DNA of 37,694 bases from NCBI GenBank assembly GCA_051382305.1, contig JBBCAV010000045.1:1-37694 (forward strand), in the 5' to 3' direction. This stretch comes from Bdellovibrionota bacterium FG-2. GTDB taxonomy: Bacteria > Bdellovibrionota > UBA1018. A program made the position numbers and the translations under genes. Within the stretch, counting starts at the first letter, position 1, and the number at the start of each line of letters is the position of its first letter. The notes below the pieces were generated by a model that saw only the letters and a list, made by a program, of their open reading frames with translations, was not told the DNA's origin and ran no database searches. This document shows positions 1 through 37,694 of the stretch, piece after piece.

Positions 1-96
1 GTAAGCATTCAGTAAACCCGCGTTAGGTTTTTCTGATGATTCCGAAATAAGAGCTGGACACACCAAAGAGTCCGCGATAATGTTTCTGTAGCGCAT
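1..96 (-). CDS. Possible 5' end of a cargo gene reading out of the window (MRYRNIIADSLVCPALISESSEKPNAGLLNAY...)
   Basis: Minus-strand ATG at 96 is open to the window edge. It has an RBS-like GAGGA (111-107) and a -10-like TATGAT (125-120) upstream. Only 32 codons are visible. Confidence 0.35.
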   Translation of the reverse strand, partial: MRYRNIIADSLVCPALISESSEKPNAGLLNAY

Positions 97-184
97 GTGC
101 TACTCATCCTCGCCGAGCAATCATACTAACCAAAGCATCTTGCTTCAGATCGAGGTGAATAAGCTTCGAGCCGAGGTGGGGTAG

Positions 185-547
185 TCTGGTACTGCCAATG
201 ATCTTTTGAGCAAATTGAACTCAATCGGTTCAAATTATCACAATTCTTGGACGCGACCACTGAGTCCCAAGGTTCTTTCAGATAACCTAAGAAGGCTTGC
301 TCCCAATCTTAGAAAAGTAGGTGTAGAAATAGAATGGCGAAGAAGCGCGGGAGATCATTCTCGGCGAATTATCTCTTTTAGAAAAAGTCCCCAAACTTGC
401 GACGCAACCGACGCACCGACGCCTCCAATTCAACTCGAAGGGATGGGGAGCGACGCAAAGGACGCACGCGCCTCAGAAATGCGTGAGTGTTCCAGTGCTA
501 CCTTAGTCGATTCACATCCGACGTACGATGACAGGCGGGTCCCATGA
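185..547 (+). pseudogene. C-terminal remnant of a primase/helicase-type replication protein
   Basis: SGTANDLLSKLN...SPKVLSDNLRRLAPNLRKVGVEI...RRII resembles the winged-helix C-terminus of island replication ATPases. In-frame TAG at 182-184 sits where a Trp is expected. The stop overlaps the excisionase ATG. Confidence 0.55.
400..466 (+). repeat. Short iteron-like direct repeats GACGC(A) x5
   Basis: CGACGCA at 400, 409 and 451; CGACGCC at 417; GGACGCA at 460. Confidence 0.6.
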
Positions 548-849
548 CTCTCCCTGAACGTAACCCCGGAGTAATTCCTGTTAAACCCCTCACCCCTCAT
601 GAGCTTGCGGCCTTCTATACCGTCACCGTGAACACAGTATATTTTTGGGTATCGCGCCCCAGCTTCCCTAGGATCAAGGTGGGAAAACACCTCCGATTCG
701 ACCTGGATAGGGTGCAGAGGTATTTCGACGAGCAGCGTGAGGAGTCTTGCCATGGCCCCTCCTTCTCGGTAAGACGAAAGCCTTCAAACCGCTCTTTGAC
801 AACCGGGGTAAACGCGAGCCGTGCCGATCCTTTAAAAGAAAGGGGTTAG
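544..849 (+). CDS. Excisionase/AlpA-like helix-turn-helix protein
   Basis: LTPHELAAFYTVTVNTVYFWVSRPSFPRIKVGKHLRF fits the Xis winged-HTH pattern, and the gene lies directly upstream of the integrase. Confidence 0.85.
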   Translation: MTLPERNPGVIPVKPLTPHELAAFYTVTVNTVYFWVSRPSFPRIKVGKHLRFDLDRVQRYFDEQREESCHGPSFSVRRKPSNRSLTTGVNASRADPLKERG

Positions 850-851
850 GT

Positions 852-1940
852 ATGGCGATAAATAGACGTGAAGGAAAAAATGGCCTGAGCTATCAGGTCA
901 AAATCAAAGGTTCAGACGGAAGTTGGGTAACAGAGACTTTTGACCGAAAAGCTGATGCCGACAAGAGAAAGGCTGAACTCAGGATTCAAAAAACAAGCGG
1001 AAGTGTTGTTTCCAATTGGAATCGTGGTTTAACGCTCGATGATTACTTTCCCGTATGGGACAGCGAAACAAGAGGTACGGGGGCTTCTCCGGGCTGGAGG
1101 GGCAGTCAAATCCAAATGTACCGGGACCACATCGGCCCTATCATTGGTGGGATGAAGCTTCAACAAATCACCCCCGCCAATATTTCCAAAGTAATTAGTG
1201 CTGCCTCTGAAAAAGGACTTGGCCCTTCTATGAGAAAGCACGTTTACGTTTTACTGCGAAAAATCTTTGGTGACGCTGTGGAGATGTTTCATGTGCTTCC
1301 CAAAAACCCAGTACTGCGAAAATTTCAACCCAAGCTTCCAAAAAAGGAGGCGAAATACCTTGAACCCGAAGACACGAAACAGCTTCTTCAATTAGTCCGA
1401 GGGCGACCTTATGAAGTAGCCGTGTGGCTAGGTGTATTGGCGGGACGAAGGATTGGAGAGATTCAATCGCTCAAGTGGGATGCAGTCGATTTGGACAAGG
1501 GTTTGATCTTTATCAGATCGACCTATGTGCGGAAGGAGAACCTATTTAGAACTTATCCCAAGGGCAGACGGTGGCAAACAATCCAAATGCCTCCTGAACT
1601 CTTGGAGCTGATGAAACGCGAAAAACTACTTTCCAAAAGTGAGTTTGTCGTAACCGCAGCGAATGGCGACTTCCTCCCCTACCACATCTATACCGTGGCT
1701 TTGAAACGCTACTGCCGCGAGGCGGGGGTTAAATCTCTTAGCAGTCATGGGTTGAGACATTCGTGTTCAGAAATCTACATGGCAAACGGGGCAAGCCGCG
1801 ATGACATGCGGATTCTTCTGAACCATTCAACAAGTACGGTCACGGATGGCTACGTTCACGATAAGGGCGAGCGGGTCGGGAGAGTGGCCCAAGTGATCCA
1901 GATGTTTCCCAAAAGTTTCCCAAATCTAAAAAACGGATAA
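852..1940 (+). CDS. Tyrosine recombinase/phage-type integrase with N-terminal arm-binding domain
   Basis: Catalytic R (GRRIGE), K (YPKG), HxxR (HGLRH), H (LNHS) and Y (TDGYVH) are all present. Start placed at ATG 852 after AAAGGGG, 2 bp after the xis stop. Confidence 0.95.
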   Translation: MAINRREGKNGLSYQVKIKGSDGSWVTETFDRKADADKRKAELRIQKTSGSVVSNWNRGLTLDDYFPVWDSETRGTGASPGWRGSQIQMYRDHIGPIIGGMKLQQITPANISKVISAASEKGLGPSMRKHVYVLLRKIFGDAVEMFHVLPKNPVLRKFQPKLPKKEAKYLEPEDTKQLLQLVRGRPYEVAVWLGVLAGRRIGEIQSLKWDAVDLDKGLIFIRSTYVRKENLFRTYPKGRRWQTIQMPPELLELMKREKLLSKSEFVVTAANGDFLPYHIYTVALKRYCREAGVKSLSSHGLRHSCSEIYMANGASRDDMRILLNHSTSTVTDGYVHDKGERVGRVAQVIQMFPKSFPNLKNG

Positions 1941-1987
1941 ATGGTAAGCTTCAGGACACTTTTAAAATCAGCAGCAAGTCGTTGGTT
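1904..1987. promoter_or_regulatory. Putative att-arm region: integrase arm-type repeats plus IHF-like site
   Basis: GTTTCCCAAA at 1904-1913 and 1915-1924. CAAGTCGTTGGTT at 1975-1987 has one mismatch to the IHF consensus YAANNNNTTGATW. Confidence 0.55.
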
Positions 1988-2001
1988 TTTTAGGGAATTT
2001 T

Positions 2002-2089
2002 TGGTGGCTCCGGAGAGAATCGAACTCTCACACCCTTACGGAATACACGATTTTGAGTCGTGCGCGTCTACCAATTCCGCCACAGAGCC
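2002..2089 (-). tRNA. tRNA-Leu (anticodon CAA) with encoded CCA; probable integration site
   Basis: Acceptor stem GGCTCTG/CGGAGCC-ACCA, D-loop GGAATTGGTAGAC, anticodon arm CACGA-CTCAAAA-TCGTG, long variable arm, T-loop GTTCGATTC. Confidence 0.97.
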
Positions 2090-2126
2090 ACTTTGAGGAA
2101 GGTTTAATTTGTTTAGCTTAAAGAGA

Positions 2127-3152
2127 TCAAAAAATCCACTCCCACTTCTTAAACTCGAACACTCCCGAGCGGGCCAACCGATACCTCCCCCCCATCGGCA
2201 AGGGGAACTTCTCTGGCCCGTGCCCCACAGGCAACCCCTGCGCTACTGGGGCCCCCAAATCCCGGCCCAGTTCTGAAAAAATATCTGATATCGTTGACTT
2301 AGGCTCAAGTTTTTGCCGAAGCGGCTGAAGTTCCGTGGGCTTCGGAGCTGTGACCATTCGCTCAAACCCTTGCGAACTAGGCGATCGAACAAGCACCGAT
2401 GCCACCGGGTCGTAGCAATTGGAGAAATTCCCTAAAACGATCGCCCGCGCTCCCTTGAGCACTCCTGAAAGCATGAGCTGGGTCACGATCCGATCCAGGC
2501 GATACAACGGCTCATCGGTATCCTCAAAAAACACGATCTTGCCACGCGCACGCGGTACATAAGGCGTCCCGATCAGTGTTGAAAAAACGGCTAAATTCCC
2601 ACCGATTAAAGGCGCTTCAATATCTGTTTTCGGCCGCGGCGTAAGCCAATTCAATTTTAACTTCGGCACACCCCAGGGTTGCGCAGGCACTTCGCCCCTA
2701 ATCCAACTCGCCAAAGAGGACCACTCGAGATCCCCAAGTAGCGCGAACTTACGCAATCCCGGCATCGGAGCATGCAGCACACTCCAACCCCACTTCGTCT
2801 GCACAAACTCAATCAATGCTGTGGCATCCGAAAATCCGACGAGGAGTTTCGCCGGGGGCTTACCTCGCTTTCGAGATTCGGCCGCAAGAATCGGCAACAA
2901 CCGCGCCGCACCATACCCTCCGCGTGCACACCAAAGAACATCCGACTTGAGGCTATAGGCTGCCGCTAAAAAAGCCTGGGCGCGATCGGCATCCGTGCCT
3001 GCAAAAAACCGAAACTCTTTTTTACATTGAGGGTGAACTTCGAAATCAAAACCCTGCGCCCCAAGACGCTGTAGGCCCAGCTCAAACTCGATTTGAGGAA
3101 CCACCGATGAGGGCGCAATAATCTGAATCCGAGGAACGCGCATTTTTCCCAT
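2127..3152 (-). CDS. LD-carboxypeptidase, peptidase family S66
   Basis: IIAPSS, ARGGYGA, GFSDAT (Ser), GGNL, FFED (Glu) and GHG (His) motifs. Confidence 0.92.
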   Translation of the reverse strand: MGKMRVPRIQIIAPSSVVPQIEFELGLQRLGAQGFDFEVHPQCKKEFRFFAGTDADRAQAFLAAAYSLKSDVLWCARGGYGAARLLPILAAESRKRGKPPAKLLVGFSDATALIEFVQTKWGWSVLHAPMPGLRKFALLGDLEWSSLASWIRGEVPAQPWGVPKLKLNWLTPRPKTDIEAPLIGGNLAVFSTLIGTPYVPRARGKIVFFEDTDEPLYRLDRIVTQLMLSGVLKGARAIVLGNFSNCYDPVASVLVRSPSSQGFERMVTAPKPTELQPLRQKLEPKSTISDIFSELGRDLGAPVAQGLPVGHGPEKFPLPMGGRYRLARSGVFEFKKWEWIF

Positions 3153-3155
3153 ACG

Positions 3156-3422
3156 CTAAAGAATGAGCACCAAGCTCCGAAGCCCCAAGACTGAACCAAA
3201 AATCACGGACCAGCAAAAGGTCAGACACAGAAGCAAGACCCCGATTCCCAGCCAAAAACCCACACGCTGAGAGTCTTTAGATCCCCAGCCCACAAATGCT
3301 TTGCCCAACACCGCTGACGTCAAAACCATCAACACAAACTCGATGGCGGCCGCCCCACTCAAACTCGCCCCAATGCTTGCCCCAGAACCTACCAAAAAAC
3401 CTGAAAGCCCTGCCAGCCCCAT
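3156..3422 (-). CDS. Small hypothetical membrane protein
   Basis: Hydrophobic 88-aa ORF that fills the gap between engB and the S66 gene with 1-3 bp spacers. Confidence 0.65.
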   Translation of the reverse strand: MGLAGLSGFLVGSGASIGASLSGAAAIEFVLMVLTSAVLGKAFVGWGSKDSQRVGFWLGIGVLLLCLTFCWSVIFGSVLGLRSLVLIL

Positions 3423-3423
3423 A

Positions 3424-4032
3424 TCAGACCCCCTCCTTAAGAACCTGCGTTAGTTCCTTGATGCCATCTCCAGTGACCGACGAAACCCAGTGCACCTGAG
3501 AGGGATCATAACCCATTTCAAGCACAATCTGGGAGGCTTCTTTTTTCCGCTTGGCGCGTTCCGACTGAGTCTTCAGCAAATCCGCTTTCGCAAATACAAT
3601 GATCACCGGCACGTTCTCTGATTGCATAAACTTCAAGGCATCTATGTCTTGTTCACTCGGCCCATGCCTGGCATCAAGCAAAAGCAAAGCGCGCTCCAAA
3701 AACTCATCCTTATCAAGGTAATCTGACAGAAAACCCGCCCAGCGTTCCCGCTCTTCTTTTGAAACTTTCGCAAAACCATACCCGGGAAGATCAACGAGAA
3801 TTTTCCCCGTGCCCTCCCAGGTGTAAAAATGCATCGCCCGGGTTTTGCCCGGCGTTTTACTCGTAAAAGCGATCTTGGCCCCCACAAGCCTGTTAATCAG
3901 CGAACTTTTGCCCGCGTTGGATCGCCCGACAAACGCAATTCGGGTACCCGTGTGCCCTTTAATGAACTTGCCCTTAATTGCGCCGTCAATGGATTCTGGC
4001 CCGGCAAGCGTGATGATAAATTTTCCAGCCAT
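3424..4032 (-). CDS. engB: Ribosome biogenesis GTP-binding protein EngB/YihA/YsxC
   Basis: GRSNAGKS, SKTPGKT, DLPGYG and KAD motifs. Start placed at ATG 4032 after GGTGG. Confidence 0.95.
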   Translation of the reverse strand: MAGKFIITLAGPESIDGAIKGKFIKGHTGTRIAFVGRSNAGKSSLINRLVGAKIAFTSKTPGKTRAMHFYTWEGTGKILVDLPGYGFAKVSKEERERWAGFLSDYLDKDEFLERALLLLDARHGPSEQDIDALKFMQSENVPVIIVFAKADLLKTQSERAKRKKEASQIVLEMGYDPSQVHWVSSVTGDGIKELTQVLKEGV

Positions 4033-4100
4033 GTTCCACCTGTTTCGTTTTCGGACCCTTTTTCTCAAACCGCTTTGTTGAAATCACACACAAAAACCTC

Positions 4101-4115
4101 TGGCACACCGATTGC
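4101..4115 (+). promoter_or_regulatory. Sigma54 (-24/-12) promoter
   Basis: TGGCACA-CCGA-TTGC versus consensus TGGCACG-N4-TTGC, about 50 bp upstream of ATG 4165. Confidence 0.8.
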
Positions 4116-4164
4116 TCTCTGCGGCAGTGACTCGCAACACACTAACCCTAACAGGAGGAATGTT

Positions 4165-5481
4165 ATGTTCTGGCAAATCAGGATTCAAGCACCATCAGGA
4201 GAAACTCGCACTCTACCCCTAAAAGGCTCCGCCACTTTAGGCCGAAGCGAAGAATGCTCCATCGTACTCAAAGACCCCACCATCCCCCAAGAAGCCGCTC
4301 TGCTTTGGGCAGCCAGTGAACCCAGCACTTTAGGCGAGACAAACGCGTCCCCCTTTTGGATTCGGGTTAACGAAGAAAGCCCCGACAAATGTAGCCTCAC
4401 ACTGGGCGACCTGCATATTCGAGAGGCCCACGTTCCCTCTCAAGTCCCCTTTCAGTTGGGCGAAACCCTTTTCTCCATCGAACCAGCCGACACCCAAACT
4501 TCTCAACCTCCGCAACCCTTAGGCATTCGCCACTGGAAAACCCAGGGAGAAGAAGGCTCTCGAGTTTTGTGGATGGCGAAAAAGGCGGCTGCCACTCCAC
4601 TTTCGATCTACTTAGCCGGAGAAACAGGCACTGGAAAAGAAGTCTTGGCTCACCTCATTCACGCCTGGAGCGAGCGCGCAAGCGGCCCCTTTATCCCCAT
4701 TAACTGCGGTGCGCTCACGCTTTCGCTGGCCGAGAGCGAACTCTTTGGTCACGTCAAGGGCGCATTTACCGGGGCCGTCATCCACCGCCCCGGCGCGCTG
4801 ATGCAGGCCCATAACGGAACGCTGTTTCTTGATGAAGTCGCGGATCTTTCGCTAGATATTCAAGTAAAACTCCTGCGTTTTTTGGAAAACGGAGAAATTC
4901 GTCCCGTCGGCGCTGACCGATTCTCTCGAGCCGATGTCAGACTTCTGTGTGCCACCCACCAGCCGTTAAAAAAACTCGTTGAGGAAGGGAAATTCCGTCG
5001 CGACCTTTACTATCGTATCGCCTCCGTCACGATCGAAATCCCCCCTCTTCGCACCCGCCCCAAGGACATCGAGCTTTTGGCCCGAGAGTTTGGACAGGAA
5101 CTGGATCGCTCACTCTCCCCACGCGCCATGCAACGACTGCAGGCCCACGCCTGGCCGGGTAATGTCCGAGAGCTTCGCCACGCCATTGAACGCGCCAGCG
5201 GATTGGCGGGGCCGTTTAGCAAACTCTTGCACGAAGACGCCTTTGAATTTCTCATAAGCTCAGACTCCTTGAGCCACACTCCGGAACTGGAACTGGGCTG
5301 TTCGGTACTTAAACTCTCGGAAATGGAGCGAGTCCTAATCCTCAAAGCCCTGAAAATCAGCGATGGCAACCGCCGCAAGGCTGCTAAAATCCTGGGCGTC
5401 GCCCGGAGCACGCTTTTCGAAATGCTCAAGCGACACCAAATCCAAGGACCCAGGCACGACGCGCTTAAGTTTGCGTCTTAA
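4165..5481 (+). CDS. Sigma54-dependent transcriptional activator (FHA-like N-terminus, AAA+, Fis-type HTH)
   Basis: GETGTGKE, ESELFGH, GAFTGA, FLDEV, WPGNVREL and a C-terminal HTH. RBS AGGAGG at 4153-4158. Confidence 0.93.
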   Translation: MFWQIRIQAPSGETRTLPLKGSATLGRSEECSIVLKDPTIPQEAALLWAASEPSTLGETNASPFWIRVNEESPDKCSLTLGDLHIREAHVPSQVPFQLGETLFSIEPADTQTSQPPQPLGIRHWKTQGEEGSRVLWMAKKAAATPLSIYLAGETGTGKEVLAHLIHAWSERASGPFIPINCGALTLSLAESELFGHVKGAFTGAVIHRPGALMQAHNGTLFLDEVADLSLDIQVKLLRFLENGEIRPVGADRFSRADVRLLCATHQPLKKLVEEGKFRRDLYYRIASVTIEIPPLRTRPKDIELLAREFGQELDRSLSPRAMQRLQAHAWPGNVRELRHAIERASGLAGPFSKLLHEDAFEFLISSDSLSHTPELELGCSVLKLSEMERVLILKALKISDGNRRKAAKILGVARSTLFEMLKRHQIQGPRHDALKFAS

Positions 5482-5500
5482 CCCAAACCCCGGCTATAAT
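5471..5500 (+). promoter_or_regulatory. Putative sigma70 promoter of fliL
   Basis: TTGCGT-18 bp-TATAAT, ending 9 bp before ATG 5510. Confidence 0.5.
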
Positions 5501-5509
5501 GGTGAAGAT

Positions 5510-6355
5510 ATGGCGACAAACCCCGTAGATCCTCTTGCCCCCCCAGAAGTCGCAGAATCGCAAGGAGATTTGAGCGATGATCTTACCGCGCAATTCGAGG
5601 CGGAGATTACGGGCACGGCTGCAGATGCCAAGGAAGGCAAAGAAGGCGAGACACTCGGCGCAGCTTTAGCGACCCCGGGAGAAAAACCTGCGGAAAAACC
5701 TGCGGGAAAAACCGCAAAATCCAAGGGCAAGAAAAAGAAAAAGAAGAAGGGACAGGGAAACGCCTATCTCGAAAGCTTCTTAGAGACGACGAAGAGCCTT
5801 GCAACTCTCTTCAAAGAGGCCGCGACAGGTATCCTATCAAAAGACAGACTCACCCGCCGTATGGCGTTCTTCTTTTGGATAAGCTCCCTGGGTTATCTTG
5901 GGGTTTGTGGCATGGGCTTCAAATACCATTGTGCGGCCACCTCAAGAGAGCGGCAATCCGAAAGAAGAATTCACGAAGAAAAACAAAATCTGAGCATTTT
6001 TATCAAAAAACAGGCAGACGACGCAAGGCGCAAGGCTGCAACCCTGACCCTAGGCACGTTCTGGGTTGAACTCAACTCCGACTTTGAAGGAAAAACACCC
6101 TTCGGTTTGGTCAACATGGCTGAAATTCAAATCATCCTAGAGTGTGATAGCAAGGAAACCCGCGTTTTCCTTGAAACCAACCTCGTCGTGGTTCGCGACA
6201 AATTTGCCACCCTCTTTACAGCCATGGATCGTGACGAGATCATGAGTCGAGAAGGAAAACGCTCGGTTAAGCGTAAACTGCTCGAAAAGATCAATACATG
6301 GCTCCCCTCTGGCAAGGTCGAAGAAATCTACTTCTCTAAGCTGCACTTTAGCTAA
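5510..6355 (+). CDS. fliL: Flagellar basal body-associated FliL family protein with long N-terminal extension
   Basis: One TM helix, then LGTFWVEL...VRDKFATLF...SREGKRSVKRKLLEKIN...GKVEEIYFSKL, a FliL-type C-terminal domain. Confidence 0.75.
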   Translation: MATNPVDPLAPPEVAESQGDLSDDLTAQFEAEITGTAADAKEGKEGETLGAALATPGEKPAEKPAGKTAKSKGKKKKKKKGQGNAYLESFLETTKSLATLFKEAATGILSKDRLTRRMAFFFWISSLGYLGVCGMGFKYHCAATSRERQSERRIHEEKQNLSIFIKKQADDARRKAATLTLGTFWVELNSDFEGKTPFGLVNMAEIQIILECDSKETRVFLETNLVVVRDKFATLFTAMDRDEIMSREGKRSVKRKLLEKINTWLPSGKVEEIYFSKLHFS

Positions 6356-6387
6356 AATTTAGCCAAGATTTAGCCAAGATTTTCGCC

Positions 6388-6414
6388 TAAAGTTTTCTGG
6401 GCCCCTTTCGATAA
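6388..6414 (+). promoter_or_regulatory. Sigma28 (FliA) promoter
   Basis: TAAAGTTT-N11-TTCGATAA versus consensus TAAAGTTT-N11-GCCGATAA. Confidence 0.7.
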
Positions 6415-6444
6415 GAAAGATAGAGGGCTTGGAGGCCTCACTAT

Positions 6445-6963
6445 GTGATTGCACGGGTTCCCAGGACGGTTCTCTTTTTCGGAGTACTCATTCTAAGCTT
6501 CAGTCTCGGCGGCTGTGCCGCGCTCCGCGCCGGCCTTTTCGAGGATGATGAATCCATGGATTCGATGGCCCCTTTTGAAGATCCATTTAACCCCATTTTT
6601 GGCGGCCACAATCCAGCCTCGGCCACGGGCTTTGAAACCCCCGCGGCGATCCCTCGCTTGAGCTTTACCGAAGAAAGCCGTTCCCCGGCCCAGGCGCGCT
6701 ATCTTCAAGAAATCGAAGAACAACCCGAAATGTCCCTCTCTCGTGCCTTTGAACGTGGCGAAATCATCGTCGGTATGGGCATGCACGAAGTAAAGTTTAT
6801 TTGGGGAGACCCCAAGGAGGTTGAAGTCGCCGGCAGTTCCTACGACGGAAACCAGCGCTGGATCTACTACGCCGGGCTCTCGGCGCGAAAAGCCATCGAA
6901 GCCGCAACGGCCAAAATCGTGTATTTCGAAGAAGGGCGCGTCGTGGGGTGGGAAATCCCCTAA
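6445..6963 (+). CDS. Lipoprotein with SmpA/BamE-like C-terminal domain
   Basis: Lipobox LGGC. C-terminal pattern VGMGMHEVKFIWGDP...QRWIY...VYFEEGRVVGW. RBS GGAGG at 6431. Confidence 0.75.
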   Translation: MIARVPRTVLFFGVLILSFSLGGCAALRAGLFEDDESMDSMAPFEDPFNPIFGGHNPASATGFETPAAIPRLSFTEESRSPAQARYLQEIEEQPEMSLSRAFERGEIIVGMGMHEVKFIWGDPKEVEVAGSSYDGNQRWIYYAGLSARKAIEAATAKIVYFEEGRVVGWEIP

Positions 6964-6987
6964 ATCCATGTTAGCCTGAGATTCTCC

Positions 6988-7974
6988 ATGGAATCTCCGC
7001 TAGAATTCGAAAAGCCAATCTCTACCCTCGAAAAAAAGTTACTCGAATTACGAGAACTCGCCAAAATCGAGAACGCCGACTTCTCTTCCGAAATCACCGC
7101 CCTGGAAGAAAAGATTAAAAATTTGACGCAAGTGACCTTCTCCAAGCTCTCCGCCTGGCAAAGAGTCCAACTCTCGCGCCATCCCAGTCGCCCCTATATG
7201 AAGGATTACGTCTCCACCCTTTTCCCAGATTTCTTGGAGCTACACGGAGACCGCACCTTCGGCGAAGATCCTGCAATTACGGGGGGCCTGGCGAGCTGGC
7301 CGCAAACCGGTACACCCATTGTTATTATCGGACATCAAAAGGGGCGCACGACCAAACAGAAAATTCAGCAGAACTTTGGAATGCCCAAACCCGAAGGCTA
7401 TCGCAAAGCCGTTCGCCTCATGGAGATGGCAAATCGTTTTCAACTTCCGCTCCTCACGCTCATCGACACTCCGGGCGCCTATCCCGGAATCGAAGCCGAG
7501 GAGCGCGGGCAATCTGAAGCTATTGCCCAAAGTCTCCTCACCATGTTTGATCTCGAAATACCCGTCATGGCTGTCGTTATTGGAGAAGGGGGATCCGGCG
7601 GAGCGCTGGCGCTCTCGGTGGCAGACAAAATCCTTATGCAAGAATACAGTATCTATGCCGTGATTTCGCCTGAGAGCTGCGCCTCGATTCTCTGGAGTGA
7701 CCCTAGCCTTGCCGAGCAGGCCAGCGAAAAGCTCAAGCTCAGTCCACAAGAACTGCTAAAACTCAAGATTATTGACGGCATCATCCCGGAGCCTCTGGGC
7801 GGCGCCCACCGGAACTGGGAGCAAGCGACCGCCCTCTTGTGGAAATCTTTACAGAAACATTTTGGCCCGATGATTCAGGGAACCACTCTGACAAAAAACA
7901 AGAAACTTGCGAAAAAAAGAATTGAAAGGTTTCGCAGTCTCGGAAACGATTGCCTTGTAAAGATTCCATCATGA
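6988..7974 (+). CDS. accA: Acetyl-CoA carboxylase carboxyltransferase alpha subunit
   Basis: LEFEKPI, ELHGDR, NFGMPKPEGYRKA, IDTPGAYPG and GEGGSGGALA motifs. Confidence 0.97.
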   Translation: MESPLEFEKPISTLEKKLLELRELAKIENADFSSEITALEEKIKNLTQVTFSKLSAWQRVQLSRHPSRPYMKDYVSTLFPDFLELHGDRTFGEDPAITGGLASWPQTGTPIVIIGHQKGRTTKQKIQQNFGMPKPEGYRKAVRLMEMANRFQLPLLTLIDTPGAYPGIEAEERGQSEAIAQSLLTMFDLEIPVMAVVIGEGGSGGALALSVADKILMQEYSIYAVISPESCASILWSDPSLAEQASEKLKLSPQELLKLKIIDGIIPEPLGGAHRNWEQATALLWKSLQKHFGPMIQGTTLTKNKKLAKKRIERFRSLGNDCLVKIPS

Positions 7975-8561
7975 ACAAAATCGCCAACAAACTCATTGTC
8001 ATCTCCGCGCCCTCCGGCGGGGGAAAAACCACTCTTTGCATGCACCTCCTTCGTGATTTTCCGGAGCTCACCCTTTCAATTTCGTGTACGACTCGGGCGC
8101 CACGAGGCCAAGAAAAAAACGGTCAGGAGTATTTCTTTATCTCCCGAGCTGAATTTGAAGCAAAAATAGCCCAAGGGGATTTTGCAGAATGGGCTGAAGT
8201 CCATGGGAACTACTACGGCACCTCCAAGGCGGTTTTTGAAAAAACTTTGGCTTCCCATCGCTCAGTGCTTCTCGACATTGACGTCCAAGGAGCTTCGTCC
8301 CTGAAAAAGTCCTATGGCGACCGTTGTGCCACGGTCTTTATCGCTCCGCCCAATATCCAAGAACTCGAAAAAAGACTTCGCAATAGAGAAACCGACTCCG
8401 AAGAAACCATTCAAAAGCGCTTGAAAAATGCGCGCATTGAATTAGATCGACAAAGCGAGTTCGACTATCGCATTGTCAACGACACTTTAGAGCGCGCCTA
8501 CACCGAGCTTAACGGACTTGTCGAGAAACTCCTCCATGGCCCCGGGAGTACTCTTGGCTAA
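7971..8561 (+). CDS. gmk: Guanylate kinase
   Basis: SAPSGGGKTT, TTRAPR, HGNYYGT and LDIDVQGA motifs. ATGA overlap with the accA stop. Confidence 0.97.
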   Translation: MNKIANKLIVISAPSGGGKTTLCMHLLRDFPELTLSISCTTRAPRGQEKNGQEYFFISRAEFEAKIAQGDFAEWAEVHGNYYGTSKAVFEKTLASHRSVLLDIDVQGASSLKKSYGDRCATVFIAPPNIQELEKRLRNRETDSEETIQKRLKNARIELDRQSEFDYRIVNDTLERAYTELNGLVEKLLHGPGSTLG

Positions 8562-10752
8562 AGCCCCACAAGCATCCCTACAAACGCTGACCAATCTCAT
8601 TACGAGCTACTATCCTGACGCTAAGCTCGATCTTCTTCGCAAAGCCTACGAATTTGCGGAACGCGCCCATCATGGACAGCTGCGCTCCAGTGGCGAACCC
8701 TACATGAATCATCCCGCCAATGTTGCGCAAAGTTTGGCGGAGTTGCGATTGGATCTTGCCAGCATCGCAACCGGACTTTTGCACGACACCGTTGAAGATA
8801 CTCACGCGACGCTTGAGGAAATCGAAAAAGAATTTGGCAAAGACATCGCGGAACTCGTAGATGGGGTCACGAAACTCTCCCAGATTACCTTCAAAACCTC
8901 CGAAGAAAAGCAGGCGGAGAATTTTCGTAAAATGATTCTAGCGATGGCTAAAGACATTCGTGTGATCCTCGTTAAACTCTGCGACCGGCTTGACAACATG
9001 CGCACCTTGGAGCACAAGTCGCTTTTAAAGCAATCCACGATTGCGCAAGAGACTTTGGACATTTACGCCCCCATTGCGAATCGCTTGGGGATCGGAAAAC
9101 TCAAAATAGAACTCGAAGACCTCTGCCTTCGCTATCTTCACCCCGACGTCTATTACAAACTCGCCCAAAGAGTTTCCAAAAAGAAGACGGAACGCGATGA
9201 TTATACGGATGAGGTTTCCGATATCTTAAACGAGAAACTCAAAGAGTACGACATCCACGGACAGGTGTTAGGGCGCGCAAAACATTTCTATTCTATTTTT
9301 AAGAAGATGGAGCGCCGACAAGTGGACTTCGAGCAAGTCTACGATATTATCGCTTTTCGCATCGTCGTCGACAACATCACGGAGTGCTACAAATCCCTGG
9401 GCGTAATTCACGCGACCTATAAACCCGTCCCGGGCCGATTCAAAGACTACATCGCCATGCCCAAGGCCAATGGCTACCAATCCCTTCACACGACCGTGAT
9501 TGGGCCGCACGGTGAGCGTGTCGAAATTCAAATACGCACGCAAGACATGCATCAAACTGCAGAAGGCGGAATTGCCGCTCATTGGAAATACAAAGAAGGA
9601 AAATTCGACACCCGTTCCGAAAATGTCGAGTGGGTCAATCGGCTTCTCGAGTGGCATCAAGATCTTTCAGACCCCAATGAGTTCTTAGAAACTGTAAAAA
9701 TTGACCTTTTTGCCGAAGACGTTTTTGTTTTCACGCCCAAGGGTGAGGTTAAACAGTTACCCCACGGAGCGACCCCCCTGGACTTTGCCTATTCGGTTCA
9801 TACTGACGTCGGCAATAAATGCGTCGGAGCCAAGGCCAACGGCCGGATCGTCCCCCTGAAGCACCGCCTCAAATCTGGGGACACCGTCGAAGTGATTACC
9901 TCGCCCACCCAACAACCTTCAAAAGACTGGCTCAAGATTGTGCGAAGCTCGCGCGCCAAAGCCAAAATCCGGGCTTTTATCAAGACAGAGGAGCGCGTAA
10001 AAGGAAGAGACCTGGGCAAAGAACTCTTAGATCGAGCATTAAGAGGATATTCTACGACTTGTTCTCGCCTTGAAAAATCGGGGGACCTCCAAAAAGCCGG
10101 CCAAGAACACTTTGGTTGCCGCACGGTGGATGAATTCCTGGTGGCCATTGGCTACGGACGAATTGCGCCCGAGGATGTGGTGGAAAAAGTTATTCCTAAG
10201 GACGTTTTCAACAAGAAGACACCCGAAGAAAAAAGTCAGGGTGCTCAAGATGACGAAACCTTTCTCAAGCGGGTCTTCAACGTCGCAAAAAAGAAGAGCG
10301 AGTCCCGCAACGCCATTACGGTGGCTGATCTTGACGATGTCCTTATTCGTTTTGGACGCTGCTGCAGCCCCGTCCCCGGCGATAGCATCGTGGGTTTCAT
10401 TACCCGCGGCCGTGGCGTGACCGTTCACACTTCGACCTGCACCAAAGCGATAGATAACGATCAGGAACGGCGCGTAGACGTACAGTGGAACATCACCAAC
10501 ATGGCCAATATCCGACGTCATGTGAGGCTCAGAGTCCTCTCGCTAGATGAGCCGGGCTTGCTCGCGATCATGTCGCAATCGATCACCGCGTGTGGCGTGA
10601 ACATCACTTCTGCCCATATTCGCACCACGAAAGATAAAAAAGCCATCGCCCTCTTTGAGATCGAAGTCAGCGATATTAGCCAAATTCAAAAGATCTCAAG
10701 TGCGCTGGAGAGCAAAAGAGGGGTCATCGCAGTCGAGAGAATGAAGTCGTAA
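8536..10752 (+). CDS. spoT: Bifunctional (p)ppGpp synthetase/hydrolase (Rel/SpoT); start may instead be TTG 8554
   Basis: HD hydrolase motif LLHDTVED, synthetase RFKDYIA and YQSLHT, TGS domain (FTPKG, DFAY), CC motif and ACT domain. Confidence 0.96.
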   Translation: MAPGVLLAKAPQASLQTLTNLITSYYPDAKLDLLRKAYEFAERAHHGQLRSSGEPYMNHPANVAQSLAELRLDLASIATGLLHDTVEDTHATLEEIEKEFGKDIAELVDGVTKLSQITFKTSEEKQAENFRKMILAMAKDIRVILVKLCDRLDNMRTLEHKSLLKQSTIAQETLDIYAPIANRLGIGKLKIELEDLCLRYLHPDVYYKLAQRVSKKKTERDDYTDEVSDILNEKLKEYDIHGQVLGRAKHFYSIFKKMERRQVDFEQVYDIIAFRIVVDNITECYKSLGVIHATYKPVPGRFKDYIAMPKANGYQSLHTTVIGPHGERVEIQIRTQDMHQTAEGGIAAHWKYKEGKFDTRSENVEWVNRLLEWHQDLSDPNEFLETVKIDLFAEDVFVFTPKGEVKQLPHGATPLDFAYSVHTDVGNKCVGAKANGRIVPLKHRLKSGDTVEVITSPTQQPSKDWLKIVRSSRAKAKIRAFIKTEERVKGRDLGKELLDRALRGYSTTCSRLEKSGDLQKAGQEHFGCRTVDEFLVAIGYGRIAPEDVVEKVIPKDVFNKKTPEEKSQGAQDDETFLKRVFNVAKKKSESRNAITVADLDDVLIRFGRCCSPVPGDSIVGFITRGRGVTVHTSTCTKAIDNDQERRVDVQWNITNMANIRRHVRLRVLSLDEPGLLAIMSQSITACGVNITSAHIRTTKDKKAIALFEIEVSDISQIQKISSALESKRGVIAVERMKS

Positions 10753-10770
10753 AGGGTCCACTGGACCCTT
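10752..10770. terminator. Hairpin between convergent genes
   Basis: Perfect inverted repeat AAGGGTCCA-C-TGGACCCTT. Confidence 0.55.
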
Positions 10771-10771
10771 A

Positions 10772-11347
10772 TCACCGCTTCACATCTGGCCACAAAGTGA
10801 CCGGAGGCCGTTCCCGACGATCCAGAAAGTCTCTAAATTCCCTAACTCGATCCTGCTGTTCTTCTTTGAGGGATCGCAATTTTACATCGAGTTCACTCCC
10901 ACGACTCGCACGCTCGTCGGAAAGAATTTTCATAAACATCTTACGCCGATCCAGGAACTCCGTTATGTAAGCCCGTCGTTCCGGGCCTTTGGTGTGATCC
11001 AAGAAAAACTTATGACGATCCTCGCGTTCCTTCTTTTCCCACTCTCGCTGACGGGCCGCCTGCGAGGCTTTGAGTTCCCGCAACTCAAATTTCTGACGAT
11101 GCTCAAAGGCACGAACTTCGGCTATTTGGGCTCGCTGAAATTCCCGCAAAAGGCGCTGAATCTCTTCCGTAGAAAGGGCTGCGGGCTTGAGGGCGGGCAC
11201 CGGCGAAGGAATGCAATAGGGCGGAGAAGCCGGGGGCGGAGAGGGCGGAGAGGACTCCGTCCGCATCGGATTAAAATCCGATGCAAGACCAAGCCCCCCC
11301 GCAAAAAACACAATACTACCTAACCAGAAAAGCGTTATTGATTTCAA
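10772..11347 (-). CDS. Hypothetical exported protein with Pro-rich linker and charged helical domain
   Basis: Signal peptide, PPSPPPASPP linker and E/R/K-rich helices. TTG start overlaps the subtilase stop. Confidence 0.8.
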   Translation of the reverse strand: MKSITLFWLGSIVFFAGGLGLASDFNPMRTESSPPSPPPASPPYCIPSPVPALKPAALSTEEIQRLLREFQRAQIAEVRAFEHRQKFELRELKASQAARQREWEKKEREDRHKFFLDHTKGPERRAYITEFLDRRKMFMKILSDERASRGSELDVKLRSLKEEQQDRVREFRDFLDRRERPPVTLWPDVKR

Positions 11348-13068
11348 TAGATTACCTGAATCTTATCGACCTTAAATCCCCAAGCAAAGTAAATGGAGTC
11401 GGTTTTCAGACGGATCACGGCCGAATCGCCCTTGATCGCCTCAGAATATACCCCTTCTGCTTTGCCCGTAAATTCTGATTCCACCCCACCCAATTGAGAT
11501 TCAACCGTCACCTTATCATAACCCTGCTCGACATCGATCTTTTCAAAATGGACGCGAATATACTTTGCGCCAGCTACTTGAACCGGGAAAGTGATATTCG
11601 AACTGTTAGCATAGGGATGAACCGACTCAACGACCTGATCAACATCCTTCCAGGCGGTAGGATCTGGCTCATCCGAGGGCGGGATGATTCCGTAATAAGC
11701 GTTTGCGGCATTGACTCGCCCCTTAGCAAGAACTTTACGTTTAAGACCCGCGACCGGAGTGCTGGTCGTAATCAAACGCTGCTTGACGTCAGCAAAAGTC
11801 CAATCCGGATTTGCAGATAGTAGTAAAGCCGAGATCCCCGCAACATGGGGACACGCCATCGACGTGCCACTGAGGGCCTCATATTTGCCGCCGAAGGTGG
11901 TGCTATAAACCTTCACGCCTGGAGCTGCGACATGAACCGCTTTTGCCCCATAATTTGAAAATTTCGCGAGCTTATCTTGGTTATCAGTCGCGGCGACTGA
12001 AACGACATTTTCAACTTCATAACTTGCAGGATAGGAGGGCGTCGTATCATTGTTCGACGAATCGTTCCCTGCGGCGGCAACAAAGAGAATCCCTGCGTCA
12101 CGAGCGGCCACGATCGAATCCTTCATCGTCTCCGAGAAACCCCCACCGCCCCAGCTGTTACTCATGACTTGCACTTTCATGAGACGCGCATAATTAATGG
12201 ACTCCACTGCCGCCTCAAGTGTACCGCTTCCCGAAGCCGTGAGAAACTTCACGGGGAGCATCGTCACTTCCCAATTCACGCCAGCCACCCCGACACCGTT
12301 ATTACCCGAAGCGCCAATCGTGCCGGCGCAATGGGATCCGTGTTTGTTGTCATCCGAGGAGTTCGCCGTCTTATCAGCAAAGTTCCAACCATGAACGTCG
12401 TCAATGAAACCATTGCCGTCGTCATCCAAACCATTGCCTGCGATTTCGCCGGGGTTTGTGTAGAGGTTGCCCACGAGATCGGGATGCGTCCAATCAATCC
12501 CAGTATCAATGATCGCGACCAACGTGCGTTTTGCGCCCGTAATCCCTTTGAGCCAAAGCGGTATCACATTGATGTCAGAGCCCGCAAGTCCGACCTGGCC
12601 GGCGGAATCGGTTTGACCCGTGTTGCTAAGGCCCCAAGTCTTGATAAAATCCGGATCATTGGGGGCGCCTAAAGGCAAGCTCGGGACCGTGCCCGGAACA
12701 CCATCATCTAACGCATAATAAAGATAATTGGGTTCCGTGTACTGAACCGCTCCATCAGATTCTAAGAACTGCATCGCACGGCTTACATCTTGGTCTTTTG
12801 CCAAGCGGACAACTTTTAGCGAAGAATCCGTCTTCAACGTCCGCGCATCCACCACTGAATTTGCACCTAATTTTTTTTCAAGAGCTATAAGCATCGCGCC
12901 CATCGCTTGGGGGCCAACCGCATGAGAACGCATCTTGACGATGAATTCCCCGTCAACACGAGCTTTCCCCTTTTGAATGGAGGTCGCTGCCTGGGCGGAT
13001 TGCAGTTGAAAGGAAACAATCGATAACAACAGTAAAAGTACACGGGCCTGCGCGAAAATCTTTCTCAT
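11344..13068 (-). CDS. Secreted S8 subtilisin-family serine protease with prodomain and C-terminal CUB-like domain
   Basis: Catalytic triad IIDTG, HGSHCAG and GTSMA; signal peptide; ESVHPY...IRVHFEKIDVEQGYD C-domain; RBS AAGGAGGA. Confidence 0.93.
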   Translation of the reverse strand: MRKIFAQARVLLLLLSIVSFQLQSAQAATSIQKGKARVDGEFIVKMRSHAVGPQAMGAMLIALEKKLGANSVVDARTLKTDSSLKVVRLAKDQDVSRAMQFLESDGAVQYTEPNYLYYALDDGVPGTVPSLPLGAPNDPDFIKTWGLSNTGQTDSAGQVGLAGSDINVIPLWLKGITGAKRTLVAIIDTGIDWTHPDLVGNLYTNPGEIAGNGLDDDGNGFIDDVHGWNFADKTANSSDDNKHGSHCAGTIGASGNNGVGVAGVNWEVTMLPVKFLTASGSGTLEAAVESINYARLMKVQVMSNSWGGGGFSETMKDSIVAARDAGILFVAAAGNDSSNNDTTPSYPASYEVENVVSVAATDNQDKLAKFSNYGAKAVHVAAPGVKVYSTTFGGKYEALSGTSMACPHVAGISALLLSANPDWTFADVKQRLITTSTPVAGLKRKVLAKGRVNAANAYYGIIPPSDEPDPTAWKDVDQVVESVHPYANSSNITFPVQVAGAKYIRVHFEKIDVEQGYDKVTVESQLGGVESEFTGKAEGVYSEAIKGDSAVIRLKTDSIYFAWGFKVDKIQVIY

Positions 13069-13193
13069 TTGTCCTCCTTGAACAAAGCGAAAACGAGACA
13101 CAATCATCTCGTCGTGAGCAATCCATGCCCAAAAGTTTTATTTAGAAGTCGTGTGCAAGTCTGGAACCCATTTTATAGACGTTCGCTAGAGAG

Positions 13194-14981
13194 TCAAGTT
13201 TGCTGTTTTCGCCAATCACGAACGCGAAGCGTTGGGGTCACCTTACCCCTGAAACGATTCAACTCCGGAACCCCCGCCCAGGCAGACACCGAGCCCAAGT
13301 CAGAGGTAAGATCCAGATCTCTGCGATCCATCGCATGAAACCAAATCGCTTCCAGAGGGGCCAAAAGAGGGGCACCTTGAAAGAGTTCCATTTTTAGATG
13401 GCGCTCCTTTAAAACCCGATGGTTTCTTGCGACAGCATCAATTGAAAAAACGGGCTCAGGGTTCCCAGGACCAAAAGGCCCCAGACGCTCAAGCTCCTCA
13501 AGTGTCTTAAGATCAAGATCCGAAACTCCACACGCTCCATCGGTTAAAAGCGGCTCGGCTTCATTAACTTCTGCGCCGGCAAGCGCACTAGCAAGTGCGT
13601 CGTCGAAAGCTTGAGCAAACACCTCAATTTTGTCTGCATGAACCGTAAGTCCCGCCGCATGTCGGTGACCGCCAAACCCTAGTAAGTGCCCTGCCCCGAG
13701 TCGAAGCGCCCCCAAAATATCTTTGCCACCGTAACTCCGCACGCTCCCCTTACCCACACCGTCTTCTCGCAAAGCAACGACCGCAGCGGGCTTGTGAAAA
13801 GTCTCTGTCACCCGAGTCGCGACAATCCCGACCACGCCCTCGTGCCAGCGCGAATCCGCAACCACAACTGCGTTTTGAAATTTCCCTACTTCCAAACCCG
13901 CTTCGACCTTTTCCTTAACTTCTTTCCAAATTCGGTCCTGAACTTCGGCTCTCTCAGTATTGAGTTTCTCAAGCTCAGCAGCAAGCACCGTTGCCCGACC
14001 GGAATCTCTCGTCGACAATAACTCAAAAGCCAGATTCGCGTTTTGCATCCGTCCTGAAGCATTAATTCTGGGCCCCAGCACAAAGCCCAGATGCCCAGGA
14101 CTCACGTTCTCTGCACTGATCCCTGCGCCATGCAATAACGCGCGAACGCCCGGTTTCTTCGTGTTCTTCAGAACCTCAAGTCCATGTCGAACCAAAATGT
14201 GATTGTCCCCAAGCAAAGGCACCATATCCGCAGCGGTCGCAATGACCACGAGATCCAGATGCTGTTTGAGATTAGGCATCTTATCGGGCTCAAACCACTT
14301 CTCATCACGCGCGTGGGAGCGCAATGCAAGCGCCAAGTAAAAAGCAAGGCCACAACCACAAAGCTGCTTTAGCCCACTTTCGCAATCGGGACGATGAGGA
14401 TCCAAAACCGCAAAGGCCGGTGGAATCCCCTTTTCTGGGTCCGGCTGATGATGATCCACTACAATGAGATCCACGCCTAGCGCTTTGGCGCGCTCTGCTG
14501 CCTCAAAACTCGTAATCCCACAATCCACAGTTACTAAGACCTTCACACCACTGGCTGCCGCATCTTCAACGGCCCCGACATTAAGCCCATAGCCGTCTTT
14601 AAATCGATCGGGTTGCCTGACCTCAAATGAAATTCCAAAATCGCGAAACACCCAAGCCAAAAGAGCTGCAGCGGTGGTACCATCCACATCATAGTCCCCA
14701 AAAACCCGGACACACTCCCCTTGCGCACGCGCAAGTGCGAGCCGTCCCACAGCCCGATCCATGTCTTTGATGGTCATGGGACTCGTCAGCGATTCGAGTT
14801 TGGGAAACAAAAATGAGCGAATAGCCTCACCACTGGTCAAACCCCTGAGGATACATACCCGCAAAGTCAGAGGCGAAAACCCGGTTTCACTACAAAGCTG
14901 CTCAATGAGTTCCGAGGAGTACTCAGCGCGCTGTTTCCAGGGTCTGGGCCCCGCTAAGCCTTTTCGTCTAAATCCCATCAA
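13194..14981 (-). CDS. recJ: ssDNA-specific exonuclease RecJ
   Basis: GDYDVDG, TVDCG, DHH, GPRINASGR, GSVRS and FGGH motifs. Confidence 0.96.
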   Translation of the reverse strand: MMGFRRKGLAGPRPWKQRAEYSSELIEQLCSETGFSPLTLRVCILRGLTSGEAIRSFLFPKLESLTSPMTIKDMDRAVGRLALARAQGECVRVFGDYDVDGTTAAALLAWVFRDFGISFEVRQPDRFKDGYGLNVGAVEDAAASGVKVLVTVDCGITSFEAAERAKALGVDLIVVDHHQPDPEKGIPPAFAVLDPHRPDCESGLKQLCGCGLAFYLALALRSHARDEKWFEPDKMPNLKQHLDLVVIATAADMVPLLGDNHILVRHGLEVLKNTKKPGVRALLHGAGISAENVSPGHLGFVLGPRINASGRMQNANLAFELLSTRDSGRATVLAAELEKLNTERAEVQDRIWKEVKEKVEAGLEVGKFQNAVVVADSRWHEGVVGIVATRVTETFHKPAAVVALREDGVGKGSVRSYGGKDILGALRLGAGHLLGFGGHRHAAGLTVHADKIEVFAQAFDDALASALAGAEVNEAEPLLTDGACGVSDLDLKTLEELERLGPFGPGNPEPVFSIDAVARNHRVLKERHLKMELFQGAPLLAPLEAIWFHAMDRRDLDLTSDLGSVSAWAGVPELNRFRGKVTPTLRVRDWRKQQT

Positions 14982-15964
14982 GAATTTGCTTTTGGCTCAG
15001 GCCTCGGAACAAAACCCATCTTCTTGGGTATTCCGCCGCCTTGAGCTTTCAATTTCGCCAAGCGCTTATCGTGATAATTCGAAATCCAAATCACGAGCGA
15101 ACTTGCGATAAAGATCGAAGAATAGGTTCCGACCACAATCCCGACCATCAAGGTAAAAGCAAAATCTTCAATCACCTTACCCCCAAAAATCCAAAGGGCA
15201 AAAACGGTCAGAAAAGTACAGGCGGAAGTCAGGATCGTTCGTCCCAAAGTTTCATTCACCGCACGATTCACGGCTTGATCAATGGGTAACTCCGGATGCT
15301 GATGGATCGTCTCACGCACGCGATCATACACGATAATCGTATCGTTGTTTGAGTAACCAATGAGCGCAAGCAAAGCGGCCAAGATCTGAAGGTCAAATTG
15401 CTTTTGCGTAAGAATAAACACACCCAGCGTAATCACGCTGTCATGAAAAAGCGCAAGCACGGCTCCCGGAGAATAACGATAATCGAAGCGAATCGTCACG
15501 TAGACCAAAATGCAAAGCAGGGCATAGAACATGGATAAGAACCCACTCATCCGCAGCGAGCTGCCGGCAGCAGGACCGACGACATCCACGCGCTGCATTT
15601 CATAATCTCCTTGTTTTAGAGTCTTCAAAAAAACGCCCTCTACCTGTTGGGAAATCTTATTCAACGAACTTTCGTCCCCCTGAGCTTTGATTAGAAACTG
15701 ACGGGCATCGACTTCCCCAATCTGCTGAACTTTAAGACCTTTGATTCCACCGGTTTCCATCTCCGCTCGAAGTTTAGCAATATCCCACCCCGCAGGAACC
15801 TTGACCTGCACTTCAGCGCCACCGGTGAAATCAATTCCGTAATTCAGGCCCTTCGTAAAAAGCAACGCAAAGGTTGCGATCACCGCGACGATGGAAACGC
15901 CAATCCAGATGCGGCGTTTCCCGACAAAATCAATCTTAGTCCCTGGTCGAATAAGTTCAAACAT
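14978..15964 (-). CDS. secF: Protein translocase subunit SecF
   Basis: GIDFTGG, GYSNNDTIIVYDRVRE and TLGRTILTS motifs. Confidence 0.97.
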   Translation of the reverse strand: MFELIRPGTKIDFVGKRRIWIGVSIVAVIATFALLFTKGLNYGIDFTGGAEVQVKVPAGWDIAKLRAEMETGGIKGLKVQQIGEVDARQFLIKAQGDESSLNKISQQVEGVFLKTLKQGDYEMQRVDVVGPAAGSSLRMSGFLSMFYALLCILVYVTIRFDYRYSPGAVLALFHDSVITLGVFILTQKQFDLQILAALLALIGYSNNDTIIVYDRVRETIHQHPELPIDQAVNRAVNETLGRTILTSACTFLTVFALWIFGGKVIEDFAFTLMVGIVVGTYSSIFIASSLVIWISNYHDKRLAKLKAQGGGIPKKMGFVPRPEPKANS

Positions 15965-15977
15965 GGTGGGTCACCTC

Positions 15978-17708
15978 TCAAATGCTAATGGACCGAGCAG
16001 AGCGGCCCTCGTTAATTTTAAGATAAGCATCAAACACGAGCTTACACACAAAGATGGCCGTAAACAGGGTCGTCACAATCCCGATCAGAAGCGTCACCGC
16101 AAATCCCTTGATCGGTCCTGTGCCGTACATCAAAAGTACAACGGCGGCTGCGGCGTTGGTCACGTTGGCATCCAAAATCGTGCGAAAGGCCTTCTGAAAG
16201 CCTCCCTCAATTGCTCCTGCAGCGAGCTTGCCTAGCCGGAGCTCCTCACGAATTCGCTCATAGATAACGACGTTCGAGTCGACCGCGATCCCGACTGTCA
16301 AGGCGATCCCTGCAATACCGGGCAAAGTAAGAGTGGCTTCCATTCCCACAAGTGTCGCAAGCACAAACAACACATTGAGAAGCAGCGAAAATACTGCGAT
16401 CAGGCCGCTAACTTGATAGTAGATACTTACAAAAACAAAAACGGCAAGTGATCCAATGATACTGGCAATCGCCCCTTTACGAATCGAGTCTTGACCCAGC
16501 GAAGGGCCCACCACTCGTTGCTCTAAGAAATCCAATTGCGCGGGCAGGGCGCCGGCGCGAAGGACGATGGCTAAATCTTTAGCCTCCTTCATAATATCTT
16601 CTTGGTTGCCCCGACCCAATGTAATCTGACCTCGGCCTCCGCCGATCTTCGATTGGATCACAGGTGCGGAGTGAACAATATTATCAAGCACAATTGCCAA
16701 GCGCTGACCGATGCTCTCGCCCGTTGCCTTTTCAAACAACGTCGCCCCGCGCGGGTTCAAAGAGAATCCTACGTTTGGATTGCGGGTTTCTGAATCAATC
16801 TGCACATTGGCGTCTTGAAGATCTTCACCGGTTACGACCACTTTTGAGTGAAGGAGAAAAGCAATCCGAGGTCCTTCAGGTTGCCCCGGAACGGGTTTGG
16901 AGCGCTCAAAAGCGATCTCGTCATCAGCCGGAATTTTTCCTTTGGCTAACGTATTGAGTTTAATAACGTACTCAGAAAACTTCTGACCCTCTTTATAAGA
17001 AAAGTTATTGGTTTTCTCGAGGTCTGCAATCAAGGCAGCAACCTGCCCAGGATTCATGGCCTTGTCATCCACCATTTTGAATTCGAGCTTGGCCGTACGC
17101 CCAATCAAATCCTTAGCGCGATCCACTTCGCGAACACCGGGGAGCTCTACCACCACGCGATCCGTGCCTTGGCTGGTAATCGAAGGCTCCGAAACACCGA
17201 ACTCGTCGATTCGGTTTCGAATCACCTCAATACTCTGACTCAAGGTTCGTTCACGAACTTCAAGACGATACTCTTTAGCAAGCCCCACCTCAAGTTGTCC
17301 GGGCTTTTCATTGGAAAGCCGCAAGTTCCAATATTCTTTTTTGAGAAGCTGATACACTTCTTCGCGTTTGGAGGGCTCAAAATCCAAAACCACGCGAGGA
17401 TCATCCACAGGAAATCCGTCACGAACGGCTTTGACAGAAGTGACGGGAAGCGCTTTTTCTTTGACGCGCTCTTGAAGGCTTACCGCCTGCCTGTCCACGA
17501 CGTCGCGGAAGACTTTATTGAAGTCCACGCCCAGCACCAGATACAAACCACCCTGAAGATCGAGACCGAGGTTGATCTTTTGCTTGAAAGGGAACTTGGT
17601 TTTTTCCAAATCCAGGTTTGCAACCGATGGATAAACATAGACGACAGACATTCCGACAACAAACAACAGGAGCAGGCACTTCGCCCACCAGCCTCGACTC
17701 ATAATCAA
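15978..17708 (-). CDS. secD: Protein translocase subunit SecD (start may be ATG 17702)
   Basis: LGLDLQGG, RNRIDEFGVSEP, LRAGALPA and AVDSNVVIYERIREE motifs. Confidence 0.97.
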   Translation of the reverse strand: MIMSRGWWAKCLLLLFVVGMSVVYVYPSVANLDLEKTKFPFKQKINLGLDLQGGLYLVLGVDFNKVFRDVVDRQAVSLQERVKEKALPVTSVKAVRDGFPVDDPRVVLDFEPSKREEVYQLLKKEYWNLRLSNEKPGQLEVGLAKEYRLEVRERTLSQSIEVIRNRIDEFGVSEPSITSQGTDRVVVELPGVREVDRAKDLIGRTAKLEFKMVDDKAMNPGQVAALIADLEKTNNFSYKEGQKFSEYVIKLNTLAKGKIPADDEIAFERSKPVPGQPEGPRIAFLLHSKVVVTGEDLQDANVQIDSETRNPNVGFSLNPRGATLFEKATGESIGQRLAIVLDNIVHSAPVIQSKIGGGRGQITLGRGNQEDIMKEAKDLAIVLRAGALPAQLDFLEQRVVGPSLGQDSIRKGAIASIIGSLAVFVFVSIYYQVSGLIAVFSLLLNVLFVLATLVGMEATLTLPGIAGIALTVGIAVDSNVVIYERIREELRLGKLAAGAIEGGFQKAFRTILDANVTNAAAAVVLLMYGTGPIKGFAVTLLIGIVTTLFTAIFVCKLVFDAYLKINEGRSARSISI

Positions 17709-17738
17709 CCCCCTCAGGAAAAAAACTCTATAACTATC

Positions 17739-18155
17739 CTAAGTCAGATCTTTGATCTGACCCTTAATCACTTGCGAAACCTGACTCTTTAGGATTTTCA
17801 TCCTGACGTTGTCAGCCACTTCAACTGTTACTACTTTATCCGTGATTCCAGTAATATTACCCAGAATTCCGGATGTCGTCACTACTTCATCTCCATGTTT
17901 CAGTGCCCCGAGCATACTTTGTTGATCTTTCATCTTCTTTTGCTGAGGTCTGATCATGAGGAAATAGATTACGGCAAACATTGCCAAGAAAGGAAGTAAC
18001 ATTCCTGCCAAACCCGGCTGCGCAGGCGCTCCAGCCGGAACGCCAGCCGCACCCGCAGGAGCGCCACCTGCGGCAGGAAGCGCTGGGCCATCAGCAAGCA
18101 CAAGCGTCAGATTTCCGAGAAAAAATAGTCCAGATACCAAAATAGATTTCATCAT
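17739..18155 (-). CDS. yajC: Preprotein translocase subunit YajC
   Basis: YFLMIRPQQKK and GDEVVTTSGILG motifs; located between tgt and secD. Confidence 0.95.
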   Translation of the reverse strand: MMKSILVSGLFFLGNLTLVLADGPALPAAGGAPAGAAGVPAGAPAQPGLAGMLLPFLAMFAVIYFLMIRPQQKKMKDQQSMLGALKHGDEVVTTSGILGNITGITDKVVTVEVADNVRMKILKSQVSQVIKGQIKDLT

Positions 18156-18187
18156 ATTGTAAGACTCCTAAAAAACTCCATGGGGGG

Positions 18188-20004
<1,817 letters not shown>

Positions 20005-20059
20005 AAGTCTTCGGTCTCCTTGTTCATGAAAAAGTACGACGATTTTTGAAAAGCCGCCA

Positions 20060-20842
20060 GTGGGAAATGTTTTAATTTTCAAGAGGTTCGAGAGGGGGGG
20101 GGGCGCGGACTTTTGGCTGGGGGTCTTCATTTGTTACTCCACCGCAGTTGGTTTTATCGGCGGTTGTGGAAAAACAGTAGCGGCTCCCGATCCGGCAGCA
20201 GCCGCATCGCCAAGTCCCGGCCCCTTTATTGCCTCGGATTCGTTTAACCGAGCGACCTTTGGAACGACAACTGACGCACTTGTTACAGGGGCAACCACAA
20301 GTGACGGGGCCAGCACCGCAACTTATATAACTGATGGCGGCGTCTTTGCGACTGAGACAAGTACAGTAGTCAAAGCAAGTACAATCAGTGGGACCGCAAT
20401 TACCTTCACGGGGCTTGGCGCTCCTATAGATGTGGCCTCCGCGAGAATTGACACAGGGAAGGCAGACTGTGCTGCTCAGATTAAGGTCATCTCTGACAAC
20501 GGCCTGTTTCTGATGTTCAGAGTTCAAGATGCCCAAAACTCTTGGGCGATAGCCGGAATCAGCGGATCGATTAGCCTTTGGAAAGTTGCTGCGGGAACAG
20601 GCAACCCAGTCGGAGGCACAATCGCATATGATAATCCCATTTCAATGGCCAATCGAATACTCAAGGTCATTACCTCAGGGAGCACGATTGTGATGCAGGC
20701 CTTTGAGTCCGATGGCATCACCGCCGTGGGAACCCCGGTGATTAATACAAGCCAGACCTCTTTTCAGACCGCGACAGGCTTTGGATTTGCAATAACTAAT
20801 ACAGCTTCACAGCTAAATAATTTCATCGTCAATTGCCCTTAA
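20060..20842 (+). CDS. Hypothetical lipoprotein, Thr/Gly-rich beta-sandwich (lectin-like)
   Basis: Lipobox IGGC, Pro/Ala linker, DSFNRA start of a beta-rich domain. GTG start is uncertain. Confidence 0.7.
   Translation: MGNVLIFKRFERGGGADFWLGVFICYSTAVGFIGGCGKTVAAPDPAAAASPSPGPFIASDSFNRATFGTTTDALVTGATTSDGASTATYITDGGVFATETSTVVKASTISGTAITFTGLGAPIDVASARIDTGKADCAAQIKVISDNGLFLMFRVQDAQNSWAIAGISGSISLWKVAAGTGNPVGGTIAYDNPISMANRILKVITSGSTIVMQAFESDGITAVGTPVINTSQTSFQTATGFGFAITNTASQLNNFIVNCP
20094..20103 (+). repeat. G10 homopolymer in the 5' coding region of the lipoprotein
   Basis: Ten consecutive G bases at 20094-20103. Confidence 0.9.
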
Positions 20843-20862
20843 GAGCGCTTTTTACGAGAGAT

Positions 20863-21495
20863 GAGCGGAATCGCAGGGTTATAGCGGCGCAAACCCTGCC
20901 GCTCTGAGCGAACTCAAGACTTTGCCCAGAATTGCGGCATCGATTCCGCGCGCGACTCCAAAAGTCTCTAAGAAATTGGTGGTGAAATAATTTGCGAGCG
21001 CCCGAAACTCCCGCCCCCAGGTCACAAGCCTAGAATAAAGAAGCTTATCCCAAAAGCCTTCGTCCGTTTTCGGATCACGAAAAGCCTCGCCCTTTTTGGT
21101 GCCAGTAATCTGAAAAGCGATTTCGCCAGAAAGGCGTCTAAGAAAAGCGTGAAACTCCTGTTTGGCAATCGTGTATTGTTTTGTTTCAGTTTTCACGAGT
21201 AAGTGCAGGTGATTGCCAACGTTGACTTGGCGATAGACTTTGATGTGGTAGGTTCTTGCGCAGTTTTCAAGGACACGCTTCACCCGAGCTTGGTTCTTAT
21301 CCGTGAGAAAAGACCAGACGCCCTTAGCGTGCGATGACCTCAGAACAAGATGCATTGCATGTTTATGAGAGAAAGGACGCGCTTCTTTGCGTTTTCCTTT
21401 TCGGATTTCGCCGCCGTGGTCAATGCGAAGTTTTGGGAGAAAAGAAAGCTGTTTCACAGAAACTGACCCTAGCGCGATCGAATAGGCCAGGGCAA
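20863..21495 (-). mobile_element. Putative IS200-like/RAYT-like element bounded by hairpins
   Basis: Hairpin GAGCGG..GCAGGGTT/AACCCTGC-CGCTC (20863-20904) and imperfect hairpin CCCTAGC/GCCAGGG (21467-21492) flank the transposase. The RCC1 repeat pattern breaks at about 21495. Confidence 0.5.
20879..21457 (-). CDS. Y1 HUH transposase (IS200 TnpA/RAYT-like)
   Basis: MHLVLRS, HUH motif NVGNHLHLLV, FW...YSRLV, and catalytic Tyr helix ANYFTTN. GTG start at 21457. Confidence 0.8.
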   Translation of the reverse strand: MKQLSFLPKLRIDHGGEIRKGKRKEARPFSHKHAMHLVLRSSHAKGVWSFLTDKNQARVKRVLENCARTYHIKVYRQVNVGNHLHLLVKTETKQYTIAKQEFHAFLRRLSGEIAFQITGTKKGEAFRDPKTDEGFWDKLLYSRLVTWGREFRALANYFTTNFLETFGVARGIDAAILGKVLSSLRAAGFAPL

Positions 21496-22025
21496 GTGAC
21501 GCCTTTGAGATTTGCAGGCACCTCAGTCTGACCTGCTTGATCCGCGCCCCAACAGCGCACTCCTTCATCGTTAAGTGCACAAGTATAATCAGCGCCCGAC
21601 GAGATTTGAGTTACTCCTTGAAGCCCCAGAGGCACATCCAGAGCGTCGTCTAGGTTTCGGCCCCAGCACTGAACAGTCCCATTCTTTTTGAGGGCACAGG
21701 CGTGTGCTAAGCCGACTCCCACTTGAATGACATCTTCGAGATCATCGGGTACAAAATTAAGGCCATACTGATTAGAGCCCCAGCAGCGCACTTTCCCCGC
21801 ACTAATGGCACAAGTGTTGCCATAACCTCCTGCGATTTGATCCACAGTTTGGTTACTTGCGGGTATATCCAGCTGACCCAGTTTGTTGTCGCCCCAACAA
21901 AAGAGTTCTTGCGCATTCAGGAGGCAAGCGTGGTTCATCCCCAAAACGAGTTGAGAGTTTGGCGCAGCAATTGCGGCCTGAAAACTTCCCGTCACTATTA
22001 GAATTCCCAAAAGTCTTCTGAGCAT
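21420..22025 (-). CDS. Exported RCC1/BLIP-II repeat protein, probably 3'-truncated
   Basis: Signal peptide and four ~38-aa repeats (H/T-x-C...CWG.N..GQ..VP). The pattern stops at LKGVT and the tail overlaps the transposase start. Confidence 0.75.
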   Translation of the reverse strand: MLRRLLGILIVTGSFQAAIAAPNSQLVLGMNHACLLNAQELFCWGDNKLGQLDIPASNQTVDQIAGGYGNTCAISAGKVRCWGSNQYGLNFVPDDLEDVIQVGVGLAHACALKKNGTVQCWGRNLDDALDVPLGLQGVTQISSGADYTCALNDEGVRCWGADQAGQTEVPANLKGVTCPGLFDRARVSFCETAFFSPKTSH

Positions 22026-22253
22026 GATTCTATCTCCTTAGCTCAGGAAACTAACCCACTAAGTTCTTGATGCAACAAATTTCAGCGCCGTTTTGGACCC
22101 ACCTAAAATCAAAACTGGGGACAACAGGGCACCACGGTTCACGATGCGCCCACGTCGATTTCGCGATTGAGTTTTATAACGCACCACAGTTAAGGGCGGT
22201 TTTCATGGGCTTTTTTACCATTTTCCAAAACGAATCAATGCGTGCCAACGCGT

Positions 22254-22268
22254 TGGCCCCGCACTTGC
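22254..22268 (+). promoter_or_regulatory. Sigma54 promoter of the DUF4360 gene
   Basis: TGGCCCC-GCAC-TTGC (GG-N10-GC), overlapping the palindrome GCCAACGCGTTGGC. Confidence 0.6.
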
Positions 22269-22323
22269 TCTAGTGCCGAACCGTTCGTAGTAATAAAAAG
22301 TTCTCAAACAAAAGGGAGTATTT

Positions 22324-22941
22324 ATGAAAGCACGAAACGTCTTATTGATCGCAAGTCTCACATTGACCACACTCATGGCAGCGGCACCTTCTTCGGCGCT
22401 CGCTGATGACATATGGCTTGGCAATCCTGCCTACGGTGGAACCGGTTGTCCTAACGGCACGGCCTCGGTCTCAATCAGCCCTGACGGAAAGGATCTCAGC
22501 ATTCTGTTTGACAACTATGTAACAGAAGCGGGAGCCATGACCGGAAAAACACTGGATCGCAAGACCTGTAACGTTGCGATTCCGGTACATGTCCCACAAG
22601 GAATGAGCGTTTCGGTGTTTTCTATCGACTACCGTGGATTTAATTCACTCCCCAAAGGAGCCTTCTCCACTTTTGGCGTAGAATACTTCTTCGCCGGAAT
22701 GCAAGGCCCCCGTTATCAGAAAACTTTTGTAGGCCCACAGAACCAAGACTACACCTTGAGCAACATCCTTCAGGCTCAGTCCATTGTTTGGTCAAAATGC
22801 GGAACCGACGTTATTTTGCGGACCAACACCTCCATGATGACTCGCACCAACAACAAGATGGATCAAGCGATGTCCACGGTGGATAGCGCCGATATTTCGG
22901 CCGGGTTGATCTACCATCTCGAATGGAAACCTTGCTACTAG
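22324..22941 (+). CDS. Secreted DUF4360 family protein
   Basis: Signal peptide, YGGTGCPNGT, SILFDNY, RKTCN, DYRG, WSKCG and terminal WKPC. Confidence 0.88.
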   Translation: MKARNVLLIASLTLTTLMAAAPSSALADDIWLGNPAYGGTGCPNGTASVSISPDGKDLSILFDNYVTEAGAMTGKTLDRKTCNVAIPVHVPQGMSVSVFSIDYRGFNSLPKGAFSTFGVEYFFAGMQGPRYQKTFVGPQNQDYTLSNILQAQSIVWSKCGTDVILRTNTSMMTRTNNKMDQAMSTVDSADISAGLIYHLEWKPCY

Positions 22942-22982
22942 AGTTCCAACCTAAGCTAACTTAAAAACGACAGACAATACAA

Positions 22983-23018
22983 ATCCCCCGGCTTCAGAAA
23001 TTCTGGAGACCGGGGGAT
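22983..23018. terminator. Probable bidirectional terminator hairpin
   Basis: ATCCCCCGG-CTTCAGAA...TTCTGGAGA-CCGGGGGAT between convergent genes. Confidence 0.75.
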
Positions 23019-23039
23019 CTGAATTTAGGCAACCTAAAC

Positions 23040-23468
23040 TTAAGCCGCAATCCCAAGCGCATCTTCAACTAGAGCCCTGCACTGTTTGGGATAAAAAGGC
23101 TTCTGCAAAAACCGCGGGACGACTTTTCCATTAATAAGTTTTCGAAACACATCCGGCTCCAAACCCGAAACCATCACAAAAGGCATTTTGGGAACTTCAT
23201 TCTGGCAATGCCGCCAAAGATCCAAACCGTTACTCTCTCCGAGTAGAAAATAATCAGCAATGACCAGCGAAAACGCACCCTCAGCTAGCGCGACTCGAGC
23301 CTCATCCACACTCACAGCCCAGTAGACTTTTATAGTCGCATCCATCGATTGGAGAATCCGAATCAAAATCGGTTTCATAAAAAGATCATCTTCAACGACG
23401 AGAACTGACAACCCCTTGGTTCTTCCCGCCGCCGCCAGGTAAAAAGTCCATAAACTTGTATCCAACAT
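23040..23468 (-). CDS. Single-domain response regulator (REC)
   Basis: VLVVEDD, phospho-acceptor in VIADY, VMVSG and FLQKP motifs; RBS AAGGAGG. Confidence 0.9.
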   Translation of the reverse strand: MLDTSLWTFYLAAAGRTKGLSVLVVEDDLFMKPILIRILQSMDATIKVYWAVSVDEARVALAEGAFSLVIADYFLLGESNGLDLWRHCQNEVPKMPFVMVSGLEPDVFRKLINGKVVPRFLQKPFYPKQCRALVEDALGIAA

Positions 23469-23537
23469 TGGAAAACCCTCCTTCGCACCTATGCTTCAAT
23501 GATAGGCCTTTAGTTTCTGAACAATGTAAAAAAGATG

Positions 23538-24272
23538 TCAAAGAATCTCCTTCAATTGTCGATCCACCTCAGCCGCCCAGTTTTTATTGGCTTTGGGGCT
23601 GGCGGGCGAAGGATGCAAAATCCTGTGGATCCTGACGTGACTAAGATCTTTACAGCCCTCAAGCGCTTCATGGGCCCTCGTTTCAGCAAAGGCACCGACG
23701 CCGATCAAAACTTCGGCATTCATCGCGCGAACCATTTCAACCAAAGCTTCATCGCAAACGCTGAATAAGGCCTGCTGCTCGGCTTTGGGTAAATGATCAG
23801 GAGTAAAGTTTTTGCCACTAGCTTCCATGAAGACAAGCGGGCAATAATTGGCGACAAAAAATTCGGAAAAAAATTTCTCAGGGGTGTGAAATTTATCTTT
23901 GGCCCAACCCCAGAGTCTTTTGCCACTCACCTCACTCCGAGTGCAGGCAAATCCCTCAACAGGCCGCTGCGGATGCTCTTTAGAGGGCTTGCCCACAGGG
24001 GCTTCAATCCCTAGCCAATCACGAACCATGGAGATCTCGCCAAAGGGAATTCCGGTTTGGGCCATCCCAAAAGGGCCAGGATTCATGCCAAGCAGAATCA
24101 CTCTCCGCGGGGAGCTTCCGAAGCGCGCGACATATTCGTCCCAGGGCTTGCGGGCATATTCGAGAGGATTATAAACGAATGCCACGGGAGCCTTGAAGCG
24201 AAGCGGTTTAAGCTTTCGCAGCCATTCATCCGTGGCACTCGTTAAAGCATCAGATACTTTTTTAGCGATCAC
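23538..24272 (-). CDS. SMUG1-like (family 3) uracil-DNA glycosylase
   Basis: YNPLEYA, GMNPGPFGMAQTGIPFG, SEVSG, NYCPL and HPSPASP motifs. Confidence 0.93.
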   Translation of the reverse strand: MIAKKVSDALTSATDEWLRKLKPLRFKAPVAFVYNPLEYARKPWDEYVARFGSSPRRVILLGMNPGPFGMAQTGIPFGEISMVRDWLGIEAPVGKPSKEHPQRPVEGFACTRSEVSGKRLWGWAKDKFHTPEKFFSEFFVANYCPLVFMEASGKNFTPDHLPKAEQQALFSVCDEALVEMVRAMNAEVLIGVGAFAETRAHEALEGCKDLSHVRIHRILHPSPASPKANKNWAAEVDRQLKEIL

Positions 24273-24938
24273 TTACACCAATTCAAAAAACAGATCTAGA
24301 CACGTGTGAGTAGCCTTCTTCCCGGTCAAAAAACGCGCCCGCACTTTATCGCCGATCTTGATGGGCTGGCGATTGATCAGATAACTCTTCACAATCGTTT
24401 CAACCCCCTCCAAGCGAACATCGATCTGGTAATAAGGCGTTTCAATCTCAAGGCCCGTTCCACCCCGCTCGACATACGAATAGGTATAGATGTAGCCCTT
24501 GGGATCTGTGATTTCCTTCCATTTCATCGGGGCATGACAATCCGGACAATCTGGACGAGGAGGAAGCCAAACCGTGCCCTGCCCATGAGAGATCGGACAC
24601 TCCGGGTTCGTACACATCGTCCCCATCAGTTTGCCTTCGGTCAAGCCCTTAAAATAAGGGGTCAACATCCCCAACGCATGATAGTGCATGCCTTCTTCGC
24701 CAAATCTTGGATTTTCAATAATCCAAGAATCCCCAACGACATTGATCTTGGAAGGCTTCGTGTTCAAAGAGACGATAGCTCTTGGCGCCTTTTGTTTAAC
24801 CGCCTTTTTCACGGGCTTCTTCGTCACCTTCCTCGTCACCTTCTTCGTCACCTTCCTCGTCACCTTCTGGGCGACTTTTTTCGCAGATTTTTTTACGGGT
24901 TTCTTTTTAGCTTTTTGGACTACTTTTTTCTTGGCCAT
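24273..24938 (-). CDS. DUF35 Zn-ribbon/OB-fold protein with Lys-rich histone-like N-terminal tail
   Basis: CTNPEC...PPRPDCPDC, GYIYTYS, ETPY and IKIGDKV; N-terminal KK/VT repeats; RBS AAGGAGA. Confidence 0.88.
   Translation of the reverse strand: MAKKKVVQKAKKKPVKKSAKKVAQKVTRKVTKKVTRKVTKKPVKKAVKQKAPRAIVSLNTKPSKINVVGDSWIIENPRFGEEGMHYHALGMLTPYFKGLTEGKLMGTMCTNPECPISHGQGTVWLPPRPDCPDCHAPMKWKEITDPKGYIYTYSYVERGGTGLEIETPYYQIDVRLEGVETIVKSYLINRQPIKIGDKVRARFLTGKKATHTCLDLFFELV
24817..24867 (-). repeat. 12-bp tandem repeat x4 (perfect 24-bp x2) encoding KVTRKVTKKVTRKVTKK
   Basis: TTC(T/C)TCGTCACC at 24817, 24829, 24841 and 24853. Confidence 0.9.
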
Positions 24939-24948
24939 AAGTTTCTCC

Positions 24949-26349
24949 TTACCAAGCCTTTTCAAGAATTGAACACGTGACATGAGAGCCCACACCGGCG
25001 TGTGAAATCGCAAGCCCACGGCGAGGATCCCTCACCTGCAAGCTCTGCCAGTCTGCGGGCTTCTTCTTGCCATAGCGCGACCACATCTTAGGATCGCCAT
25101 GGAACTTGTCGTATTTACCTTGAAGTTGCCAGAACACTTCATTGCACTGGAAAATTCCGGTTGCGCCGACAGAGTGCATGGTTCCCAACAATCCCCCAGA
25201 GAGGTTGGCAGGACACTTGCCTTGCTTACCCGTCACTGGGTTCTCAAGATAGCACTCTCCCGAAGTCACGTAGTTTTGTTCTTCACCATAATAAGTCAAA
25301 CCTACATCGCCGTAGGTCTGAAGATCAGAAATCGTGAACGCATCATGAGTCTCAACAAGATCGAGATCTTCGATTGGATTTTTGATACCTGCCATCCCAT
25401 AAGCGAGGTAAGCTGCAAAACGAGCCGCCGCAAAGCTTTCGAAGCCCGGCCAACGACCATCCATCTTTTCCATATCCTTATAGAGTTGCTTATAAGTATC
25501 TTCGGTTTCATTCGGAAGAAGCGGAATCTTCATCGGACGACGATCGCCGCAACGAAGCGTGTGCGAACCGCCGGCGCCGTAAAGCCTGACGGGCTTATCA
25601 GAAAGCTTATACGCCATTTCTTCGGAACAAATGAGAGCAGCTGAAGCCCCCACACTCATCGCGCAGCACTCCAAAAAGCGCAGCGGATCAGAAACAATCG
25701 CGCCCGCTAGGACTTCTTCAACCGTATGCTTGCCCGGCTGTTGCGCGAACGGAGAGTGATATGCATAGCCACGGTTCTTGACCGCAATCGCCGCGCGAAC
25801 TCTTTCATCCACACCATAGGCGTGTTGAAAACGACGCGCCATCGGAGCGTAATAACTCGTATAGATTCGACCCAAACGAGTTTCGAAATCCTTACAGGCC
25901 GCCGTGGCGATGTAATAATTTCCGGTCCAAGTCTTCACTTCGTCCATTCGCTCCCAGCCTAAAACCAACGTACAATCGGCCAAGCCGCTTGCAACAGTTG
26001 ACATCCCCGTGAGCATGGCAGAACCACCGGTTGCACCCCCGGTTTTGATTCCGAGGTTATAGAGGGGATCTAGGCCCAAATAGTCATGAACTTTGGATTC
26101 ACACAAAAGCTGATCTTGAAAATGATCGGCAAACTCGCCGTAGCATGCAAAATTAATCAGCCCTTTGACGGCCAGCGGATCCATCTTGAGATCGTTTTCT
26201 TCAAGCATCATCTTGAAGGCCATCATTGCGAGTTCTTCAGTCTTCTTTTCAGGATATTTTTTTCGAAAATCCGTCGTACCAGCGGCCACCATATATACGG
26301 GACGCGTCCATTTAGGAATTCTTAGGTTTCCAGGCGCAAACTCGATCAT
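24949..26349 (-). CDS. SCP2-type/archaeal-like thiolase-superfamily protein
   Basis: GWERM, AIAVKNR, PLRFLECC, VETHDAFT and NLSGGLLGTMHSVGATG; adjacent to a DUF35 gene. Confidence 0.88.
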   Translation of the reverse strand: MIEFAPGNLRIPKWTRPVYMVAAGTTDFRKKYPEKKTEELAMMAFKMMLEENDLKMDPLAVKGLINFACYGEFADHFQDQLLCESKVHDYLGLDPLYNLGIKTGGATGGSAMLTGMSTVASGLADCTLVLGWERMDEVKTWTGNYYIATAACKDFETRLGRIYTSYYAPMARRFQHAYGVDERVRAAIAVKNRGYAYHSPFAQQPGKHTVEEVLAGAIVSDPLRFLECCAMSVGASAALICSEEMAYKLSDKPVRLYGAGGSHTLRCGDRRPMKIPLLPNETEDTYKQLYKDMEKMDGRWPGFESFAAARFAAYLAYGMAGIKNPIEDLDLVETHDAFTISDLQTYGDVGLTYYGEEQNYVTSGECYLENPVTGKQGKCPANLSGGLLGTMHSVGATGIFQCNEVFWQLQGKYDKFHGDPKMWSRYGKKKPADWQSLQVRDPRRGLAISHAGVGSHVTCSILEKAW

Positions 26350-26467
26350 GCAGTCCTCCAATTTTTACCACTTTATTATGTTGCTGTTCGTATAACCTCG
26401 TATAACGACGAATGAATACAAATTCTACAAAAAATACCGTGCCGCACCCCGTCTAAGCAATAAACCC

Positions 26468-26482
26468 TGGCCTCGTCATTGC
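26468..26482 (+). promoter_or_regulatory. Sigma54 promoter of the DUF2231 gene
   Basis: TGGCCTC-GTCA-TTGC, 40 bp upstream of ATG 26523. Confidence 0.65.
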
Positions 26483-26522
26483 TACGCTTTTGAATCTATA
26501 AGAACTTAAAAGGAGCCCCCCC

Positions 26523-27032
26523 ATGTATAAGGAAACACTTCAAGGCCGTTTCATGAACCACCCGCTTCACCCGCTGTTCGTTCATCTCCCGGTAGGCGCA
26601 TGGCTTGCGAGCCTCATTTGTGATGCCTTCTCGGTGCTCACCGACAATTCACTGCTTGCTTCGACTTCGTATTACTGCATCCTTATTGGCTGCGTAGGCG
26701 CGCTCATCGCAGTCATCCCAGGACTTGCGGATTTCGTCGAACTCCCCAAAGATTCGGTGACCCGGCGAATCGCAACAGCCCACATGCTTTTGAATGTTTC
26801 AGTGACCATCCTCTTTTTCGTTAACTTCTTTGTTCGACGAAGTGGCGCAGGAGGCCCCCCCCTCTTCGTCACCATAGGAGATCTCGCGATGACGATCATT
26901 TGCTGTGCACTTCTTGGTGCGTCGGGCTACTTAGGTGGACTCCTGGTCTATGACTATGGGGTGGGTCAAAAGCCGCAGAAGAGATCTGAAGAAGCATCAA
27001 AAGACAAACCAAGTCTTAAGAGCGTGGCCTAA
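26523..27032 (+). CDS. DUF2231 family membrane protein
   Basis: HPLHPLFVHLPVG, HMLLN and GYLGGLLVY motifs; four TM segments; RBS AAGGAG. Confidence 0.88.
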   Translation: MYKETLQGRFMNHPLHPLFVHLPVGAWLASLICDAFSVLTDNSLLASTSYYCILIGCVGALIAVIPGLADFVELPKDSVTRRIATAHMLLNVSVTILFFVNFFVRRSGAGGPPLFVTIGDLAMTIICCALLGASGYLGGLLVYDYGVGQKPQKRSEEASKDKPSLKSVA

Positions 27033-27043
27033 ACACCCACGAT

Positions 27044-28408
27044 TCAAAGGAGCGGGCTAAAAAGATGGGCCGTTGCTTCCATCACCCGCTCCCAAACGTG
27101 GCGACGTTCAAGTGCGTGCAACGTCAGTTCTCGGCTCAAAGCAAGGTCAGCCAAAAAGGTCTTCGCCAGCGCCGCATTGAGTTCACAGTTTTCGATCAGG
27201 ACACTCACTTCAAAGTTCACCCTAAAGCTTCGGAAATCTAAATTTGCGCTCCCCAAAATGGAAAGCTGATCATCCAACACTACCGCTTTGGCATGAAGAA
27301 CGGCCGGTTCATATTCATAGATGCGAACGCCTGCCTCCAAAAGCTCGGGAAAATAGCAGCGCGAGGCCAATCTCGCGACAGGCACATCCGAATCAAGCGG
27401 TAACAACAATCTCACATCGACACCTCTGCGAACTGCCGTTTCAAGCGCAACAATCACGGCCTCATCCGGAATAAAGTAAGGCGTCGTCAACCAAACGCGC
27501 GCGCGCGCTTCGTTAATGGCCGTAAAAAGCGCATTGCGGGTCGAGTTGCGCCAAAGGTCCGGGCCATCGGCAATAAGACGACAGTGGATGTGCGACCCAC
27601 CCTTCGCCGCGAGATTCTCCGACAAATCCAACCTCGATCTTCCGAAGTAACGATCATTGAAAAGATCCTCACCCGTTGAAAACAACCAATCCGCGGCAAA
27701 GGTGGATTGAAGCTGATCCACGAGATCCCCTTGAACCTTTAGCCCCACATCGTGCCACTGATAACGATATTCATCTCCAATGTTGAAACTCCCCAGAAAG
27801 GCGGTTTTGCCATCAACCAAAACAATTTTTCGATGGTTTCTCGAGTTGAACATGCTAAAGAAAAGCGGAAACCGTTGAGGACTAAACCACCCGCTAAGGC
27901 CACCCGCTCGCTTTAGTTTCGATAAGAACCCTCCCCGAAGCGCGGGGCTCCCCAAGCGATCACACAAAAGCCTGACTTCTACGCCCTGCTGGGCTTTTTC
28001 AATAAGCAGGTCTCGAAACGCCCGCCCTGTTTTATCCCCCCTCCAAATATAGAACAGGAGATGAATCGAATGCCGAGCGTTTTTAATTGCAGTTTCTAGG
28101 GCACGATGAATTTGTTCGCCATCGATGAGGAGCTCAACTCGCGAGGATTCAGCATCGGCGCCATTCTTAAGTTTCGCCAGCTGAGCTTCGGCATAATGCA
28201 AGATTTGGAGTCGTCTTTTTCGCACTCCACCCAGCGGGTTTCGCCCCCAAAGCCACCAGGCCATCACTCCGCCAATAGGGATAAATACCATCGCAAGCAG
28301 CCAACCAATTGCCGAAAGAGGGCGTCCTCTTTTTTCAAGCAGTACAGAGGGGGCAGCAAAAACAACAAGCAGATAAGAAATAAGATTAAAGCCACTCCAG
28401 AGGTCCAT
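27044..28408 (-). CDS. cls: Cardiolipin synthase (PLD family)
   Basis: Two N-terminal TMs and two HKD motifs (NHRKIVLVD, LHAKAVVLDD), plus TPYFIP and GSANLDFRS. Confidence 0.92.
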   Translation of the reverse strand: MDLWSGFNLISYLLVVFAAPSVLLEKRGRPLSAIGWLLAMVFIPIGGVMAWWLWGRNPLGGVRKRRLQILHYAEAQLAKLKNGADAESSRVELLIDGEQIHRALETAIKNARHSIHLLFYIWRGDKTGRAFRDLLIEKAQQGVEVRLLCDRLGSPALRGGFLSKLKRAGGLSGWFSPQRFPLFFSMFNSRNHRKIVLVDGKTAFLGSFNIGDEYRYQWHDVGLKVQGDLVDQLQSTFAADWLFSTGEDLFNDRYFGRSRLDLSENLAAKGGSHIHCRLIADGPDLWRNSTRNALFTAINEARARVWLTTPYFIPDEAVIVALETAVRRGVDVRLLLPLDSDVPVARLASRCYFPELLEAGVRIYEYEPAVLHAKAVVLDDQLSILGSANLDFRSFRVNFEVSVLIENCELNAALAKTFLADLALSRELTLHALERRHVWERVMEATAHLFSPLL

Positions 28409-28546
28409 TCCCCCTTAACCCTGCATGGAGTAAACCGACGAACGGTCTACCACATCAAGTCGCGAGCAGCATCTAACACGAGCGGTTGGGACGCCCCGTT
28501 TGCGGAAATCAAAGGGAACCGCGTCGCACTCACGACAGCAAGCCGC

Positions 28547-28975
28547 TCAAATTGAAAATGCTGAGTGAGAAGGAAGATTGGAAATTCCAGCCGGCGCCAT
28601 CCGAGCATCCAAGGGAACCGAACCATCCGGATTTTGCATATAGATCGCAGGAGCATCGACTTTTGTCACCACCAAAACCATGTTATTGAATACTGAAAAT
28701 CCTAAGCGAGGCAATGCGCGAGCCGGAATCACAACCTGACCACTCGAATCAATGCTCACACGGATGGGCGCCGCTTGAATTTGTCTCACCGACAGACTTC
28801 GTCCTTCGACACCCAAAGTCGCCTGACGACCAGAAACATAAAATACGTTCAACGCCAAGCCTGAGAGATGCCTGAGATTCACGATTCGCACCTCGTTGAC
28901 GATAGGCTCGGCAGCCATCGCGCCCAAGGAAACAATTAAAAACAGTGAGACAAGAAATAAAATTCGCTTTTTCAT
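28547..28975 (-). CDS. Hypothetical exported protein; possibly frameshifted with true end at 28447
   Basis: Signal peptide MKKRILF...AMA; ATGA-coupled to the upstream gene; beta-rich. Confidence 0.7.
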   Translation of the reverse strand: MKKRILFLVSLFLIVSLGAMAAEPIVNEVRIVNLRHLSGLALNVFYVSGRQATLGVEGRSLSVRQIQAAPIRVSIDSSGQVVIPARALPRLGFSVFNNMVLVVTKVDAPAIYMQNPDGSVPLDARMAPAGISNLPSHSAFSI

Positions 28976-30735
28976 TGCTTCTGACCTCCGTACTCTAAAT
29001 AGAGCACAATATAACCACTCGAATCCGACTGCAGACTCTGAAGGGAAAGGGGAATCCCTGCAACCTCAGAAGGGATTGCAACGTCTTTTGCAAGCGCCAT
29101 GGGATTAGACTTATAACCCACGTTGGCCCGGCGAATCTTCTTCTTCACAGATTTCTCAATCATCGAATGAAGGAAACCAAGTTTCACGGACTCGCGCTTC
29201 ACCTTCACCGTGGACTCATCAATGCGATCGACCAACAAGCTGATGCGACTCGATGCGCCCTTCACCCCCGGCGTCACCACAAGTCTTACATTCATATCAA
29301 AGCTAAAAAGCAGCGGGTTTTCGACAAAGAATTTTTCAATCCCTTGGGGCTTCTTTGCAACTTGAAGGCGCAAAATAGCGCGGTCTTTTGCAAGTGCACC
29401 CGTCAATACGAGTTCAGGGGCCACCGTCATGGCAAGCGATTCACCTGCGTCACCATAAGGGACCTTCTCAAAATAGCCTCGCGCAAAACTGAGACCTAGA
29501 ATCTGGTTAACCAAATCCTGATTCAGCGAAAGAGCCAAATCATAATCCGCAGGATGCGCGCCACTAAAAGTGGGCATCGAACGCATGCTATCTTCTGCGC
29601 AGCTCCAATCTGTACCCAAGGCCTCCACCGAGGACTTAGCAGGATCTCGAACAGAAGCGGCCAAGCCCAAAAACAGCATATGAGACTCTTGCCTAAGTTC
29701 TTGAGGGGACATCCACCATTTAAATTTTGTTTGAAAGGCGGCGCCCATCACAGGTGCACCCGGGGCGGCCATTTCGTTGCCTTCCACAAGATTCTGAGGA
29801 AGGTAAGCCTGAATCAAATTATTCAGCTTTTGCGGAAGTTGCTCTTCCGCAAAACGATCCAAAAGAACCTGCAACATCTCTAGATAACGATCCTTAAGCT
29901 TAAGCAATTCCCGCTCAAGAGCAGCCTGATTTAGAGCAATGGGGTGGCCATCGATCAAAACCTCAACTCGCGGCAAAACAAGCGGTCGATCAAATCCCAT
30001 CTTTAGATCCACCTGATCCAAGGAGGTGTGAATGCCCAGAATATTGAACTCCACATTGCCCGTTTCCTTGATTCGCACGCCAATCGGGATTTGAATTTCA
30101 AGCGGTTTACTCTCCCCGGAGAGTTCCGTAAAAAGGCCACGCACTCCAAACGTCTTCAAGGAAGAGTTATTGAGATTCTTCCCCATCACACTCGCCGCAG
30201 AAAGCCTGAGACTTGGAATCTGAGCTTCCAACACAAAAACCGCAGAATTAGCGCCGGTGAATTCTCTCACGGGAGACGTCTGTAAGCTAAACCCCAAACG
30301 ATCAATTTGGGCGGAGTAACGAATATCCTTCACCTCCACTCGAATCAGCGGATCGTTAAAAGAAAATCCCAGCAACCAAGATTTGAGAATCGATCGAATC
30401 TTACCCAAGGTGCCCGAAAACTTTTGGAAGTGAATCGGTAGTTGATCCAATTTGAGCGGCTTCTCCGCATTAAGCACAAACGAATCAATCTGGCCTTCGC
30501 TGAGCGAAATACCATTGGCGAACAAAACATCAGCAAAATGCTCGACAAAATATTTCTGCCCTCGCTCGGTCAATCCCAAACCCACGGCACGCCCGATGCC
30601 GCAGGCCGGTTTTTCTTTTGCCTGAACACCTGCCAGAGCAACACCGGAGGTCACCACAGCCAGGCCAAGAGCCATCACGCCAATCCGTAAAATTTTCATC
30701 GTCATTCTTATCGTCATTTTCGTGGTCATTCTCAT
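28972..30735 (-). CDS. Exported LBP/BPI (TULIP)-like protein, paralogue 2
   Basis: Signal peptide. VGLGLTERGQKY and DLALSLNQDLVNQILGLSFARGYF resemble BPI N- and C-domain patterns. Collinear with the upstream paralogue. The ORF is secure but the fold call is inference. Confidence 0.6.
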   Translation of the reverse strand: MRMTTKMTIRMTMKILRIGVMALGLAVVTSGVALAGVQAKEKPACGIGRAVGLGLTERGQKYFVEHFADVLFANGISLSEGQIDSFVLNAEKPLKLDQLPIHFQKFSGTLGKIRSILKSWLLGFSFNDPLIRVEVKDIRYSAQIDRLGFSLQTSPVREFTGANSAVFVLEAQIPSLRLSAASVMGKNLNNSSLKTFGVRGLFTELSGESKPLEIQIPIGVRIKETGNVEFNILGIHTSLDQVDLKMGFDRPLVLPRVEVLIDGHPIALNQAALERELLKLKDRYLEMLQVLLDRFAEEQLPQKLNNLIQAYLPQNLVEGNEMAAPGAPVMGAAFQTKFKWWMSPQELRQESHMLFLGLAASVRDPAKSSVEALGTDWSCAEDSMRSMPTFSGAHPADYDLALSLNQDLVNQILGLSFARGYFEKVPYGDAGESLAMTVAPELVLTGALAKDRAILRLQVAKKPQGIEKFFVENPLLFSFDMNVRLVVTPGVKGASSRISLLVDRIDESTVKVKRESVKLGFLHSMIEKSVKKKIRRANVGYKSNPMALAKDVAIPSEVAGIPLSLQSLQSDSSGYIVLYLEYGGQKQ

Positions 30736-32414
30736 GGCCTCATAAAGTTAATGTAGGTTACAATGAAACCCGCTGGATCAATCTGCACATCCTGGACTTC
30801 TAGCGCCATTCCCATGAGTTGAGAAGGAATCGGAAGCTTATCCGCGAGCGTAAGCCCTTTTTTCACGTGAAACTTGAGATTCTCTTTTTTCAAAACCTTC
30901 AACGCTTCGTGATGCACAATCTCTCGGGTCGTTTGATCAAAAAAGCCATTTTTCCTGATATAACGATCTTCAATGCTAATGAAGTTTTCGTTCAGCACTT
31001 CCATATTCAACTGCACGACCCCATCCTCGATTAGGACCCTCGTTTTCCCTTCAACAGCAACCTGAAATGGATCCAAAAGCACAAGACTTTCGGTGACACT
31101 AGGAGTTCGGATGAGACGAAGCTGCAAATCCATGAACTTGAGTCTGCCGTCATCCGCTACAAATCGCGGGGACTCAGCAAAATGCAGATAGGTTCCATCA
31201 CTATTGAGCATATTTTCAAAGTTTCCCCGATCAAAGCCCATTTGAACTAAGCGATTGACATACTTAAGACTAATAGCCAAAGCAAAGTCATATTGACCAG
31301 GATCATGAGACAAGTAGGGTCTACGCTCTGCTGGATTAAAACCATAATAGGCGCGACTCGCCTCTGGATCTTCAAGCTTTCCGACAAAAGAAAGATCCAC
31401 AAGTCCGTCTCGCATATTCACATCCTGGGGCCGCATGGAGTATTTGAGTTTAGCGTTGCGCGCTCCTTTAGGTTCTCCCGGAGCCTTCATTGCACCACTA
31501 AATTCAAACCCTTTTTTCACCGCCTGATTGAGCACGAGATTCAATTGCCCGGGGAGCTTCTTTTGCGCAAACTCATCAAAGTAGCGCACGAGCGCCTCCA
31601 TCATCTGAGGCTGTTTAGATTCGATGAGTTTACGGACTTTATCGTGAGAAAGCGTTGAAACTTGATCGCCAATTCTGACTTGAAGTTTCGGCATCACGAG
31701 CGGCGCCTCAAAACCAGAGGCCAAACGCACTTGAGCGAGATTGGTGATCACTTTTAGAACTTCAATCTTAAAAGTTCCAGACTCCTTGACCGAGATCTTC
31801 ACGGGGATTTCTAAAGTGAGCGGACCACTTGCCGGGTCCAAGCCCAGCCAGACGAAGTTCGCGCCAAACACACCCAAAATTGAATTATTCACATCTTTCG
31901 CTCGAAGGCGCGAAATTTTAAATTTAAAATTTGGGATCTTGGCTTTCAAGCGCATGAAAACAGTATTTTCGAGACAAGCATTCTCCATGTCGTAATCGAC
32001 ATCGATATCAAAATCCTCAAGCCCAACCTGATAACGAATTCCTTCAGCCTCAACCAAAGGTTGGGGATCGTTTAACCGAAATCCCACCAGCCATTTCCTG
32101 ATTGTCTTTCTCACTTCCCTGACCGTTTTTCCGAAGCGCTCGTAGCCGGGAGGAAGTTTTGCAAGTTCAATAGGTTTATCTTCGCGATACTGAAAATCGG
32201 GCAAATCGCGTTCGAGCAAATTCAAATCTTTGTTAGAAAGCATTTGGACGATTTGCGCCTGTACGGCGGCCTGCCCTTTTCGCGAAAGCGACACCACCAC
32301 CGAATCTTTCAGGTTAAAGCCATCATCAGCTATCGCAGCCCACGAGACTGCTGTCGTTAACCCTAGAAGCGCACCTACTAAAATCATTCTCATGCTGCGA
32401 AACCTCCAGCGCAT
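30732..32414 (-). CDS. Exported LBP/BPI (TULIP)-like protein, paralogue 1
   Basis: Signal peptide; VVSLSRKGQ and DFALAISLKYVNRLVQMGFDRGNF. Shares WLxGFxxNDP, MxAPGxP and the terminal D..G.IV.Y with paralogue 2. Confidence 0.6.
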   Translation of the reverse strand: MRWRFRSMRMILVGALLGLTTAVSWAAIADDGFNLKDSVVVSLSRKGQAAVQAQIVQMLSNKDLNLLERDLPDFQYREDKPIELAKLPPGYERFGKTVREVRKTIRKWLVGFRLNDPQPLVEAEGIRYQVGLEDFDIDVDYDMENACLENTVFMRLKAKIPNFKFKISRLRAKDVNNSILGVFGANFVWLGLDPASGPLTLEIPVKISVKESGTFKIEVLKVITNLAQVRLASGFEAPLVMPKLQVRIGDQVSTLSHDKVRKLIESKQPQMMEALVRYFDEFAQKKLPGQLNLVLNQAVKKGFEFSGAMKAPGEPKGARNAKLKYSMRPQDVNMRDGLVDLSFVGKLEDPEASRAYYGFNPAERRPYLSHDPGQYDFALAISLKYVNRLVQMGFDRGNFENMLNSDGTYLHFAESPRFVADDGRLKFMDLQLRLIRTPSVTESLVLLDPFQVAVEGKTRVLIEDGVVQLNMEVLNENFISIEDRYIRKNGFFDQTTREIVHHEALKVLKKENLKFHVKKGLTLADKLPIPSQLMGMALEVQDVQIDPAGFIVTYINFMRP

Positions 32415-32679
32415 ATTGATCTGCGCAGGGAAGTTTTACACTAGTTGATTAAATTGGTCAACTCTTTAATGATATAACGCCATCAAAACCTGTTAAATAT
32501 ACAATATCAAAAGAGTTAATTCAAAATCAATTCAATCCAACAATCCCATGCCTGGATCGAATCCTCCCAAAACAATGCCCGAAGCCTCACTCTCCCCGCA
32601 AAACGCATTGCCATCACTCAAAGTTGCTGCCAAAATCTTTGAGTGCCTCGGGCAATACCCCCGAAAGGAAAACTCGCTT

Positions 32680-34824
32680 ATGAAAAATCTCACAATCCCG
32701 ACCGTGTTGATCACCGCCATGGGCTTTGGCGCTTGTACTCAAAACTCCGTCAAACCTACCCCGACCGACACATTCGATAGCGACTCCAGTCGTGGGCCCG
32801 CCGCGGCCGCAAAAGAAAACCGCGGCTCGCCTGCCGAGTACGATCCAGGCCCCCCAAAAAACTCAGAGTGGCCAGACATTTTTGCGGAAACCCCCAACTA
32901 CCGCGCTTACGGCAAAGCGGTTTACAGAGCCGCCGCCGCGGCAGCGAAAATCAAAGACGATGGGCAAGAGAAATTCCGCTGGAAAGTGGGCCCTATGTGG
33001 TACCGGGGCCGCCTCGCCCCCAATAGCGTTAAAGTGTTTGTCATCGGTCAAGAAGGAGCGCAAGACGAGAACACCTCCAACCGAACCTTCACGGGCTCCA
33101 CCGGCACGAAGATGCAAAACTTCATCAACTACTTCGGAATTAATCAAAGCTACCTCTTCATGAATACCTTCATCTACACCATTACAGGACAATACGGAGA
33201 GAGAGCCGAACCCACAGATACGCCCGAAGTGAAAAAGGAAAAGGAAGTCCGCTCAAAAACCTTGTTTTGGCTTGCGCAAAATCCCGCTAGCGTGATTGTG
33301 CAACACCGTCACCGCATGTTTGATTATATGCTCAAACAAAACACCGGCACCCTCGCTCTGGTCATTGGCGTAGGAAGCGCTGGAAAAGACAGCCTTGCCA
33401 CTTGGATCAAGTCTCACGGCGGAAAATGCACCTCCGCCCAACTCAGCAGAACCTTCTGCGACGCAAGCGTCTTGGGTAAGGGCGTAATGGCCATCGGGGT
33501 CATGCACCCAGGTGCCGCAAGTGCACGAAACGGGGGAGCAGACGCCGCTGGCGGGCTTCGTGGCGAGTTCAACAAAAAGGCGCAGACCGTCGCCCAGTGG
33601 ATTTCGCAAGATCCGAACTGGCTTAAACCGGACTCCGGAATGCGCAACGATGTTTCGTACAACTATTTTTACAAAGACGCAGCCATTCCCTACCGTGACT
33701 TTGCCTTCGGAACCAACTGGCGAATGGGCAAAGACGGAACCACAACCAATCGCCGTGGGGCCGATGGAATTCAAATCTATTCCGACGGAGGCTGTTACAA
33801 CAACGTCGCCAGATTAGAAGATGGCAAATGCGACCGAAACCCTACAAGCCCGAAAACGCTTAAAGTACTCTATCAAGAACCTAAAGATCTCCCCTGCAGC
33901 TTTAAACTCAGCCCCCAAGATGTCCCTTACGAAAGTCCAAAAAGCACCGAAGGCAGACGCCTCTACGACGAGGGCCCCGGGGAATTTGCCGACGAACTCA
34001 TGGGCGTCGCAGGAGATCATTGGCCTGACTTTACCTCTTTAGGGGTCACTCAACACGCCTCATTTGGAACCGGCGCGATCTATCGCGGCAATCTTAAAAA
34101 CCCCAAGATCTTGGTTCTCGCCGACCAGGAGTCCAATGACGACCTTTTCTCCACGCGCGCCTACACCGGAACCGGAGGACAACAACTCCAAACGTTCCTG
34201 GGCGCTCTCGGCGCTAAAAACAACTATGCCATCATTCGCACGCTCCCCGTGGACACTTCGGACCTCACCGCAAACGAAGTCAAGGATGTTGCCTTTCAAC
34301 CCGACGTTGTTCGCGCTCGAAATCGGATTCTGGATGCAATCCTTAAACAAGGAACCACCGGACTCATTGTCACAATTGGGGACTCTGCAGCTGCAATCAT
34401 GGCCGCACAGCACTCAAAAATTCCGGTCATCGCTCTTGAACATCCCAGCTCAAAAACTCATATGAGCCAATGGCAAAAGGCCCTAGCAAGCATTGCCGCA
34501 TTAAAAATTGCCGGGATTAACGCCAAGGGCAAATACACGGGCCTTCTCACGGCCATCCCGAGAGAGGACCTCCCGGCTCACACAAGGTGGTGGATGGGAA
34601 CAAGCGGAACTCGCGCCTCCCGCGCCTACACCCTAGAAGGAAAGACGACAGTCTGGAACGGGGATTACTACAAATTTGATGCCCCGGCCTGGGTAAACTC
34701 GAAGAACTACCCCGCACCCGCGACCGACCTCAACGCGACCGAAAAACAATCTTTTGAGAGCTTTCGCACCAACACAATTGAAATCTTTTCGGAAAACCTG
34801 CAAGACCCGATCGAACAAAACTAG
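32680..34824 (+). CDS. Lipoprotein with two tandem uracil-DNA-glycosylase-superfamily domains
   Basis: Lipobox FGAC (Cys19) and RBS AAAGGA. Domain 1: YRGRL..VKVFVIGQE..DE...RTFTGSTG...HPG. Domain 2: YRGNL..KILVLADQE..DD...RAYTGTGG...HPS. Confidence 0.75.
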   Translation: MKNLTIPTVLITAMGFGACTQNSVKPTPTDTFDSDSSRGPAAAAKENRGSPAEYDPGPPKNSEWPDIFAETPNYRAYGKAVYRAAAAAAKIKDDGQEKFRWKVGPMWYRGRLAPNSVKVFVIGQEGAQDENTSNRTFTGSTGTKMQNFINYFGINQSYLFMNTFIYTITGQYGERAEPTDTPEVKKEKEVRSKTLFWLAQNPASVIVQHRHRMFDYMLKQNTGTLALVIGVGSAGKDSLATWIKSHGGKCTSAQLSRTFCDASVLGKGVMAIGVMHPGAASARNGGADAAGGLRGEFNKKAQTVAQWISQDPNWLKPDSGMRNDVSYNYFYKDAAIPYRDFAFGTNWRMGKDGTTTNRRGADGIQIYSDGGCYNNVARLEDGKCDRNPTSPKTLKVLYQEPKDLPCSFKLSPQDVPYESPKSTEGRRLYDEGPGEFADELMGVAGDHWPDFTSLGVTQHASFGTGAIYRGNLKNPKILVLADQESNDDLFSTRAYTGTGGQQLQTFLGALGAKNNYAIIRTLPVDTSDLTANEVKDVAFQPDVVRARNRILDAILKQGTTGLIVTIGDSAAAIMAAQHSKIPVIALEHPSSKTHMSQWQKALASIAALKIAGINAKGKYTGLLTAIPREDLPAHTRWWMGTSGTRASRAYTLEGKTTVWNGDYYKFDAPAWVNSKNYPAPATDLNATEKQSFESFRTNTIEIFSENLQDPIEQN

Positions 34825-34850
34825 CAATCCAATTCACAGAAGGAAAAATC

Positions 34851-35336
34851 ATGTCTCAACTTGACGTCAAGTTCTTCAAACCCTTTGTCGACGGCACTAT
34901 TCACACCCTCAAGATTCAATGTTCTCTTGAAGCGAAACATGACAAACCTTTTGTCAAAGGCCAGAAAGAACAACCCCCCTTTGAGATTGCAGGCGTCATA
35001 GGCCTCACCTCTCAAGCCTTCACGGGTTCGATCACGATTTGTTTTCCTGAAAAAGTCTATCTTACAATGATGAGCAACATGCTGGGGGAAACCTTCACGG
35101 CGATTACGAAGGACCTCCAAGATGGCGCCGCGGAACTCCTCAACATCATTTTCGGCCAGGCCAAGAGCGTTTTGAACCAACAAGGCTACACCATTCAAAA
35201 AGCAATCCCGACCGTGGTGCGTGGAACAAATCTCACGACCACGCAACTCGGCGGCGGCCCTGTGATCGTGCTCCCTTTCTTGACATCCGTGGGGGAGTTT
35301 CACATCGAAATTTGCACCGAAGCCGCGATGAAGTAA
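34851..35336 (+). CDS. cheX: Chemotaxis phosphatase CheX
   Basis: FFKPFVDG, IAGVIGLT, catalytic ExxN in DGAAELLNIIFG, and IPTVVRG. Confidence 0.92.
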   Translation: MSQLDVKFFKPFVDGTIHTLKIQCSLEAKHDKPFVKGQKEQPPFEIAGVIGLTSQAFTGSITICFPEKVYLTMMSNMLGETFTAITKDLQDGAAELLNIIFGQAKSVLNQQGYTIQKAIPTVVRGTNLTTTQLGGGPVIVLPFLTSVGEFHIEICTEAAMK

Positions 35337-35418
35337 AAAAGCACGCCGCCCTCTTAGGAATTTTCTTGCTAGAGAGAACGAGATTTGATTTATCTCGTCC
35401 CACAGTAAGGAATAAAAA

Positions 35419-36000
35419 ATGAAAAAACTTAAGTTTAGAAACCTAAACCTGTCTCTTGTTGTATTCGCAGCCACATTGACCCTAAGTTCACCCCTTAGCG
35501 CAAAGGAACTCAATGGGGTCACAATGCCCGATCAGATGACGGTGGCTGGAAAGAATTTGACTCTCAACGGACTTGGCATGCGTTTGGCTCTTTTTATCAA
35601 AGTAAAAGTCTATGTGGGCGGGCTATATCTCGAAACTCCTTCTAAGAATCCCGAAGAGATTCTGGCCTCCCCGCAAATTAAGCACGTCGAAATGAAGTTT
35701 CTACGCGATGTCGGCGCTGGAAAAATGGTAAGCGCCTGGAATGAGAGCTTGGAGAAGAATTGCAAAACCGATTGCGCCACACTGAAACCCATGATCGACA
35801 AACTGAACAGTGCGATGGTTGACATGAAAGAAGGCGACACGATGAGCTTCACCTTTCTTGCTGACGGCGTCGATGTAACGGTCAAACAGAAAAAGGATAA
35901 GCTGGAGGGCGCGGCGCTCTCCAAACTTCTCCTGACGACTTGGCTTGGACCTAACCCTCCAAACAATGAGCTCAAAGACGGAATGCTCGGCAAGAAATAA
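35419..36000 (+). CDS. Exported chalcone-isomerase-like protein
   Basis: Signal peptide; LTLNGLGMR, VKVYVGGLYL and WLGPNPPNNELKDGMLG motifs. Confidence 0.9.
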   Translation: MKKLKFRNLNLSLVVFAATLTLSSPLSAKELNGVTMPDQMTVAGKNLTLNGLGMRLALFIKVKVYVGGLYLETPSKNPEEILASPQIKHVEMKFLRDVGAGKMVSAWNESLEKNCKTDCATLKPMIDKLNSAMVDMKEGDTMSFTFLADGVDVTVKQKKDKLEGAALSKLLLTTWLGPNPPNNELKDGMLGKK

Positions 36001-36022
36001 GCCGACCCCGTGGGGCCCGCTT

Positions 36023-37318
36023 CTATTTTGCTCTAAAGCGATTCACTTCTTCGGCAAGACCTCTTAGGGCTGAGTTCCGCTCGCGAGTTTTTGTCTGCGC
36101 AACAGTGAGCGGCGCGGTCGTCTGCGCCGGTTCCACAGGGGGAGAGTCAATTTGCATATGGCGATAGATCTTCGCAAGTTTGCTATCGATCCTCGAATCC
36201 TCCCCAATTCCAGCTAAGAAGGTCCGGGTCGAATTCGAATCTTTAAGCCAGCTTGCATAGGTCAGCAATTGCTCTACGTTTAGGCCGTCGGTTTTCGCGC
36301 TCCATTTAAAGAGCAACATCCCCACCTTTGTAAAAAACCCAGGAATCCCCAAAAAACCCTTATGGGTAATATTGAAAACCTTGGACAGGGTCATCGCGGC
36401 GAGAAAATTTGCCCGAGATTGCAGAAGATAGATTGCAAGCTTTTCACGCTTGAGAACCTCCCCACGCGCGCCCACTTCCCGTCGCTCCCCAAGCGCCTCT
36501 TCGATCAATGACAATATCGAAACCTCGGGCAGCCCCAAGCTCATCGCCAGGTTGCGCGCATTGGGGTTGACCTGCCTAAGTGCCACGACCAAAGCATTGA
36601 GATTCATATCCTTTTGCGCACTCGAACCGGGATTGGGTAGAAAGTCTTTGTCTGCATAATTCACGACGGTAAGGAGGAACTCCTTGAGACCTTCTTCGTA
36701 GAGCTGCTGACGCCGCTCTTGCGAGACCTCTTCTTTAACGAGTTGAAACTCCATCGCATCAAAATAACGTTCAGCTTGAGCGATTTTCCCTTCCATCTCT
36801 GGAGAACGCTCCATCGCCTGTATACATCCCTGCCGGGTCGCAATAGAAGACGTTTGCCGGTCATCCGTATAATGATCGTCCGTCACGTTCTCCACCTTGT
36901 CGATTTTCCCTGCAATGTGCTCCTCGGTCTTCGCCACTTCCTTAGTTACAGCCAGATCCTCTTTCGTCGTAGCGGCCACACCTGTAATCACTTCATCCGT
37001 ATGCTCGGCGTTCTCGGCGATCTTCTTAGATACGACGACAGTCTCCCTCGTCGAAACGGCAAGGTCTGTCATCGTTTCATCCATATGCTCCGACGTCCTC
37101 GCTACTTCTTTACTCGCAACCAACGTCTCTTTTGTCGTGCCGGCCATACTGTCAGTTGTCCTCGCCATGTCAGTGGTCGTCTTGGCCATTTCCGAAGTGG
37201 TCTTGCTCATGTCTTTCGTCGAATCATGCATCTCATCGAGATTGCTTTTCAATGAACAGGCATTCAAACAAAGGCTCACAATTGACGCCCCGCACGCTAA
37301 GTAGTTGATTTTTTTCAT
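36023..37318 (-). CDS. Hypothetical lipoprotein with long repetitive coiled-coil stalk and helical C-domain
   Basis: Lipobox LNAC, 7-aa repeats of the xMxxTTx type, then three 28-aa repeats. Confidence 0.82.
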   Translation of the reverse strand: MKKINYLACGASIVSLCLNACSLKSNLDEMHDSTKDMSKTTSEMAKTTTDMARTTDSMAGTTKETLVASKEVARTSEHMDETMTDLAVSTRETVVVSKKIAENAEHTDEVITGVAATTKEDLAVTKEVAKTEEHIAGKIDKVENVTDDHYTDDRQTSSIATRQGCIQAMERSPEMEGKIAQAERYFDAMEFQLVKEEVSQERRQQLYEEGLKEFLLTVVNYADKDFLPNPGSSAQKDMNLNALVVALRQVNPNARNLAMSLGLPEVSILSLIEEALGERREVGARGEVLKREKLAIYLLQSRANFLAAMTLSKVFNITHKGFLGIPGFFTKVGMLLFKWSAKTDGLNVEQLLTYASWLKDSNSTRTFLAGIGEDSRIDSKLAKIYRHMQIDSPPVEPAQTTAPLTVAQTKTRERNSALRGLAEEVNRFRAK

Positions 37319-37506
37319 TTTCGATTTCCTTTTTTCGTTCAAACCTCATAAACTCACTCCAACGCACCATGGCGCCGCAGCTAGAACCGAGAGGTAGCGC
37401 GGAACTGATTAACTCATTTGATGCATGGTGTCAAATTTTCTTTCTCCAAACAAGATTGTTTTGACTCATCGCGTTTTTCGTGCGATGAACAGGGAGCTAA
37501 TTCTTT

Positions 37507-37694
37507 ATGGATAAAAAAAGAGCCTCTCTCAAACTTAAGCGGACCCCATTCTCCTTCACTTTAGGGATGAGATTTTTTTGTGTCTGTCTTGTTTTCATTT
37601 CTGCTGGATTGGGCTGCGGGAGCAAAGAAGAAACCTCTCCAACGACCTTGATCAGCACACAAACCGCCCCCCCAGATCCCGCGAAGGATGAAAA
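37507..37694 (+). CDS. Partial lipoprotein (5' end; runs off the window)
   Basis: RBS AGGGAG at 37491; ATG 37507 (alternative 37567); MRFFCVCLVFISAGLGC lipobox; open to the window end. Confidence 0.7.
   Translation, partial: MDKKRASLKLKRTPFSFTLGMRFFCVCLVFISAGLGCGSKEETSPTTLISTQTAPPDPAKDE

What the first reader, a model, noticed from the sequence alone, without database searches (positions are those of the whole stretch)
32680..34824. Exported lipoprotein built from two tandem uracil-DNA-glycosylase-like domains
Seen: lipoprotein signal (FGA-C19) and a clear internal duplication (YDPGP/YDEGP, YRGRL/YRGNL, IGQE/ADQE, RTFTGSTG/RAYTGTGG, HPG/HPS, AIPYRD/AIPRED). Established: these match UDG-superfamily motif A, the F.G..G segment and motif B, and characterised UDGs are cytoplasmic repair enzymes. 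A membrane-anchored extracytoplasmic version with several Cys cannot reach the chromosome, and a cytoplasmic SMUG1 is encoded about 8 kb away. Inference: it acts on external nucleic acid or nucleotides (prey DNA, incoming modified phage DNA, base salvage) or has a new substrate. The closely following cheX hints at a sensory link.
Basis: partly seen in the sequence, partly recalled or inferred. Interest (0 to 1): 0.8.

Follow-up and report, generated by a model that had tools for sequence, protein, structure and literature searches.

The report
Exported double uracil-glycosylase-fold lipoprotein
This gene encodes a lipid-anchored, exported protein made of two fused copies of a DNA-base-removing enzyme fold that normally works inside cells, and it travels through evolution together with an exported deaminase, which points to an undescribed base-processing system acting on DNA outside the cytoplasm.

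Summary
Window 32680-34824 (+) encodes a 714-aa protein with a lipoprotein-type signal (Cys19), a disordered tether and two UDG-fold domains. The AF2 model has pLDDT 91. BdiUng (PDB 5GN2) matches at Z 22.6 and family-4 UDG at Z 14.3. The halves align at E 7e-11.

Domain 1 keeps the BdiUng pocket (GQEGAQDE, F160, N162, H276) invariantly. Domain 2 has lost all three catalytic positions, and its 'HPS' is not conserved.

Homologues split in two. 48 of 74 loci, almost all with Bdellovibrionota names, carry a signal peptide. 26 of 74, from nine other named groups and about 600 aa long, cannot carry one. Cys250/Cys260 are fixed only in exported forms.

The new finding is a partner, a COG0402-type deaminase-like amidohydrolase. 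It is adjacent in 50 of 75 loci and present in 29 of 29 sampled genomes that have the orthologue. It has a signal peptide and extra Cys pairs in the same lineages, and is cytoplasmic and linked to an S41 peptidase elsewhere. In this genome it sits unlinked on contig C115.

Exported relatives are fused to four HhH DNA-binding repeats or to lamin-tail domains. The cheX link is not conserved.

Best reading: an extracytoplasmic DNA or oligonucleotide base-excision enzyme working with an exported deaminase. It is biochemically untested, and I found no description of it in the searched literature.

The parts
32680..32736 (+). Lipoprotein-type signal peptide, residues 1-19. The lipobox is F-G-A-C19.
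   Evidence: Sequence. The Cys column is Cys in 79 of 115 homologues. The relative L013 has an in-frame stop 6 codons upstream of its Met.
32737..32811 (+). Disordered tether, residues 20-44, between the lipid anchor and the folded part.
   Evidence: pLDDT is below 50 for residues 20-44. The segment is poorly conserved and of variable length.
32812..33684 (+). UDG-fold domain 1, residues about 45-335. It keeps the full BdiUng-type pocket: motif A G123-E130 (33046-33069), F160, N162 (33163-33165), H276-P-G (33505-33513), and the Cys250/Cys260 pair (33427-33429, 33457-33459).
   Evidence: PDB 5gn2 matches at E 3e-14, and at 6e-23 with the family profile. Family-4 UDG 4zbx gives Z 14.3 on model residues 61-311. 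Pocket residues are invariant in 72 of 72 sequences.
33685..33954 (+). Beta-rich extension of domain 1 and inter-domain segment, residues 336-425. It holds the IPxRDFxxGTxWRMG motif and the Cys372/Cys384 pair (33793-33795, 33829-33831).
   Evidence: Model strands at 356-358 and 363-367. P337, D340, G350, T354, N357 and R358 are invariant. Cys372/Cys384 occur in 19 of 46 exported and 0 of 26 cytoplasmic forms.
33955..34524 (+). UDG-fold domain 2, residues about 426-615, degenerate. A481-D482-Q483 (34120-34143) replaces G-Q-E, R520 (34237-34239) replaces Asn, and there is no conserved motif-B His.
   Evidence: Best Pfam UDG stretch is 470-593. 5gn2 gives Z 22.6 on model residues 422-674. See the internal alignment and column counts.
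34525..34824 (+). C-terminal hairpin (strands 646-653 and 656-667) with the IPRxDLPxHTRWWMGTSG motif, terminal helices and the stop codon.
   Evidence: Secondary structure. The 5gn2 chain 1-272, whose C-terminal hairpin forms the dimer interface, aligns up to model residue 674 (paper section read).

Best explanation
The gene encodes a lipid-anchored extracytoplasmic protein. It is a covalently fused pseudo-dimer of the BdiUng type of uracil-DNA glycosylase.

Domain 1 keeps a complete base-binding and catalytic pocket (Gln124, Glu125 as water-activating residue, Phe160, Asn162, His276). I infer that it flips out and cleaves uracil-, 5-substituted-uracil- or xanthine-like bases from single-stranded DNA or oligonucleotides outside the cytoplasm.

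Domain 2 has lost the catalytic residues. I infer that it serves as the structural and DNA-holding half of the pseudo-dimer.

The protein works as a module with an exported COG0402-type deaminase-like amidohydrolase, encoded in this genome on contig C115. That enzyme either creates the oxo-bases that domain 1 removes or deaminates the released bases. Together they would process prey-derived or environmental DNA for base and nitrogen salvage or for DNA destruction.

Shown here: the fold, the conserved export signals, the conserved pocket and the genomic coupling. Inferred: catalysis, the substrate, the order of the two reactions and the physiological purpose.
For: Fold. The AF2 model has pLDDT 91.1 and pTM 0.89. 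Foldseek's top hit is 5gn2 at E 6.9e-12. VIA gives 5gn2 Z 22.6 (238 aligned, rmsd 2.4) on residues 422-674, and 4zbx Z 14.3 on residues 61-311.

Pocket. The HMMER alignment to BdiUng, combined with the paper's active-site list, maps Q56/D57/A59/E62/G71/N94 to Q124/E125/A127/E130/G139/N162, and M92 to F160. All are invariant or nearly so in 46 exported and 26 cytoplasmic sequences, as is H276.

Export.
- 48 of 74 loci have a hydrophobic N-terminus.
- In 17 of the 26 others, fewer than 30 codons of open frame precede the conserved RG..YDPG motif.
- Cys250 and Cys260 are present in 44 and 46 of 46 exported forms, against 16 and 14 of 26 cytoplasmic forms.
- Cys372/Cys384 are present in 19 of 46 against 0 of 26.

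Partner.
- An amidohydrolase neighbour is present in 50 of 75 loci (27 exported-type, 23 cytoplasmic-type).
- It matches Pfam PF01979 and gives partial NCBIfam matches to guanine, 8-oxoguanine and 5'-deoxyadenosine deaminases.
- Its structural neighbours are AtzA, TrzN, and adenosine, isocytosine and guanine deaminases.
- H99, H101, H393, E396, H425 and D476 are invariant in both groups.
- Its N-terminus is hydrophobic in 24 of 27 exported-type loci against 1 of 23 cytoplasmic-type loci.
- Its Cys147/Cys174 pair occurs in 19 of 23 exported forms against 0 of 22 cytoplasmic forms.

Co-occurrence. 29 of 29 sampled phylum genomes with the orthologue (E <= 1e-60) have the partner, against 4 of the other 272. 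In 22 of the 29 the two genes lie within 10 kb.

DNA link. P0357 is a lipoprotein signal, four HHH_3 repeats and the double-UDG unit. P0352 and P0355 are the double-UDG unit plus lamin-tail domains. The lamin-tail domain occurs in the extracellular nuclease ExeM. The mature protein has pI 8.8 and domain 1 has pI 9.4.
Against: - No activity was measured for any member.
- The water-activating Asp of BdiUng is Glu here, and that substitution is untested.
- Removing only deaminated bases gives an obvious nutritional gain only if the partner deaminates bases in polymers. No amidohydrolase-fold enzyme is known to do that (recalled knowledge).
- The cytoplasmic sister clade, with its partner fused or adjacent to an S41 peptidase, is unexplained by a DNA-foraging role. 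It could point to a non-DNA substrate.
- In this genome the two genes are unlinked.
- 244 of 301 sampled phylum genomes gave no match, so the gene is not a core predatory function.
- Signal peptides were called by a hydropathy heuristic, not by SignalP.
- The His168-to-His276 equivalence rests on topology (strand 270-274 followed by HPG), not on an alignment.
Confidence: 0.5

Rival explanations
1. The module acts on a small nucleobase-containing molecule rather than on DNA. Candidates are a free nucleoside or nucleotide, a modified nucleoside, a peptidyl-nucleoside or a pterin/triazine-like compound. The UDG-fold pocket would serve as an N-glycosidase or binding site, and the amidohydrolase as the ring deaminase.
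For: All solved neighbours of the partner act on small heteroaromatic substrates. In cytoplasmic lineages the partner is fused or adjacent to an S41 peptidase, which suggests a substrate with a peptide part. The two-gene unit behaves like a small catabolic operon with patchy, horizontally spread distribution.
Against: Every characterised UDG-fold enzyme acts on polynucleotides (established knowledge). BdiUng needs at least pNUNN. Exported relatives carry HhH and lamin-tail domains typical of DNA-handling exoproteins. Domain 1 is basic.
Confidence: 0.25
2. The protein is a non-catalytic surface or periplasmic DNA receptor. It would be a UDG-fold protein that binds or captures DNA, for uptake or tethering of prey DNA, without cutting the glycosidic bond.
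For: Asp is replaced by Glu in motif A. Domain 2 is clearly degenerate. One relative is fused to ComEA-like HhH repeats. UdgX shows that the fold can serve DNA binding (structures listed).
Against: The complete pocket (Gln, Glu, Phe, Asn, His) is invariant across both exported and cytoplasmic clades. The tight coupling to an enzyme with an intact deaminase site is more typical of a catalytic pathway.
Confidence: 0.15
3. The protein provides defence or quality control on incoming DNA. It would excise uracil or hmU bases from phage or transforming DNA as it crosses the periplasm.
For: BdiUng excises U and hmU (abstract). The protein is predicted to be exported. The distribution is patchy.
Against: There are no PADLOC matches for the protein or its partner. 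No defence-island neighbours were seen. Injected phage DNA is not normally exposed in the periplasm (recalled knowledge). The cytoplasmic clade has the same pocket.
Confidence: 0.05
4. The protein is actually cytoplasmic. The hydrophobic N-terminus would be an annotation artefact, or translation would start after the lipobox.
For: No experimental localisation exists. Signal prediction was heuristic.
Against: Between residue 2 and the start of the conserved fold the protein has only Met14, which lies inside the hydrophobic core. Signals of variable sequence but constant character are kept across 48 loci. Cys pairs are fixed only in those forms, in both this protein and its partner.
Confidence: 0.03

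Closest known systems
BdiUng / Blr0248 of Bradyrhizobium diazoefficiens (PDB 5GN2, 5GN3, 5GNW, 5GRK; PMC5449639, sections read)
   Same: It is the only solved structure found by sequence (E 3e-14 with the single protein, 6e-23 with the profile). It is also the best structural match (Z 22.6). It has the same alpha/beta/alpha fold with a C-terminal hairpin and no Fe-S cluster. Its motif A is GQDPAQHE against GQEGAQDE here, with Ala at the position that widens specificity, and the same Asn and His. BdiUng is a homodimer joined through the hairpins, which the two fused domains appear to copy.
   Different: BdiUng has one domain of 272 aa, is cytoplasmic and forms a homodimer. The protein here has two fused domains, a lipoprotein signal, Asp replaced by Glu, and Met92 replaced by Phe160. 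The second copy has lost the catalytic residues. The protein here is also coupled to a deaminase-like partner.
Family 4 UDG and UdgX (for example 4ZBX, 1UI0, 6AIL)
   Same: The fold of both domains matches, with Z 12-14. There are weak NCBIfam hits on residues 114-162.
   Different: There is no four-Cys Fe-S cluster motif. The conserved Cys here are two pairs that are replaced by Ala in cytoplasmic relatives. Motif A is of a different type.
Exported DNA-handling proteins: the extracellular nuclease ExeM (PMC6085458) and the periplasmic DNA receptor ComEA (PMC3879209, abstract only)
   Same: All are predicted or known to be extracytoplasmic. Accessory domains of these proteins (lamin-tail domain, HhH) are fused to relatives of this protein.
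   Different: Those proteins cut phosphodiester bonds or only bind DNA. None has a UDG fold or removes bases. The window protein itself carries neither accessory domain.
COG0402 amidohydrolase-fold deaminases (guanine, isocytosine, 8-oxoguanine and adenosine/MTA deaminases, AtzA, TrzN). This comparison concerns the partner gene.
   Same: The TIM-barrel fold and the HxH / HxxE / H / D site match.
   Different: The partner is about 700 aa, with a helical insertion of roughly 200 aa and a C-terminal extension. It has a signal peptide and two Cys pairs. No curated cut-off is reached, so its substrate is unknown.

Membership tests
UDG superfamily (Pfam PF03167) | Alpha/beta/alpha UDG fold | tested here: met
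   Pfam scores 34 bits against a cut-off of 24.3, with two stretches. Both domains match solved UDGs, with Z 22.6 and Z 14.3.
UDG superfamily (Pfam PF03167) | Motif A (water-activating loop) and motif B (His after strand 4) in the catalytic domain | tested here: met
   In domain 1, GQEGAQDE and HPG are invariant in 72 of 72 sequences. In domain 2 both are lost (A-D-Q, and H588 not conserved).
BdiUng-type UDG family | Significant sequence similarity to Blr0248 over the motif A to strand-4 core | tested here: met
   E 3.2e-14 with the single protein and 5.9e-23 with the profile, covering residues 96-175 against 29-107.
BdiUng-type UDG family | GQDPA motif with catalytic Asp57 | tested here: not met
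   The aligned residue is Glu125, invariant, and Pro58 is Gly126. A paralogous exported family in the phylum keeps GQDG or GQDA.
BdiUng-type UDG family | Dimer through the C-terminal hairpin | tested here: inconclusive
   Two fused copies each have a hairpin-bearing extension, and pTM is 0.89. Model coordinates could not be inspected, so the interface geometry is inferred.
BdiUng-type UDG family | Excision of U, hmU or xanthine from ssDNA | not testable with these tools
   This needs a biochemical assay.
Family 4 UDG | Four conserved Cys binding a 4Fe-4S cluster | tested here: not met
   Only Cys250/Cys260 are conserved, plus Cys372/Cys384 in a subset. They are Ala in 8-10 of 26 cytoplasmic relatives.
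Bacterial lipoprotein (Sec/SPII) | N-terminal positively charged region, hydrophobic region, and a lipobox ending in Cys | tested here: met
   MK-NLTIPTVLITAMGFGA-C19. The Cys column is Cys in 79 of 115 homologues. The pattern was matched by eye and regular expression only, and Phe at position -3 is atypical.
Bacterial lipoprotein (Sec/SPII) | Cleavage by signal peptidase II and lipidation | not testable with these tools
   This needs globomycin or palmitate labelling, or mass spectrometry.
Known anti-phage defence systems (PADLOC) | Match to a defence-system protein model | tested here: not met
   There were 0 families for this protein, a cytoplasmic homologue and both partner types.

The most novel reading that the evidence does not exclude
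A secreted two-enzyme 'deaminate-and-excise' system that dismantles extracellular or prey DNA base by base. An amidohydrolase-fold deaminase would convert amino bases within DNA or oligonucleotides to oxo bases. The lipid-anchored pseudo-dimeric UDG would then excise them. The products would be ammonia, free bases and abasic DNA that falls apart. This would be the first extracytoplasmic DNA glycosylase and the first amidohydrolase-fold polynucleotide deaminase.
Probability: 0.12. Interest if true: 0.9.

Novelty: new variant of a known kind. Interest (0 to 1): 0.72.

Why it matters
All characterised UDG-superfamily enzymes guard intracellular genomes. A conserved exported form would show that base-excision chemistry has been recruited for work on DNA outside the cytoplasm. 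This form carries signal peptides and exported-only Cys pairs that look like disulfides, and it has an equally relocated deaminase partner. Its role could be foraging, predation or eDNA turnover.

The paired exported and cytoplasmic clades share an identical pocket. That gives a natural experiment on how a two-enzyme pathway is moved across the membrane.

The family is rare (200 clusters at E <= 1e-30 among 1.84 billion). It is present in cultured strains, so it can be tested.

Tried and rejected
- cheX link. tblastn with the window's five neighbours against 101 stored loci found them only in L002 and L013, the same-genus relative. The sensory-link idea was dropped.
- Defence system. PADLOC gave no hits.
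- Fe-S (family 4) reading of the Cys residues. Rejected on column counts.
- Single-domain or split close relatives. The 'shorter' search gave 80 hits that look mostly like fragments. It gave no evidence of a natural split. Distant single-domain BdiUng-like proteins would be missed by that word-based search.
- Other conserved neighbours in exported-type loci. A DEAD helicase, an alpha/beta hydrolase, an HhH-GPD protein and a poly(A) polymerase occur in 7-12 closely related loci only. I treated them as synteny of kin.
- Direction of the export switch. A FastTree tree with the exported paralogues as outgroup places the cytoplasmic clade (support 100) inside signal-bearing lineages. That would make export ancestral. 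The root is unsure and one paralogue branch is very long, so I left this open. An IQ-TREE-type run did not finish in time.
- Literature. Searches for 'uracil DNA glycosylase' plus 'Bdellovibrio' (0 papers) and 'UDG superfamily' plus 'signal peptide' (0 papers) found nothing. 'BdiUng' gave 2 papers. A four-term search on secreted or periplasmic UDG gave 183 papers, and none of the 15 listed was relevant. No description of this architecture was found. Supplements of the BdiUng paper (homologue table S3) could not be seen.
- Complex prediction was not used. The pair exceeds the 1000-residue limit, and I do not claim physical binding.
- Sequencing-run look-ups for expression were not done.
Full report
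**The gene.** Window 32680-34824 (+) encodes 714 aa (P0001). The frame is open from 32548, but the start at 32680 is supported. It opens a typical n-h-c signal, MKNLTIPTVLITAMGFGA-C19. The 81%-identical relative has an in-frame stop 6 codons before its equivalent Met. A promoter-like site at 32608-32636 lies inside the longer frame (weak evidence). Window G+C is about 0.50 throughout.

**Two UDG-fold domains.**
- Pfam UDG (PF03167) passes its cut-off with two stretches, the best at 470-593.
- The only solved relative by sequence is BdiUng/Blr0248 (5gn2). It matches at E 3.2e-14 on residues 96-175, and at 5.9e-23 with a family profile.
- The two halves align to each other at E 7e-11.
- An AF2 model built on 85 homologues has pLDDT 91.1 and pTM 0.89. 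Only residues 1-4, 20-44 and 710-714 are disordered.
- Foldseek ranks 5gn2 first (E 6.9e-12), followed by UdgX, family 4 and SMUG1.
- VIA-align puts 5gn2 on residues 422-674 (Z 22.6, 238 aligned, rmsd 2.4). It puts family-4 UDG 4zbx on residues 61-311 (Z 14.3).

BdiUng is a homodimer held by its C-terminal hairpins, with both active sites on one face (paper sections read). Here each domain is followed by a related hairpin-bearing extension (IPxRDFxxGTxWRMG and IPRxDLPxHTRWWMGTSG). The protein therefore looks like a fused pseudo-dimer. This is an inference, because the coordinates could not be inspected.

**Active sites.** The HMMER alignment and the paper's residue list give this mapping from BdiUng to the window protein:
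- Q56 to Q124
- D57 to E125
- P58 to G126
- A59 to A127
- E62 to E130
- L69 to F137
- G71 to G139
- M92 to F160
- N94 to N162

H276-P-G follows strand 270-274, where motif B sits in UDGs. All of these are invariant or nearly so in 72 sequences.

Domain 2 aligns A481-D482-Q483 to G-Q-E and R520 to N162. Domain 2 still has its own invariant set (D482, Q483, D488, R493, R520, P523). It is therefore functional, but not as a canonical glycosylase.

**Export.** Of the 120 listed near-length homologues, nearly all begin with a lipobox or an AxA-type signal. The Cys19 column is Cys in 79 of 115.

A scan of one genome per species found 213 loci, and the best 80 were kept. I analysed 74 and dropped 6 truncated ones.
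- 48 loci have a hydrophobic N-terminus. Almost all carry Bdellovibrionota-type names. The rest are three labelled 'Deltaproteobacteria', two uncultured, one 'Proteobacteria' and one 'Sulfitobacter' MAG label.
- 26 loci are about 600 aa and start directly at M..YW..RG.PWEYDPGPP. They come from Acidimicrobiia/Actinomycetota, Chloroflexota, Bacteroidota, Ignavibacteriales, Acidobacteriota, Gemmatimonadota, Campylobacterales, Woeseiaceae and Thiotrichales. In 17 of these 26, fewer than 30 codons of open frame precede the RG motif, so a signal is impossible.

Cys250 and Cys260 are present in 44 and 46 of 46 exported forms, against 16 and 14 of 26 cytoplasmic forms, where Ala replaces them. Cys372/Cys384 occur in 19 of 46 against 0 of 26. 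The pocket residues do not differ between the groups.

**The partner.** Clustering of neighbouring ORFs across 75 loci gave one conserved neighbour, present in 50 loci (27 exported-type, 23 cytoplasmic-type).
- It is an amidohydrolase (PF01979). It gives partial NCBIfam matches to guanine, 8-oxoguanine and 5'-deoxyadenosine deaminases and to TRZ/ATZ hydrolases, all below the curated cut-offs.
- In cytoplasmic lineages it lies immediately downstream, often overlapping. It is fused or adjacent to an S41 peptidase.
- This genome has a copy on contig C115 (712 aa, AxA-type signal). Its AF2 model (pLDDT 92.9) has AtzA, TrzN, and adenosine, isocytosine and guanine deaminases as its neighbours.
- H99, H101, H393, E396, H425 and D476 are invariant in 23 exported and 22 cytoplasmic partners. 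Cys147/Cys174 occur in 19 of 23 against 0 of 22. Cys606 and Cys664 occur in 13 and 16 of 23 against 0 of 22.
- The partner's N-terminus is hydrophobic in 24 of 27 exported-type loci. The exceptions are a fragment, a split gene and one just under the threshold. It is hydrophobic in only 1 of 23 cytoplasmic-type loci, and that one gene lies 2.1 kb away.
- Of 120 listed partner homologues, 102 pass the same threshold.

**Co-occurrence.** In 301 sampled genomes of the phylum, 57 match the protein at E <= 1e-5, and 29 match at E <= 1e-60. I chose that threshold after seeing a clear gap in the scores. The partner is found at E <= 1e-20 in 33 genomes, including all 29. The 4 extra genomes are one with an intermediate double-UDG gene, two with a paralogous one (1.8 kb from the partner in one of them) and one with none. 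In 22 of the 29 the two genes are within 10 kb. In this genome, its genus-mate and three others they are unlinked, and in two more they lie on different contigs. Kin are not independent, so this is descriptive.

**Wider family.**
- A paralogous family in the same phylum has open frames of 820-940 aa. It has both domains, signal peptides and motif A GQDG or GQDA.
- A profile search of 1.84 billion cluster representatives found 637, 438 and 200 proteins at E <= 1e-3, 1e-10 and 1e-30.
- I scanned six long hits. P0357 is a lipoprotein signal, four HhH repeats (PF12836) and the double-UDG unit. P0352 and P0355 are a lipoprotein signal, the double-UDG unit and lamin-tail domains. P0355 is named as coming from a Myxococcales MAG.
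- Lamin-tail domains occur in the extracellular nuclease ExeM and in a nuclease of DNA-foraging bacteria (passages read). ComEA is the HhH periplasmic DNA receptor (abstract only). That PF12836 is the ComEA-type HhH is recalled, not tested.
- The mature protein has pI 8.8 and domain 1 has pI 9.4.

**Evolution.** In a FastTree tree of 79 rows, the 26 cytoplasmic forms form one clade (support 100). The 41 Bdellovibrionota forms form another (support 95). Five signal-bearing 'Deltaproteobacteria/uncultured' rows sit beside the cytoplasmic clade, and the exported paralogues fall outside. One switch of compartment explains the data. Its direction depends on an unsure root. The cytoplasmic clade mixes phyla on short branches, which suggests horizontal spread, or MAG binning errors in places.

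**Context in the window.**
- cheX lies at 34851-35336, 26 nt downstream with no terminator-like site between.
- Other neighbours are a chalcone-isomerase-like protein, two paralogous unannotated exported proteins upstream on the other strand, a PLD-type enzyme and SMUG1 at 23538-24272.
- These neighbours recur only in the same-genus relative.

**Earlier scan note.** An earlier AI note from this scan on another genome (e1-2224730) reached the same core reading: an exported double UDG fold, BdiUng as the closest relative, and a deaminase-like neighbour. I reproduced those points independently here.

**Verdict.** The protein is an exported, probably lipid-anchored, pseudo-dimeric BdiUng-type UDG with one intact and one degenerate pocket. 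It is functionally coupled to an exported deaminase-like enzyme. The most likely role is base excision on DNA or oligonucleotides outside the cytoplasm (confidence about 0.5). A small-molecule substrate (0.25) and a non-catalytic DNA receptor (0.15) remain open. No description of the architecture, the location or the coupling was found in the searches I ran.

Noticed in passing
G000 contig C115, locus L093 1480-3618 (-): The partner gene of this finding. It encodes a 712-aa exported COG0402-type deaminase-like amidohydrolase with a helical insertion of about 200 aa and two Cys pairs found only in exported forms. It is unlinked from the window gene in this genome.
   Followed up: yes
Loci L060, L065, L068-L070, L075, L077, L079, L080 (fused) and L064, L067, L071, L081, L085, L089 (adjacent): In the cytoplasmic clade the amidohydrolase is fused to, or followed by, an S41 (CPAF/Ctp-like) serine peptidase, giving a protein of 1100-1200 aa. 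It lies directly downstream of the double-UDG gene. The role of a peptidase in this module is unexplained.
   Followed up: partly
L096-L102 (G116, G029, G024, G081, G165, G041, G281): A paralogous exported double-UDG family in the same phylum, with open frames of 820-940 aa, keeps the canonical Asp in motif A (GQDG/GQDA-THIAEAA). In G024 it lies 1.8 kb from an amidohydrolase of the partner type.
   Followed up: partly
window 28972-30735 (-) and 30732-32414 (-): Two paralogous proteins of 587 and 560 aa have hydrophobic N-termini and no Pfam match. They are divergent from the finding and conserved in the same-genus relative.
   Followed up: no
window 36023-37342 (-): A 439-aa predicted lipoprotein has a Thr/Glu/Ala-rich repetitive N-terminal half. 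Its only match is a weak tape-measure-like Pfam hit below the cut-off.
   Followed up: no
window 23538-24272 (-): A clear SMUG1-type cytoplasmic uracil-DNA glycosylase (E 4.7e-87 to Geobacter SMUG1) lies next to a receiver-domain protein at 23040-23468.
   Followed up: yes
window 20879-21580 (-) and 21420-22025 (-): An ORF with a sub-threshold IS200-like Y1 transposase match overlaps an RCC1-repeat protein ORF. This may be a mobile-element remnant.
   Followed up: no
L031 (contig of 2.0 Mb labelled Sulfitobacter sp. MAG): Its double-UDG protein and partner group tightly with Halobacteriovorax (L029). The organism label of that record may be wrong.
   Followed up: no
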